In this document: positions 1 to 64,000 of the stretch, piece after piece
Position numbering within the stretch: the first letter of the stretch is position 1
Layout: each line of letters opens with the position of its first letter
Sequence record: NZ_CP040393.1
DNA length: 64,000 bases
Source: a plasmid
Reading direction: 5' to 3' (one strand)
Position numbers and translations under genes: made by a program
The notes under the pieces: generated by a model
The model's input: only the letters and a program-made list of their open reading frames with translations
The model's database searches: none
What the model was told of the DNA's origin: nothing

Positions 1-1
1 A

Positions 2-295
2 ATGGCGAAAAAACCGCTGGCCAGACCCAGCATAGAGAAACCGGCCGCAGCAGAAAATGGTGAACGCCAGAAACTGACGAACCTGAGTGTGACCAAAAAA
101 CGGACCACATCCGAAACACCAAAAACGGTTCGTATGACCGCTGCCGAGAAAATGATGGCACAGGAACTGGTCGAGCAGATCCAGGCGCTGACCAGTAAAA
201 ACATAACCGTCTCAACACTTCTTCGGGCTGGCCTTTATCTGGCGCAGAATTCAGGGCCTGAAAAAGTATTAAAAATAATTAAAGAAAACATATAG
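2..295 (+). CDS. C-terminal fragment of a protein truncated by the window start (97 aa visible); function unknown
   Basis: The ORF runs from the window edge to a stop at 295. It is followed by an AT-rich hairpin terminator. No motif recognised. Confidence 0.3.
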   Translation: MAKKPLARPSIEKPAAAENGERQKLTNLSVTKKRTTSETPKTVRMTAAEKMMAQELVEQIQALTSKNITVSTLLRAGLYLAQNSGPEKVLKIIKENI

Positions 296-333
296 TTAAT
301 ATTTGTGTATCTGGTTATTGTCTGAAAATACCT

Positions 334-365
334 CAAAAAAAAGCTCTTCAATTGAAGAGCTTTTT
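334..365. terminator. Bidirectional rho-independent terminator-like hairpin
   Basis: aaaaaaaagctcttcaattgaagagcttttt is a perfect stem flanked by A- and T-runs. It lies between convergent ORFs ending at 295 and 378. Confidence 0.6.
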
Positions 366-377
366 AACTAATCATTA

Positions 378-1031
378 TTATTTTACTTTATGAGTTAGTC
401 TGCGATTTCTGACAAGCTTTGGTAAGGTTTTCGTATTGTCAGGTTTCAGCATCATTGGAAAAACAGCATAACCTGTTTTACCGAGTTCATCATGAACGGC
501 CACAATTGTAGCTTTAATTCTGTTTACGTATAAATCACGGACAGAAAGATTATTGCCTCTAAAAGGACTGACTTCATAGTCCTGTTCTTTTACATTTGTA
601 ATATCAACTAGCTTCATGTTATCAGAAACGTAGTGAAATTCATTAATCAAATGGTATGGTAAAGCATCGCCTGACGAAATATCGTAAGCAGACGATGATT
701 TTTTCCCGTGTTCTTTCAGACAGGATAACTTTGTTTTCAAGATATCATTGGATTTAATAATATTATCCATATGAACTACAAGATTAACAAGCTCAGCCTT
801 GCTCGGTTCTGGATATTTTACCCAACATTTGACAGCTTCGCGCCTCCCGGCGTCAGAAACTTTAATGGAGGGTCTATCCTCAGGACCAAAAACGGCCAGC
901 GTAAGATCACGAGCAGCACTGTCAGCAGCTCTATCAAGTATGGCCTTACCTTCTTCGGTCAGGCTGCCTCCGAACAGATCCCTCAGAGACTTCACTTTTT
1001 TCTGAGCTAAATCTTGATTATTCAGCGACAT
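378..1031 (-). CDS. Hypothetical protein (217 aa), second gene of an AT-rich two-gene module
   Basis: Long ORF in a ~33% GC segment, 30 bp downstream of the kinase-like gene on the same strand. No recognisable motif. Confidence 0.5.
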   Translation of the reverse strand: MSLNNQDLAQKKVKSLRDLFGGSLTEEGKAILDRAADSAARDLTLAVFGPEDRPSIKVSDAGRREAVKCWVKYPEPSKAELVNLVVHMDNIIKSNDILKTKLSCLKEHGKKSSSAYDISSGDALPYHLINEFHYVSDNMKLVDITNVKEQDYEVSPFRGNNLSVRDLYVNRIKATIVAVHDELGKTGYAVFPMMLKPDNTKTLPKLVRNRRLTHKVK

Positions 1032-1060
1032 AAATACCTCCCGTCCAGTTCATAGTATAA

Positions 1061-1807
1061 TTATACAGCAATCCTGGCCAAATCTGAAGCCGAGTACTGA
1101 AATGGCACAAGCGTGTCAAGGGTGGAGGCAGCGATATTTTCAATTATCTCTTTAGAGAACCTGTCCTGCCCATGAATTTCTGAATATATAAAAGCACGAC
1201 AGCGCAACGCTTTACCCTGAAATTCAGGGTGACTCAGCACGGCTTTAATGGTCTGCCTGACACTGAAAAAGTTAGTGCAGAAGACATGTGGAAGTATTTT
1301 TCTGTCACGGTTCTGCGCATGTTTCCATGCAGATACGGGATCAAGATACACATAATTAATCTGAACTGCATATCCTTTTTTCAGTGCCCTGGAAACATTC
1401 CTGATGGCTGTTTCCTCATGCGCAAAATTTGTGTCGTGTATAATATCAAATTTGCCTTTTATTGCCTTATCAAAACAATGTGACAGGATGCCAGTACACG
1501 CTTTCTGGTAATCATGAGCATTTTCGCCATTATAATACGGGAAAAGTACTCTGAACTGGTCAGGGTCAATATGTACTGCATTAGGGAATTCCTCTAATAT
1601 CACCTTTACTGTTTCGCTTTTACCACATGCTGGCGCACCGGCAGTAAACATTATTACTGGTTCACCGGTGCTAACCTTATTAGCAGTCAGCGCATTAAAA
1701 ACATCGTCTTTAATATAAGCTGCGACGTCTAAGGAAAGATTTTTTATTTCTTCTTTTTTGTTATTTATTATTTTATCTAATAAAACCTTATACTGGCTGG
1801 AGTCCAT
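1061..1807 (-). CDS. P-loop NTPase/kinase, zeta-toxin / AAA_33-like (248 aa)
   Basis: Walker A motif FTAGAPACGKSE at ~residue 55. Walker B-like hhhhD follows (DIIHDTNF). The size and layout match zeta/PezT-type small-molecule kinases. The region has low GC. Confidence 0.55.
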   Translation of the reverse strand: MDSSQYKVLLDKIINNKKEEIKNLSLDVAAYIKDDVFNALTANKVSTGEPVIMFTAGAPACGKSETVKVILEEFPNAVHIDPDQFRVLFPYYNGENAHDYQKACTGILSHCFDKAIKGKFDIIHDTNFAHEETAIRNVSRALKKGYAVQINYVYLDPVSAWKHAQNRDRKILPHVFCTNFFSVRQTIKAVLSHPEFQGKALRCRAFIYSEIHGQDRFSKEIIENIAASTLDTLVPFQYSASDLARIAV

Positions 1808-2269
1808 ATCTCTGATTCACCTTATAAGGAGCATTCGATAAGTCTAACACAGGTCCTGGTATGACTTCATCTCTTCAGCTGACAGCGCACAGGTTCTATA
1901 GTGCACTGATCCATCTTTCCGTTTTCTGTTATTTCCGGCAACCGGGTCGTGCTCGCGTTTTTTCGCGCCGGGCCACTACATCTTGTGCCTTCTCCTCCCC
2001 GTTTACACTTCATCCAGGCAAAAAGGATCCCGGGCGGATCCTTTTCCGATCCCCCTGCCAAAAAACTTCTTTCCGTTTTATGGTATATTTCCGGAAACCG
2101 GAAATTCAGCGCGCACCGCTCAGCGGGTTTTTTCAGTGGCAGCCGGACGCCGGAGTGGCGAAAATAACGCCATACCGTAACCAGATTGCGCTACGTGAAA
2201 AACAGACCGGCGGCAGGGGGATTTCCCGCCAGATTTCACGCAGCGTCATCTTCCCAGTAGTGAGGGTTA

Positions 2270-3046
2270 ATGAATCAGCTGACAGTCCATTCTGCCCACC
2301 CCGCACACGCGGGTGATCCCTTCCCTGCCCCGTTCGATTACGGGCGGGCACTGGCGCTGCGCGAAATGGCGCGGCACTACACGGACCTGCCCCGCTACCT
2401 GCTGGCGCCGGAAATTGCAGCCCTGCTTCACTACCTTCCTGACTGGAGTCAGCACGCCCTGATTAACACCCTCTGGAACACCGGCGGGCGCATCAACGAA
2501 GTGCTGGCGCTGCGCCGGCGTGACTTCCACCTTAATGATGACATTCCGCATGTGGTGATCCGCACGGCCAAGCAGAGACGTGCCGGTGGCGGGCGCCCGA
2601 AGAAAGGCAAAAGCGCCAACCGCGTTGTCCCGCTCTCCGATCCGGTTTACGTGGACGAAATGCGCCGGCTGTTCGCCAGCACGAAAGAGCGTTTTGAGGA
2701 TGACGTCGTTACCGGTGAGCGCCGCGCACTGCCGGTGTGGGGGGTCTCCGATCGTACCGTGCGCAACTGGCTGAACCGCGCGGTCGATGCCGCCGGACGC
2801 GACGGGGTGTTCTTCAGCACCGAGATTTCGCCGCACAGTTTCCGGCACAGTTTTGCCATGCACCTTCTCTATGGTCATGTGCACCCGAAGATCCTGCAGG
2901 GACTGATGGGACATGAAAAATTTGAGTCGACCGAAATTTATCTGCGCATTTTTGCGCTGGACGTGGCCGCCGGTCAGCAGGTCCGGTTTACACTGGAGGC
3001 TTCCGCTGCCGTCGCGCTGCTGCGTAACCGCCCTTCTTCCCAGTAA
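2270..3046 (+). CDS. Tyrosine site-specific recombinase, ResD-like plasmid resolvase (258 aa)
   Basis: C-terminal catalytic signature HSFRHSFAMHLL...GH...TEIYL (R..H..R..Y). It sits next to the RepFIA replicon as resD does in F. An RBS is present. Confidence 0.8.
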   Translation: MNQLTVHSAHPAHAGDPFPAPFDYGRALALREMARHYTDLPRYLLAPEIAALLHYLPDWSQHALINTLWNTGGRINEVLALRRRDFHLNDDIPHVVIRTAKQRRAGGGRPKKGKSANRVVPLSDPVYVDEMRRLFASTKERFEDDVVTGERRALPVWGVSDRTVRNWLNRAVDAAGRDGVFFSTEISPHSFRHSFAMHLLYGHVHPKILQGLMGHEKFESTEIYLRIFALDVAAGQQVRFTLEASAAVALLRNRPSSQ

Positions 3047-3066
3047 AGTTGGCTCAAGGAGTATTT

Positions 3067-4299
3067 ATGTCCACCTGGACCGGTATTGATGTCGGGGAAT
3101 TTTCCCTCCACGAAGTGCAGAATAACTGTGATACCTGGTTTTTCCTGCCCAAAGACCGGGTCAGGGAAATAAATCATGACGGCAGCAGGCAAATAATTCC
3201 TGAAGGGTCCTTTATTGGCTACCGGGCGACGGTCGGCCAGATCCGCCGACGCATGGCCCTGCAGGGCTATGATATGACCACACTGGAAATTCACTTTACT
3301 GACCAGCTTGAAATTGCCGTTGCCAGTCTGCAGTCTCAGCTGGACGAGGCTTTGTCACTGAACGGAACGGACTCCTATTACGGGAAAATTACCCCTTATC
3401 TGGAAAAAATGCGCGATGCCATTACCGGCACCACTCTCAGGGACTGGCTGAAAATGCTTCACTTAGCCAGGTCATGGCCAGATGGTGGATTTGGGGAGCA
3501 ACGCTGGCGCGAAACAGAATCGCCTCTTCTCTCGGCGATGATAAGTAGACCTTTCTTCGATTCTCCGTACCGTTCAGATGGATGTTATAACTTCCCGTGC
3601 AGCGACGAATGCTTTTATGACCTGGCGGTTCTCAGCCTCTACAGTGACGACACCCCGTGCGAACTGGACATCACAGAGCTGGTGCTGAACGAATATGTGG
3701 AGGACTTTCATGACCTGGAAGAAATCAGTGCCAGTGCGACGCGCCCCTGCCGAAGCGTAATGGCCTCCCTCGATGACTTTAAATCGCTCTCCGACAGCGC
3801 CCCCCGGAATCTGGCTCTTCAGCGAATGTGTTACTCGAGCATCATTACCGCCCTGGAAGCTTATCTGTCTGACATTATGAAACGCTCTGTCAAGGAGAAT
3901 GCCGTTAAACGCAGGTTCGTTGAACGGTACAAACCTTTTAAGAATGATACCAAGCTGGATCTCTCCAGCCTGTTCATTACGCTCGATAAGATAGACAGAC
4001 TGATTGCCAATGCTCTGGATTCGATTCTGTATCATGACCTTGAAAAGGTCAGAGGAATTTTTAAAGATGTTTTACTGGTTTCTTTTCCGGAGCAAAATCG
4101 CTCGTTTCTGAACCGTGCGGTCCAGCTGCGTCACGATATTGTTCACCGCAACGGCAGAAACACCGCCGGTAAAGAGGTTCCCGTTGGGCATCAGGACGTC
4201 ATTCAGCTCGATAAGGCAGTCCGTGAGTTCATCGCTTCTGTTGATGGTCAGATCCTTGATAGTTTGAGGTTGCCGGACGCAGAGAATACACAGGGATGA
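3067..4299 (+). CDS. HEPN-motif protein (410 aa from the ATG with a perfect SD; the ORF is open from 3049)
   Basis: aaggag is 6 nt upstream of the ATG at 3067, immediately after the recombinase stop. A C-terminal R-x4-H motif (LRHDIVHRNGRN) sits in a helical context typical of HEPN RNase domains. The N-terminal 300 aa are unassigned. Confidence 0.55.
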   Translation: MSTWTGIDVGEFSLHEVQNNCDTWFFLPKDRVREINHDGSRQIIPEGSFIGYRATVGQIRRRMALQGYDMTTLEIHFTDQLEIAVASLQSQLDEALSLNGTDSYYGKITPYLEKMRDAITGTTLRDWLKMLHLARSWPDGGFGEQRWRETESPLLSAMISRPFFDSPYRSDGCYNFPCSDECFYDLAVLSLYSDDTPCELDITELVLNEYVEDFHDLEEISASATRPCRSVMASLDDFKSLSDSAPRNLALQRMCYSSIITALEAYLSDIMKRSVKENAVKRRFVERYKPFKNDTKLDLSSLFITLDKIDRLIANALDSILYHDLEKVRGIFKDVLLVSFPEQNRSFLNRAVQLRHDIVHRNGRNTAGKEVPVGHQDVIQLDKAVREFIASVDGQILDSLRLPDAENTQG

Positions 4300-4414
4300 C
4301 AAAAGAATTCCACACGTAATACATTTAGAATACAAATAGATTACTTGTGTGTTCGTAAAATATTCTGTGAGCCGCTCTATCCCTGTTAATTACAGATTGA
4401 TTACGGCATAAAGA

Positions 4415-5515
4415 TTGGATTGGAATATGAATGATAATAATGAGGACGATTGCCAGGCACCGGAACTGTCTCCTGAAGTCGTGACGCTGATAAACAATGG
4501 CATGGCCTTTCTGGAAAAGGCCATCAGTGAGGTAAAGACCGCGCCTAAGTTTTCAGTCGTCAGTTTCTGGACGGCAGTGGAAATCATGCTGAAAGTGCCG
4601 CTGGCACAGGAGCACTGGACGCTCGTCTGCAGCGGCCGGAATATCAGGCGCAAAGCCTATCTGACCGGCGATTTTCAGTCGATCACCTTCCAGGAGTCCT
4701 GTGAAAAGCTCCGGGATGTTCTGGAAAAGCCGGTTCCTCAGTCAACCCTTACTGCATTTGATGTTGTACGCAAACACCGCAACCGTGTAGTGCATTTCTT
4801 TCATGATGCTTATACCAAGGAAGATATGAACAAACTTCTGACAGAGCAGGCCAACGCCTGGTTTGCCCTGAACCGGCTGATGCGGGATGACTGGAAAGAC
4901 CTTTTCGAGGGGGCGCTTGGAAATCTTCTGGCCATGAATGAAACACGCCTGCTGACACAGAATAAATTCTATGCCGCGAAGAAGTTCGAGCAAATTAAAG
5001 ACGACATCAAGGCATACCGGGAAAATGGCGACCGCATAACAAGATGTTCTGTCTGTAAACAGCGGGCTGTAGTCTGGGAGACAATAGCTGAGCATGATGA
5101 TCGTGAGCTTAAATCAGGAAAATGCCGAGTTTGTACTGTTTCTTTAGATCGAACACTGACTTTTGCCTGCCCGGAGTGCGGTAAACCCCAAACTATAGGT
5201 CCCGATTGTGATGCAACCTTCCAGTGCTCAGCGTGCGGTCACCCAGATAATCTCTACAATCTACTCGATACCTCCTCCTACAGTTTCGACGATATTGCCA
5301 CTTCATATGTCCCTGCAGGATGCTGTGAATGTGATAGTTATGATGCTGTCTGCGAATTTGGTGACGGTTTCCTTTGCACTTCCTGCCTGGCATATTTCGA
5401 TGAACTGGAGCAGTGCGGATACTGCAGCTATTACAGCAGTGAGGTTCGTGAATTCAGCTCGATGGGTGGATGCAACTTCTGTGATGGGCACCGGGAAGCA
5501 TGGGATGATGATTAA
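4415..5515 (+). CDS. HEPN-motif protein fused to four CxxC zinc-ribbon pairs (366 aa)
   Basis: R-N-x3-H motif (VRKHRNRVVHFFHD) at ~residue 120. The C-terminal ~160 aa contain eight CxxC pairs (CSVC, CRVC, CPEC, CSAC, CCEC, CTSC, CGYC, CNFC). Confidence 0.55.
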   Translation: MDWNMNDNNEDDCQAPELSPEVVTLINNGMAFLEKAISEVKTAPKFSVVSFWTAVEIMLKVPLAQEHWTLVCSGRNIRRKAYLTGDFQSITFQESCEKLRDVLEKPVPQSTLTAFDVVRKHRNRVVHFFHDAYTKEDMNKLLTEQANAWFALNRLMRDDWKDLFEGALGNLLAMNETRLLTQNKFYAAKKFEQIKDDIKAYRENGDRITRCSVCKQRAVVWETIAEHDDRELKSGKCRVCTVSLDRTLTFACPECGKPQTIGPDCDATFQCSACGHPDNLYNLLDTSSYSFDDIATSYVPAGCCECDSYDAVCEFGDGFLCTSCLAYFDELEQCGYCSYYSSEVREFSSMGGCNFCDGHREAWDDD

Positions 5516-5667
5516 TTATTAAGCCAAAACTTCAGCTGATATCTGGGGTGGGTTCGACTACAAAAGAATTACATATGAATTACTTTTGTATTTCAAAAGC
5601 AATCTTTTCTTGAATCGCCACGGGTTTAACAGACACCTCGGAGTCATTTAAGATGACTTAAAGAGAG

Positions 5668-6090
5668 GTGCCTATGAGCGGTAAGCGTTATCCCGAAGAG
5701 TTTAAAATTGAAGCAGTCAAACAGGTTGTTGATCGTGGTTATTCTGTTTCCAGCGTTGCAACACGTCTTGATATCACCACCCACAGCCTTTACGCCTGGA
5801 TAAAGAAGTACGGTCCGGATTCTTCCACTAATAAAGAACAGTCAGATGCTCAGGCTGAGATCCGCCGTCTCCAGAAAGAGCTGAAGCGGGTTACCGACGA
5901 ACGGGACATATTAAAAAAAGCCGCGGCGTACTTCGCAAAGCTGTCCGACGGAGGTACGCCTTTATCCGTGACAACACCTGTTGCTGGCCTGTTCGCCTGC
6001 TCTGTCGGGTGCTGGATGTTCATCCCAGTGGCTTTTACTCCTGGCTTCAGCAGCCGCATTCACAACGCCATCAGGCAGACCGGAGACTGA
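5668..6090 (+). CDS. IS3-family transposase OrfA (HTH)
   Basis: N-terminal HTH, leucine-zipper region, and the slippery site ttaaaaaaag near its 3' end. Confidence 0.8.
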   Translation: MPMSGKRYPEEFKIEAVKQVVDRGYSVSSVATRLDITTHSLYAWIKKYGPDSSTNKEQSDAQAEIRRLQKELKRVTDERDILKKAAAYFAKLSDGGTPLSVTTPVAGLFACSVGCWMFIPVAFTPGFSSRIHNAIRQTGD

Positions 6091-6821
6091 CAGGACAGAT
6101 TAAACAGTTCTGGCTGGAGTCGGGATGCGTCTATGGTTATCGCAAGATCCATCTGGATCTGCGGGACAGCGGGCAACAGTGCGGAGTCAACAGAGTCTGG
6201 CGACTGATGAAACGTGCCGGGATAAAGGCTCAGGTCGGATACCGGAGCCCGCGGGCACGTAAAGGCGAGGCCAGTATCGTGTCGCCCAACAGGCTCCAGC
6301 GACAGTTCAATCCGGATGCTCCGGATGAGCGTTGGGTAACGGACATCACCTACATCAGGACCCACGAAGGCTGGCTGTATCCTGCCGTGGTTGTTGATCT
6401 GTTCTCACGCAAAATTATCGGCTGGTCAATGCAATCCCGGATGACAAAGGACATTGTCCTGAACGCATTGCTGATGGCTGTATGGCGGCGTAATCCCCAA
6501 AAACAGGTGCTGGTTCACTCTGATCAGGGCAGTCAGTACACAAGCCATGAGTGGCAGTCGTTCCTGAAATCACACGGTCTGGAGGGCAGCATGAGCCGTC
6601 GCGGTAACTGCCACGATAATGCGGTTGCAGAAAGCTTTTTCCAGTTGCTGAAGCGTGAACGGATAAAGAAAAAGATCTATGGAACGCGGGAAGAAGCCCG
6701 CAGCGATATTTTTGATTACATCGAAATGTTTTATAACAGTAAGCGTCGGCATGGTTCGAGTGATCAGATGCCACCGACGGAATATGAAAATCAATATTAT
6801 CGACGGCTCAGAAGTGTCTAG
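6009..6821 (+). CDS. IS3-family transposase OrfB (DDE/rve core), expressed by a -1 frameshift fusion with OrfA
   Basis: Motifs ERWVTDITYIRT...VHSDQGSQYTS...NAVAESFF are typical of IS3-group OrfB proteins. Confidence 0.85.
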   Translation: MLDVHPSGFYSWLQQPHSQRHQADRRLTGQIKQFWLESGCVYGYRKIHLDLRDSGQQCGVNRVWRLMKRAGIKAQVGYRSPRARKGEASIVSPNRLQRQFNPDAPDERWVTDITYIRTHEGWLYPAVVVDLFSRKIIGWSMQSRMTKDIVLNALLMAVWRRNPQKQVLVHSDQGSQYTSHEWQSFLKSHGLEGSMSRRGNCHDNAVAESFFQLLKRERIKKKIYGTREEARSDIFDYIEMFYNSKRRHGSSDQMPPTEYENQYYRRLRSV

Positions 6822-7051
6822 ATTATCCGTGGCGATTCATCTTACGCACCAACTCAGATCGCCAAACACATTGTGATTGATGTCATGTATTCATTATGTA
6901 TTACATTAAAAATACAAAGATAGTACATGTGTAATTCAGAAAAAACGATAATATTTCTCATCGTTCTGTATCGACAAAAAGTAAGTAAACATACAAAAGA
7001 CTACTTCTGTATTACATATGTATTCAAAAATAATGCCTTAAGGAGCCAGTT

Positions 7052-8419
7052 ATGGAGATGGTTCGCAAAAATGCCCCGAGGGGGCTTCATGTACGTGATC
7101 TTACGTCCGATGAACGCAGGGCGGTCTTTAATGTGTTCGGCGGCGGCAAGCATAGTACCGCGAAGGAAAAAAAATTAGCGGCCGATATTTTGCTGGAAAT
7201 GGACAGACGAGATCTACTGCTTGCCTGTGACTGCATTAGCGGTGAATCACGGCCGTACAACAGTGAGGTTGAAAAGTCCTTCATTCGGCATCTCAAAACA
7301 TCGGCGCGGCATGAAAAAGGGTGCCCTCTTTACCATGTTAAAAAACCGGGCAAAAACCCGGGCGGCGATGACAACAGGAACGGTCAAATTGCACCCCTGG
7401 TTCCTGCAGGGCCGGACGAGTTGTTCACGCGTAAAACGTCCCCCGGTCAGGTGGGTGGTGGGGGGAGTGAAGAGGGGAGGCGTCACCGGAAAAAACTGAA
7501 ACCCGTTCCAGCCCTTGGACGGATAATGATGACCATTCTTGAAAGTTCGGGCATCAATAAAACAAGTATCCTGCCGGTAATTCCTCCCCCAGGCCTCACA
7601 GCTTCTCTGCAGGTTGTCTCACACTTCCTCGACTCATGGTTGCTCATCAATGGCCTGCCTGCCTCTCAATTTATAACCACGAAACCCTGGCAGACTGACC
7701 GCGAGCGCAAACACATACTGAACACAATCAAAAACAGTGGCCAGACATGGGGAAAAAATCGTGAACTCTGTACGGCCATGATCGGACTGGCCGGAAAAGT
7801 CACCCAGACTGACGTGACGTTCATGGTTAAAGGAACGCCTTACACATTTTCCCCGCTCGGTCGCACAAAAATATTCGGGGAAGGACTGCTCAGCGCCGGT
7901 ACGCGTGAACCTTACTGGGTGATACTGCGGTTTCGACAGGATGAATATGGGGAGGTTTACTGCGCTGAGGGTTATGCGCATCCCGCTTTCGATATGAATC
8001 TTCCGATCCCGGTCGACAGCGAAAAAGAACGGGCAACATTGAGGACGATACGCAAAGCAGCAAAATATGTATCGGAGCAGAGCGACCATCCTCCCAGTAT
8101 CAGTCTGGTTAAACCCCTTTTCACCGAAACAACAGAGATTGAGGGGAGCAAAGAGGAAGTGCATCCTGATTTTCTGCTGACGCTCAGGACTGACGAGTCT
8201 GGTAAAGAAATACCGTTAGTCATAGAGACGATGGGCTACGACTCTGAAGAATATGTGGAACGAAAAAGTGGCACACACAGGGCAATGAAAACCCTGGGGG
8301 CACTTCTGACCGATCCGCATGGCTTTCCGGCAAAGTCAGATACAACCTTCTATAGCCATCTTCTGAGCTGGTTTTTTAACCCATTAAAAAACATACAGTC
8401 GTCGGGAGGTCAAAAATGA
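7052..8419 (+). CDS. Hypothetical protein (455 aa), third gene of the HEPN island
   Basis: aaggag RBS. A glycine-rich linker (GQVGGGGSEEG) separates two halves. The C-terminal part has a weak PD...E-like pattern (PDFLLTL..PLVIETMGYD), which is not conclusive. Confidence 0.5.
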   Translation: MEMVRKNAPRGLHVRDLTSDERRAVFNVFGGGKHSTAKEKKLAADILLEMDRRDLLLACDCISGESRPYNSEVEKSFIRHLKTSARHEKGCPLYHVKKPGKNPGGDDNRNGQIAPLVPAGPDELFTRKTSPGQVGGGGSEEGRRHRKKLKPVPALGRIMMTILESSGINKTSILPVIPPPGLTASLQVVSHFLDSWLLINGLPASQFITTKPWQTDRERKHILNTIKNSGQTWGKNRELCTAMIGLAGKVTQTDVTFMVKGTPYTFSPLGRTKIFGEGLLSAGTREPYWVILRFRQDEYGEVYCAEGYAHPAFDMNLPIPVDSEKERATLRTIRKAAKYVSEQSDHPPSISLVKPLFTETTEIEGSKEEVHPDFLLTLRTDESGKEIPLVIETMGYDSEEYVERKSGTHRAMKTLGALLTDPHGFPAKSDTTFYSHLLSWFFNPLKNIQSSGGQK

Positions 8420-8454
8420 ATGATGGCAGCGCAGATACACGGCTCTTTAAACCC

Positions 8455-8790
8455 AAAGGGTAACTGTGACAAATAACCCTCAAATGCTCCCGGTCATGGA
8501 AGCGTGACAAACAGCCCTTAATCTTTATTCCATGCAACTATGGCAGACCAATGCTTTGTCTGGCGCTTGTTCAAAGGGTAATTTGTCACAAACAGGTGAG
8601 TCTGGTTGCAGCAAGTGTGACAAATAGCCCTCGACATCATTCGCAGAGTGACAAATCACCCTCAACATTTTCTGATGCCGTGACAAATTACCCCGAAGCA
8701 GGCAGGTAGTGCGCCAGTCCGCATCGAAAACAATCAGTTACTGGTGACAATCTGCCCTCAAATATGTGACAAACTGCCCTCAACATTTGG
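8455..8790. repeat. RepFIA incC-type iteron array (about 8 copies of the TGTGACAAAT-N-GCCCT motif)
   Basis: Repeated gtgacaaat(a/c/t)(a/g)ccct(c/t)aa units spaced ~30-45 bp apart, downstream of repE. Confidence 0.75.
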
Positions 8791-8795
8791 ATGCA

Positions 8796-9542
8796 TTAAA
8801 CTGCAGATACGTCACTGAAAGAAAAGACAATGTGCGACGTCTGTCGTCCTTTCTTCTTCTCAATATACGAAAGACGCATGGGAGTCCGGCTGTTAATTTC
8901 ATCAACGGAGGCCTGCAGGAAACGGCGGCGAAAATCCGGCATGCGCTGGTAACTCTGCGGAAGCTGGTATCGCTCCATCAGCCAGTCTACGCGAAGGGAC
9001 ACCACCCCCGAACCGTCAGGTTTACGATACTGACAAAGTGATTCATACAGACGCATCGCATAGGGATTGGTGATCTCTTTCGTTTCGCTCAGACGGAACT
9101 GCGTAAAGCGGTTCTGAAGACCTATGAAGAACGGAATGAGATAAGGGTTGATATGTACGCTGTAAACGCCTCTGGCGGGGCTGTGGGCGCGTTTGATGAA
9201 CCAGGGATAGGTTTCATAACCTTTCTCATCCCCGGAGTCTTCTTCAGGGCGATAGAAGACCACCTCTTTACCGGTAAACCCTTTAAGGGCCTGGCGAATA
9301 TCTTTACTCGCCTCAGCTGAGGTGAGGCCGAACGTTGAGGCATACTGGGCTACATGAATTTCGCAGATCCCGTCATGTTCCTGCAGAGTGCCATCGCTTT
9401 TTCGGATCTGGTCAACAAATAAATACAGCATACGCTTCTGATCACGGGAAAGACTGTATGCAGCTTCCGTCAGTTCGTTCGACTGAACAATTCGTGGACT
9501 GTTCTTGCGTTTTGGCTGATTGATCAGGGCTGTTTCGGTCAT
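8796..9542 (-). CDS. repE: Replication initiator RepE (RepFIA)
   Basis: The 248-aa protein is near-identical in motif content to F RepE ([38 protein letters not shown]...). It is flanked by iterons on both sides. Confidence 0.9.
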
Positions 9543-9554
9543 GACCTTTCCATG

Positions 9555-9735
9555 TTAAGTGTGACAAGTCCTGAGATTGTCACATTTATTCAAAGATAGT
9601 CAACCGACATGAATAAGCCTGTGATTCTGCTCTGTAACAGAGGGCAATTTGTCACAGGGTTGAGGGTGTTTTGTCACGCTTACGGCTGCCTGTTAAGGGC
9701 AGATTGTCACAGGCTAAGGGTGAATTGTCACACAC
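9555..9735. repeat. ori2-type origin: repE operator inverted repeat plus four iterons
   Basis: gtgacaagtcctgagattgtcacat is the palindromic operator. It is followed by four agggc(a/g)(a/g)(a/t)ttgtcaca iterons. Confidence 0.75.
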
Positions 9736-9832
9736 ACTACGCTGGGAGCTGCTCTGGCTCTGGGCCTACGGCCTGTCTAAAAAGGTAGATCTAAAAACCT
9801 TAGTAAAAAGATCTTATAAAAATAGTCAGTGG

Positions 9833-9842
9833 ATATGTGGAT
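9833..9842. promoter_or_regulatory. DnaA box next to the ori2 iterons
   Basis: tgtggataa is the reverse complement of TTATCCACA, in an AT-rich stretch. Confidence 0.5.
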
Positions 9843-10054
9843 AAAAATTTTCACTGCGCGGGGGGACAACATCGAAAGCAAAGGGCGGCTGCCGCGCCCG
9901 GCTCCTCCGGGCTTGCCCAACCCGGCACACCCGGACAGATAAACCCTGTCCAGCTGTACCGGGTTACCGGTTTTATCCTGTGCATGTGGTCAGATCGTGC
10001 CATCGCACGGCGTCCTGCCGTGCTTGTTAACGCACTGTGCCCGGATCACTCTGC

Positions 10055-10765
10055 TCAGCCAATACGGGCAAGGGGTAGTTCCTGCCAGCGTGTCGTGTAA
10101 GCCGGACTCAGCATCTCCCGTTTCATTTTCCATTGCGGGGCAATGCCCCGGCCGGCAAACCAGACCTGACCAAGCCCGGAATGATTGATCCCGTCAACAA
10201 CACTCATCAGTTCCTGACTGTGCGGGCGGGGAGGCTGCTCATCAAACAGGTTCAGCTGGGCAATGCCGGAACCACTGAAATCATTAAGCATGACCCCCGC
10301 CTTTGCATACCGGTGATCGTCGCGCCAGATACGCTCCAGCGCGCGGACAGCGGCCGCAATAATGTCCCGAGTATCCTGCGTGGCCGTCAGCAGTTTTTCA
10401 CTTGCCACGTTGCCGTAGTAGGGTTCAGTGGCAGAGAAGGGGGAGGTCTTGATGAAGACAGAAATATGCCGGCAGTACTGGCGTTCCCCCCGCAGTTTTT
10501 CGGCGGCGCGCTCTGCGTACTGGCAGACAGCCTGACGCATGGAATCATACGTCGTGATCCGTTCGCCAAACGACCGGGAACAGACAATCTGCTGCTTCGG
10601 CGGCGGGGCGTCCTCGAGCGAAATACAGCTCTCCCCGTTCAGGTCCAGCTCTGTCTCCACATAGTCCTGGGCGGGAGACGGAAAACCACAGGGCACCCTC
10701 TCCAGAAATAACGGCAGTCCAAAAGGCTGCCCGTCCGTTTTCGGGGTCAGCATTACCAGTTCCAT
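10055..10765 (-). pseudogene. umuD'-'umuC in-frame deletion fusion (N-terminal ~45 aa of UmuD joined to the C-terminal ~190 aa of UmuC)
   Basis: The N-terminus carries the UmuD motif VPCGFPSPAQDYVE..LDLN. The rest matches the UmuC C-terminal half (RSFGERIT...LNLFDEQPPRP...YTTRWQELP). Confidence 0.7.
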
Positions 10766-10789
10766 AACGCCACTCCTTATTTATAAATA

Positions 10790-10809
10790 TACTGTATGTA
10801 TAAACAGTA
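10790..10809. promoter_or_regulatory. LexA (SOS) box of the umuDC promoter
   Basis: tactgtatgtataaacagta fits CTGT-N8-ACAG. It lies 25 bp upstream of the fusion ORF start. Confidence 0.65.
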
Positions 10810-10879
10810 TATTTATCGATTTACTGAATGCGCAAGCGCATTCGGCATGCCGATGAGGAAGAGGTTGTTTAACAACCAG

Positions 10880-10992
10880 AAAAATAGCCAGATGAAGAAT
10901 GCAGAATAATTAAATACTCAATTTGAGTATTTTGTATTGCTCTTTTTATTTGGTTAGGTATTATTATTCTCAATTTGAGAAACGAGAAAGTT
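10880..10992. promoter_or_regulatory. parC-like centromere/operator repeats upstream of parM
   Basis: Repeated palindromic units actcaatttgagtatt / ttctcaatttgagaaa. Confidence 0.4.
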
Positions 10993-10997
10993 GCAAT

Positions 10998-11972
10998 ATG
11001 ATTAATATCTGCTGCGATGATGGTTCAACGAACGTCAAGCTGGCCTGGTTTGACGGTAATGTGCCGGAGACCCGCCTCTCGGCGAACTCCTTCCGGCATG
11101 GCTGGAAAGTGGCGGATTTCGGGGCCGGGGCATTCAATTATCAGATCGGTACCCTGAAATACACCTGGGACAGTGTCAGCCGTGATGCAGTGCCGACCAC
11201 AAACGTCGAATACCAGTACGGCGATCTGAACCTGCTGGCCGTACATCATGCCCTGCTGAACAGTGGGCTGGTACCCCGGGAGGTCACGCTCACGGTAACG
11301 CTGCCCCTGAGCGAATACTACGATCAGGACTGCCAGAAAAACGAAGTGAATATCCGCCGCAAACGCGAGAACCTGCTGCGGGAGATCGTGGTAAACAAGC
11401 GTGAACGCTTTGTCATCACCGATGTGACTGTTATGCCGGAATCCCTGCCGGCAGCTTTCACCCGCCTTGCGGAACTGAAGCCGGCACCCTCGGAAACCAC
11501 CCTCATCATCGATATTGGCGGTACCACGCTTGATGCCGGTGTGATTGCCGGTCAGTTTGACGATATCAGCGCGGTGCACGGCAACCCGTCTGTCGGGGTA
11601 TCGATGGTGACGCGGGCGGCTCAGGCTGCACTGCGGGCTGCCGACAGTGAAACCAGCCCGCTGATTGCCGATACTGTTATCCGTAACCGGAAAGATCGTG
11701 CATTTCTGAACCGCATCATTAATGATGGGAACAGAATTGATTATGTGACTGACAAAATTGAAGAAGCTATCGACACCCTGGGCTCTCAGGTCGTCAGCGA
11801 GCTGGCCAGACACCGGAACGTGAACCGGATTTTCCTGGTCGGTGGCGGCGCTGCCCTGATTGAGGCGTCCGTTCGTAAAGCCTGGCCCCTGTCAGCGGAA
11901 CGAATTGAGGTCATCAGCGATCCGCAGATGGCCCTGGCCAGGGAGATAGCCCGTTATCATCATGAGGGCTGA
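10998..11972 (+). CDS. parM: Actin-like plasmid segregation ATPase ParM/StbA
   Basis: N-terminus MINICCDDGSTNVKLAW is ParM-like. The ~324-aa size fits. It is followed by a small partner gene. Confidence 0.8.
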   Translation: MINICCDDGSTNVKLAWFDGNVPETRLSANSFRHGWKVADFGAGAFNYQIGTLKYTWDSVSRDAVPTTNVEYQYGDLNLLAVHHALLNSGLVPREVTLTVTLPLSEYYDQDCQKNEVNIRRKRENLLREIVVNKRERFVITDVTVMPESLPAAFTRLAELKPAPSETTLIIDIGGTTLDAGVIAGQFDDISAVHGNPSVGVSMVTRAAQAALRAADSETSPLIADTVIRNRKDRAFLNRIINDGNRIDYVTDKIEEAIDTLGSQVVSELARHRNVNRIFLVGGGAALIEASVRKAWPLSAERIEVISDPQMALAREIARYHHEG

Positions 11973-11974
11973 CC

Positions 11975-12652
11975 GTGCCTGCAGGCAAATACTCCTTTTA
12001 TCTTCACACTGACGACCGTACCGACATGCTGGCAGCCGGTACGCTGGAAACCGTCTCCCAGCCGCTGCGGGGAGAATTCATCCGCACGGCTGCCATTGCC
12101 GGCAGCGTGCTTTACCGGGCAGATAACCGGCTTCCGGGTCTGGTGACGGAGTTGTTTGACGGGCAGCTGCGGTATGGCCAGCTGGTCAGTCTGTTCGCTG
12201 CGCTGACCGGGCAGTATGACCGCGCGCTGTTTCCGCCGGCGGAATCGCTGCCTGGCGTCACGGGCGAGGCTTCCGGCCTGCCGGATAAAACGGATCGCCG
12301 GCGCTTCACGCTGTTATTACCCGACAGCACGGAGTCCCGGCAGGTGGCTGCGCTTCTGGAGGGCACCCCTTCCCGGCAGCGCGGCATGCTGCTGCGCAAC
12401 CTGATTATTGCCGGATTCGCGCTGCACACCCTTGACCCGCGCCTCCCGCGTCTGCTGGCCAGTATGCCGGTACCTCCCGGCAGCATTGAGGCGCTGCGCC
12501 TTCTGACCGCACAGGTTGCCGGCGTCACGGTTTCCGGTACCGCTGAAGGAGCGGCCGGGGACAGCGCCGGAAAAGAGGACAGACCGCCGGAGCAGGAAGC
12601 TCCGCCTGCTGAGCAGTCTGTGCTCCGTCAGAATATGAAAAAACTTTTTTAA
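11975..12652 (+). CDS. StbB/ParR-like partition adaptor (225 aa, GTG start), tentative
   Basis: It is translationally coupled to parM. The C-terminal part is Pro/Ala/Glu-rich. Assignment is by position only. Confidence 0.4.
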   Translation: MPAGKYSFYLHTDDRTDMLAAGTLETVSQPLRGEFIRTAAIAGSVLYRADNRLPGLVTELFDGQLRYGQLVSLFAALTGQYDRALFPPAESLPGVTGEASGLPDKTDRRRFTLLLPDSTESRQVAALLEGTPSRQRGMLLRNLIIAGFALHTLDPRLPRLLASMPVPPGSIEALRLLTAQVAGVTVSGTAEGAAGDSAGKEDRPPEQEAPPAEQSVLRQNMKKLF

Positions 12653-12667
12653 AACGGATGGCCACCT

Positions 12668-12928
12668 ATGGGACGTATCAAACAGAGTGCTGAAAAACTG
12701 GCTACCGGCCTTTTACGCCGCGCCGGCGTTCCGGAGGCGCAACTGCACAACCGGATGCGCAGGGCAGGGCAGGTGCTGTTTCTTCTCAGCATCCCGTTCA
12801 TTATTCCGCTGATTATTCTGGATCATGCCAGTCTGGGGGTGACCGTCCTGCTCCAGACTGTCTACGGTGTTCTCGTCTGTCTCGGGGTGCTGCTCGCCTT
12901 CGATGAGCAGGAAAAAATCCGCCGTTAA
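12668..12928 (+). CDS. Small membrane protein (86 aa)
   Basis: Two hydrophobic helices (LFLLSIPFIIPLIIL, LLQTVYGVLVCLGVLLAF). A terminator follows. Confidence 0.4.
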   Translation: MGRIKQSAEKLATGLLRRAGVPEAQLHNRMRRAGQVLFLLSIPFIIPLIILDHASLGVTVLLQTVYGVLVCLGVLLAFDEQEKIRR

Positions 12929-12953
12929 CTGCTGTATTACTCAGTTTCTCTCA

Positions 12954-12977
12954 ACCCGCCACCGGCGGGTTTTTTTA
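12954..12977 (+). terminator. Rho-independent terminator
   Basis: acccgccaccggcgggt stem followed by a T7 run. Confidence 0.65.
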
Positions 12978-13169
12978 TGCGCTCACAGTGGCTTGCGGCA
13001 ACGCCGCTTCGCTGTGCCGGTTTCACCGGCACGCATATGCGCTTTCTTACCTGATTGAAAACAGCTGCAACCGCAGTGCCAGTCACTGAAAATGTGTGTC
13101 GCAGCGTTTTCCTTAAACGTCTGTTGCGGTACGCTTAAAACAGATACCGCCATTCAAAGGGAGAGGGGC

Positions 13170-15836
13170 ATGGCATCGGCGAGACAGGATTTTGAACGCT
13201 TTGTTTTGTGGTTATACCATCCTGACAGGCAAGTTTCCGGCGATGTACGCCGCCTGGCTACTTTGGCTCTTGCTAACTTTAATGAATTGGCGGGAACCTC
13301 ACGACAACGAAGCCAGCGTTCTACTTATCTGGTCAACATAATGCGGCGAGAGCTTGGCGATACTGTCGAGGCACCTCCCGCAAATATCGCTGAGGCAAAC
13401 GCCGGTGTGTGGCCGTGGGCAAGGTTGCGGAACCTGACACTTGGTCCATTTAGGGGGTTCCGAACACCTGAGTCTTTCGATCTTACAAAGCAACTCGTTC
13501 TTGTATACGGTCCCAATGGCAGCGGGAAAACCAGCCTTTGCGAAGGGTTAGAATATGCCCTTCTCGGGGATGTAGAAGAAGCCGGAAGCAAACGTATTGC
13601 TGCAAGGACTTATCTGGCAAATGTCCATGATGGAAGATTCGATCCTCCAGTTCTGAAGGCAATAGATCAACTGGGACGAGAGATAGACATTGTTGCCAAC
13701 CCCGAAACCTATCGCTTCTGCTTCATTGAAAAAAACCGAATCGACGCTTTCTCAAGAATCGCTGCCCGACCTAATGCCCAGCGAGCTGAACTGATTGCCA
13801 CGCTATTTGGTATGGATCAGTTCAATGAGTTCGTAAGGAACTTCAACGAAAACATCGACGGACAGCTTACCCTGGCCAGCGAGCAGCAAAATGCTTTGGT
13901 TGCTCGTCGTAATGCGTTGCAGGCAGACCAAACTGCCATTGATGGCGCTGCTGCCTCCGGGCAGGTATTGGACGAAGAGGAACATTCTCTGGCGAAGGAG
14001 TACGCAGCTGAACTTACATATGAAGCACTCAAAAACTTAATTGGTACCCCGGAGGTACCTGGGCGCCTCAAAGAACTAGATGACATTTTGGAGGCAATTC
14101 CACCGACTGTTCTTGGCATCACGCGGCAAGGCCTCATGGATGCGTTTGCTGAGGCGCATCGCTGCTCCCGGGAGCTTGAGGCGGTCATTAATGATCTTCG
14201 CGCCAAAAGTGACCAGGTTTCCTTCAGGGCACTTTACAACTCGGTTCTCGCCTTACAGCAGAACGTCGGAGATCGTTGCCCCGCTTGCGACACACCACTT
14301 CTTGGCGATGCTCGTGTCGCTGCAGATCCGTTTAAGAAAGCGACAGAAGGGTTGCGTCAACTTGAAGAGCTGGGTGCCCTTCAAGATAAACAGCAGACCA
14401 TCGAGGTACAACTGGGGCAGGCATCGCGTTCGTTGCGGCAGATGTTCACTTCCCTCTGCACGTTCGTAACAGCCCACCAGGAAGAAGAAACAGAAATTGG
14501 TCGTTGGATTTTGCAACTTCCTGCCGAGCCTGCCGGACGTTGGTGGACTGGTATCTACCCCCCGGTGCCTGCAGTTCAGCACGGATTTCCGTCACTTGAT
14601 GATATTCTCGGTTTTGTAGACCGCATGGCAACCCAGGACGAGGCGTCACTCAGGGCTAATAGAGAAAGACAACCGCACATCGAAGAGCGGCGCAGACTTA
14701 ACGAGTTCCAACGAAGGGTTCAGGCGCAAGATATCAAGCGGCAGCGACTGCAATCGGATATCGAAGCAGCGCGTAACCGCATTAATTCCTTCAACGAAAG
14801 GAATGCTGGGTTAATCGCGCATGCCGAGCAGGAGAGAAAAGATATCGCCCGCGATAGGCCGTACAAGGTTGCCTATGATCGTTTTCTTGAAGCTTTGAAG
14901 GCTTATAGAGATCTCCTTCCCGGCCAGTTAATGGCTGGCCTAAACGACTCCGCCAAAGATCTCTATAACGCTTTTAATCGCAATGATCGCGAAGAAGATA
15001 AGTTATCAGCGCTGCATTTGCCTTTAACTGGTGATGACAAGATCGAAATCAGCTTTCAGGGTAAGCCGGGAGTTCGCTTCGATGCGCTGCATGTTCTAAG
15101 TGAGGGGCATATTCGCTGTCTCGGACTTGCAATCCTGATGGCCAAAGCGAAGAGCATCGGCTGTCCAGTTATCGTCTTCGATGATGCCATCAATGCGATC
15201 GACCATGACCATAGAGGCGGGATCAGAGAGGCAATCTTTGAAAGTGACCACTTCGCTCAGACACAATTAATCGTTACCTGTCATAGCAACGAATTCATAA
15301 AAGATATCCAACAATCCTTGCCCGCTCATCGCAGAAGTGAGTGTCAGGTCTATCTGCTCAGGCATCACGATGGCAACTATCAACCGAGAGTAACCGGTAA
15401 CATACCGTGTGCTAACTACATCGCCAAGGCCAGAGCAGCAAGAGATGTACTGAACGACCGGGAAGCATTGGCTGCATCACGCCAGGCACTGGAGATGCTG
15501 TGCGAGAAAACCTGGCGCTGGCTTGTAAGACATCAGCAGGGCGTGCTGACGTTAATGCTCGCAGACGTTGGTGCTGAGCCTGCATTGAGAAATCTATGTG
15601 AAGCGTTGGCCAAAAAATTGCGGGATGCCCAGACTTTCAACCACGCAAACAAAGCCCCACTTCTTACAGCGTATAACCGTATTTTGGGCATACCTGCCAA
15701 CAATCTTATCTGGACCTACCTCAACAAAGGGACACATGAGGAAGCTGACCGTGATGACTTTGACGGGGAGCTTGTGGAGTCCGTAGTCCAGACTCTTGAA
15801 GAGTTAGACCGACTTGAACTGCGAAGCAGGCGCTAG
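13170..15836 (+). CDS. SbcC/Rad50/SMC-like ABC ATPase with a central CxxC zinc hook (888 aa from an ATG with a strong RBS)
   Basis: N-terminal Walker A (LVLVYGPNGSGKTSLCEGLEYALLG). About 500 aa of coiled-coil with CPAC at mid-length. C-terminal signature LSEGH, Walker B/D-loop VIVFDDAINAIDHDH, and H-loop TCHS. Confidence 0.7.
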   Translation: MASARQDFERFVLWLYHPDRQVSGDVRRLATLALANFNELAGTSRQRSQRSTYLVNIMRRELGDTVEAPPANIAEANAGVWPWARLRNLTLGPFRGFRTPESFDLTKQLVLVYGPNGSGKTSLCEGLEYALLGDVEEAGSKRIAARTYLANVHDGRFDPPVLKAIDQLGREIDIVANPETYRFCFIEKNRIDAFSRIAARPNAQRAELIATLFGMDQFNEFVRNFNENIDGQLTLASEQQNALVARRNALQADQTAIDGAAASGQVLDEEEHSLAKEYAAELTYEALKNLIGTPEVPGRLKELDDILEAIPPTVLGITRQGLMDAFAEAHRCSRELEAVINDLRAKSDQVSFRALYNSVLALQQNVGDRCPACDTPLLGDARVAADPFKKATEGLRQLEELGALQDKQQTIEVQLGQASRSLRQMFTSLCTFVTAHQEEETEIGRWILQLPAEPAGRWWTGIYPPVPAVQHGFPSLDDILGFVDRMATQDEASLRANRERQPHIEERRRLNEFQRRVQAQDIKRQRLQSDIEAARNRINSFNERNAGLIAHAEQERKDIARDRPYKVAYDRFLEALKAYRDLLPGQLMAGLNDSAKDLYNAFNRNDREEDKLSALHLPLTGDDKIEISFQGKPGVRFDALHVLSEGHIRCLGLAILMAKAKSIGCPVIVFDDAINAIDHDHRGGIREAIFESDHFAQTQLIVTCHSNEFIKDIQQSLPAHRRSECQVYLLRHHDGNYQPRVTGNIPCANYIAKARAARDVLNDREALAASRQALEMLCEKTWRWLVRHQQGVLTLMLADVGAEPALRNLCEALAKKLRDAQTFNHANKAPLLTAYNRILGIPANNLIWTYLNKGTHEEADRDDFDGELVESVVQTLEELDRLELRSRR

Positions 15837-16165
15837 CAATTGTTGATGTTCGCTTAGACCCAACCGGGCGTAGTGACCTGCGCCTGGTTGTTTGACACAC
15901 TTTTAGCATTAAGCAGACTTTCAAGTCATTAAGACATTACGACTTTCGATAGCATGAAGCTCGCCGTGCCTTCACTCTAGCCCGACCGCTGTGTCCGGAA
16001 AGGTTCACCCTGTCGTCATGCTCACCCGTTCCCCGTCGACGCGGCGCATTCAGCCCGCTCCCGACGGCGCGTGCGGCTTCACTGACGCCCTTCCGTCCTT
16101 CGCTTTTCTCCGGGCTGTTGTGCCGGCACGGCGCAAACGGTGCCGCATCAACCGGAGACACAGAT

Positions 16166-16630
16166 ATGCAGAAACTGACACGTATCACACTCAGCAGCGG
16201 TGAAATGGCCATTTACCTGGATGGCTGGTACCTGACCAGCACGGAGCCGGGCGACCGGGCTGACGGCCTGGATGACATGGTCACCGGTCTGCTCCGTATG
16301 CCGGGTATGACGCTGCAGGATATTGATGCGCCGTGTCCGGTACAGGAGGACTGGTGCTGGAATGATGTGGCGGACGACGTGTTTGCTCCGCGCCAGCCTG
16401 ACACGGAGGCGTGCACCGTGGCCGCCCTGACTGACCGGCTGTCCCGTTACCCGGCAGATACACTCTGCTGCGGCACGTTCTGGCTGCGGGAGGATTTCCT
16501 CGCGCTCGATGCCAGCCTGACTGATGAGCAGATTGCGCTGGCCATGAACGTGGCACAGAAAAATCATGACGCGAATACCGGATACAACCGGGAATACCTG
16601 CGGGGCGCGATTGAATACGTTAAGGGCTGA
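16166..16630 (+). CDS. Hypothetical leading-region protein (154 aa)
   Basis: ggaga RBS with 7-nt spacing. The protein is acidic. No motif recognised. Confidence 0.5.
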   Translation: MQKLTRITLSSGEMAIYLDGWYLTSTEPGDRADGLDDMVTGLLRMPGMTLQDIDAPCPVQEDWCWNDVADDVFAPRQPDTEACTVAALTDRLSRYPADTLCCGTFWLREDFLALDASLTDEQIALAMNVAQKNHDANTGYNREYLRGAIEYVKG

Positions 16631-17115
16631 GGAACGGCAGGCAGTGCGCTGAAGAGGAGAGGAATACGAAAAAAGGGGCAGGGGACATCATCTCCTGCCG
16701 GCTACATAAACTCAGTGGCACCTGAACCTTGTGCTCTTTATGCCACCTGTTCTGGCAGACAAACCTTAGCTGAACATTAATTAACCATAAAAATAGCGTG
16801 GTAACCGGGTTTATCCTGCACATCTCCTGCTGAAAGGATAAGGCTGTCGCTGCGCTCCGCTTCTCTGCCGCTGTCCCTCCTGGCGTCCGTCCACCGGCGG
16901 GCCGGAAGTGCCGTGCCCTTACTGTAGCCGGGCGGCTTCTCAAACAAGTGAAGCTGTCGCCGGCCTGCTCACCCGTTCCCCGCCGTGCGCGGGACATTCA
17001 GTCCGCTCCGGCGGCGCGTGCGGCTTCGCGTCCGCACTTGTTTGCTCAGCTGTTCGCCCGTCTGTGTGGCGGTCACGGCACCACAGGGGTGCCCCTTCAT
17101 ACACAGGAGCAGAAC

Positions 17116-17769
17116 ATGTCCCGTTTCATGCAGGGTGACAGCGTGCAGCTGATGGCCACCTTTCCGGAAAACAGCATCGATTTCATTCTCACGGATCCGC
17201 CGTATCTCGTCGGCTTTAAGGACCGGTCCGGGCGCTCGATCGCCAATGACGTTAACGACGGGTGGGTGATGCCCGCCAGTCAGCAGATGTACCGCGTACT
17301 GAAAAATAACAGCCTGGCCGTGAGCTTCTATGGCTGGAACCGCGTGGACACCTTCATGCGGGCATGGAAAGCGGCGGGCTTTCGCGTCGTGGGCCATCTG
17401 GTTTTCACCAAACCCTATGCCTCGAAATCCGCCTTTGTCGGCTACCAGCATGAAAGCGCGTATGTCCTGGCGAAAGGCCGCCCGGCGCTGCCGCAGAACC
17501 CGCTGCCGGACGTGATGCCCTGGGAATACACCGGCAACCGCCATCACCCGACCGAAAAGCCGGTCAGCATTCTTCGCCCCCTGATTGAGAGCTTCACCCG
17601 CCCCGGCGACCTGGTGCTCGATCCGTTTGCCGGCAGCGGTTCGACCTGTGTGGCCGCCGACCAGTGCGGCCGGCGCTGGATTGGTATCGAGCTGCTGGCG
17701 CAGTACCACGCCGCCGCCCTGCAACGGATTGGTGAACAGCGCACGCAGCTGCGTGCGGTTGCGGCCTGA
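17116..17769 (+). CDS. Orphan N6-adenine/N4-cytosine DNA methyltransferase (beta-class, 217 aa)
   Basis: DPPY (motif IV) at the N-terminus precedes FAGSGSTCVAA (motif I). There is no adjacent restriction gene. This is a typical leading-region location. Confidence 0.8.
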   Translation: MSRFMQGDSVQLMATFPENSIDFILTDPPYLVGFKDRSGRSIANDVNDGWVMPASQQMYRVLKNNSLAVSFYGWNRVDTFMRAWKAAGFRVVGHLVFTKPYASKSAFVGYQHESAYVLAKGRPALPQNPLPDVMPWEYTGNRHHPTEKPVSILRPLIESFTRPGDLVLDPFAGSGSTCVAADQCGRRWIGIELLAQYHAAALQRIGEQRTQLRAVAA

Positions 17770-17807
17770 TGCGCCCGTCCGGCGCGTACTGAAAGACACG
17801 GCGGGCG

Positions 17808-18260
17808 GTGGACGCCGCCCGTGGAACAGAACAGAGAAGAGAGAAAATCATGCTGTACGGAACCCGTAAGGAACTGAACAAAAAACTGAAACGCGCCTTT
17901 GGCAATACGGAAAAATTTGCCCTGCTGGTCTGGACCCGCGAAACCGTCATGGGCGCGGCGCAGGACATGACGGACCAGGAGGCGGACCACCTTCTGGCGG
18001 AGATTGGCCGCACCGGCAGCGGCGACCATGCCGAAGAGGGGATTTCCTTCGGCACGGTGCTGGAACTGCTGGCCGGTCTGCGGGCGGCGCCGGCGATGGT
18101 CAGCGTGCCGGCTGAACTGCTGGAACGGGTGAGCGACTGGGCTGAGCGCTGTCTGAATGAGCAGGATGCGATCGCCTGGAATGCCGGCGGGGACACCCCG
18201 GAGACGGTGGCGCGGGGACTTGCCGCCCTGAATGCCCTTAAACCGTTCACGAAAGCCTGA
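17808..18260 (+). CDS. Hypothetical leading-region protein (150 aa), paralog of 19464..19874
   Basis: Shares the N-terminal pattern (K/T)ELNKKL..(F/L)AL(L/I)VW(T/S)(R/K)E(T/D)V with the 19464 ORF. Confidence 0.5.
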   Translation: MDAARGTEQRREKIMLYGTRKELNKKLKRAFGNTEKFALLVWTRETVMGAAQDMTDQEADHLLAEIGRTGSGDHAEEGISFGTVLELLAGLRAAPAMVSVPAELLERVSDWAERCLNEQDAIAWNAGGDTPETVARGLAALNALKPFTKA

Positions 18261-18277
18261 GCGCGGGGAGAGACACC

Positions 18278-18514
18278 ATGAACGGACAGACCCCTGAGAC
18301 GGTTGTCACCGGTGAACTGGCGGCGGAGGTGGCCGCCCTCGATGATGCGCTGACGGCGGTGTACCTGCGCATTCACACGATGCGCCGGCGCTGGCCGCGC
18401 GACAGTGACCGCGCTGAAACCCGGCTTGCCATGCTGGCCGTGGAGGACATTCACGACGGGCTGCATGATGCCTCCCGGCGTGTCGCCCGGCTGCGGCGAT
18501 GCCTGAGCCGGTGA
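18278..18514 (+). CDS. Small hypothetical protein (78 aa)
   Basis: The ORF has an RBS-like gagaga upstream. Background GC is high, so coding is uncertain. Confidence 0.3.
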   Translation: MNGQTPETVVTGELAAEVAALDDALTAVYLRIHTMRRRWPRDSDRAETRLAMLAVEDIHDGLHDASRRVARLRRCLSR

Positions 18515-18980
18515 TGACCGGTACGCGGGGTGGTTGTTTTCTGACCACTCCCGTTTTTTTCACTGCCACCAGGGCCGCCCGGTGTTTATCCACAGGGTTA
18601 TGCCCGCACTGTGCAGTTGCGCTGTGGAAAAGGAAGTTGCTGCGCGCCGCTGTCTTTCCGCCTGCGGCGGGGAAGGGCAGAAAACCCCGTCCGTGCGGTC
18701 TGCGGCCGGTGCCGTGCCTCCATGTTAGCCCGGCCGCCGTCGCGGCAAGGGGTGAAGGGTGAACCCCGCGCGCTCCCCCGGTCCCTCCTTCCCGCCCGCC
18801 GGGATTTTCCCGTCGTTCGTGCTCTCAGGCTTCGCGCCCTCACCGTGCAACTCCCGTCTGTCGTGTGCGTCGGGCTGCGGCCTCGCCCGCGCCCCTTGCC
18901 TCAACGGCTCTGATGCCGGGCTGTGATGGAGGCACGGCACAGGCCGTATCTGTTTCCGACCTTCACTGAGGAGAATATCA

Positions 18981-19418
18981 ATGCACACATCAGTCCCGGT
19001 TTTTCATCCCGCCCGTATCCTGGATGGTTTCATCAAACTGCGCTTCCTGCCCGCGCTGTTCGGTGATGATTTCATCCGCGCTGAAAATAACATCTACATC
19101 TATGCCGCGCGGTATCTCCACGATTACGAGGGGGGCGCGTGGGATTACGCGGTGCTGCCGGAGGGCGGTGGTTTTATGAAGCCGGAGGGCGACACGCGCT
19201 GGCGTTTTGTGAACCCGCTCAGCGACGCCGATCTCAGCCTGGGCAGTGAGGCGGCGGGAATAGTCATCACGGCCCTGGTGCTGAATCACCGGAGCTGGAT
19301 GTATGACCACCATGACGAGGAAGAACTCTGCCGCCTGTACTGCCAGCGTCACCGCGAGTTAATGGCGTATGCAGAATTCCACCCGGAAGCCGACGCCATT
19401 TTGCGCGCCCTTGACTGA
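18981..19418 (+). CDS. klcA: Antirestriction protein KlcA/ArdB family
   Basis: Motifs LPALFGDDF, AARYLHDYEGGAWDY, GGGFMKPEGD, AAGIVITALVL and HPEADAILRALD match KlcA/ArdB. Confidence 0.8.
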   Translation: MHTSVPVFHPARILDGFIKLRFLPALFGDDFIRAENNIYIYAARYLHDYEGGAWDYAVLPEGGGFMKPEGDTRWRFVNPLSDADLSLGSEAAGIVITALVLNHRSWMYDHHDEEELCRLYCQRHRELMAYAEFHPEADAILRALD

Positions 19419-19463
19419 ACACCACCGGGGCGGCGTGGCCGCCCCCTGAAGAGAGACAAACAC

Positions 19464-19874
19464 ATGTACGGAACCGTGAACGCGCTGTGCGCGAAACTGA
19501 CTGAAAAATACACCCCGGATGAGCCGCTGGCACTGATTGTCTGGTCAAAAGAGGACGTGCTGGCCTGTCTGGACGATGACAGCGTGACGGAAGACACCGC
19601 CGCGCAGATTGTCGGCCTGATTGCCGGACTGGACGGACTCCACGAGGGCGGCGTGGGCGTGGAAACCCTGCTTTGCCTCCTGGAGAACCTGCGCGCGGAG
19701 GAAGCCCGGCAGCGCCAGGTTTCGGTGCCTGCCGTCGCCCTGGAAAAAGTGATGGCGCTGGCGGGGGAATTTCTGCGCATGGAAGAGATTCAGGGTGGGG
19801 AGGGAGCGGCGCAGCGTCTTTACCCGGATGAGGCCAGCGCGCTGCGGGCACTGCGCGAAACCCCGGGACGATAA
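19464..19874 (+). CDS. Hypothetical leading-region protein (136 aa), paralog of 17808..18260
   Basis: See 17808..18260. Strong RBS. Confidence 0.5.
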   Translation: MYGTVNALCAKLTEKYTPDEPLALIVWSKEDVLACLDDDSVTEDTAAQIVGLIAGLDGLHEGGVGVETLLCLLENLRAEEARQRQVSVPAVALEKVMALAGEFLRMEEIQGGEGAAQRLYPDEASALRALRETPGR

Positions 19875-20109
19875 CACACCGGGCAGGGACGCCCGGAGCC
19901 GTTCTGCGGCCGCCTGAAAACCCTGCCGCTGCGCGGCGGTGCGGAAAACCCCGCGCCGCTGGCGCGGCTTCTGTCCGCACCTTCCCCGACGGGTTGATGC
20001 AGTATTTCGCTGTTTTGTTGCAGATACTCACCGGTTGTTTGCTGTTTTCCGGCGTTTTGATGTACGGAATGCGATTTTTATGCATCAGACGTCAGGTAAA
20101 CCACCGGGG

Positions 20110-20626
20110 CATGGCCCCCTCCGGCTTCCCGTCCGTACCGGCCGGGTCGTCGAGCCACACTCCGCTAAGCGGCCGCGCAGCGCCCGCCAGGCTCCGCCGA
20201 ACCCCTGCGGGTTTCGGGCTGTTCGCTAGTGTCTGAGGGCTGACGTCAACGGCCCGCTTGCTGCGACCGTGCCGGTCGCGCCGCTGTCACCGCCCCGGCG
20301 CAGCCGGGGCTTTAAGGGCGACCCGGCGGTGTGACGTTGCCGGGTCGGGTGTGTGCATTCTGTCCGTCCGGCGATGTCCATCGCCCCGGACGTCCCCTGC
20401 GGAGGGCTTTTCGTAGCACCGTTCGCCCGGAAAACACCAGGGTGAAGTGCACGCGCAGGCGCGCCCTGGTCTTTTCCGTTCGCCCGTCGCTACTTTGCCC
20501 TTCGCCGCAGAGGAACTCACCGGGGAGATGGATTAACCATCACCACAAGGGGAAAAGCAGAATGCACACACACAACGTCAACGTCAAAACCGCCACAGAA
20601 GAATCTTCCAGGAAGATGGGGGAAAA
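20110..20626 (+). repeat. Repeat R1 (~520 bp). It is highly structured and GC-rich. Candidate Frpo/ssi-type single-strand promoter element
   Basis: Near-identical copies lie at 34463..34984 and 37455..37977. Multiple imperfect hairpins are present, e.g. cggaaaacaccagggtg..gcgccctggtcttttccg. It ends 64 nt inside a + strand ORF. Confidence 0.7.
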
Positions 20627-20846
20627 AGACACGCCTCAGGAAAATGCCCGCCAGGCGCGGATCCTGATCAGAAAACTGAACCGGTTGCAGGACGGGATCA
20701 CCGTCTTTACGGCCTCTGCGTCAGCAAAAGGCGATGTGCAGGTTGAAATCCGTCGCTTTGGCGTCCTGGTGTGGCATGCCTGGTCATTTGAACCGGAGTT
20801 TTTAACCCGTCTCGAAGCGAACCTGCTGAGCGTTCAGCAGAACTGA
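20562..20846 (+). CDS. Small ORF (94 aa) starting inside repeat R1. It shares the N-terminus MHTHNVNVKTATEESSRKMG with two other ORFs
   Basis: RBS aagggga is 8 nt before the ATG. The first 20 codons are identical in all three repeat copies, then diverge. Confidence 0.45.
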   Translation: MHTHNVNVKTATEESSRKMGEKDTPQENARQARILIRKLNRLQDGITVFTASASAKGDVQVEIRRFGVLVWHAWSFEPEFLTRLEANLLSVQQN

Positions 20847-20872
20847 AACCCGATCACCACAGGAGAAATACG

Positions 20873-21232
20873 ATGAAACCGTCCCTTGCTGCCACAAAAA
20901 ACGCGGTCGGACAGTCCGCCGATATGCTGCCGCTGCTGCGCATCCGTCTGCCGGATAACTGGACTGCCGAGTTTGACAGGGTGGACACCCGCTTTAACGA
21001 CTGCTGCAACTGGCAGGTGATGAACGGCTCAGATCGCGTTCTGTTCAGCACCCGCATGTACCAGCGTTTTTCCGATATGAAGTCCGGTGTGATTGCCACC
21101 GTGGATGTCTGTGAGGGGCGTTCTTCTGAGTCAGACAAGCGCCAGGCGGAAGCCGGAAAAATGTTACTGGCGGTGCTGGACAAATACCCGTCCTTTGCCG
21201 CGCTGGCGAAACACCCGGATTGCCTTAACTGA
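20873..21232 (+). CDS. Hypothetical protein (119 aa)
   Basis: ORF with RBS aggagaaa. No motif. Confidence 0.45.
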   Translation: MKPSLAATKNAVGQSADMLPLLRIRLPDNWTAEFDRVDTRFNDCCNWQVMNGSDRVLFSTRMYQRFSDMKSGVIATVDVCEGRSSESDKRQAEAGKMLLAVLDKYPSFAALAKHPDCLN

Positions 21233-21300
21233 TTAAGCGCCGTAACCGGAGGGCAATCCGGCTACGGCATAACCACCACCGTAACTACAGGGAAACAATA

Positions 21301-23307
21301 ATGGTCAGTACGAATACTACGGCGAAACCCGCCACCAAATCCACCCGTAAAAAAGTGAGCGCGGAGGTGCTTGCCGCCGAAGAGGCGCTGCGTCTGGCTC
21401 CGGTCGGCTACGCCCCTTTTTCCCGCTTTGTGGCGTCTGAATTCAACGCCCGCATCATTCAGCATACTTACGAGGAAATTGCCGCCTATGCCGCGTCAAT
21501 CAGGGCGCTGGGGATCCTGCATAACCTGATTGTGGTCGAAAACGACGATGGCACCCTGGGTGTGGTGTGCGGCAACGGGCGCAGACGCGGCACCGGGCTG
21601 CTGGTTGAACAGGGTGTGATCGGCGCTGATGAGCCGTTTATCCCGTACAAAGTCATCCCGAAAGACCTGGCACGGGCGGCATCCCTTGCGGAAGACAGCC
21701 ATAAAGCCATGCACCCGGCAGAGCAGATCATCGGTTTTCGCGTAATGGCCGCAGAAGGCAGCACCCCGGCGCAGATTGGTGACCTCTTCGGCTTTTCTCC
21801 CCGCCACGTCCAGCGCATCCTGAGCCTGGCTAACCTCGCGCCGGAACTGCTTGAGGAACTGACCCACGACCGCATTACCCTGGAACTGTGTCAGGTGATG
21901 ACACTGGAACACGATCAGAGCCGCCAGCTTGAAATCTGGAACACAGCCAGAGCGACGTTCGGCAGCGGTATGCCGTATGTGTCATGGCTGAAATCGCAGA
22001 TCAGCAATATCAAAATCCGTATGGACTCCGCCCTGTTTCGCTTTGTGGGTGAGGAAGCCTATCTGGCAGCGGGGGGAATTATCGATCGCGACCTGTTCAG
22101 CGATGAGGGGGAGGGCTTTGCTGACCGCCTCCTGACCGGACGGCTGCTGCGGGAAAAACTGGCGGCGGAGGCTGAACGTCTGAAACAGGAAGAGGGCTGG
22201 GCATGGTGTGACAGCCGGATGGACGAACTACGGGAAGACGCGGAATGGCGGCTGCCGGAACCGGAACTGACGGCGGAAGAAGAAGCAGAAACCCAGAAAC
22301 TGTTGGATCAGATCGAGGTGTGTGAGACGGAGGATGATGAAAACCGCCTCTGGCAGCAGATCGAGGACATTGAAGAAGCGGCCATGATGCGCATGTTCAC
22401 CCCGGATTTTAAGGCGGCGCACGGTGTGGTGGTGTCCTTTGAATGCGGTAGTTACCACGTCCAGCGCGGCGTGAAACATGTGGACGCCACGGAGGACAGC
22501 GGCAACGACGCTGATGATGCAGGAACAGAGAGCCGCCTGCCGGACGCCACCGGGAAAACCCTCGCATACACCTCAACCCGCACCCGTATTGAGGCGGATA
22601 AGTATTCTGAAAAACTGGTTAAGGCCATGTCTGCCGAGCGTACCCTGGCGGTGCAGGGTGCACTGGCCGGAAAACCGGATATTGCCGTTGCCCTGCTGGT
22701 CTGGACGCTGTGCCGCGAGGTCTTTGATGCCAGACACAATCACCGGGTCAGTCTGCCGCTGGACATCACCCTCCGTCAGCAGTGGGGGCTGAAAACGGAT
22801 GCCCCGTCCGGCGAAAACGGGCAGGGGGTCACCACGCTGCGGAACATGAAACGTGCCCTGAAAGCTGAACTGCCGCTTAAGTGGGAACAGGATTTCACCT
22901 GGCTGCTGACCTGGCCGGCTGACCGCCTTCATGCCCTGCTCGGCTTCTGCATCGCCACGGGTATCAGTGGTCAGCAGGAGCGGGAAATGGGTTTCACCCA
23001 GGCCAGCAGGCTGGACAACCTTGAAGCCGCGATGGACTTCGACCTGCGCGACTGGTGGCAGCCGGACGCTGAGAACTATTTCGGCAGGATCAGCAAAGAC
23101 CAGATCGGCGATGCGCTGGCCGAAGCCGGGTGCGAAGACCGCGCCCGTGAGGCGCTGAAACTGAAAAAAACAGAGGCCGCCTTACTGGCCGAAAAAACGG
23201 TGGCCGAAAACCGCTGGGTTCCGGGCTGGATGAAACGCCCGGAACCGGCGGCACAGCAGGACACCGCTGACGCCCGCAACGTCACCCACACTGACCACGC
23301 CGCATAA
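21301..23307 (+). CDS. ParB/Srx-like nuclease-domain protein of the leading region (668 aa)
   Basis: The N-terminal ParB-like box GNGRRRG lies in the context LIVVEN..G...VVCGNGRRRGTG. This matches the large leading-region ParB-like proteins of F-like plasmids. Confidence 0.7.
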   Translation: MVSTNTTAKPATKSTRKKVSAEVLAAEEALRLAPVGYAPFSRFVASEFNARIIQHTYEEIAAYAASIRALGILHNLIVVENDDGTLGVVCGNGRRRGTGLLVEQGVIGADEPFIPYKVIPKDLARAASLAEDSHKAMHPAEQIIGFRVMAAEGSTPAQIGDLFGFSPRHVQRILSLANLAPELLEELTHDRITLELCQVMTLEHDQSRQLEIWNTARATFGSGMPYVSWLKSQISNIKIRMDSALFRFVGEEAYLAAGGIIDRDLFSDEGEGFADRLLTGRLLREKLAAEAERLKQEEGWAWCDSRMDELREDAEWRLPEPELTAEEEAETQKLLDQIEVCETEDDENRLWQQIEDIEEAAMMRMFTPDFKAAHGVVVSFECGSYHVQRGVKHVDATEDSGNDADDAGTESRLPDATGKTLAYTSTRTRIEADKYSEKLVKAMSAERTLAVQGALAGKPDIAVALLVWTLCREVFDARHNHRVSLPLDITLRQQWGLKTDAPSGENGQGVTTLRNMKRALKAELPLKWEQDFTWLLTWPADRLHALLGFCIATGISGQQEREMGFTQASRLDNLEAAMDFDLRDWWQPDAENYFGRISKDQIGDALAEAGCEDRAREALKLKKTEAALLAEKTVAENRWVPGWMKRPEPAAQQDTADARNVTHTDHAA

Positions 23308-23350
23308 ACAGGATACGGTTGCCCCCTTCCGGGGCAACCGGGAGAAAACA

Positions 23351-23782
23351 ATGAAAAAATACACTCTCGCTGCACTGAATGGCATGTTCCCGGCAGATCT
23401 TGAAAGCGTGCGCGAAAGCGGAGACGAAGAACGCCGCCAGTTGAGCGACGCGGTGACCGGTCTGGTTGCGCTGCCTGCGGGCTGGCGCGTGAATGCCGAA
23501 TACCGGGGCGAATTTGGTGGTCAGTTTCCCGTGCAGCTTCGTTACGCCCCGGACGGGGACAACAACTGGTTTCTCTGCCTGTGCAGCCCCGGCGAAATGC
23601 TGCCGTCATGGACACTGTTCCTGCTTGCCCGCGACGGCAGCCTGATAAGAATACTGCACCAGTCTGCAACGCTCTGCCCGGATGTGATCGGTGGTCTGCT
23701 GGCGCAGGTGGCCGGTATGCACCGGTTTAACTGTTCGTCCGTCACGATTTCTGAACTGCTGAATGCGGAGGTGGTGTCATGA
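23351..23782 (+). CDS. psiB: Plasmid SOS inhibition protein PsiB
   Basis: EYRGEFGGQFPVQLRYAP...LCLCSPGEM matches PsiB. Confidence 0.85.
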   Translation: MKKYTLAALNGMFPADLESVRESGDEERRQLSDAVTGLVALPAGWRVNAEYRGEFGGQFPVQLRYAPDGDNNWFLCLCSPGEMLPSWTLFLLARDGSLIRILHQSATLCPDVIGGLLAQVAGMHRFNCSSVTISELLNAEVVS

Positions 23783-24513
23783 TCCCCGCCAGTCACTCCC
23801 TTGTCACCCTTAATCCCGCACGGCAGGCCGCCCTTCAGGCCATTGCGGAGGTGGAGCAACGCCGTGAGGAACGCAGACGCCAGTCTGACGATCACCCGGT
23901 GACACGCGCATTCCTGCGGCGGCTGACAGGTCAGAGCCGCCTCACACACAGTACGGCCAGACTGATTCCGGGGCTGGCATGGGATCCGTCCTTTAAACTC
24001 TGGACGCTCAGGAAACTGGAAAATGCGCTGGAACGGCTTCTGGTGAGTCAGGGGGAACACTGTTTTTCGCCCCTGTCGGAGGCGGTGCAGCAGTGTCTGT
24101 TCCCGGACGTGGTCTGGCGGAACACCTCCCGCACGGAAAAACGCGCGAAACTGCGCTGGCACAAGGTGCAGCGGCAGGAAGACAAACGCCACTGCCATGA
24201 GGCCATGCTGCATCAGAGCCTGGTTGCGCGCGCGCGGGTGGATCTGAATTTTCAGTCGCCGGAAACGGTGGGGGCATGGTATTCGCGCTGGTCAGACGAA
24301 CTGCACGAATACGAACTGGCCCCGATATTCTGGCAGTGGCGCGGGCGCTTTGCTTCGCTGGACGAGCTTCTCTGGCACCGGGACGCTGGCGACCCCCTGT
24401 GGGTGGTGTTCTCCGTCCTTCGGGATATTGTGAACGAACAACCTGACTGCCTGCGCGGGGCTGACCGCTGGCGCGTGCCGGACAAGCTCAGCCACCGCCG
24501 GGAGGACATATGA
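23779..24513 (+). CDS. psiA: Plasmid SOS inhibition protein PsiA
   Basis: It is translationally coupled to psiB. The 244-aa size fits and the N-terminus is PsiA-like. Confidence 0.75.
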   Translation: MIPASHSLVTLNPARQAALQAIAEVEQRREERRRQSDDHPVTRAFLRRLTGQSRLTHSTARLIPGLAWDPSFKLWTLRKLENALERLLVSQGEHCFSPLSEAVQQCLFPDVVWRNTSRTEKRAKLRWHKVQRQEDKRHCHEAMLHQSLVARARVDLNFQSPETVGAWYSRWSDELHEYELAPIFWQWRGRFASLDELLWHRDAGDPLWVVFSVLRDIVNEQPDCLRGADRWRVPDKLSHRREDI

Positions 24514-24868
24514 CGCACGCAGAAATGGCAGACCTTTGTCACGCAGGAAAAATGCCTGAAAAACAGGCAAAAAGGCCGGACTGAGCCTGGTGGACGCGGT
24601 GCGGGTTGCGGTATAATGGCGGTGGCGCTTGAGGCTTTTTGCCTCATGATGTTCAGGTGGTTTGTTGCCGTGTTGTGAGGCAGAAAGAAGAAAGCCCCGA
24701 AGGTAATTTTTCAATTAACCAACAGGGCCAACTCTATGTCTCGACAACATCAGAGTAGCCGTTTACCCGCCGTAAGGCAAGGAGAAGAGGCTATGTGTTA
24801 ATCCTATGCAGTAATGTCCTTTTGACCCATTCTGAAATGTCCCCGTAGCTTCTCAGCCAGGATATTTC

Positions 24869-26212
24869 ATGTCAAAAGAGATCATTAGCATGAGCCTTAA
24901 AGAACTTGACCGTCTCCAGATAATTCGGGATTCAGTCAGCCGACAGATCACCCAGGAGCAGGCTGCGGACCGTATAGGCATATCAATCCGGCAGGTAAAA
25001 CGTCTCGTTCAGCGCTACCGGATCGAAGGTCCTCAGGGACTGGTTTCTCGCCGCCGAGGACAACGTCCCAATAATGCTTTTACGCCGGAATTTCGGACTC
25101 TCGTCATCTCACTTGTCAGAGATAAATATCCGGATTTCGGCCCCACTTTTGCCTGTGAGAAATTACGGGAGATCCATGGACTGGCTTTGTCGGCCGAAAC
25201 TTTGCGCAAGTGGATGGTTGAAGAAGGTTTATGGCGTGAGCGACGCCGAAAAATTGCCCGCATTTATCAGCGTCGGCAACGGCGCCCATGCTATGGCGAA
25301 CTTATTCAGATTGACGGTTCTCCGCATGACTGGTTTGAAGAGCGTGGGCCTCGCTGTACATTAATTGTCTTTATTGATGACGCCACCAGTGCGCTTATGG
25401 CGCTCCGCTTCGCTCCTGCAGAAACGACACGTGCTTACATGGAAACGTTACGTGATTATCTCGACAAATATGGGCGTCCCCTTGCACTGTATTCTGACAG
25501 ACACAGTATTTTCCGTGTGAATAACCCGGAACGTGAAGGCGAGCTAACACAATTTACCCGTGCAATTAAAACTCTTGGGATCGAGCCGATTCACGCCAAT
25601 ACTCCTCAGGCTAAGGGCCGGGTCGAGCGGGCTAATCAGACGTTACAGGACAGACTGGTTAAAGAATTACGCCTTCGCAATATCAGTGATATCGAATCAG
25701 CTAACCTGTGGTTATCTGAGTTTATGAAGGATTATAACTCTCGCTTCGCTTCAGTCCCTCGTGAAAATGGTAACGCTCACAGGGAGATTCTTCATTCTCC
25801 GGAAGAACTTAACTACATACTCTGTTATCAGTCCCGTCGGGTGCTTTCCAAGAATCTGACCTTCCAGTATAAAACGAGTGCATATCAGATCCGTTCAGAA
25901 GGGCAGGGATACCGTCTCAGGCACGCGATTGTCACGGTTTGCGAGAACTTTAACGGTGAAATAACGGTGCTTCATGAAAGTCGACCGTTGGGCTACGAAA
26001 AATATGTCGATGGGCCTGAACCAATACCGCTTGATGATGAAAAGAGCGTACATGAGCGTGTGGATAATGCGAGGTATAATTTGCGCTCAAAATATTACGT
26101 CAAACCTGCTGCTGACCATCCCTGGATGACACGGCGAACGCAGAGCAAAGATGATGTGAAGCCGCCAACGTTACCCAGAAAGAAAGTAGGCCCGGATACG
26201 ACTCCAAAATAG
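24869..26212 (+). CDS. DDE transposase with an N-terminal HTH and an rve-type core (447 aa). It resembles ISNCY (IS1202-group) or IS481-family proteins
   Basis: Catalytic triad context IQIDGSPHDWF / LALYSDRHSIF / RVERANQTLQDRL. The IS ends were not determined. Confidence 0.65.
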   Translation: MSKEIISMSLKELDRLQIIRDSVSRQITQEQAADRIGISIRQVKRLVQRYRIEGPQGLVSRRRGQRPNNAFTPEFRTLVISLVRDKYPDFGPTFACEKLREIHGLALSAETLRKWMVEEGLWRERRRKIARIYQRRQRRPCYGELIQIDGSPHDWFEERGPRCTLIVFIDDATSALMALRFAPAETTRAYMETLRDYLDKYGRPLALYSDRHSIFRVNNPEREGELTQFTRAIKTLGIEPIHANTPQAKGRVERANQTLQDRLVKELRLRNISDIESANLWLSEFMKDYNSRFASVPRENGNAHREILHSPEELNYILCYQSRRVLSKNLTFQYKTSAYQIRSEGQGYRLRHAIVTVCENFNGEITVLHESRPLGYEKYVDGPEPIPLDDEKSVHERVDNARYNLRSKYYVKPAADHPWMTRRTQSKDDVKPPTLPRKKVGPDTTPK

Positions 26213-26227
26213 TGCTTACAGCATTAG

Positions 26228-26515
26228 TCAATTGCGATTAAGGGTTGCATTATAAATGTCGTCGTTTTCGCGTTTGCCTACACCGATAACAGTGACGGTA
26301 ACAATGTCGTCCTCTACACGATAGACAAGGCGGTATCCGGCACCACGTAGCTTAATTTTATACTGGTCCTTACGTCCATGTAGCTGTGATGCCGGAACTC
26401 TGGGGTTCTCCAGGCGCTCTTTGAGCTTCTTTTTGAATTGCACCTGCAGTGTATGACCCAGCTTCTTCCATTCTTTCAGAGCGGATTCGTTGAAAGCCAG
26501 CTTATAGGTCATCAA
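26228..26515 (-). CDS. relE: RelE/StbE-family toxin
   Basis: 95 aa. The RelE/ParE fold signature ...KKLKERLENPRVP...GYRLVYRV.DD.V.V..IGKRE is present. Confidence 0.8.
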   Translation of the reverse strand: MMTYKLAFNESALKEWKKLGHTLQVQFKKKLKERLENPRVPASQLHGRKDQYKIKLRGAGYRLVYRVEDDIVTVTVIGVGKRENDDIYNATLNRN

Positions 26516-26750
26516 TATTGACCTCTATAACCTTTTCTCCGCTTCGCTCATCAGCCATCCGTCCCAGCTCTTCATCTTCCAGAAGTTCCATCAACTGGGC
26601 ATACAGTGCCGGTGGCACGCAGTAGAATGCAGGCTCATTACGATTCAGAATGGCTACCGGAGCGCCATCCCCGGCGTGGAAAGTACCCATAGGGTCACGT
26701 TTAAGCTCAGTAATGCTGGCTGCCGTAGTGGTCAGAACCTGAAATGCCAT
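26502..26750 (-). CDS. StbD/RelB (Phd/YefM-type) antitoxin
   Basis: 82 aa, overlapping the toxin start. Phd/YefM-like N-terminus with an acidic C-terminus. Confidence 0.75.
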   Translation of the reverse strand: MAFQVLTTTAASITELKRDPMGTFHAGDGAPVAILNRNEPAFYCVPPALYAQLMELLEDEELGRMADERSGEKVIEVNIDDL

Positions 26751-26940
26751 AATGTTACCTCCTCAGTTTGAGTGTTAATTTTAGATCATTTAAATGCACC
26801 TTTAAAGGTGCTTTTTGTTGGGGTTTATCCGGTAATAAGGCTGGATAGCATGATATGACTTACTGAGAAAAGTTGCAGAAACAGGAAAGAGGGGAGGCGA
26901 ATGTATTGAAATCAGGGCCTAAGCACTTTTGTGCGTTTAT

Positions 26941-27100
26941 ATGCAGTGAGGTAAAATTCATCTCCTGCGTTTCTGGCGGTTTTTCGGGTGGTTTGTTACC
27001 TGTTTTACCGTTCTGCCGTCAGAAACGCGCTGAGGCCGTCTGAGCGGTGCGCGTAATGACGCGTTATGGTAAATCTTCTGAAGTCATGTCCGCTGTGAGC
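26941..27100 (+). repeat. ~150-bp structured repeat, copy A (partner at 32790..32945)
   Basis: About 75% identity to copy B. It contains the hairpin gcgtttctggcg...cgtcagaaacgc and the conserved tail ttctgaagtcatgtccgctgtgagcg. Confidence 0.5.
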
Positions 27101-27278
27101 GCAGGCTGTGTGAAAACTCATAGCTTCAATTAGCCAAACAATATTTCTCATCTGTGTTTTAAGAATGTCGTTTAAGTTGACGAGGTAATCTGTGATTTTA
27201 TTCGGATGACTCAGAAGTTTTTATTGCGGGGAAGAACCTGATATCTGTTGTTACTGGAGGATAAAACGGCTGGAACCG

Positions 27279-28165
27279 TTAGCCGTATTGTTCCTGCAGC
27301 TGAATTATCAATCCTGCAGTACCCCATATCGATAGCATCCTTTTCAGGTTATAAGCCAATATATGTAGACTGATTTCCGTACTGACGTTTTTAAATTTCC
27401 GCATCAGGAAGTGCGTTGCACCCATCCACATTTTAATTGTCCCAAACGGATGTTCTACCGTTTGCTTTCGCATGACCACCGCCTGAGGAAATGACTCAAG
27501 CCTCGCATGCATTTCTTCCATTTCAGCTTCATGAACCCAACGCCGTATACGCCTTGGATCGCGTTTTGATGTAGTGCATCTGGAGCGCTGGCTGCAATCG
27601 CGACAGGCAATATTGTTAAAGTACAACTGTTGCTCCAGTCCGTCCTCTGTTGAGGTAAATCGATTCTGAAGCTCATTGCCCATTGGGCATACATAAACAT
27701 CTTTTTCCCTGTTATATCTGAACATTGAGCGGTTATAGAGCCCCTTACGTTCAGCACCAGAGGTATCTCCCTTTGGCACCAAAGCCACTGCTCCGCTATC
27801 CAGAACTGTTTTAATATCGCTGCGACTGTAATACCCTTTGTCGGCCAGTACTGTTATGTCTTTCCGGCCAACAGCTTTCTGAGCCAGTGTTGCCATTGAA
27901 CCAAGTTGTCCATTATCTGTTGTGTTGGTGACTTCATGCGCAACAATCAAATGGTTTTTCGTATCCACAGCTGTCTGAACGTTGTAGCAAACTTGCCGGT
28001 TCATATTATTTGTTTTCATCAACCGGGAGTCAGGGTCGGTTAAAGAGAGTTGTTTATCTGGCTGTTGTGCGACTGCTTGTTGAATTTCCTGAAGCTCACG
28101 TAAGCGCTTTTTTAGCCAAGCCAGTTTAGTGGCTGTTAACTTTGTGTTTGCATCGGGCTCAGTAT
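27279..28165 (-). pseudogene. IS1182-family transposase, C-terminal part. The gene is interrupted by the IS21-family insertion
   Basis: Reading across the IS with one copy of the target duplication removed restores a continuous frame: ...DEADKYT|EPDANTKLTATKLAWLKK... Confidence 0.65.
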
Positions 28166-28223
28166 TGTTACCAACGATGCAAAACTGATCCACCCCAGCG
28201 GTTGAAAATTGATCCAGGGGTTA

Positions 28224-30053
<1,830 letters not shown>

Positions 30054-30121
30054 ACAAGGTGGATCAATATTAAACCGTTGGTGGTGACGGTAAGTGGATC
30101 ACTTTTTACCCGTTGTTGACA

Positions 30122-30746
30122 CAGTATACTTGTCGGCTTCATCCAGCTTGTTTAAATAATAAGTAATACTTTGCTCAACGCGCTCAATATGGTCATTGGC
30201 TTTCTGGGATGTGAAGTTGTTGGGTTTGCTGTTTACTGCTTTGAATTTGCTGCCGTCAATGGCAACAACGACATCAGTGAACATTTGCATTTGCCGGCAC
30301 AGGCCAATAAAGGCCCGACAGGCATTCCTGATACCTTCACCGTTATCTTTTCTGAAGTCTGCAATGGTTTTAAAGTCAGGCGTTAATCGTTCAAGTAACC
30401 ACATCAGTTCAACGTTCCGATGGGCCTCTTTTTCCAGTCTACGGGAGGACTGAATTCGGTTGAGATATCCGTAAATGTACAACTTCAGTAGGGTGGCAGG
30501 GTGATATCCGGGCCGTCCAGTTCGCTTTGCATCAACTCTGCTGAAACCAAGAGAATCAAGCTTTAATCCATCTACAAATATATCAACCACTCTGACGGGG
30601 TTATCTTCAGTGACAAAATCATCCAGTGTATCAGGGAGCAATGTCACCTGATGCCTGTCTTGTCCTTGAATGTGATGGACCATGTCGGTATCCGCAGTAT
30701 TCATTTGTATGCTTATAATTTTAATGAAAAAGTCATTCCGTCGCAT
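30122..30746 (-). pseudogene. IS1182-family transposase, N-terminal part (partner of 27279..28165)
   Basis: The N-terminus MNTADTDMVHHIQGQDRHQVTLLPDTLDDFV is typical of IS1182-family transposases. The frame continues into the C-terminal fragment. Confidence 0.65.
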
Positions 30747-30989
30747 GGGTTTATCAAGAATGGTTGATCATATGAAACCATCGCTTAGACCAAAAAGTGA
30801 TCAGGAGTTTTCACACAGCCTGAGCGAGGAGCGGAAGTTCGGAATCCATACTCACATCAAGGTGTCCTGAGCCATGGGAGCAGGTCACCCGAAGCAGGGC
30901 TGCACTACACCATCGGTTATATCCGGACCAGGCTGGCGAACCGGAAGAGTCGATTGTGCACCCGGTTCGCCGGTCTGATAACCGGTGTT

Positions 30990-32663
30990 TCAGACCCGGA
31001 AGGTTTCCACCATTCCCCGAAGCGCGTGGGCCTGCTCTGAAAGCGACTGTGACGCTGACGAGGATTCTTCAACCAGCGCCGCATTATTCTGCGTGACCCC
31101 GTCCATCTGGTTTACCGCAATGCTGACCTGCGAAATTCCCTGCATCTGTTCTGACGAGGCCTGAGAAATGTTGTCCATGGCTTCCGCGAGCTCGCCTACC
31201 ATACCGACAATTTTAAGGATGCTCTGACCTGTACCTGCAGCCACTTCCACACCACTTTCCACCTGCTCAACAGCCTGCTCAATCAGATGCTTGATGTCCC
31301 GTGCGGCGGTGGCGCTGCGCTGGGCAAGCGTCCTGACCTCACCGGCAACCACGGCAAAGCCCCGTCCCTCTTCACCGGCCCGGGCAGCTTCCACTGCAGC
31401 GTTGAGGGCAAGAATGTTCGTCTGGAAGGCAATACTCTCGATGACGGAGGTGATATCCCTTACCTTTGTCGCGCTCTGTGAGATGGTGTTCATGGTTTCC
31501 GACATACGATGCATGTCTGCTTGTCCTGCGCGCGCAAGCGATGCCGTGTCGCGGGCTGACTCTGCAGTCTGCTGCGCGCCTGTTGTGTTGCTTTTCACCG
31601 TGGCGGTGAGTTGCTCCATGCTGGCGGCCGTTTCCTGCAGGGCGGCGGCCTGCTGTTCCGTGCGGGAGGACAACTCCGTATTACCCTGCGCAATCTCGTC
31701 TGCCGCCATTGCCACAGACGCGGCTGAATCTTTAATCTGCGACACCAGTTCGCGCAGGTTCGTCTGCATGCCATCGAGCGATGCCATCAGACTGGTCGTG
31801 TCGTTGCGGCCCAGAATTACCGGAGTTGTCAGGTCACCCGCAGCGATGGTAGCCGCAAGCGCCTGTGCCTGTCCTGGCTCTCCGCCCAGTTGACGCATCA
31901 GCCCCCGGATGATGAAGAAACAGGTACCTGCAGCCACAAGCACCGATGCAGCTGTAAGCCACAGCATTATCAGTGACGCACGGTCAGTCGCCTTGCTGTT
32001 CTGCTCAACGGCGGACCAGGTACTTTTCATCTGAATTTGCGTCATATCGCTCAGGGCTGTCAGCAGGATATTCTGCGCCGGGCGCGTAACATTCATGAGG
32101 TAATCGGTGGCTTCCTGTGCCTGGTTAGCCAGCCCGAGCCGTCCGGCCTGCTCCAGCGCAGACAGCGCCGGGCCTTCAGCTGCTGCTATCCGGCTTAATA
32201 AATCGCGCTCCTGGGGCGTTGAGTCCGTTTTCATCATTTCACCCAGAGCCCGCCGGTTCTCGACATACAAATCTTTCTGCTTCACGAGGCGTTCCCATTC
32301 CGGTTTCATGGCCTGAGCTTCAGTAAGTAGCGCCAGGTTTCGGACTGCTATGCCCATATCACGCAGGCCACCACGCATATCCAGTATCAGCTGATACTTT
32401 TTCATTTTAACATTGACGGCGTCATCCATGCCGTCGCTGGCCTTGTTGAGCCCGTTAAGGGCGATACCGGTACAAATCATAAAAAGCAGGATAAGCAGAC
32501 CAAACCCTGATGCAAGCCGCGCAGATATTTTCATATATATTCTCAATGTGTGAAAAAAATTAATCCATGGTTTCATTTTTGTTATCGGCATGAGCGGGGA
32601 AAAATACAGTACCTGTGGTAACTCGCACGCAGGAAGGAGAGGGGACACAGTGTAAACCGACAC
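30990..32663 (-). CDS. Methyl-accepting chemotaxis protein (557 aa)
   Basis: Two N-terminal TM segments, a HAMP region, and the conserved MCP signalling domain (...NILALNAAVEAARAGEEGRGFAVVAGEVRTLAQRSA...). Confidence 0.8.
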   Translation of the reverse strand: MSVYTVSPLLPACELPQVLYFSPLMPITKMKPWINFFHTLRIYMKISARLASGFGLLILLFMICTGIALNGLNKASDGMDDAVNVKMKKYQLILDMRGGLRDMGIAVRNLALLTEAQAMKPEWERLVKQKDLYVENRRALGEMMKTDSTPQERDLLSRIAAAEGPALSALEQAGRLGLANQAQEATDYLMNVTRPAQNILLTALSDMTQIQMKSTWSAVEQNSKATDRASLIMLWLTAASVLVAAGTCFFIIRGLMRQLGGEPGQAQALAATIAAGDLTTPVILGRNDTTSLMASLDGMQTNLRELVSQIKDSAASVAMAADEIAQGNTELSSRTEQQAAALQETAASMEQLTATVKSNTTGAQQTAESARDTASLARAGQADMHRMSETMNTISQSATKVRDITSVIESIAFQTNILALNAAVEAARAGEEGRGFAVVAGEVRTLAQRSATAARDIKHLIEQAVEQVESGVEVAAGTGQSILKIVGMVGELAEAMDNISQASSEQMQGISQVSIAVNQMDGVTQNNAALVEESSSASQSLSEQAHALRGMVETFRV

Positions 32664-32789
32664 GTTTTCTTCCTCCGGTGTCAGATAACATGTAAAGCCC
32701 CACTGAATTAACGCAAAAGAGCGCTGATGTTCATAAAAAAGAGGGAAACCTGACGCTATTCAGTTGAGAGCGAACTCAGTAATAGCGTA

Positions 32790-32945
32790 GAGTCCACAGG
32801 CGCGTTTCTGGCGTACTTTTTCGGGTGGTTTGTTGCTGTTTTCACCGGGGATGCGTCAGAAATGCGTTCTGCTGCTTTTTGTGGTGCGTACAATTTTGGG
32901 GGTTATGGTAATTTTCTGAAGTCATGTCCGCTGTGAGCGAGGAAC
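32790..32945 (+). repeat. ~150-bp structured repeat, copy B
   Basis: See copy A at 26941..27100. Confidence 0.5.
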
Positions 32946-33111
32946 GGAAATACAGCAAATGATGTAAGTGATTTTCATGATACAGAGGCAGTAATTATGT
33001 CAAACGCATCAATTGACCAACGCTTTTATTGAACTGATACCGCCCGTCAGACGATCCTGCCTGAATATGTGCGCAGGATCGTCTATCAGCATTGGGGAAG
33101 TATATTAGCGA

Positions 33112-33501
33112 CTATCGCGTCTCGTGGTAAACCGCCTCTATGTTGTACCCATCAGGATCAAGGATGAACGCGGCGTAATATCCAGGGTGATAATGGGGCC
33201 TGTAACCCGGCGCACCATTATCTTTTCCACCGGCCTGGAGGGCGACACGGTGGAATGCCTCAACTTCCTCTTTGTTTTTTGCATTGAAGGCAAGATGCAT
33301 CCGGGGTGTGGAGGGAGTGCCCTGTGTTAACCAGAACGCACCACCAGGATCTCGCCCTTCATCGAGTTGGGCGGGACCAAAACCTACCGCCTTGCCCGGA
33401 AATTCAAGCCGGATAATATGACCAAGACTGGCAAGAACACTTGTGTAAAATTGCTTACTGACTTCAAGATTTATGACGTTGAATCCGGTGTGGTCAATCA
33501 T
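33112..33501 (-). CDS. Glyoxalase/bleomycin-resistance (VOC) family protein
   Basis: 129 aa. N-terminus IDHTGFNV, with HLAF and GY.NIEAV at the C-terminus, as in VOC-fold proteins. Confidence 0.7.
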   Translation of the reverse strand: MIDHTGFNVINLEVSKQFYTSVLASLGHIIRLEFPGKAVGFGPAQLDEGRDPGGAFWLTQGTPSTPRMHLAFNAKNKEEVEAFHRVALQAGGKDNGAPGYRPHYHPGYYAAFILDPDGYNIEAVYHETR

Positions 33502-33778
33502 GTTTTTACTCCCGTCAGCAAAGAAGAATATTCAGTAAAACATTCAACCATCGGGTGAAGTTTGATTTGGTATAAGAACTGGTGATTGTGTCTGTTCTTT
33601 TCCTGTGTAAAACGATCCTCGCAGAGCCGGTATGTTTGTTCTCTATTGATTCTCGCGCAGATATTTGTATGGTCCGCTTTGGCACTTAGCTGCCATAAGA
33701 CGGTCAAACAACTCAGAGGACATTTCTGTCTCGCGATAAAGGTGCCTTTTCTGCTTTGCGTTGACAGGAGAAGAGGCT

Positions 33779-33937
33779 ATGAAGCTGACACCGAACTCTT
33801 TCATCTGGTGCGTTCTGATAGTGTGTCTCACACTGCTGATATTCACCTGGCTGACGCGAAAATCGCTCTGCGAAATTCGCTACAGAGACGGAAGCAGGGA
33901 GGTGGCCGCTTTGATGGCTTACGAATCCGGTAAGTAG
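33779..33937 (+). CDS. hok: Hok/Gef-family membrane toxin (52 aa). The overlapping mok-like frame is the ORF 33586..33933
   Basis: [52 protein letters not shown] is a near-canonical Hok sequence. This is the flm/hok-sok position in an F-like leading region. Confidence 0.85.
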
Positions 33938-34462
33938 CAACCTGGAGGCGGGGGCAACCCCGCCTTTTCAGGGCTGATGCGTTCTGGCATGGCCGAAAGC
34001 GCCTTTACAAGGGGCTGTCAGTGTCCGCTGGCAGCCCCCTTTTTTTCCGGTGCGATCGCACGCATGAACACCCGGAAGGGCTGTTCCCCTCCGGGGAACG
34101 GGGGAAGGGCGGATGCGCCTGCGGCGCGCCCGCTTTACTCCCTTCGCTTTCCCGTCCGCTCCTCATACATCTCCGGCGTCTCCAGTTGCTCGATGGCCAG
34201 CAGAATTCCCGTGTGATGTTCTTCTGTCGCCACCATGATTTGCCAGTAAAGCCGTTTAAGCTGGTACACCAGCTGCGCACGGTCAGTTTCTGCGCCGTTG
34301 CCGGCCAGCATCAGGCAGCACTGGCCCACTATCCGGCAGGTTTCGTCGTAAAACGCTTCTTCTGCATCATCTTCGGTTTCATCTTCTGACATGAGAATGC
34401 TCCCGGTTGTGCGTTTTTTGCTCACAGGCAGCATACATCAGAACACCATAAACACCACAGCT

Positions 34463-34984
34463 CTGGCCCCCTCCGGCTCCCCGTCCGTTCCGGCCGGGTC
34501 GTCGAGCCACACTCCGCTAACCCGGCGGCAGGCCGCCGGCTAAGCTCCGCCGAACCCGCGAAAAGATGCGGTTTCGGGCTGTTCGCTAGTGTCTGAGGGC
34601 TGAAGGTCAACGGCCCGCCTGCTGCGACCTGCCGGTCGCGCCGCTGTCACCGCCCCGGCGCAGCCGGGGCTTTAAGGGCGACCCGGCGGTGTGACGCTGC
34701 CGGGTCGGGTGTGTGCATTCTGTCCGTCCGGTGATGTCCATCGCCCCGGTCGTCCCCTGCGGAGGGCTTTTCGTAGCACCGTTCGCCCGGAAAACACCAG
34801 GGTGAAGTGCACGCGCAGGCGCGCCCTGGTCTTTTCCGTTCGCCCGTCGCTACTCTGCCCTTCGCCGCAGAGGAACTCACCGGGGAGATGGATTAACCAT
34901 CACCACAAGGGGAAAAGCAGAATGCACACACACAACGTCAACGTCAAAACCGCCACAGAAGAATCTTCCAGGAAGATGGGGGTT
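34463..34984 (+). repeat. Repeat R2 (copy of R1), candidate Frpo/ssi-type element
   Basis: Over 95% identical to R1 and R3 across ~500 bp. Confidence 0.7.
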
Positions 34985-35239
34985 AAAAACCCGTCACCTT
35001 TACTCATCCTGCTCGCTGAAGGTGAGAAAAACTCACAGGCGGAATGGGACGTCATGGAGTTTGGCTCCCTGGCTGCGCTTAAAGACTATCGCCGGAGCTT
35101 CCCGGAAAAAATGAAGGGGCTTTATCACTACATCGTCAGTGCGGGTGTGGATAAAGACTTTCACCACGTGGAAGTGGTTGCGGCTGACCATTTTAAACAG
35201 TTCGTGCGCCAGATAGCGCGCATGGGGATCACCATTTAA
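34922..35239 (+). CDS. Small ORF (105 aa) starting inside repeat R2. It has the shared N-terminus and a unique C-terminal domain
   Basis: Same start and RBS as the 20562 and 37917 ORFs. It diverges after MHTHNVNVKTATEESSRKMG. Confidence 0.45.
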   Translation: MHTHNVNVKTATEESSRKMGVKNPSPLLILLAEGEKNSQAEWDVMEFGSLAALKDYRRSFPEKMKGLYHYIVSAGVDKDFHHVEVVAADHFKQFVRQIARMGITI

Positions 35240-35313
35240 CACGGTGCCGCCCTTCCGGGCGGCTGATTTAACACCCCTGCGGCGGTTATCTGCCGCCACA
35301 GCCTAAAGGAAAA

Positions 35314-35805
35314 ATGACCATGACTACATACACCGCCACCGACGCAGAACAGGCGTTCATTGCCGACGATCCTCTGGTGTTTGTGAACACCACCACCGGC
35401 AAACAACTCAGCTATGCCATCGCCATTACTGGCATTGATGAGCCTGTTTCTTTCAGCAGTTTTGAAACGCTCAGCCAGTTGCAACAGCGCACCCCTGAAC
35501 TGGCACTGATGCCAGAATCAGCCGCACAGGCGCTGCGTCCCACACCGCACCACCTGCCGTGGACGGAAATCACGGCTCAACGGTTCAGCGAACTGGCCGC
35601 CAGCGCCTGCCCGTTGCAGATCGGGCAGGGAGTCGGCGGGTGTGAAGCGTTTATGACTCCGGCAGCGGTCGCCGGGAACGTGGCACATTATTGCGCGAAG
35701 TATGAGGGGCGTTTTTTCGAGTGCCGGGATGATGCCTCGCTGAACACCCGCATGATCCTGGCGGGTATCCGCAGCGGCTTCTTTAGCGGCAATAAGGCCG
35801 CTTAA
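35314..35805 (+). CDS. Hypothetical leading-region protein (163 aa), paralog of 35879..36346
   Basis: Shared pattern LPWxEIT..R(F/Y)S...E.......W...GSCE(A/S)F..P...........A.(Y/F)(E/R)GRFFECRD. Confidence 0.5.
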   Translation: MTMTTYTATDAEQAFIADDPLVFVNTTTGKQLSYAIAITGIDEPVSFSSFETLSQLQQRTPELALMPESAAQALRPTPHHLPWTEITAQRFSELAASACPLQIGQGVGGCEAFMTPAAVAGNVAHYCAKYEGRFFECRDDASLNTRMILAGIRSGFFSGNKAA

Positions 35806-35878
35806 GACAGTACAGGGCTGAAAAGCCCTGAAAACTTAACCCGGCGGCATCACGCCGCCTTATGCAGGAGAAATACCG

Positions 35879-36346
35879 ATGTCACCACTTGAAGAAGCAC
35901 TCCGTCCGACCGAAATGGCTTTTTTTCAGGTCTCCCGTTCACGTATATGGGATTACGCCGTGTTATCCGGCGGGGAATGGCGCTCAAAATTCGGCGGTAA
36001 AACGCTGGCGCAGATGCGCGAGGACATGCCCGATATGGAGCTTATCGCCACCGCCGAAGCGGTACAACGCCAGAACGAGGGGCACCGGCTGCCCTGGGAG
36101 GAAATCACCGGAGAGCGTTACAGCGATCAGCTGGAGATGTTGCCGCCAGTGCACTGGCGCACGTGGGGAAGTTGTGAATCCTTCAAGTCACCGGAACGCT
36201 ATTCCGCAGACGTAACCCGCATTTTTGCGCAGTTCCGGGGGCGCTTCTTTGAGTGCCGCGATCTCGTCACCCTGACGCCGCAGGAGATTTATGAAAGCAT
36301 CCTGAGCGCCTTTTTTGCCGGGGATTCGGTAAATTCCGGGCAGTAA
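35879..36346 (+). CDS. Hypothetical leading-region protein (155 aa), paralog of 35314..35805
   Basis: See 35314..35805. A stem-loop follows the stop. Confidence 0.5.
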   Translation: MSPLEEALRPTEMAFFQVSRSRIWDYAVLSGGEWRSKFGGKTLAQMREDMPDMELIATAEAVQRQNEGHRLPWEEITGERYSDQLEMLPPVHWRTWGSCESFKSPERYSADVTRIFAQFRGRFFECRDLVTLTPQEIYESILSAFFAGDSVNSGQ

Positions 36347-36429
36347 AAAAGCAGGGCAAAGCCCTGCTTAATCACGGATGGCACGGACCAGGTGCCGTCC
36401 TTATCAAAACAGATGGAGGATGAATTCCA

Positions 36430-36629
36430 TGATAGTTGACCCGCAGACTGTCGCACAGGCGACGGCGTTTGTAAATGCCATCCGGGCAGGAAAGCCCGCC
36501 CGTATTCCGGCAATGTCGTTCAGCCGCTGGCAGGAGTTTATGGCGGCGGTCGATGCCAGAACAGGCTACGCCCGTGAGGCTGATGCAGGGCTGGGGGGCA
36601 GTGTTTACCCGGCGCTGGGGCTGGCATAA
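36430..36629 (+). CDS. Small hypothetical protein (66 aa; the annotated ORF extends upstream to 36378)
   Basis: A ggagga RBS is well placed before the ATG at 36430. The upstream extension is Arg-rich and looks non-coding. Confidence 0.4.
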
Positions 36630-36674
36630 CGGAGGCTGGCCGCCCTGGCGGGCGGCCTTTTAAATGAGGTCAGT

Positions 36675-36917
36675 ATGAATACAGAACCGATGCGTCATAG
36701 TCCCGATCCCCGCCGGTGGTGCCGCGAGGTAATAGTCTCCTTCCGTCAGCATCTTGCCGCCGGAGTGAATGAAGCAGAGTACAACGTGGCCTGTGATGAG
36801 CAGGCCTGCCATCACTATGACGAAACACCCTCCACCATCTTCCGCCTTCGCCTGGTCTGCGGCGGATTTGTGGCAGGCTTCATGCGGTCAGTGCGGCGCA
36901 GGGGTGGTCAGGCATGA
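36675..36917 (+). CDS. Small hypothetical protein (80 aa)
   Basis: The ORF is translationally coupled (atga overlap) to the next gene. Confidence 0.4.
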   Translation: MNTEPMRHSPDPRRWCREVIVSFRQHLAAGVNEAEYNVACDEQACHHYDETPSTIFRLRLVCGGFVAGFMRSVRRRGGQA

Positions 36918-37240
36918 AAGCACACAAAACACCGGACACGATCCCCGTAATGGCGTTGCAGGACATTGCCGCGCTGCTGCCTGTGCACGAATTCCCGGTC
37001 CGGCTCTCCAGCCGGTCGCAGTGCGCGGCACTGGCTGCGGAAGCGCTGTGGCTGTTTGCGCAGCGTACCGGGCTTTCGCAGGAGGGTGAAACGCTTGATA
37101 CGCTGCTGGTCGATTTTCTGGCAGATGTGCTGCACCTTTGCCGCCATGCCGGGATCACAGCAAACATGGCAGACGACATGGCGCAGCTGATGGCCATCGC
37201 AGAGATGCACCACGAATCGGATGACTATCCGGACGACTGA
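36914..37240 (+). CDS. Small acidic hypothetical protein (108 aa)
   Basis: Acidic C-terminus. It lies in the leading-region gene string. Confidence 0.45.
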   Translation: MKAHKTPDTIPVMALQDIAALLPVHEFPVRLSSRSQCAALAAEALWLFAQRTGLSQEGETLDTLLVDFLADVLHLCRHAGITANMADDMAQLMAIAEMHHESDDYPDD

Positions 37241-37454
37241 TGCCCGCGCCCTGAACGGCAAATGCCGGAAAGGGCGCTCCCCTCCGGGGAGCAGGGCAGG
37301 ACGGAGGCGCCTGCGGCGCGCCCGCTTTTCCCCCTCCGCCTTCGCTTACCCTGCCGCCTGGTATTGTGGCCATTCTTCATCCTGCCGATATGACTGCTGT
37401 TCAGGGGGGGCCGCTGGTTCTGGTTACCGGTGATATTCACTGACAACAGCCGGA

Positions 37455-37977
37455 ACATGGCCCCCTTCGGCTCCCCGTCCGTTCCGTCCGGGTCGTCGAG
37501 CCACACTCCGCTAAGCGGCCGCGAAGCGCCCGCCAGGCTCCGCCGAACCCGCGAAAAGATGCGGTTCCGGGCCTGACGGCTAGCGTCTGATGGCTGAAGG
37601 TCAACGGCCCGCTTGCTGCGACCGTGCCGGTCGCGCCGCTGTCACCGCCCCGGCGCAGCCGGGGCTTTAAGGGCGACCCGGCGGTGTGACGTTGCCGGGT
37701 CGGGTGTGTGCATTCTGTCCGTCCGGCGATGTCCATCGCCCCGGACGTCCCCTGCGGAGGGCTTTTCGTAGCACCGTTCGCCCGGAAAACACCAGGGTGA
37801 AGTGCACGCGCAGGCGCGCCCTGGTCTTTTCCGTTCGCCCGTCGCTACTTTGCCCTTCGCCGCAGAGGAACTCACCGGGGAGATGGATTAACCATCACCA
37901 CAAGGGGAAAAGCAGAATGCACACACACAACGTCAACGTCAAAACCGCCACAGAAGAATCTTCCAGGAAGATGGGTG
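37455..37977 (+). repeat. Repeat R3 (copy of R1), candidate Frpo/ssi-type element
   Basis: Over 95% identical to R1 and R2. Confidence 0.7.
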
Positions 37978-38231
37978 AAAAAGACACGCCCCTGACTGAC
38001 GAGCAGATCATCGAAACTTTTAACTGGGTTTTCGCCGTAACGGCTGACATGCCTGAGGCACATTGCCAGGACTTCATACCACCCGCAGGCGCGGAAGAAA
38101 TCGACGTATTTTTCGACGATGTTCCGGATTACTACACCATCTGGATTTTAAATAAATGGCCGGTTGCTGCGGCCATGCCCCTCGATTCTGTATTTCGTTT
38201 TTTACCTGACTCATTATTTTTGAGGAGATGA
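37917..38231 (+). CDS. Small ORF (104 aa) starting inside repeat R3. It has the shared N-terminus and a unique acidic C-terminal domain
   Basis: As for the 20562 and 34922 ORFs. Confidence 0.45.
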   Translation: MHTHNVNVKTATEESSRKMGEKDTPLTDEQIIETFNWVFAVTADMPEAHCQDFIPPAGAEEIDVFFDDVPDYYTIWILNKWPVAAAMPLDSVFRFLPDSLFLRR

Positions 38232-39055
38232 CTATGATTCGTTTATCCACCCGTTATGCCGCACCGACTTTTATGCGTAATACCCGCCCGCTGACCAATG
38301 ATGAGCTTTTGCGCGTTGTTCCCAGCGCGTTTTCTGTTGAAAAACACGAGTCACGCTCAGAGCGTTACACTTATATTCCGACCATTACACTACTGGATAA
38401 ATTACGGAATGAGGGGTTCCAGCCCTTTTATGCGAGCCAGTCCCGCGTGCGTGACCCTGAACGCCGTGAATATACCAAACACATGATCCGCCTGCGTCGC
38501 GGTAATAACATGAGCGGGACAGAAGTTCCGGAAATTGTTTTGCTGAACAGCCACGATGGCAGCAGCAGCTATAAAATGATCCCCGGTATTTTCCGTCAGG
38601 TCTGTACTAATGGACTGGTGTGCTGGAAATCGTTTGGGGAAATAAATGTCCCGCACAAAGGGGATATTGTTTCGCAGGTTATCGAAGGCGCTTATGAAGT
38701 GCTTGGCGTGTTCGATAAAGTTACAGACAACATGGAACAGATGAAAAGTATCCAGCTGAACAGCCCGGAACGGCAGCTGCTCGGACAGATGGCACTGGAT
38801 TATAAATATGGTGAAGGAAAAGCGCCGGTGACGGCTGAGAAAATTATCCAACCGCGCGCATGGTATGACAGGGAAACAGATTTGTGGACATCATTTAATA
38901 TTGTACAGGAGAATCTGGTCAAAGGCGGGATCTCCGGGCGAACCGCAAAAGGAAAAAGAACCACCACGCGACCAGTGACCGGCATCGATGGCGACATCAA
39001 ACTTAATCAGGCACTCTGGAAAATGGCGGAAGAGTTTGCAAAACTTAAAAGCTGA
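38228..39055 (+). CDS. DUF932-like conserved leading-region protein (275 aa)
   Basis: It lies next to oriT/gene X, as in F-like plasmids. The domain assignment rests on recalled family features and is weak. Confidence 0.5.
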   Translation: MTMIRLSTRYAAPTFMRNTRPLTNDELLRVVPSAFSVEKHESRSERYTYIPTITLLDKLRNEGFQPFYASQSRVRDPERREYTKHMIRLRRGNNMSGTEVPEIVLLNSHDGSSSYKMIPGIFRQVCTNGLVCWKSFGEINVPHKGDIVSQVIEGAYEVLGVFDKVTDNMEQMKSIQLNSPERQLLGQMALDYKYGEGKAPVTAEKIIQPRAWYDRETDLWTSFNIVQENLVKGGISGRTAKGKRTTTRPVTGIDGDIKLNQALWKMAEEFAKLKS

Positions 39056-39057
39056 AT

Positions 39058-39086
39058 AAAAAACCCGGTTCGCCGGGTTTTTTATT
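39058..39086. terminator. Bidirectional rho-independent terminator
   Basis: aaaaacccggttcgccgggtttttt lies between convergent genes. Confidence 0.7.
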
Positions 39087-39087
39087 T

Positions 39088-39654
39088 TTAATCCTGCACT
39101 GGCAAAGGGGAAGTGTCTCTTTTCGCCAGCTCATCTTTTTTCTGTAAAGCAGAACGCTGCTCAAGAATATCCCTCCTTGCCAGCAAAACACGGTAAATGT
39201 TCTTCACCGATTGTGCGTAGGAACGCCTCTGGGCGATCAGCTTTTTCGCCGGGCCTGTATTATACATTCCGACGCTGTCCCAGTTTTTCCCGTATGACCT
39301 GAAGTTATGTGCTAATACCCATGCGCCCGTATAAACACAAATACACGGATCATTGAGCAAATCTGATCGCGTAATATTAAATTCACGCAACTTCCCGTAA
39401 TGCGAGCTGTTGACCTGCATTCCGCAGACATCTTCAGATCCGTTTCTGTTGGCTTTATTTATCGCCCCTGGCTGTAAGCGGCTTTCCTTAATCGATATTG
39501 ACATGAGCAACAGGGGATCAATGCCATAATCATAGCCAGCTTTATCAAAACACATTTGAGGTGCTGCACTGCATGACATTGTCATGCTGAGCAGAAGATA
39601 CAGCAGTTTATTCATTTTCTGTGCCTTTGCAGTATACGCAACGGTAGTGACCAT
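39088..39654 (-). CDS. Lytic transglycosylase, the gene X / orf169 homologue of F-like plasmids (the likely start is MNKLL at ~39615)
   Basis: Signal peptide followed by SLT-domain motifs (ISIKESRLQPGA..., GMQVNS, YNTG). Confidence 0.85.
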   Translation of the reverse strand: MVTTVAYTAKAQKMNKLLYLLLSMTMSCSAAPQMCFDKAGYDYGIDPLLLMSISIKESRLQPGAINKANRNGSEDVCGMQVNSSHYGKLREFNITRSDLLNDPCICVYTGAWVLAHNFRSYGKNWDSVGMYNTGPAKKLIAQRRSYAQSVKNIYRVLLARRDILEQRSALQKKDELAKRDTSPLPVQD

Positions 39655-39699
39655 AGAGCGCTCATTTAAAAAATACCCCCGGCGATCATTTAAATCAAG

Positions 39700-40185
39700 A
39701 ACACCTCTTACAAACGCGCAGAGGGCGCTTCTGTGATGCGTTTCAGCTCGATCCAGAATAACAATCAGATCCTCTTACCCTTTATTTTTTGCCGCTCTTT
39801 ACTGAACATATAAAACATGACACCCCACGCAAGACTTCGTCTTGCAGTTTTTGTTTGTGGAATCAGGTGGTTATTCTGTAAAAATTGTGCCGGTTCTGGA
39901 ATAAAATCAAAAACATCACACAATGCGACACTATATTGTGCGACATATGTGTTACCTGTTAGTGTTGGTTTGTCGCAGGTATATCGTACAGTTGTGGATA
40001 TTCTCTTAAATCAGTAAACTGCATATCACACAGTGTCACACTGTCGCACAAATATCGCACATAACTACTACTGTATAAGCCAGATTTAATACATCCAGCG
40101 TAAAAGCCCACTCCGACCGGGGCCGGGTTTTTGCCACAAAAAACAGCCGGGTAGTGTCGGTTCCGACACCAGTTAAAAACAGGAT
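39700..40185. promoter_or_regulatory. oriT region with an F-like nic motif on the minus strand. The nick is predicted between 39821 and 39820. The leading region is the lower-coordinate side
   Basis: Minus-strand ttgcGTGGGGTGT^C matches the F nic sequence gcgtggggtgt^gg. An inverted repeat gcaagacttcgtcttgc is adjacent. Repeated gcgacac/gtcgcac motifs, likely TraM sites, lie upstream of traM. Confidence 0.6.
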
Positions 40186-40190
40186 TTAAT

Positions 40191-40586
40191 ATGGGAAGAG
40201 TGGGTATTTACCTGAAGGACAAAATAGAGCGTGAAGTACGTGATATTGTCCAGATGGATTTACAGAATGGTGCCAATCCTTCTGAAGCAAACATATCAGC
40301 AACCTGCAATGAACTTATCAGACTTGGACTTCTGGTCTACAAGAAAAATGACAGCGACGGCAATAACTTTAATCTGGAAGGTTTCCGGCGGGACCTGATT
40401 AAAAAAGTTGCCGGCTCACGCGAGGGAATGATGATTCTTACCGCACTGATTTCGGAAATATACGTTGAACTGAAAGGGGACAAGGCACCGCTGAGCCTTG
40501 AGGATATGATTAATAACAATATTTCCGCGATAAATACCGCTGAGAACATGGCGGAAACACAACACTTTCTGGTCGAAGAACAATAA
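40191..40586 (+). CDS. traM: TraM relaxosome accessory protein
   Basis: 131 aa. It is the first gene after oriT. The N-terminus MGRVGIYLKDKIEREV resembles F TraM (MAKVNLYIS...). Confidence 0.75.
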   Translation: MGRVGIYLKDKIEREVRDIVQMDLQNGANPSEANISATCNELIRLGLLVYKKNDSDGNNFNLEGFRRDLIKKVAGSREGMMILTALISEIYVELKGDKAPLSLEDMINNNISAINTAENMAETQHFLVEEQ

Positions 40587-40625
40587 CCACAGTGGCCGGA
40601 AGCAACACCGGCCACACACTCTCAG

Positions 40626-41300
40626 TTACTCCGGTTTATTCCACGGAAGCGGGACTTCTTCCGCTTCAGCAATTTTCTCCCGCAGATACCACTCAAAAGC
40701 CATACAGAGCACCTTCAGTGCCTGCGCATCTTTATTCTGGTCAAGAATTCGCTCCGTAAAATAACCCAGAGAATTCATCAGCCTTGTCAGCATTTCATCG
40801 TTAAGACTCCGTTTGTGTACCCGCGCCATAATTCTGATTTCGCTCGCGAGATTTTCCGGGATTCGCATACTGTAACCTGACGTTTTACCCGGAATAAGCA
40901 CCCGCTCGCCCTCGCGCCACATCCACGCCATCTCAGAACGCCCGCCCGGATTTACCGGGAGGTGAGGTTTTTCCTTGCCCTCAGAAAATATATCCTCCAG
41001 CCATTCTTCAAATTTTACCGCCAGAGAAATAATTCTTTCCCCTTCCGCCGTCTTAATTACCGGCACATGTGGCTGATAATTCAGGGACATTAACAGGCGC
41101 GCAATAATTTCATCATTAACACTTCGCCCACCTGTTCTGGCGCAAACCCGCAATTCCATTAACAGGTTGTCCGGCGCACGCAGTCGCCATTCCACCGTCT
41201 CGCCCGCAGTGAACTTACGCGGCCGCCCTCGGTGGTCCCACATTTTCTCTTTTACTTTCATCTGGATAGATCCCTGACAACTCAGGCGTTGTACCTGCAT
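40626..41300 (-). CDS. Tandem double ribbon-helix-helix (Arc/MetJ/TraY-like) protein on the minus strand, in the traJ/traY slot
   Basis: Internal duplication: TVEWRLRAPDNLLMELRVCARTGGRSVNDEIIARLLMSLNY and YSMRIPENLASEIRIMARVHKRSLNDEMLTRLMNSLGY. No + strand ORF of 60 aa or more lies between traM and traA. Confidence 0.6.
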   Translation of the reverse strand: MQVQRLSCQGSIQMKVKEKMWDHRGRPRKFTAGETVEWRLRAPDNLLMELRVCARTGGRSVNDEIIARLLMSLNYQPHVPVIKTAEGERIISLAVKFEEWLEDIFSEGKEKPHLPVNPGGRSEMAWMWREGERVLIPGKTSGYSMRIPENLASEIRIMARVHKRSLNDEMLTRLMNSLGYFTERILDQNKDAQALKVLCMAFEWYLREKIAEAEEVPLPWNKPE

Positions 41301-41458
41301 GACCTAGGGTATGTTCTGCCCATACTCAGATAATTCCTAATATTGTTGAAAAGTGTGATGCGTCTCACAGTTTTTTTTTTTTAGGGTCATGAGACACTAA
41401 TGCCCGCGTAAACAACCACTTACGCAATCACCTTTTGTTTACATCCGGAGAAACAAGC

Positions 41459-41812
41459 ATGTTCAAGCAGGACAATGCCCTTAATGTCAGGCAGGGATGG
41501 GCGGTAGCGTCTTTATTTCGCAAAGCCCGTGAATATATTCAGTTTCGGCAGTTTTTAAAAAACGGAGGATTAATTTTAATTTCACTTATGGTCAGTCATT
41601 ATGCGCTGGCCAGCGGGAGCGATTTACTGGCTCCTCAGGATTCCACCGTAACCGGTACATTTGGTCACGGCTCCTCACTTGAAAAATATTTATATTATGC
41701 TGAAATATTTATCGCTGTTTTTTTGTATGTGAAAGCCCGCTCCCCGCTCGTTTTTGTTGGCCTTGTTATGGTTATTATCTTTACCCGCCTGGGTTTCTCT
41801 CTGGCAGGTTAA
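41459..41812 (+). CDS. traA: Propilin TraA
   Basis: A long leader is followed by the hydrophobic mature pilin region (F-pilin architecture). GGAGA RBS. Confidence 0.8.
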   Translation: MFKQDNALNVRQGWAVASLFRKAREYIQFRQFLKNGGLILISLMVSHYALASGSDLLAPQDSTVTGTFGHGSSLEKYLYYAEIFIAVFLYVKARSPLVFVGLVMVIIFTRLGFSLAG

Positions 41813-42117
41813 TGATGAGCGGGGAAGATGATAAATATTACTTCCCGGAAACGTTAAATCACCAGTCCCGATACTTCGGCCTTCCCCTCGACGAACTCAT
41901 TATTATTGCTCCCCTTACGTTATTAGGTATCGCATTTAATATGTCGACCGCCCTGGGGATAGTTTCGGGTGTGCTCTGGTGGATAGTCAGATATCTGAAA
42001 AAAGGGCAGGGGTCGTACTGGTTACTGAATTTCTGTTACTGGCACCTCCCCACCTTAATTTTCAGGGTGACTTTCAGGTTAATTCCTGAATCCAGTTTCC
42101 GTCACTGGAGGGCGTGA
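41812..42117 (+). CDS. traL: TraL
   Basis: Position and size (101 aa). Membrane protein. Confidence 0.75.
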   Translation: MMSGEDDKYYFPETLNHQSRYFGLPLDELIIIAPLTLLGIAFNMSTALGIVSGVLWWIVRYLKKGQGSYWLLNFCYWHLPTLIFRVTFRLIPESSFRHWRA

Positions 42118-42121
42118 ACGC

Positions 42122-42700
42122 GTGAAATTAGATATCAGGCGCAACCGGGATAAATATCTCCGTTACGCATTCATCGGAATGGCCGCGTACTGCATTGCAG
42201 CCACTCTCGGCAACATACTGAGCGGCTCTCTGGCCTGGCATTTTGCCACCCGCCAGAAAACCATCACCACGCCCATGATTTTCAACCAGCCATTCAGTTC
42301 TGACGCGTCGTCGGCTGACTCTCCAGCCATGACAATGTTCGCACTCTCTTTTCTGTATATGCGGCTTAACGTCAGTCCGGAAAACATCGATGGCCAGCAA
42401 AAATTGCTTCTCGGGTATGTTCCGGCAGAAAGCCGGAACGCACTCAAAAAAGCTCTCGATGTGGAAGCTGACCGGATTAAAAAAGGAGGCATCACCTGGC
42501 GATACGACACACGCGCCCTGCGCATGATTAAACCCGGCGTGATTGACGCCGATGTCGTTCTCCACCCCTCAACCACCAACGGCAATATCACCACCGACCT
42601 GAAGGAGCAGGCCAGAACCTACCAGCTCCGGATGAGTTATGAGAACGGCATTATCAGACTGCTTGATATGACCGAACTCGTGCCGGCCACCACTAACTGA
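42122..42700 (+). CDS. traE: TraE
   Basis: 192 aa. N-terminal TM. Synteny. Confidence 0.75.
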   Translation: MKLDIRRNRDKYLRYAFIGMAAYCIAATLGNILSGSLAWHFATRQKTITTPMIFNQPFSSDASSADSPAMTMFALSFLYMRLNVSPENIDGQQKLLLGYVPAESRNALKKALDVEADRIKKGGITWRYDTRALRMIKPGVIDADVVLHPSTTNGNITTDLKEQARTYQLRMSYENGIIRLLDMTELVPATTN

Positions 42701-42713
42701 ATCAGGACTGCCA

Positions 42714-43454
42714 ATGAAAATACGTTTTTCACCGGCAGCTGCTGCTGTGTTACTGGCAACGGGATTTTTCACGGGCGGCCTCCGGGCCGCCATCATTCCC
42801 GGCGCCACACCGTTTGAGAATGACGCGTCCTTTACCGTCACCCTCAGTAACACCAACCCCAACAAAATCGTCATTGACGGGGAAATGGTGACCAGCATCA
42901 GCGGGCCGCAAGGGGCTTATGACAAGAAACCAACCGATGACGGGGCACTGATTCTGTCGCCCCTGGTTGGACAGAACTTCACTGTATTTATCGAAACCGC
43001 CAGAGGCGCTGCACTGAGCCTGAACGTTCAGCCGAAACCGGGTCCCGGACGCACGCTGCGCTATGTGCCACTGAGCCAGCCGAAAGTTAAAAATGAGGAT
43101 GCGAAAGCCTGGGAAGAAGGCCAGAGCTACGAGAAAACACTCGTCAGTCTGTCACGCAGTATCGCGCAGGGCGACGTCCCGGAGGGATACCAGGATATCC
43201 CGGTGAGCCGCCTGCCGGCTTACGCTCCGGCGGTCACCGTGCAACTGACCCCTGAGCGCCAGCTGGTCGGCACCCACCTGCGCATTGTCCGCTTCCGCAT
43301 GAAAAATCCCGGCGTGGTCACCACGCAGCTGCGCGAGCGTGATTTCTGGCGCAAAGGGGTTTGCGCCGTGATGCTGTCGCAGAATCAGCTGTATGCGAAC
43401 GGGGAAGGGTATGTGTGGGTGGTGTTCTCTACAGACGGAGAACCTCATCCATGA
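42714..43454 (+). CDS. traK: TraK
   Basis: 246 aa. Signal peptide. Synteny. Confidence 0.75.
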   Translation: MKIRFSPAAAAVLLATGFFTGGLRAAIIPGATPFENDASFTVTLSNTNPNKIVIDGEMVTSISGPQGAYDKKPTDDGALILSPLVGQNFTVFIETARGAALSLNVQPKPGPGRTLRYVPLSQPKVKNEDAKAWEEGQSYEKTLVSLSRSIAQGDVPEGYQDIPVSRLPAYAPAVTVQLTPERQLVGTHLRIVRFRMKNPGVVTTQLRERDFWRKGVCAVMLSQNQLYANGEGYVWVVFSTDGEPHP

Positions 43455-44869
43455 ACATCAACGTGAAAACCCGGCGTACCCAGATTGCCATCCTTGTCGG
43501 CGTACTGATAACGGCCGGCGTGACAGCCGCTGCCGTTATCACCTTCGGTGGCGAAGGTCCTGGTGGCCAGCACAAGCCTAAACAGAACGTACCTGCACCC
43601 AACATGACCGGCGTTATCGGTCCCGCCTTTGACGAGCAGGTACAGCAGTCCGCCATGACCCAGCAGCAGGCTAAGACCTCTGCGCTGGAAGCCAGAGTGG
43701 ACGGGCTGGCGCAGACGATTAAGCAAAACCAGATTGATTTCTCCGCTCAGTTGCAAAAAAAGGACGCCGAGATTCAGCGTCTGAATGACCAACTGACGAA
43801 GCAGCCGGGTGCCACCGGCAGCAACGGACAACCCACCGGGCAGCAGACACCACCTGCTTCTCCGGACGGCACACCACTGCCGGGTCCGGTTGCTGCCGGT
43901 CAGGCCAGACCCCCTCAGTACACTGTCACTCCGGTGAACGGCGCGCCAGCCGCCATTGGCGCAGCCGCAAATCAGGGTGCCGGGTTTTATCCCGGCGGCA
44001 GTGGTAATCGCATGACTGCGGGTATCGACAAAACCACCTTTAACTACGAAAGCCTGAAAAAGAAACCCACTAAGCTGCCCTGGATATCCTCCGGCTCCTT
44101 CTCTGACGCCATCATGATTGAGGGTGCTGACGCCAACGCCAGCGTCACCGGTCAGCAGAACAGCCGGCCTGTGACAATCCGCCTTCAGGGCAAAACCACC
44201 ATGCCAAACAACCGCCAGTTTGACCTGGATGGCTGTTTTATCGTGGGGGAAATCTGGGGTGACATCTCCAGTGAACGCGGCGAAGTACGGACGAAGACTA
44301 TCAGCTGCAACCTGAAAAACGGCAAGGACATCGACATGGAGTTTGAAGGCCATGTCAGCTTCCAGGGCAAGGGTGGCATCAAAGGCACGCCGGTAATGCG
44401 TAACGGCAAAATCATCGGCTATGCCGGCGCGGCCGGGCTGCTCTCCGGCTTCGGTGAGGGTATCAAATCCGCCGCCACTCCGTCTGTGGGACTGGGGGCC
44501 ACCGCGAACGTCAGTGCCGGTGATGTCTTAGGACAGGGATTCGGCGGGGGCGCGAGCAAAGCCGCTGACACGCTGAGCCAGTACTGGATTAAGCGGGCTG
44601 AGCAGTATCACCCCATCATTGATATCGGTGCCGGTAACAAGGTCACCGTGGTGTTCCAGAAGGGCTTTCAGCTCGAAACCCGGCAGGACAGCGAAGAGGA
44701 AAAAGCCAGAGCTGCTGCGCAGAACGCCGGCGAAACAGCGAAAAATGCGGTAACCGGGAACAACACGCCGGTCGCCAGTACCTCCTCAACGTCCTCTGTC
44801 GGCAACATCGATCCGGATGAAGTGCTGCGTCAGGCAAAAGGACTGCAGCTTGGCGACACCATCAACTGA
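43451..44869 (+). CDS. traB: TraB
   Basis: 472 aa. ATGA overlap with traK. N-terminal TM. Pro/Gln-rich linker. Confidence 0.8.
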   Translation: MNINVKTRRTQIAILVGVLITAGVTAAAVITFGGEGPGGQHKPKQNVPAPNMTGVIGPAFDEQVQQSAMTQQQAKTSALEARVDGLAQTIKQNQIDFSAQLQKKDAEIQRLNDQLTKQPGATGSNGQPTGQQTPPASPDGTPLPGPVAAGQARPPQYTVTPVNGAPAAIGAAANQGAGFYPGGSGNRMTAGIDKTTFNYESLKKKPTKLPWISSGSFSDAIMIEGADANASVTGQQNSRPVTIRLQGKTTMPNNRQFDLDGCFIVGEIWGDISSERGEVRTKTISCNLKNGKDIDMEFEGHVSFQGKGGIKGTPVMRNGKIIGYAGAAGLLSGFGEGIKSAATPSVGLGATANVSAGDVLGQGFGGGASKAADTLSQYWIKRAEQYHPIIDIGAGNKVTVVFQKGFQLETRQDSEEEKARAAAQNAGETAKNAVTGNNTPVASTSSTSSVGNIDPDEVLRQAKGLQLGDTIN

Positions 44870-44880
44870 GGGGGATAGCG

Positions 44881-45348
44881 GTGAAAAAAGACCGTAACGC
44901 TAAAGTTCTGCGGCAAATACGCAGTGATATTAACCAGTGGCGCGCGGGCGGCTTTCCGCCCGGTAAGCGGTTATTTCTGTTCGTCTGGGGGCTTCCCACT
45001 CTTGGCGGATTCTGGCTGGTGATGAATTCATCAGCGAAACCGGCAGTGTCAGCGCTTATATTCGCGCTTATCTCCGGCGTTGCCCTGATTTTTGCCACAG
45101 TGGTCACTGCGGCCGCCCCAAAAACATGGAGTGAAACCCTGGATAAAAGACTCTCCACATACCAGCCACAGAACCTGGTGGCCTGGAACTATTTACAGAA
45201 AACAGCCAGCAAAAAGGGAAAGCTTGAAGTGCATGACCTGGAGCGCTGGTATGAAAGCGAGGCCATTACCGCCTGCCCTCGGGTGAAAAAACCGCTTCGC
45301 TTTCTGAACCATCGACCGGAGACGAAAGATACGGAGTCACTGAAATGA
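44881..45348 (+). CDS. traP: TraP-like
   Basis: Position after traB. Membrane protein. Confidence 0.55.
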   Translation: MKKDRNAKVLRQIRSDINQWRAGGFPPGKRLFLFVWGLPTLGGFWLVMNSSAKPAVSALIFALISGVALIFATVVTAAAPKTWSETLDKRLSTYQPQNLVAWNYLQKTASKKGKLEVHDLERWYESEAITACPRVKKPLRFLNHRPETKDTESLK

Positions 45349-45551
45349 ACCGTTATGCAACGAACACTCTTGTGCTTATCACGCTGGCTCTGCTCGCTTC
45401 ACTGATGCTAATGGTCAGCGCCGCAAAGGGCGAGGCTCTTCAGACCGGGCTGAACTTACTCAGACCGGTCTGTTTCAGTACTCCAGGCCGGACAGAGGCC
45501 AGATTTTTATCGAACCATTCACCGACCGGGCAAAATCATGCAAATAAATAA
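45345..45551 (+). CDS. Small membrane protein in the trbD position (68 aa)
   Basis: Translationally coupled to traP. Confidence 0.4.
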   Translation: MNRYATNTLVLITLALLASLMLMVSAAKGEALQTGLNLLRPVCFSTPGRTEARFLSNHSPTGQNHANK

Positions 45552-46428
45552 CTATGCAGAAATGACAATGAATATTAGTAAAAAGAGCCTCTTTGTATTA
45601 CTTACAGTTGCAGGACTCATTCTTGCCCTGATAGCTGCCTTTCTTTCAATTTATACCGTAAATGAAGGAGAACGAGGCATTGTGCTTCGGAATGGCAGGG
45701 TGGTGACGGTTGCCGGGCCGGGTATGGGTCTCAAAATACCTTTCATTGAAAGCGTGGAGAAAATTACAGTTCGCAACGAAGCGATGCTTTACAGGGGGCT
45801 GAGTGCATACAGCAGTGACCAGCAACCCGCCCAGATGACCGTTTCTGTTAACTTCCACATCCCGCCTTCTGACGTTGAACGGGTTTATGCGGGATACAAA
45901 ACGGTTGAAGATATGAAAACTCGCCTTATTGCCCGCCAGATACCCACACAGCTTGAAAATGTTTTTGGACAATATACGGCTATCAGTGCAGTACAGAACC
46001 GCACCCGTCTTGTTCTGGATGTCCAGAATGCGCTACGCAAGTCTGTTGATGGTCCGGTAGTTATCGATACCGTCCAGATCGAGAATATCGATTTTTCTGA
46101 TGCTTATGAAAAATCCATCGAAGACCGAATGAAAGCCGAGGTGGCTATTGCGACCCGCAGGCAGAATCTTGAAACGGAAAAGATTCAGGCGCAAATAACG
46201 GTAACCAAGGCACAGGCTACAGCTGACAGCAAACTGGCTGCTGCAAAGGCTGATTCTGAATCTATTCGACTGCGTGGTAGCGCAGAAGCCGAAGCGATCC
46301 GGGCGAAAGGGGAGGCGCTGAAAGATAATCCGTCTCTTGTCAGCCTGACCACCGCCGAACGCTGGGATGGAAAATTACCCGCCTCTATGGTTCCGGGAGG
46401 CAGCGTTCCCTTCATTTCTGTTAAGTAG
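45538..46428 (+). CDS. SPFH/band-7 (HflC/prohibitin-like) membrane protein inserted between traP/trbD and traV
   Basis: N-terminal TM followed by the SPFH core (YTVNEGERGIVLRNGRVV...GLKIPFIE...) and a coiled-coil tail. Confidence 0.75.
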   Translation: MQINNYAEMTMNISKKSLFVLLTVAGLILALIAAFLSIYTVNEGERGIVLRNGRVVTVAGPGMGLKIPFIESVEKITVRNEAMLYRGLSAYSSDQQPAQMTVSVNFHIPPSDVERVYAGYKTVEDMKTRLIARQIPTQLENVFGQYTAISAVQNRTRLVLDVQNALRKSVDGPVVIDTVQIENIDFSDAYEKSIEDRMKAEVAIATRRQNLETEKIQAQITVTKAQATADSKLAAAKADSESIRLRGSAEAEAIRAKGEALKDNPSLVSLTTAERWDGKLPASMVPGGSVPFISVK

Positions 46429-46478
46429 TTAAATTCCAGGCAACACCCCCTCAGATATCCTTTTATCCGGAGACATCC

Positions 46479-47066
46479 ATGCGTAAATTACTGGGTGCCG
46501 CACTGCTGTGCGGCGCGCTAACCGGCTGCGCCGGTATGAACTCAGATTTTGACTGTAACGCCACGGCCACCGATAAATGCCTGACCACTGCCGAAGCCAA
46601 TAAACTGGCTGCGCAGGGTAAAAGCATTGACGATATCGGTGCCGAAAAAGACGTAAAAAAGCCTGCGGGTGAAACCCTGCCGGCACTGCGTAACACGGCA
46701 CCGGTTGTAATTCCTTCCCGCCCCGTTTCTGTCGCAGCAACCGGAATCACCCCCAAAGCCATTGCACCGCGTCCGATCGTGGCTTCGCCCACGCCGGTTA
46801 CACCCACCACAACCACGCGCAGCACGCTGACGGGTCAGCCCCTGACTACGCCGATTCAGCCGCTGCCGTATGTCTCTCCGGCCCGTTCCGTCAGTGATGC
46901 CGGGCGCGTGACCGCGCAGCGCATCCCGGATGCCACACAGCGCCTGTGGATTGCGCCGTGGGTGGATACCGATGACAACTTCCATCAGCCGGCTGTCGTC
47001 GAGTTTGTGAAAAACAAATCCCACTGGGATGAAGGTTTTCGCGTCATCGGGGAGGACGGCGAATGA
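46479..47066 (+). CDS. traV: TraV lipoprotein
   Basis: Lipobox LTGCAG. Synteny. Confidence 0.75.
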   Translation: MRKLLGAALLCGALTGCAGMNSDFDCNATATDKCLTTAEANKLAAQGKSIDDIGAEKDVKKPAGETLPALRNTAPVVIPSRPVSVAATGITPKAIAPRPIVASPTPVTPTTTTRSTLTGQPLTTPIQPLPYVSPARSVSDAGRVTAQRIPDATQRLWIAPWVDTDDNFHQPAVVEFVKNKSHWDEGFRVIGEDGE

Positions 47067-47302
47067 TGAAAGCACAACGTCGCACCGGCGCGAAACGTGA
47101 ACCCCGCAACTGGCAGGGCGGCTGCCGCTTCGCCGATGAGGCTCCGGAGGCGGATTGCTCGGGCCTGCTGGAAGACACGCTGGGCCATCTGCGAAGCAAC
47201 CTGCTGGAAAGTCATATCGCCCAGGACAACATGCACGCACTGCGCCTTGAACTCATCGGTGATATTGCAGCCCGGCTGCAACCCCACGGGAGAATGAAAT
47301 AA
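47063..47302 (+). CDS. Small ORF in the traR position (79 aa). It lacks the TraR/DksA C4 zinc finger
   Basis: Positional only. The sequence has only 2 Cys. Confidence 0.35.
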   Translation: MMKAQRRTGAKREPRNWQGGCRFADEAPEADCSGLLEDTLGHLRSNLLESHIAQDNMHALRLELIGDIAARLQPHGRMK

Positions 47303-49941
47303 TGTCTGAATTTCTCGACAGTCTTGTGAGTCTCCTTCAGAAAGGGGGCGAGAAAGACGGTGCTGCCACAGCCAGAGCGAACCTGCAGCAGGCCTGGGAT
47401 TATCCTTCCCTGACGGCGGCGCTTCCCTGGCGTTATTACGATGACACCAACGACCTCTTTATCAACAACAGTACGGCCGGTTTTATTCTGGAGGCCGCGC
47501 CGCTGCCCGGAGCCAATGAGCAGGTGGTAGCGGCACTGGATGACATGCTGCGCAAAAAACTACCCCGCAGGACGCCGGTCACCGTGATTATGGTGGCCAG
47601 CAAATGTGTCGGCGAGCGCATTGCGAGAGGGGTCAGTACCGATATGTGGAAAGGCCCGCTGGCCTCCCACCTTAACAGCATAACCCGCGCATTCTGGGAA
47701 AAATCATCCCTTGAGGGAATGGCCAACCGCCGTGAGTACCCGCTCTTTCTTCGCAATTACCGGGTATTCATTGTCTTTGGGAAAAAAGGCCGGTTTACCA
47801 CCCGGTTAATGGACGAACTCAAGCAGATACGCAACACCATCCGCGTGTCGCTGGAAGCCGCCCGGATTGACTCCATCAACACTTCCGCCAGTGATTTCCT
47901 TTCGCTGATGCGTGAGCTGATCAATTACCGTTCCGCTCAGGTTATGCCCGCCAGTGCCGGATGGGACAGCGTGGAAGAGCTGAACCGGCAGGTCGTTGAT
48001 CAGGGGATAGATATCAAGGTCCGGCCTTCACATCTCCGACTGGAACTGCCGGAAAATGTCACGCAAGTGCCGGTCAGCTTTTCGCAGGAGCAGGTGTCAG
48101 GCACCAGGCAGGTCCGCCTTCCCGCGTCGGCCTGCCGTCTGGTGAACATGCAGCTCACCAAAAGTCCCACCCGTTTTGCGCTCTGGCAGGGGGCCGATAA
48201 CCTCCAGAATTTACGTTTCCCCGATCTGGGTATCCCCTGCCCCTTTATGCTCACCTGGACGGTGGAGCTGGAAGAGCAAACCAGAAGCCAGGGTGAAGCG
48301 ATGCGCAAGAACATGGATCTCTCTAAAAAAGCGAATTCCGCTTACGCCCTGCTGTTTCCCGGCATCAAAAAACAGGCCGAAGAATGGCGAAAAATGCAGA
48401 TGGAACTGGGTACCAACGAAGTGGCGTTATGCCGGTTTTATTTCAATCTGACGCTGTTCACACCGGATAACGATCAGGACTCACTCTCCTGTGAACTGGC
48501 CGCCATCAATGTGTTTCGTAAAAACGAACTGGAACTCACCACCATCCAGTATCAGCAGATGCGTAACTGGATGGCCGCGATGCCCTTCATGATGCAGGAG
48601 GGCCTCTGGGCCGATCTGAAAACGACCGGCGCCACTCTGCGCGCGAAAAGCTGGAACGCCACCAATCTGATGCCGGTGGTCGGGGAACGTCACCTTTCCC
48701 GGCGGGGGATGCCGCTGCCCACCTACCGTAACCAGGTCGCCTTTTTTGACATGTTTGGTGAAGAGAACGGCAGCACCAACTTCAATATTGCCGTGACCGG
48801 CACATCCGGGGCAGGGAAATCGTTCTTCACCCAGGGGGTTCTGCGCGACGTGCTGAATGCGGAGGGGTATGCCTGGGTTATCGACATGGGGGACAGCTAC
48901 AAAAACTACTGTAAACAGGCTGGCGGGGTCTATCTCGATGGCGCAGATCTGCGGTTTAACCCGTTTGCCAACGTGGTGGACAGCAAGGTGTCGGGGGAAA
49001 ACATCATGCGGCTGCTGACCGTGCTGGCCAGCCCCCAGGAGCCGCTCGATGCCGTGTGTGAGGCCATTCTGCTGAAAGCGGTGGTCTGGGCGTTTGATCA
49101 GAAAGCACAGAAGGCCCGCATTGACGATGTTCACGCCTATCTTACCAGTGCGGAAGTGAACAGCGCCTTCGAGGACAAACCCACCATCATTTCCCGGCTG
49201 GCCGAGCTGGCACTGTTGCTGGAGCCTTACTGTACGTGGGGACCTTACGGGGAATACTTCAACGCCGACGAGCCAACACTGAATGGCGAAACCCGCTTTG
49301 CGGTGCTGGAGCTGCTCAGCCTCGAGAACAAACCGAAGCTGCTCAGCGCCATCCTGTTTTCGCTCATTCTGGCGATTCAGGAAAAGATGTACCACAGTCC
49401 GCGTAACCTCAAAAAAGTGGCCATCATCGATGAGGCGTGGCGTCTGCTCAGCGGCTCCAACCCGCATGCCGCGAAGTTCATCGAAACCGGTTACCGCACC
49501 GTGCGTCGTCACCGTGGCGGCTTTATCACCATCACACAGGGGATTAAGGACTTTACCGCCAGTAAGGAAGCGGAAGCCGCATGGAACAACAGTTCCACCA
49601 AAATTACGCTTCTGCAGGACGCGAAAGCCTTCAAACAGTACCTGACGGAATATCCCGATCAGTTCTCCGAGATTGAAAAAGAGGTCATCAAATACTTCCA
49701 GCCCGCGCTTGATACCGGCTTCAGTTCGCTGCTGATCACGGCAGGGGAGCGCAGTTCATTCCACCGGCTGTTTGTCGACCCGGTGACGCGGGCCATGTTC
49801 AGCTCACGCGGCGAGGACTTTGCCTTCATGCAGGAGGAGCAGAAGAAGGGGGCCAGTTCAGAAGAGGCGGCTTACCGGCTTGCCAGGGTGAAATACGGGC
49901 CGGAGCTTGCGGCGCTTGAAGAATGGGTGAAAGCAGCATGA
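47302..49941 (+). CDS. traC: TraC, type IV secretion ATPase
   Basis: 879 aa. Walker A GTSGAGKS. Synteny. Confidence 0.9.
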   Translation: MSEFLDSLVSLLQKGGEKDGAATARANLQQAWDYPSLTAALPWRYYDDTNDLFINNSTAGFILEAAPLPGANEQVVAALDDMLRKKLPRRTPVTVIMVASKCVGERIARGVSTDMWKGPLASHLNSITRAFWEKSSLEGMANRREYPLFLRNYRVFIVFGKKGRFTTRLMDELKQIRNTIRVSLEAARIDSINTSASDFLSLMRELINYRSAQVMPASAGWDSVEELNRQVVDQGIDIKVRPSHLRLELPENVTQVPVSFSQEQVSGTRQVRLPASACRLVNMQLTKSPTRFALWQGADNLQNLRFPDLGIPCPFMLTWTVELEEQTRSQGEAMRKNMDLSKKANSAYALLFPGIKKQAEEWRKMQMELGTNEVALCRFYFNLTLFTPDNDQDSLSCELAAINVFRKNELELTTIQYQQMRNWMAAMPFMMQEGLWADLKTTGATLRAKSWNATNLMPVVGERHLSRRGMPLPTYRNQVAFFDMFGEENGSTNFNIAVTGTSGAGKSFFTQGVLRDVLNAEGYAWVIDMGDSYKNYCKQAGGVYLDGADLRFNPFANVVDSKVSGENIMRLLTVLASPQEPLDAVCEAILLKAVVWAFDQKAQKARIDDVHAYLTSAEVNSAFEDKPTIISRLAELALLLEPYCTWGPYGEYFNADEPTLNGETRFAVLELLSLENKPKLLSAILFSLILAIQEKMYHSPRNLKKVAIIDEAWRLLSGSNPHAAKFIETGYRTVRRHRGGFITITQGIKDFTASKEAEAAWNNSSTKITLLQDAKAFKQYLTEYPDQFSEIEKEVIKYFQPALDTGFSSLLITAGERSSFHRLFVDPVTRAMFSSRGEDFAFMQEEQKKGASSEEAAYRLARVKYGPELAALEEWVKAA

Positions 49942-50354
49942 ATGAACACAACGAAAAACCCGACAGCGGGGATGTTGTACGGGAAGGGGTGTCCCGGCCC
50001 GGCTGGCTGGCGTCGGTCCGCTGGCGGTTAGTGGTCTGTATGCTCGTCTCGCAGATGATCATGACCGGTATCAGCTGGATTGTCCTTAAAGCCGACACAC
50101 CGGAAGTGGTGACCTTCGATATGAAGGGCACGTGGGACATTTTTATGCAGCAGTCGGCACAGCAAAAACTGGATGAGGCAAAGGCGAAAGCACTCGTTAC
50201 AAGGTTCAACCTGGCCATGAGCGACAGCCTGACCGACTGGCAGAAGAAGCATAACGTCATCATTCTGGTGCAGCCTGCAGTCGTCAGCGCGCAGCAGGAC
50301 ATTACCACCGATATCCGCAACGACATTGCAGTGCGGATGCAGGAGGGCAAATGA
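49923..50354 (+). CDS. trbI: TrbI
   Basis: Position and size. N-terminal TM. Confidence 0.65.
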   Translation: MGESSMNEHNEKPDSGDVVREGVSRPGWLASVRWRLVVCMLVSQMIMTGISWIVLKADTPEVVTFDMKGTWDIFMQQSAQQKLDEAKAKALVTRFNLAMSDSLTDWQKKHNVIILVQPAVVSAQQDITTDIRNDIAVRMQEGK

Positions 50355-50986
50355 CGCTATCCCGCAGACTGGTGGCCGTGCTCATCCTGACACTGTCCGC
50401 CAGTGCCGGGGCGAAAGATCTCGGCACCTGGGGGAATGTTTTTGAGCCGGCAGAACAGGACATGCTGGTCTTTATCCGGAACCGCCTGAAATCAATGGAG
50501 CAGAGTGGTGAACTGGATAAACTCAAAAACGAGGCCATTGAGCGCGTTAAACGCAACGCGGTCAGGCCACCCCCGGTGGCGGGTCTGACTCCCGCCCGTC
50601 AGTACCGCACCTTTAGTTTTGACCCCACCTTCACCGTCAACGAAACCATCACCGATATGAAGGGCAACATCATTGCCCGCAAGGGTGACAAGGTGAATCC
50701 GCTCGACCGTGTGCCCTACAGCCAGACGCTGTACTTCATCGACGGCGACAACCGTGATGAAGTGGCATGGATGAAAAAGCAGCTGCCCGGCGCCGGTGAT
50801 TTTAAGGTCATTCTGGTGAAGGGAAACATCAAGGAAACCAGCGATGCGCTTGATGAGCGCATTTATTTCGATCAGGCCGGCGTGCTGACAACGAAGTTTG
50901 GTTTTGAACACACGCCGGTGCGGATCACCCGCGATAACCGGGTACTGAAGGTGGAGGAAATACCCGTTACAGGAGCCAAAAAATGA
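50351..50986 (+). CDS. traW: TraW
   Basis: 211 aa. Signal peptide. Synteny. Confidence 0.8.
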   Translation: MTLSRRLVAVLILTLSASAGAKDLGTWGNVFEPAEQDMLVFIRNRLKSMEQSGELDKLKNEAIERVKRNAVRPPPVAGLTPARQYRTFSFDPTFTVNETITDMKGNIIARKGDKVNPLDRVPYSQTLYFIDGDNRDEVAWMKKQLPGAGDFKVILVKGNIKETSDALDERIYFDQAGVLTTKFGFEHTPVRITRDNRVLKVEEIPVTGAKK

Positions 50987-51345
50987 TGCTGCTGATAGTG
51001 TTGACTCTCCTCGTGGCGCTGCTTTCTTCCTGGTGGAGCATTGTCCTGTGCCCGGAAGAAGACCAGACCACAGGATTCTGGTGTGTCTGTTTCACCCTCA
51101 GCTTACAGATAGTGTCAGGCATAGTTTTCCGGGATGCCTGGGAAAAAGAACCCATCATTTTCCTCATGGCTGTTTCTTTTCTTCAGACATTCAATTTTAT
51201 GTCAGTCAGGTTTTCCCGTGCAGTTCGCGAAGGTTATCCCTCTTTCCGGAAGCTTAAACCGGTTATCCCGGCCGCACTTTTTTCCGGGATATTTACCCTG
51301 ACGATGTGGTCTTTTGCGGCGGCAATGGTTAATGGAACTCATTAA
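50983..51345 (+). CDS. Small polytopic membrane protein (120 aa), cargo. Paralog of 51493..51870
   Basis: Shares EKEPIIFLMAVSFLQ / AAEPILFFMAFMFCQ with its paralog. ATGA-coupled to traW. Confidence 0.5.
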   Translation: MMLLIVLTLLVALLSSWWSIVLCPEEDQTTGFWCVCFTLSLQIVSGIVFRDAWEKEPIIFLMAVSFLQTFNFMSVRFSRAVREGYPSFRKLKPVIPAALFSGIFTLTMWSFAAAMVNGTH

Positions 51346-51496
51346 GACCAGCTATGCGCCTGATGAATGCATCTACTTCGATCAGGCCGGTGTCCTGACC
51401 ACGAAATACGAGTTGGAGCACACCCCGGTGCGTATCACCCGTGACGGGCGTGTCCTTAAGGTAGATGAAATACTTTTACCGGAGGTAGCTAAATGA
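51314..51496 (+). pseudogene. Duplicated, diverged 3' fragment of traW (60 aa ORF)
   Basis: CIYFDQAGVLTTKYELEHTPVRITRDGRVLKVDEI aligns with the traW C-terminus RIYFDQAGVLTTKFGFEHTPVRITRDNRVLKVEEI. DNA identity is about 80%. Confidence 0.7.
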
Positions 51497-51870
51497 ATAC
51501 GGGTTATATTGCGATAGTTGAAACAGTGTTGTTAATACCGCTGGCGGTATGGGGCGTTGTCAGGCTGTGCAGGAAAGAGGATGCAAAGCTGGCAGTATTT
51601 GCCTCACTGGTTACATTATTTGTCCAGTGCGTTGCCATTTTTATATTTCGGGAATATATCGCTGCAGAACCCATTTTATTTTTCATGGCATTTATGTTTT
51701 GTCAGGCACTCGTTATTTTTCAAATGGAAACGGTGAAAAGGTTGCGGTTGCATTTTCTGTTTTTGCGTTCGCAACCTGTGGTCATCTCTGTCGGTATTAA
51801 CTCTCTCGCATACACCATTCCATGGTGGTTGTTAACGGGTTGTTTACTGAAGCGGTTTAGTGCGATGTAA
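51493..51870 (+). CDS. Small polytopic membrane protein (125 aa), cargo. Paralog of 50983..51345
   Basis: Same relationship to the traW' fragment as 50983 has to traW. Confidence 0.5.
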   Translation: MNTGYIAIVETVLLIPLAVWGVVRLCRKEDAKLAVFASLVTLFVQCVAIFIFREYIAAEPILFFMAFMFCQALVIFQMETVKRLRLHFLFLRSQPVVISVGINSLAYTIPWWLLTGCLLKRFSAM

Positions 51871-52219
51871 TGACGCCAGCAATTGTGCTGCCGAGTGTAT
51901 AAGCAAGGAAAAGCACAAGAAAACAGCCAACCACACCCCAAAGGTAACGAAAATAATTAAAGTGTCTGGAATTTTCGAATGTATTCTCAATAGTTAATAA
52001 GCTTCGGTTTATGATGTTTACGTACCACAAAATAATTAATAAGGAAACAAGGAGTGATATTGCCAGAAATAAACCATCAATAAAGTCCGGAGTGGGTAGT
52101 AACCGTTTTATAGTAATAATGATAAGCGTCATGATGGATGTTGCGGTCAGTGTATCCCGCAGTATATCCCTGAATGCGTCAAGGAAACGGTTATCGCTAA
52201 ATTCAGCCAGTATACGCAT
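51857..52219 (-). CDS. Membrane protein (120 aa), convergent cargo gene
   Basis: AT-rich, with three hydrophobic helices. Confidence 0.45.
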   Translation of the reverse strand: MRILAEFSDNRFLDAFRDILRDTLTATSIMTLIIITIKRLLPTPDFIDGLFLAISLLVSLLIILWYVNIINRSLLTIENTFENSRHFNYFRYLWGVVGCFLVLFLAYTLGSTIAGVITSH

Positions 52220-52320
52220 TTAATTAACTCCATTTATTCATCACCCCGACATCGTACCTGTACATCGTTTTTGTGTCGTGTTGAAAATCGAAGCCACTTT
52301 AAAATATTGCAGGAGATAAA

Positions 52321-52581
52321 ATGACAGCGACAGTTATGAGCGCAGCTGATTCATGTTCCCGTAAGGGGAAACCAGTGCGCGTCAGCGGAAATGACCTCAA
52401 AGAAATCTATCCTGAGCTGGACAGCTGGGCCAGCCCACTGGTTACCAAAGCGTTCGTCGGCTGGCAGCGCGCCACCGGGGTGACCGTCGATGAACCGCAG
52501 AAACGTGATGAACGTTTCCCGGCTTTCTTGCTGACGGTGATGCTCGATAAGCACAAGGAGAGCTTACATGAACGTGTATGA
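52321..52581 (+). CDS. Hypothetical protein (86 aa), first gene of a four-gene cargo operon
   Basis: ggagataaaATG RBS. It overlaps the next gene. Confidence 0.45.
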   Translation: MTATVMSAADSCSRKGKPVRVSGNDLKEIYPELDSWASPLVTKAFVGWQRATGVTVDEPQKRDERFPAFLLTVMLDKHKESLHERV

Positions 52582-53575
52582 GTTTCCCCTGACGAATGCC
52601 TGGCCCTGCACCTTCAATATCATGCTGGGTATGGCTACGCTTCTGATGCTGGTAGGCCTGGTGCTGGAGATAAAGAAGAAGTCAGAGGGCAGCAAAAAAC
52701 CTGAAGCGGAATGGCGCTATGGCATGCCGGTTGATGAACGACCGGGCGGAAAACAGACAGATATGACCACCGCCATGTATCTCTGGCAGCAGAGCGGCAT
52801 CAACTGCACGCTAAGGATGCTGAAAAGTCTGGAAGCTGCACTGAATGAGGCAGGCTATGGTCTGGCCCGCTCAACCGTACCCGCCTGCTATACCATCTCC
52901 CCGGAAGAGATGTTACCCCATCTGCGACGGCAGGTTGTCTGCGCCTTACTGCGTGCCCGTGAAAAGTTCTGGGCACCGGCACAGTCTGAAACCGGAACGG
53001 AGGATCTGGTCAGGCTGGCCATGTCGTCAGGCTTCGGGGACAGGATGCTGGATGACCTGCTGGAGAACCTCCGCAACCTGGGCTGGGTGCTACAGAAAAT
53101 CCGCTCAGACCGGGAGCTTTATGCGTATCCCCTGCAACAGGTGGTGGTGAAAATCACTGGCCGCTATGACGCTTGCCGCGATGACATGCTCCAGTGTCTG
53201 CAGGAAGCGGTCATCCATGCCCTGACCGGTGAAGAAAACACCCTTCCCGAAAACCACGGCACATTCAGGGGAAAAGGCAGCAACATCCGGTATGAGATAA
53301 CCCGTCAGGAACGCCGGTCACCACCGGGTTTCTTCCCCGAACACACCCCGGAGAAACTGCCGTCCGCGCTCACCGATGAGATGCACCGTTTCAATGCCAG
53401 CCTGCGGAACCACATTGTGGTCCTGCTGCAGTGCACCCGAAACTGCACACCCGACATGCTGCCATCGCTGACTGAACGGGTCGCCAGACAACTGACGGAG
53501 GGCCGGAACGAGGGCGTGATGGACGATGACGACACCGGCTATGCCTTCGCCTGCCAGGGCAGGTGTTTCGACTGA
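52568..53575 (+). CDS. Hypothetical protein (335 aa) with an N-terminal TM segment
   Basis: Overlapping start and stop with its neighbours. No motif. Confidence 0.5.
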   Translation: MNVYEFPLTNAWPCTFNIMLGMATLLMLVGLVLEIKKKSEGSKKPEAEWRYGMPVDERPGGKQTDMTTAMYLWQQSGINCTLRMLKSLEAALNEAGYGLARSTVPACYTISPEEMLPHLRRQVVCALLRAREKFWAPAQSETGTEDLVRLAMSSGFGDRMLDDLLENLRNLGWVLQKIRSDRELYAYPLQQVVVKITGRYDACRDDMLQCLQEAVIHALTGEENTLPENHGTFRGKGSNIRYEITRQERRSPPGFFPEHTPEKLPSALTDEMHRFNASLRNHIVVLLQCTRNCTPDMLPSLTERVARQLTEGRNEGVMDDDDTGYAFACQGRCFD

Positions 53576-53805
53576 CCGATCACATGATTAAAGGTAGCCC
53601 TATGCAAAAAGTACACGGCGGGGCAGAAACAAAAATGATCTCGTCTGTCAGGCACAATGCGGATTCAGATTCCTGGCTGAACGACATTCTGAGAGATAAC
53701 CCGCTCTACACCACGTCCGTTGTTATCCGTGGCGCACTTCTGGCGCTGCACCGTATGGATAAAGAAACGCGCGCGCAGTTCATCATTGAAGCTGCTGACC
53801 GCTGA
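53563..53805 (+). CDS. Hypothetical small protein (about 67-80 aa)
   Basis: Overlaps the previous gene end. The internal Met at MQKV has an RBS. Confidence 0.4.
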   Translation: MFRLTDHMIKGSPMQKVHGGAETKMISSVRHNADSDSWLNDILRDNPLYTTSVVIRGALLALHRMDKETRAQFIIEAADR

Positions 53806-53837
53806 GTCCTGACCTGTTAACGCCCTCCTGCCAGCCG

Positions 53838-54218
53838 GTGGCCGTGGCAATCTTCTTTCCGAGGCAAACTATGAAACATCCTGAATCTGTCGGGCCGCTG
53901 CCGGTCGTCCGTACGATTGATGGTTACTGGTGCCATCCCGCGCTTGACCATTTTTACGCAGGCCGGGAATACGTCCGGCCTTCTGAATACCATGACTGGC
54001 TGGCCAGGCACGGTCTTGAAGAGTCCCTGGTGTACCTTGACGACGACGAGGACTCACCGGCCGCAAGGGAATATGCAGAAAAAGCCGCGTTTACCCGCTG
54101 GCAACCCCCTGTTCCTGACGGGAATGGCTGGTTCATCGGGGCCATCTTCGATGGTGAGGACTATGGCCCCACCTGTATCTGGTTCCGTCAGCGGGAGGTG
54201 TCATGCGTCGCCAACTGA
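53838..54218 (+). CDS. Hypothetical protein (about 115-126 aa) with an acidic DDDEDSPAARE stretch
   Basis: ORF ending 15 bp inside the traU start. Confidence 0.45.
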   Translation: MAVAIFFPRQTMKHPESVGPLPVVRTIDGYWCHPALDHFYAGREYVRPSEYHDWLARHGLEESLVYLDDDEDSPAAREYAEKAAFTRWQPPVPDGNGWFIGAIFDGEDYGPTCIWFRQREVSCVAN

Positions 54219-55207
54219 GGATACTGTGTTTTTTCATCGGCCTGGTTTTCGCCGGGATGTTGCTGCCGGCATCTCCGGCCGCTGCCAGTGATGCCGGTGA
54301 CGGCCGCTGGGTCAATCCGATATCCGATGTGTGCTGGAAATGCCTGTTCCCCATGACGCTTGGCAGCATCCAGCTTGCCTCCGGGCCTCAACCGGACACA
54401 TCAAACCCGTCCATTCCCCTCCAGATATGCTCCTATGGCGTGCTTTACCGGATTGGACTGGCCATCGGGTACTGGGAGCCTACCGCCATGACGGATGTGA
54501 CGCGGGAGCCGGGCGTGATGGTCAACATGGGCGGGTTCAAAATCGATCTCGGGCGTACCGGTACAGGAACAGCCGGGCAAAGTGACAGGCCGGCAGCGGG
54601 CGCGTTTTATCATGTGCACTGGTACAAGTACCCCCTGATATCCTGGCTCAACATCATGACCAGCATCGGCTGCTTTCAGGGGGGCGATATGGATATCGCC
54701 TATCTGTCCGAAGTTGACCCCCTCTGGAACGACAGTACGCTCTCGATGCTGATTAACCCGGAGGCCGCACTGTTCGGCAACCTTGTCGCCCAGGCGGCCT
54801 GCGCGGCTGATGCCGTATCCAGTTCCGTGGGTTATCCGCTTGCTCCACTTTTCTGGTGTGCCGGCAGCCAGGGTTCCATGTATCCCTTTACGGGGTATAC
54901 CAGCGGCGAATTCTCACCCCTGGAATCCTCCCTGCTGGTCAGTGAGCGTATGGCATTCAAGCTGCACCGGGAAGGACTGGTGATGAACACCGTGGGGGCG
55001 GATTATGCCGTCTGTTACGAATACCCGTCCCCGATCGTTCCCAAAGAACGGTGGCGCTACCAGATGGTGAACATGTATCCCGAAACATCCAATTGCCACG
55101 CTTTCGGTGCCAGTACCCAGACGTGGGGGACACCGCATAACTCCCCTGAATCGAAGAAAAACTTCGGCTGGCTGCTGTGGCGAAAGCGTAACTGCGTTTA
55201 CCTGTGA
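54203..55207 (+). CDS. traU: TraU
   Basis: 334 aa. Signal peptide followed by the conserved WVNPISDVCWKCLFP region. Confidence 0.85.
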   Translation: MRRQLRILCFFIGLVFAGMLLPASPAAASDAGDGRWVNPISDVCWKCLFPMTLGSIQLASGPQPDTSNPSIPLQICSYGVLYRIGLAIGYWEPTAMTDVTREPGVMVNMGGFKIDLGRTGTGTAGQSDRPAAGAFYHVHWYKYPLISWLNIMTSIGCFQGGDMDIAYLSEVDPLWNDSTLSMLINPEAALFGNLVAQAACAADAVSSSVGYPLAPLFWCAGSQGSMYPFTGYTSGEFSPLESSLLVSERMAFKLHREGLVMNTVGADYAVCYEYPSPIVPKERWRYQMVNMYPETSNCHAFGASTQTWGTPHNSPESKKNFGWLLWRKRNCVYL

Positions 55208-55216
55208 GGTTCCCTG

Positions 55217-55825
55217 ATGAAAAAAATACTCTTCCGGGCGCTGCTGGCCAGCAGCCTGGTAATTTGCCTGTCCGCCGCCGCGAGTGAACAGGCCGGTGTG
55301 TCCGCGAATGATCGGGCCTGGATGAAACAACAGCAGGATGCTTTGCAGGCCTTTAAAGAGAGTCTGAAAGACCCGTCGCTGTCGTTGCCGCCCGCGCAGC
55401 AGGATCGCGTCACCCGCCTGCAGCAGGGGATCGCAAAAGACCAGCCTGATACAGAGAAGAAAACGTTTCCAGCCATCTACTTTGTCAGCCTGGGACTGCC
55501 CCGCGAAGGCCTTCTGCCGATGCTGCAGGACGCGCATCGCTACGGCATACCCGCGACGATTCGCGGGCTTCTTAACAACGATTTGCGGCAGACGGCAAAC
55601 GCCATGTTTCAGCTGACCAAAGAGGATAAAAACATCGGCGTGCAGGTCGACCCGACGTTGTTCACCGATTACCATATCACCGCGATTCCGGCGCTGGTTG
55701 TGAACTGTCCGGGCCATTCCGATGTGATTCGCGGCAGTCTGCCGCTTAAACAGGCGCTGGAAAAAGTGGCCGGGCACGGCGACTGTGCAGCCACCGCGCG
55801 CCGGTTGCTGGAGGCATCCCGATGA
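55217..55825 (+). CDS. trbC: TrbC
   Basis: 202 aa. Signal peptide. Synteny. Confidence 0.7.
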   Translation: MKKILFRALLASSLVICLSAAASEQAGVSANDRAWMKQQQDALQAFKESLKDPSLSLPPAQQDRVTRLQQGIAKDQPDTEKKTFPAIYFVSLGLPREGLLPMLQDAHRYGIPATIRGLLNNDLRQTANAMFQLTKEDKNIGVQVDPTLFTDYHITAIPALVVNCPGHSDVIRGSLPLKQALEKVAGHGDCAATARRLLEASR

Positions 55826-57666
55826 AGCGATTCATTATTCCTGCGGCGCTGCTGTTTGCCGGCGGCGCGCTCGCCGATGCAAACAGTGATGCGTTTAATG
55901 CCGGCGCAGGTTTTGGCAAGGGCAATTCGTCACAGGGCACGTCATCGCTCAGCAATCCCGGCGCAGTGACAGGAAGCATTCCCGGCTATACAAGCAGTCC
56001 GCCCGAAAGTGGCTATTACGGGGGTGTCACCGGGGGAGACGGCGGGCTGAGTGACAAAGGGCAGCAGGCACTACAGAACAACGATGCCGGACAGACTGTT
56101 ATTGATTCCGGGACGAAAAACCCGTCACCGGTTATTGATCCGGATGCACCTTATATCACCATCGGAAAGGGTGCCGAAAGTACCGCCGGCAGCGTTCTGG
56201 ACGGAACCGGTTCGCAGTGCACATCAACAACGGTATCCAAATCGACCTTTGAAAACTACACCTGCGACAGGGATGTGGCGGTGATCCAGACCTGTGGCCG
56301 CACGGCATCCATTACCGGCTCATATCAGGATAATTACACGTATAACACCGTCACTATCGATTCGGATAACCTGGATGTCAGTAGCTATCAGGTCAACTGG
56401 CCCATGCCTGCGGGCACCGTTTACTCCGCGAGCATGACCTACACCTTCAGAAAAGACCAGGTGCACAGTAATGGCCTGCTGTATCTGAATATCACCGCAC
56501 TCGGTCAGTTTATGACCATGTATGACAACGCAGGCTCTTACAATATTCCCGGAGGTCAGACGTTCACGCAGGGCCAGAATCTGACCATTACCTTTGGCAA
56601 CCATGATAATAACAAAGACGTCATCCCGGCGGCATGGACACAGGGAAGGCCTTATCAGATATATCATTTTGTCATCACCATTGTATTTCGTACCGGCACC
56701 CGCGTGTGGGTGCCGCAGACGACCTGGTCAGAAAGCTGCGGTTTTGACAAAACGAAAGCGCTTTCCCGCGCGGGGAGTGTCTGTACGGACCCGGGCGGGA
56801 CAAGGACGATTACGGTGGATGGCAAGCAGTACAGTCAGACCAGCAGCTGCTGGGCGTATACCGATTCGTATGTGACGGCCACCGACTCAAAAGGCAACTG
56901 CGCGTCGCTGATGAGTGACCCGGCCTGCACGCTTTCCGGCCATACCTGTACCACCACAGAATCCGGCGTCTGCACTCACCAGTCGGAAACGTACCAGTGC
57001 CAGAAAACGTATTCCTCCAGTGGTCTGGTCTGCGGGGGCCAGTATTTCTGTAAGACCGGGGACTGCAGCGATACGGACGGTACCGGTGACAGTGGTTTTG
57101 ATACGGCGGTCGCCAAACTTGCGGGTCTTGCCTCTGCGGGGGACGACATTGTTAAAGACCAGGTCAACGTTAAGGCATTTACGGGCCAGGCCATGAGCTG
57201 CCGCAAGGCATTTGCCGGGTTTTCCAACTGCTGCAAGGATTCCGGATGGGGTTCCGATGCCGGGCTGGCCTCCTGTAACAGTGACGAGATGGCGCTGGGT
57301 AAAGCGAAGGCCAAAAAAGTCACGGTCAGTGTGGGTGACCGCTGTGATCACCAGGTCCTCGGTGTGTGCGTCCAGAAAAGTCAGGTGTACTGCGTTTTCG
57401 GTGGAAAACTGGCGCGCATCATTCAGGAGCAGGGGCGTCGTGATCAGCTGGGTGTCAGTTTCGGCAGCGGAGACAGCCCCAACTGCAGCGGTATCACGGT
57501 GCCACAGCTGCAGAGTATCAATTTTGACCTGATCAACTTCTCCGACTTCTACTCTGACCTGATAAACAACCAGAAAATACCGGACTCCGGTGTGATGGTT
57601 CAGCAAATCAAGGACAAAATCGCCGCCCAGGTACAGCAGCAACAGAGCAGCGGAGGGGCAAAATGA
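55822..57666 (+). CDS. traN: TraN mating-pair stabilisation protein
   Basis: 614 aa. Cys-rich C-terminal half. Signal peptide. Confidence 0.85.
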   Translation: MKRFIIPAALLFAGGALADANSDAFNAGAGFGKGNSSQGTSSLSNPGAVTGSIPGYTSSPPESGYYGGVTGGDGGLSDKGQQALQNNDAGQTVIDSGTKNPSPVIDPDAPYITIGKGAESTAGSVLDGTGSQCTSTTVSKSTFENYTCDRDVAVIQTCGRTASITGSYQDNYTYNTVTIDSDNLDVSSYQVNWPMPAGTVYSASMTYTFRKDQVHSNGLLYLNITALGQFMTMYDNAGSYNIPGGQTFTQGQNLTITFGNHDNNKDVIPAAWTQGRPYQIYHFVITIVFRTGTRVWVPQTTWSESCGFDKTKALSRAGSVCTDPGGTRTITVDGKQYSQTSSCWAYTDSYVTATDSKGNCASLMSDPACTLSGHTCTTTESGVCTHQSETYQCQKTYSSSGLVCGGQYFCKTGDCSDTDGTGDSGFDTAVAKLAGLASAGDDIVKDQVNVKAFTGQAMSCRKAFAGFSNCCKDSGWGSDAGLASCNSDEMALGKAKAKKVTVSVGDRCDHQVLGVCVQKSQVYCVFGGKLARIIQEQGRRDQLGVSFGSGDSPNCSGITVPQLQSINFDLINFSDFYSDLINNQKIPDSGVMVQQIKDKIAAQVQQQQSSGGAK

Positions 57667-58451
57667 TAAAACGTCTCCTTCCTCTGCTGATGGTGGTTCT
57701 GGCGCTGCCGGCAACCGGCGAGGAAATCATTCCGCCGGCGACACCGTTCACCGGCTGGTCCTGGTACAACGAACCGAAAACGCCCCCGAAACCGGAACCT
57801 GCGCCTTCGCATGATCAGCCTGAAAAACCGGATATTCCGGACTTCAGCAAAATGTCAGCGGTCGAGCAGGCAAAGGTGCTGAAGGCTTACACAAGGGAGG
57901 CGCTTAACCGCGCCATCCTGTACCCGACGCGGGAAAACACAGCGACGTACCTGAAGTGGCAGAAGTTCTGGACTGACCGCAGCTCGATGTTCAGTCAGTC
58001 CTTTGCCGCTGCGCAGCTGACGCACCCGGAACTGGATTACAACCTGGAATACCCGCACTACAACAGCATGGCCCCGCTGGTTCAGACCCGCGACCAGCAA
58101 CAGCGCCAGCAGGCCATTGCAGATCTGGGGCAGCAGTACGGCCTGTTTTACTTCTACCGGGGAAGTGATCCGATTGACACGCAGATGGCCGGGGTGGTGG
58201 CCGATTTTGCGAAAGCAAACCATCTGTCGCTGATCCCGGTCTCGGTTGACGGGCAGGTGGCGACTTCTTTGCCGGATTCCCGTCCGGACACCGGACAGGT
58301 ACAGGCGATGCGGATCACGCATTTCCCGGCGCTGTTCCTCGTTGACCCGCGTAACCGTGATTACCAGCCGCTGGTTTACGGGTTCATGACGCAGGATGAC
58401 CTGGCCAGACGCTTCCTGAACGTATCAACAGGTTTCAAACCTAATTTCTGA
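57663..58451 (+). CDS. traF: TraF
   Basis: 262 aa. Signal peptide. Thioredoxin-like fold region. Synteny. Confidence 0.75.
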   Translation: MIKRLLPLLMVVLALPATGEEIIPPATPFTGWSWYNEPKTPPKPEPAPSHDQPEKPDIPDFSKMSAVEQAKVLKAYTREALNRAILYPTRENTATYLKWQKFWTDRSSMFSQSFAAAQLTHPELDYNLEYPHYNSMAPLVQTRDQQQRQQAIADLGQQYGLFYFYRGSDPIDTQMAGVVADFAKANHLSLIPVSVDGQVATSLPDSRPDTGQVQAMRITHFPALFLVDPRNRDYQPLVYGFMTQDDLARRFLNVSTGFKPNF

Positions 58452-58459
58452 GGTTCTCC

Positions 58460-58939
58460 ATGAATAATATCGTAACCGGGCGCACCCTGCGCCCGCTTCG
58501 CCGTGCCGTCTTTTTCAGTTTTGTCACCGCGCCGGCACTGGCTCTCTTTTTTATGTTTATTTACCTGACCTTCAATAACTCACTCGCGGGGACGTTTCTG
58601 GACGAAGCCCGTAGTCTGGTTGCCGGCACGCCTGCAGACAAAGTGCGGGTGTGCGCGCCTCCCCTTAACACAGCAGGAGAAGGGCGAGTTACGCCGCCTG
58701 TCCTGAAACCCAGTTGTGAGCCGGTACTGACGGATGCAGCCGACTGGCAACGGTCGGCAGACAGCAGTATCCGGGATGCTTACAAAACTCTGGTCATCCT
58801 TGGCGCGTTCATATGGTGGCTCTGTAATGACATAACCGGATTTGAAGACACTGCGCACTGGCTGAAGGGGAAGGTCATGAAAATTAACGCTGTCCGGCGT
58901 GCAGTTCAGGGCGGGCATGGCAAACAGGATAAGGAATGA
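58460..58939 (+). CDS. Membrane protein in the trbA position (159 aa)
   Basis: Positional. Two TM helices. Confidence 0.4.
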   Translation: MNNIVTGRTLRPLRRAVFFSFVTAPALALFFMFIYLTFNNSLAGTFLDEARSLVAGTPADKVRVCAPPLNTAGEGRVTPPVLKPSCEPVLTDAADWQRSADSSIRDAYKTLVILGAFIWWLCNDITGFEDTAHWLKGKVMKINAVRRAVQGGHGKQDKE

Positions 58940-58940
58940 A

Positions 58941-59168
58941 ATGATGAAACCTCTTTCCCTGTCAGAAATTGTCGTCATCTTCTTTGCCGGCATCCTGTTC
59001 AAATGCCTCGGCGATATCACCGGTGTGTACCCCCATCTGTCACAGCTGATGTGCCTGTGGGGGAGCTATCTTCTCATGGCATTCGCGGGTCTGCTTCTCG
59101 CCTGTAACCGTTGGTGGTACTGGCGACACCGCCACGACGTTCCCCCGGAGGCGTCAGATGAAAAGTAG
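58941..59168 (+). CDS. traQ: TraQ-like small membrane protein (75 aa)
   Basis: aagga RBS. Two TM helices. Position before trbB. Confidence 0.5.
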   Translation: MMKPLSLSEIVVIFFAGILFKCLGDITGVYPHLSQLMCLWGSYLLMAFAGLLLACNRWWYWRHRHDVPPEASDEK

Positions 59169-59757
59169 CGCCCTTTCCGTTCTCCTGCTCCTTTTCCCCC
59201 TGCTGGCCAGTGCCGGCGCGCGGGAAGAAATCGCCGCCATCGATGCCGCCAAAGCCACGCAGTCACAGCCCGTTGCCGGCACAGTGAAACCCGCCACGGC
59301 AACACCGGTGCTGATGCAGCTGCCGGACGGGCGGCGTGCCGATATGGCGGATTATGTGGTGGTGGTCTTCATGCAGTCCCACTGTCAGTACAGTGCGAAG
59401 TTTGACCCCGACCTGAAGCGCTGGGCGGATGAGCATCGTATCCGCGTGTATCCCTACACCCTGGACGGCGGCGGGGATGCATCGTTCCCGGTGCCGCTGA
59501 TACCGCGTAAAACCGACCCGGCATCGCCGCTGGCGGATGAAATCATGACGTTCTTTGGCAACGGTCTGCCAATCGCCACGCCGACGGCCTTTATGGTGAA
59601 TGTCCACACCCTGAAAGCGTACCCGCTGACGCAGGGGGTGATGGATATCACCACACTGGAAAACCGCTACGCCAGCCTGATTCAGGCAGATATGGATCAG
59701 GTCGACCCCCGTTCACTTCCTCCCATGCCGGCGAACGCACAGGTTACGCCGCAGTAA
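59158..59757 (+). CDS. trbB: TrbB-like periplasmic protein (DsbC-like; the CxxC motif is not intact)
   Basis: Signal peptide. 199 aa. Synteny. Confidence 0.5.
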   Translation: MKSSALSVLLLLFPLLASAGAREEIAAIDAAKATQSQPVAGTVKPATATPVLMQLPDGRRADMADYVVVVFMQSHCQYSAKFDPDLKRWADEHRIRVYPYTLDGGGDASFPVPLIPRKTDPASPLADEIMTFFGNGLPIATPTAFMVNVHTLKAYPLTQGVMDITTLENRYASLIQADMDQVDPRSLPPMPANAQVTPQ

Positions 59758-59774
59758 TACAGACGGACTACAGA

Positions 59775-60041
59775 ATGAATACATCCATGTATGCGTTAAC
59801 GCATTCCGGGCGCGCGTGCCTGCTGTTTGCCGTGGCGTTTCTCGCCTCTGCAACTCTCTACGGTCTCTTCGCATTTCGCGTGGTACGCGCGATGAGAGGG
59901 GACGTCATTGTTACCGTTCTCCAGGACTGTCCGGTTCTGGTGCTGGTTTCGTTAAGTGTCGGTTTTATCAGGACCGGCGTGGGGCATTATGCCATCCGGC
60001 AGTGCTTCCGGGGTGAGGGTTTCAGGGAGGAAAAACGATGA
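59775..60041 (+). CDS. TrbJ-like small membrane protein
   Basis: Position and size. Confidence 0.4.
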   Translation: MNTSMYALTHSGRACLLFAVAFLASATLYGLFAFRVVRAMRGDVIVTVLQDCPVLVLVSLSVGFIRTGVGHYAIRQCFRGEGFREEKR

Positions 60042-60442
60042 AAGCAAAAATCCTTAACCGGGTGGAACAGTGTTATGACGCGCTCTGCCTAACCTGGTTA
60101 TCCGTCCGGCAGTACATAAAGAAATGGTGCATTGCCTCCTTTTTCATTCTTGTCGCACTGCTTGTGGCCGATTACGAATATGAAAACTTCGCCTGCCATC
60201 ATTTACAGGCGTATATCACCGGCGACCCCTCACTGACCGGCAGCGAACGCTTTGCACTCAGGGCACTGCTTTTTTACCCGTCTTATTTGTTCAGATCGTT
60301 TATGTGCGGTGCTTACGTGGTTTTCGTCATGACTTTACTCTGCTTCGTATTCTTCTATGGCAGCAGGGAGCGTATGCAGAAACGCACACTGACGGCGCAG
60401 AAATCGAGTACAGACACAACACCGGAGGTGGCTGATGTTTAA
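60038..60442 (+). CDS. TrbF-like membrane protein
   Basis: Position and size. Confidence 0.4.
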   Translation: MKAKILNRVEQCYDALCLTWLSVRQYIKKWCIASFFILVALLVADYEYENFACHHLQAYITGDPSLTGSERFALRALLFYPSYLFRSFMCGAYVVFVMTLLCFVFFYGSRERMQKRTLTAQKSSTDTTPEVADV

Positions 60443-61799
60443 ACCCCTCCTGACTGCTGCCCTGGTCTTTATGGCCGGGATGGCCTCACTTCCCGCCCGG
60501 GCGGATGTGAACGGGGATCTGAACGGGTTCTTTGGCAGCCTCGGTTACAGCGGCAACGTGACACAGGCTCAGGCGTGGCAGGGACAGGCCGCCGGATACT
60601 TCACCGGCGGCTCGGTCTACCTGCGCAATCCGGTCAAGAACGTCCAGCTTATCTCGATGCAGGTGCCGTCACTGAATGCCGGTTGTGGCGGTATTGATGC
60701 CTATCTCGGGGCATTTTCCATGATAAACGGCGAGGAAATTCAGCGCTTCGTTAAACAAATCATGAGTAACGCTACCGGATACGCCTTCGATCTTGCCCTG
60801 CAGACAATGGTGCCGGAACTGAAGCAGGCGAAAGACTTCCTGCAGAAGCTGGCCAGTGATGTGAACTCAGCAAACATGAGTTCCTGTCAGGCCGCGCAGG
60901 GCATCATCGGCGGACTGTGGCCGGTAACGCAGGTGTCCCAGCAGAAAATCTGTCAGGACATTGCCGGCGAAAGCAATCTCTTCTCGGACTGGGCAGCGTC
61001 CCGGCAGGGCTGCACCGTTGGCGGCCAGAGCGACAGCGTGACCAGCCGGGCAGGGGACAGCCAGAAAGACCAGGTGCTGAAAAACAAAAACCTCATCTGG
61101 GATGCACTCAGTCGTAACCATCTCTTCGACAGTAACCGGGAGCTGAAGGAGCTGGTCATGAGTACCGTCGGCTCCATCATCTTCAACAATGCCGGGCAGG
61201 TGACCATTCTGACTCCGCTGGTTGATAACCGTGACCTTATCAAGGTGCTGATGCGGGGCGGTTCAGCGAAAGTGTACGGCTGCGATGAGGCAACGCTGTG
61301 CCTTGGTCCGGTGGTGAAGGATGTCACCATCGACGAAGGTAACGGACTGGTCACGCTGGTCAAAAACCTGATGCTGTCCATGCAGTCGAAACTGGTGGAT
61401 GACACCGCGCTGACCGACCAGGAAAAGGGATTCGTAAACACCACCTCCGTGCCAGTGCTCAAGTACCTCACTAACGCCCAGAGCATGGGGCAGAGCGCCA
61501 CCTACCTGATTCAGGTCAGTGACTTCATTGCTCAGGACCTGATGATTCAGTACCTGCAGGAACTGGTCAAACAGGCTTCGCTGTCGATGGCCGGGAAAAA
61601 CTGGCCGGAAGAGGCCGCCTCAAAACTGCGCGATAACGTCATCCATGCCCAGGGGCTTCTGGCCGACATGAAGCTGCAGTCTGCCGCAGACCAGAACGCG
61701 CTGGACGGCATCGACCGCAATATGCAGTACCTGCAGCAGCAGGTATCCACGATTGTTTCCGGCTCATACCAGAGCAACTATCACTGGGGGAATCCCTGA
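60435..61799 (+). CDS. traH: TraH
   Basis: 454 aa. Signal peptide. Synteny. Confidence 0.85.
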   Translation: MFKPLLTAALVFMAGMASLPARADVNGDLNGFFGSLGYSGNVTQAQAWQGQAAGYFTGGSVYLRNPVKNVQLISMQVPSLNAGCGGIDAYLGAFSMINGEEIQRFVKQIMSNATGYAFDLALQTMVPELKQAKDFLQKLASDVNSANMSSCQAAQGIIGGLWPVTQVSQQKICQDIAGESNLFSDWAASRQGCTVGGQSDSVTSRAGDSQKDQVLKNKNLIWDALSRNHLFDSNRELKELVMSTVGSIIFNNAGQVTILTPLVDNRDLIKVLMRGGSAKVYGCDEATLCLGPVVKDVTIDEGNGLVTLVKNLMLSMQSKLVDDTALTDQEKGFVNTTSVPVLKYLTNAQSMGQSATYLIQVSDFIAQDLMIQYLQELVKQASLSMAGKNWPEEAASKLRDNVIHAQGLLADMKLQSAADQNALDGIDRNMQYLQQQVSTIVSGSYQSNYHWGNP

Positions 61800-64000
61800 T
61801 GCTTGAAGTCTATACCATATACGGCGGCGGGATGTGGAAATCGGCCTTTGACGCCGTTGTCGGCATCCTCGGTACCAGCACCTGGGGGACGCTGCTGCGC
61901 ATTGTCAGTACCTTCTCCGTGCTGGGTATCGTGGCGTCGTTTGTCAAAAGCCGCAATCCGATGGTGTTTATACAGTGGCTGGCGATGTTTACGCTGATAA
62001 CCTCCGTCCTCATCGTCCCCAAAAGGTCAGTGCAGATTATCGACATCACGGATCCGGCAACGGTCTGGGTGACCGATAACGTCCCGGTGGGGCTGGCCGG
62101 GATGGCCTCCCTGTCGACCAGTATCGGTTTTCATGTGGCACAGCTCTATGACTACATGATTGCGCGCCCGGACTCGGTGACCTACACCAAAACCGGAATG
62201 CTGTTTGGCTCCGGGATTGTGGCGGAAAGCAGTGACATGCAGACGCAGAACCCGGAGCTGGCGCAGATGCTGCCGGATTATGTCCGAAAACTGCGTGATT
62301 GGCGACATTCTGCTGAACCCACAAGTACACGGTGAACCAGCTGCTCAACACCACCGACCCGCTGGGGCTGATCACCAGTAACCCCAGCCCGTTGCGCGGC
62401 ATTTTCAAAACGACCAGTGACACGCGTGAATTTCTGACCTGCCAGCAGGCGGCCGCGCAAATCCAGACGCTGGCGGGGCAGGATGCGCAGGTCAGCAGCC
62501 CGACATTTGCCTGGCTGACACAGAAAATCTTCGGCAACCGCCTGAACGGCGCCACGCTGCTGGCCAACTCAATGGGCGAAAGCTATGGCTTTTTCTATGC
62601 CGGTGGAATGAGTGCCGCGCAGATCATGAAAAACAAACGTGACCAACAGCGCGATACAGCAGGGCATCCGGGGCTTTGCTGCCCGGTCTTCTGACCACGG
62701 CCAACCTGCTGAACCTCGCGACCGAGAACGCGGCCACCAAGCAACGTATCAGCTGGGCGGCAGGCAGCACGCTGGCCACCCGGCAACTGCCGTTCCTGCA
62801 GTCCCTGATGATGCTGATTCTGGTCTGTCTGTTCCCGCTGGTCATCGCGCTTGCGGCGGCCAACCACTCCATCTTTGGCCTGAACACGCTGAAGATTTAT
62901 ATCTGCGGGTTCCTTTACTTCCAGATGTGGCCGGTGATGTTTGCCATCCTGAACTATGCCGCCACGTTCTGGCTGCAGACAAAAACAGGGGGGACACCCC
63001 TTGTGCTGTCCAACAAGGATACGGTGGCGCTGCAGCATTCGGATGTGGCTAATCTGGCCGGTTACTGCGCCATGTCGATTCCGGTGCTGTCCTTTTTCCT
63101 GACCAAAGGTGCGGCGGCAATCGGCTCTCAGGTGGCCGGCAGCGTGATGAGTTCGATGGCATTCGGCTCAGCCGGCGTGGCCTCCACCACGGCCGACGGC
63201 AACTGGTCGTTTAACAACATGTCGATGGATAACGTCAACCAGAACAAGATGGACACCAACCTGATGCAGCGGCAGGGCCAGCAGACCTGGCAGGCGGATA
63301 ATGGCTCGAGTCATACGGTCACGGCGAGCGGCCAGAATGTCATAGATGGCTCCGGCGCGATGTCGAACTTGCCGGTGAACATGCGCCTCAGTCAGCTGGC
63401 CAGCAGTGGATTCCAGGAGCAGGCCCGGTTGTCGCAGGTGCAGGCGCAATCCTCGCTGGATGGCTATAACCACAGTGTCACCAGTGGCTGGTCTCAGCTG
63501 CAACAGGTCGCCAGCCAGAGCGGCAGTACCGACAGCCTGAATCAGGGTTCGGATAACAGCCAGACACTGAATGCTTCACGCGGTGCCACTATGATGATGT
63601 CTGCTGCCGAGAGCTATGCGAAAGCGAACAACATTTCGACACAGGAAGCTTATAACGAGCTTTTAAATAAATCTGTTGAAGGAAGTGCCAATGCAGGTAC
63701 AAGTTTCAAAATTAATTCAGGTGATCAAGCGCTTGGTAAAGTTGGTAAATGGGTTACCGGTGCAAGTGTTGAAGGTCATGCGGGGCTTGAAGTAAAAGGC
63801 ACCACAGGTAGTTCACATGGTACTCAAGATACGCATTCAGGCTCGAACGATATGCGGCATGATAAAAATAGCCAAATGGTTAATGATTTCAAACAAGGTA
63901 TGGATATGGTGACCAGCAGCCGCATCAGCGACTCCGCCAGCCATTCCGATAGTGCCGGAACCAGCAAAGTTCAGCAGTTTGCTGCCACGCTTAATGATGC
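61799..64000 (+). pseudogene. traG: TraG (N-terminal ~730 aa within the window). The reading frame is broken three times (near 62320, 62640 and 62685)
   Basis: A TraG-like sequence is found successively in frames 2, 1, 2 and 0. The frame-0 stretch TANLLNLATENAATKQRISW... continues to the window end. Confidence 0.7.

Follow-up and report, generated by a model that had tools for sequence, protein, structure and literature searches.

The cargo slot that lies between a resD-like resolvase gene and yagA on an F-like (RepE/RepFIA-type) plasmid of Kosakonia radicincitans (NZ_CP040393.1) probably holds two autonomous, abortive-infection-type single-protein HEPN defence genes that are stacked side by side. 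The window, i.e. the whole stretch of this plasmid that was analysed, is 64,000 nucleotides in length, and the features of the region are summarized in Table 1. Three co-oriented genes were located between the recombinase gene and the RepE iterons, in agreement with the preliminary description; however, they do not constitute the contiguous trio reported there, because an insertion sequence (IS) that had been overlooked splits gene 2 from gene 3. The region, previously flagged as unclassifiable, is resolved into named parts, and the window does not qualify as a new type of system.

Table 1. Features identified in the region surrounding the cargo slot of NZ_CP040393.1
Feature	Position	Strand	Evidence or remark
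resD-like tyrosine recombinase	2270..3046	+	Pfam Phage_integrase, 1.4e-19; left border of the cargo slot
Gene 1, HEPN/Toprim-NTD1 + RiboL-PSP-type HEPN (410 aa)	3067..4299 (ORF from 3049)	+	Predicted Abi-type RNase
11-bp AT-rich iteron array	4285..4361		Spacer between genes 1 and 2
Gene 2, HEC-08 homologue (362 aa from ATG 4427)	4427..5515 (ORF from 4415)	+	PADLOC HEC-08, 2.1e-147
Second 11-bp iteron array	5557..5611		Just 3' of gene 2
ISEhe3-like IS3-family insertion sequence	5611..6839	+	Pfam HTH_Tnp_1 and rve
Third and fourth 11-bp iteron arrays	6889-6943 and 6989-7043		Upstream of gene 3
Gene 3, YagA/PF27227 (DUF1173-like) backbone protein	7052..8419	+	
RepE-type iterons (GTGACAAAT..CCCT)	8463..8790		Direct-repeat families D3-D5; right border of the region
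repE	8796-9542	-	Pfam Rep3_N and Rep3_C

Judged from its sequence, gene 2 is a full-length member of the HEC-08 family (PADLOC PDLC04162), residues 9-365 being aligned to positions 5-357 of the 358-position model with a score of 489 bits. The PADLOC model for DUF3644 also matched residues 19-165 (9.3e-63), and the protein matched phrog_37794 (1e-132) and, weakly, zinc-ribbon proteins; no DUF3644 match was obtained in the Pfam-A search. Its likely start codon is the ATG shown in Table 1, the reading frame opening at a TTG. The Rx4H motif of this protein (R122-H127; RNRVVH inside RKHRNRVVH) has an arginine and a histidine that are both invariant in homologues. As described earlier, the protein contains exactly eight CxxC pairs, and none of the 16 cysteines varies among homologues; these pairs putatively form four zinc ribbons. 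HEC-08 (Hma-embedded candidate 08) is a single-gene anti-phage defence that, alone and under its native promoter, cut plaque formation by orders of magnitude for at least two phages, and an H128 mutant lost the defence (Payne et al., bioRxiv 10.1101/2024.01.29.577857). Gene 2 resembles the published protein in its N-terminal DUF3644-type HEPN domain with the Rx4H histidine (H127 in gene 2 and H128 in the published protein), in its C-terminal zinc-ribbon-like repeats and in its size. However, the published HEC-08 is a lone gene embedded in a Hachiman (Hma) locus, whereas gene 2 resides on a conjugative-type plasmid backbone beside resD, where it forms a pair with another HEPN gene. Family membership suggests a phage-defence role for gene 2, a role shown for the published HEC-08 representative only.

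Gene 1 encodes a protein in which PF18871 (residues 7-228; 51.9 bits, cut-off 25) and PF18735 (residues 242-403; 36 bits, cut-off 28.4) follow one another from the N- to the C-terminus, both above the Pfam gathering threshold. Its Rx4H motif (R355-H360; RHDIVH inside LRHDIVHRNG) is conserved and falls within a helical HEPN fold, and the recognition of HEPN-type motifs in both proteins was well founded. The gene likely starts at the ATG rather than at the upstream TTG, 20 nt past the resD stop codon and with an AAGGAG ribosome-binding site ahead of it. The start of the first cargo gene invariably follows the stop codon of the resD-like gene by 11-20 nt, and this junction is shared by five other loci (L001, L004, L176, L177 and L179). 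The same two-domain architecture and conserved Rx4H motif are found in the HEPN/Toprim-NTD1-fused HEPN proteins, a family described computationally and inferred to comprise Abi-like RNases (Anantharaman et al. 2013, Biol Direct 8:15), and the role predicted here for gene 1, an abortive-infection-type RNase, agrees with that proposal. The text of that study leaves pairing with DUF3644/zinc-ribbon proteins, as seen here for gene 1, unmentioned, and our literature search found no experimental RNase activity or defence phenotype for HEPN/Toprim-NTD1-HEPN proteins. The family is named 'HEPN/Toprim-associated domain-containing protein' by NCBI. The view that the architecture matches no named family does not hold, given that gene 2 belongs to a named and validated family and that the domain pair of gene 1, on record since 2013, is represented in Pfam. 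In its other guess, that of an RNA-targeting defence or addiction module, the preliminary description had the right category in defence.

PF18735-type HEPN domains occur in the validated anti-phage systems PD-T4-5, PD-T7-3, ApeA and the two-gene PD-T4-2 (review PMC10952713). Gene 1 follows the logic of these systems in coupling a sensor domain to a HEPN effector, but its N-terminal domain is different. It can be placed outside these four families because no PADLOC model matched it at E <= 0.1; PADLOC 2.0 contains no matching model for the HEPN/Toprim-NTD1-HEPN family. Searches of all three genes against NCBIfam gave nothing above the cut-off, and profile searches against PDB gave no significant match. 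Gene 1 is a candidate for a new single-gene defence.

Gene 3 is a common plasmid backbone gene that lies outside the HEPN module. It shows full-length homology (~31% identity) to the annotated YagA proteins of hundreds of Escherichia coli and Salmonella plasmids, including those of R64-type IncI1 plasmids. PF27227 (DUF1173-like), which is assigned to gene 3 through the annotation of its homologues, is carried by 41 of 41 homologues, one of them 93% identical. The Gly-rich linker and faint PD..E-like C-terminus noted previously were both recovered: the Gly-rich stretch is modelled as disordered (AF2 pLDDT <50 at residues 129-149), and the C-terminus contains a conserved PD...ETM...RK pattern (D373, E392 and K405) with weak matches to nuclease folds. 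From these features and the invariant residues C59, C61, H87 and C91, we infer a PD-(D/E)xK-like, nuclease-like C-terminus and a CCHC motif, and the N-terminus is probably zinc-binding. In the portions of the literature returned by our search, YagA/DUF1173 appears as annotation mentions only.

The element separating genes 2 and 3 is 1,229 bp in length and has all the hallmarks of the IS3 family, namely orfA (HTH; from 5668), orfB (DDE rve; to 6821), perfect 13-bp terminal inverted repeats (TGAATCGCCACGG / CCGTGGCGATTCA) and a target-site duplication within the 3-4 bp range (TCT at 5608-5610 and 6840-6842). IS3-family copies that share 96-98.5% identity with it occur in >2,000 plasmids; the element is absent from the closest relative plasmid (L001) and was inserted at the right edge of the second iteron array. 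The iteron unit is 11 bp (about AWTACWWWWGW). Arrays of this unit lie ahead of genes 2 and 3, gene 1 having none, and the earlier statement that the same AT-rich motif precedes each gene therefore applies to the last two genes only. The array between genes 1 and 2 is conserved in related plasmids and overlaps a promoter-like site (4296-4325). A promoter and terminator scan of the region was uninformative on the co-transcription of genes 1 and 2, since the counts were not above the shuffled expectation.

Synteny searches confirmed that genes 1 and 2 form a linked pair beyond NZ_CP040393.1. Among the 38 PLSDB plasmids whose gene 1 homologue includes the N-terminal domain, 36 carry a gene 2 homologue directly adjoining it, an association stronger than casual neighbourhood. 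The pairs are always co-oriented, occur in both orders with spacers of 48-134 bp, and diverge down to about 34% (gene 1) and 40% (gene 2) identity between pairs. When pairs are compared, the identity of gene 1 correlates with that of gene 2 (r = 0.78, Mantel p about 5e-4), and alleles are also freely reassorted, some comparisons giving 91-92% identity for gene 1 against only 56-58% for gene 2 and others the opposite. In an unbiased scan using 95%-identity clusters, about 14 of 33 HEC-08 clusters (~40%) were paired with gene 1; this one particular, unvalidated HEPN family thus accompanies the validated HEC-08 despite changes of order and allele swaps. Each family is also found without the other: about 60% of the clusters have gene 2 unpaired, HEC-08 homologues stand alone in most loci seeded with gene 2, and full-length gene 1 homologues are without a HEC-08-like gene at 20 of 21 species-representative loci. 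The solo copies of gene 1 reside in prophages, ICEs and defence islands, as in Aeromonas (prophage), Obesumbacterium (ICE) and Idiomarina (AbiH/PIN island). When an HMM was built from 18 HEC-08 homologues and every ORF of 32 gene 1 loci was searched with it, only the two cases already known were found. All-against-all BLASTP of the neighbouring ORFs revealed no alternative conserved partner of solo gene 1 other than shared mobile-element backbones, and the 472- and 446-aa neighbours in Pectobacterium and Obesumbacterium had no Pfam or PADLOC match.

The recurrence of the pair could also be explained by a single cooperative dual-HEPN system, in which the two proteins form a heterodimer with a composite site or sensing by one protein licenses the other. 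The dimeric action of HEPN RNases fits such an arrangement, as do the persistence of co-oriented adjacency across deep divergence whatever the gene order, the occurrence of the pair off the plasmid backbone in a Cronobacter prophage, and a Pantoea plasmid in which gene 1 lies between two divergent HEC-08 paralogues. Operons combining two HEPN families have been noted earlier, e.g. Bxe_C0808 with AbiU2 (Anantharaman et al. 2013, Biol Direct 8:15). However, HEC-08 defends alone (bioRxiv 10.1101/2024.01.29.577857), the paired and solo states are interleaved across the HEC-08 tree, the allele reassortment argues against a tightly co-evolving interface, and each gene keeps a complete catalytic motif and its own upstream regulatory spacer. 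We therefore consider this cooperative system rather doubtful. It is similarly unlikely that HEC-08 and HEPN/Toprim-NTD1-HEPN constitute a previously unrecognised cooperating two-gene cassette (heteromer or licensing) of Enterobacterales plasmids and prophages that, on these plasmids, is wired into the iteron circuit and fires at plasmid establishment or competition. The sufficiency of HEC-08, the prevalence of solo gene 1, the reassortment and the separate iteron spacers argue instead that genes 1 and 2 are independent.

Service to the plasmid itself, either by post-segregational killing (addiction) or by displacing competitors, would account for the location of genes 1 and 2 near the replicon, resolvase and partition genes, the place where F carries ccdAB, and for the flanking backbone iteron arrays, which in the closest relative are also found on either side of the parA operon. 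The Ishtar proteins, which have an N-terminal DUF3644 or DUF4145 HEPN domain, cause rapid loss of RP4 (bioRxiv 10.64898/2026.07.06.735840), and, compared by description only, they resemble gene 2 in being monogenic with a C-terminal accessory domain; they differ in being host-encoded in Acinetobacter and in their C-terminal domain, described as alpha/beta as opposed to the zinc ribbons of HEC-08. In contrast to HEPN-MNT type II/VII toxin-antitoxin loci (e.g. SO_3166/SO_3165), the present locus contains no MNT or other antitoxin gene: no ORF or Pfam match for an MNT nucleotidyltransferase was found within positions 1-12000, and no antitoxin-like partner or small neutralising ORF was found in the 127-bp spacer or flanks. 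HEPN-MNT toxins are also minimal, whereas the proteins encoded by genes 1 and 2 are large and multidomain. Because HEC-08 was validated against phages and members of both families are also present in prophages and chromosomes, a plasmid-serving function appears improbable. A single functional module comprising genes 1, 2 and yagA, as proposed previously, has in its favour the co-orientation, the arrays shared by genes 2 and 3 and a syntenic trio that the synteny check did find elsewhere (L001, L096, L130, L139 and L176). It is contradicted by distribution and by the IS insertion: yagA, for which tblastn with gene 3 retrieved genes annotated under that name, is present in 1,346 PLSDB plasmids, compared with 58 for gene 1 and 175 for gene 2, and adjoins repE, sopAB or parA, mostly without gene 1 or 2; pairs without yagA also exist (L015, L133-135, L177 and L179).

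If genes 1 and 2 are independent defence genes, as we infer, each protein would form an inactive homodimer whose composite Rx4H site is auto-inhibited by its own accessory domain, a role that would fall to the zinc-ribbon tail of HEC-08 and to the alpha+beta NTD1 of the gene 1 protein. A cue from a phage or another invader would free the RNase, which would then cut cellular or invader RNA and abort the infection. Recurrence of the pair probably reflects co-selection and co-transfer as a stack with complementary triggers, for which mutual need would not be required. The IS3-family element was inserted later, downstream of gene 2. The pair provides a lead on whether stacked HEPN effectors act additively or jointly.

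The content of the slot varies among related plasmids. HEC-08 is found alone before yagA in two of them (L150 and L153) and together with PDC-S67 in L004, whereas the order is g2-g1 in L176 and g2-g1-g2' in L177. A fourth gene located after yagA in Kosakonia pML.JS2a (352 aa, no family matches) represents an indel relative to the window, is absent from other plasmids and was therefore left out of the interpretation. With HEC-08 and PDC-S67 in the slot and a RES toxin nearby, defence genes appear to accumulate in the resD-yagA interval of F-like plasmids, which bears on how plasmids carry immunity between hosts.

The preliminary description of this region had placed genes 1, 2 and 3 in one three-gene HEPN island. 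The three open reading frames, two Rx4H motifs and eight CxxC pairs that it reported were all found, and its sequence observations were largely correct, but the anatomy had been misread. An ISEhe3-like insertion sequence (IS) of 1,229 bp, which had been overlooked, separates gene 2 from gene 3. It contains orfA (HTH_Tnp_1) and orfB (rve), has perfect 13-bp terminal inverted repeats, is flanked by a TCT target duplication, and shares 96–98.5% identity with copies in >2,000 plasmids. The nearest PLSDB record, plasmid pML.JS2a of Kosakonia sp. ML.JS2a (locus L001; ~87% nucleotide identity), has the same gene order and is uninterrupted at the position of the IS. The gene 1 product is 100% identical to an annotated protein of a 118,312-bp Kosakonia radicincitans plasmid contig.

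Features of the window and 11-bp iteron arrays of pML.JS2a
Feature	Sequence	Coordinates	Strand
resD-like tyrosine recombinase	window	2270-3046	
Gene 1	window	3067-4299	
Strong 11-bp iteron array	window	4285-4361	
Gene 2	window	4427-5515	
Strong 11-bp iteron array	window	5557-5611	
IS3-family element	window	5611-6839	
Strong 11-bp iteron array	window	6889-6943	
Strong 11-bp iteron array	window	6989-7043	
Gene 3	window	7052-8419	
RepE iterons	window	8463-8790	
repE	window	8796-9542	minus
11-bp array	L001	4400-4476	
11-bp array	L001	5643-5689	

Gene 3 homologues matched Pfam PF27227 in all cases (41/41), and one of them is named DUF1173 by one source. In a tblastn search, gene 3 was found in 1,346 PLSDB plasmids (881 from Escherichia; 1,196 predicted to be conjugative), where most matches share ~31% identity and are annotated as yagA. 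Because there are plasmids with neither gene 1 nor gene 2 in which yagA adjoins repE, sopAB or parA, gene 3 is a backbone gene that lies outside any HEPN module and is unrelated to the HEPN genes, and its proposed membership of such a module was abandoned. In pML.JS2a, an extra gene encoding a 352-aa protein with no family matches (L001 12987-14069) overlaps the yagA stop codon and is flanked by a ~17-bp repeat; it is missing at 8419-8440 of the window, the indel being 1,047 bp.

The genes remaining in the island are a known gene (gene 2) and a member of a described family (gene 1). The PADLOC HEC-08 model covers the gene 2 product end to end (E = 2.1e-147), and the PADLOC DUF3644 HEPN model (E = 9.3e-63) and phrog_37794, a full-length prophage family, also match it. 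HEC-08, a structural match of the HEPN toxin SO_3166, has been described as protecting E. coli from phages, with defence lost upon mutation of the Rx4-6H histidine H128 (Payne et al., bioRxiv 10.1101/2024.01.29.577857), a residue corresponding to H127 in gene 2. The 16 zinc-ribbon cysteines are all invariant across homologues at 52–81% identity. Given the full-length match and the published defence activity, the earlier statement that the architecture fits no named family is wrong for gene 2; the open reading frame itself was retained, with its start corrected by alignment with homologues to the likely ATG at 4427. Gene 2 homologues carry the gene name ‘hsdR’ in PGAP-derived PLSDB records but lack type I restriction subunit domains, and this label is probably a propagated misannotation.

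Gene 1, the ATG of which lies 20 nt past the resD stop codon and is preceded by an AAGGAG ribosome-binding site, encodes HEPN_Toprim_N (residues 7–228) and HEPN_RiboL-PSP (residues 242–403) domains, both scoring above the Pfam gathering score. HEPN/Toprim-NTD1 is an alpha+beta N-terminal domain of ~240 aa; its fusion partners are HEPN, Toprim or Mrr nuclease domains, and the resulting proteins have been compared to abortive-infection proteins (Anantharaman et al. 2013, Biol Direct 8:15), and the Pfam HEPN subfamily of gene 1 has been reported in PD-T4-2, PD-T4-5, PD-T7-3 and ApeA (review PMC10952713). No PADLOC model matched gene 1, and a literature search for experimental work on its family found no paper. 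An exhaustive phmmer search of 1.84 billion cluster representatives yielded 1,335 matches at E ≤ 1e-3 but only 43, mostly full-length, at E ≤ 1e-30; the two-domain architecture thus makes up a small family inside a large HEPN clade.

The region between the resD-like recombinase and yagA is a slot whose cargo differs among related plasmids: gene 1–gene 2 in the window, L001 and L096; gene 2–gene 1 in Citrobacter pRHB30-C04_2; HEC-08 alone in L150 and L153; and HEC-08 with PDC-S67 in Klebsiella quasipneumoniae NZ_CP084775 (L004). In all slots compared, the first cargo gene starts 11–20 nt past the recombinase stop codon. In L004 (3897-5737), HEC-08 is followed, in place of gene 1, by a gene for a 214-aa protein that matches the PADLOC candidate PDC-S67 (E = 4e-38).

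The remaining interest of the region lies in the recurrent pairing of HEC-08 with the NTD1-HEPN gene. We consider it rather likely that genes 1 and 2 are two autonomous HEPN effectors that have repeatedly been kept together, as HEC-08 acts without a partner gene (Payne et al., bioRxiv 10.1101/2024.01.29.577857), gene 1 occurs alone and the alleles reassort. A HEC-08 gene lies near a full-length gene 1 homologue in only 1 of 21 species-representative genomes, where the Erwinia copy is frameshifted; an HMM search covering every ORF in the neighbourhood revealed no further HEC-08 gene. Solo gene 1 homologues reside in a prophage (Aeromonas), a mobile region (Shewanella), an ICE (Obesumbacterium/Pseudomonas) and two islands, one with AbiH and PIN_12 (Idiomarina) and the other rich in toxin–antitoxin genes (Pectobacterium); no alternative partner common to these loci was found. 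Between pairs of loci, gene 1 and gene 2 share 91 and 56% identity (L139 vs L130), 92 and 58% (L144 vs L156), and 51 and 83% (L140 vs L144), respectively. Two solo loci contain large neighbours of 472 aa (Pectobacterium, L013 7356-8774) and 446 aa (Obesumbacterium, L011 4220-5560), which matched nothing in Pfam or PADLOC and could be further uncharacterised defence genes.

The same reassortment, solo occurrence and independent activity make a truly cooperative dual-HEPN system, the main alternative, unlikely. The two genes are linked in PLSDB, where a HEC-08 homologue is directly adjacent in 36 of the 38 plasmids whose gene 1 homologue has the N-terminal domain; the exceptions are K. oxytoca pCAV1752-111 and, putatively, a Cupriavidus match (26% identity). 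Linkage was also seen in a Cronobacter prophage, which carries the pair beside TIR and AbiTii genes, and in a HEC-08-seeded scan that returned 80 metagenome and IMG/VR loci, in which a gene 1 homologue adjoins HEC-08 in 22 loci (about 14 of 33 HEC-08 clusters at 95% identity), always on the same strand but in either order, with spacers of 48–134 bp in complete pairs. On the HEC-08 tree, paired clusters are intermixed with solo ones. Both orders also occur on one plasmid backbone, in Kosakonia and Citrobacter pRHB30-C04_2. On a Pantoea stewartii plasmid (NZ_CP049117, 1118-6624), a gene 1 homologue has a HEC-08-like paralogue on either side, in the order resD, HEC-08-like, gene 1 homologue, HEC-08-like, parA, parG. 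The two paralogues are only 34% identical, and both gene orders could have arisen if one or the other was lost from such an arrangement.

The preliminary description had noted the same AT-rich motif before each gene. This motif is an 11-bp periodic iteron (approximately ATTACATATGT) in arrays of at least three units, which are located in the spacers on both sides of genes 2 and in front of gene 3; none lies upstream of gene 1. Four strong sites were detected in the 64-kb window, a fifth near 59756 barely exceeded the threshold and none did so in 20 shuffles, but because the matrix was trained on the window's own copies, this result speaks chiefly to the lack of arrays at other positions. Equivalent arrays are present in spacers around genes 1, 2 and 3 of related plasmids, and bracket the parA/97-aa partition operon of pML.JS2a, but are lacking at solo gene 1 loci (1/88) and at most solo gene 2 loci (5/58). 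This distribution marks the arrays as a feature of this plasmid backbone. They probably serve a backbone DNA-binding protein as operator or centromere-like sites, rather than belonging to the HEPN genes.

The flanks were also compared with pML.JS2a. A umuC-like gene (10055-10765, minus strand) is reduced to its C-terminal 236 aa (IMS_C and DUF4113), and ~990 bp of pML.JS2a (umuD with the 5' portion of umuC) are missing from the window. Where pML.JS2a carries a DUF4145 gene, the window contains a Zeta-toxin/AAA_33 P-loop kinase homologue (1061-1807, minus strand; E = 7e-26) and then an ORF of 217 aa without Pfam matches (378-1031, minus strand); no epsilon-like antitoxin was recognised. A 97-aa ORF (2-295, plus strand), which gave no match in a Pfam search, is homologous (86% nucleotide identity) to a small pML.JS2a gene located downstream of type Ib parA; its product is a candidate for a ParG-like protein that binds the centromere.
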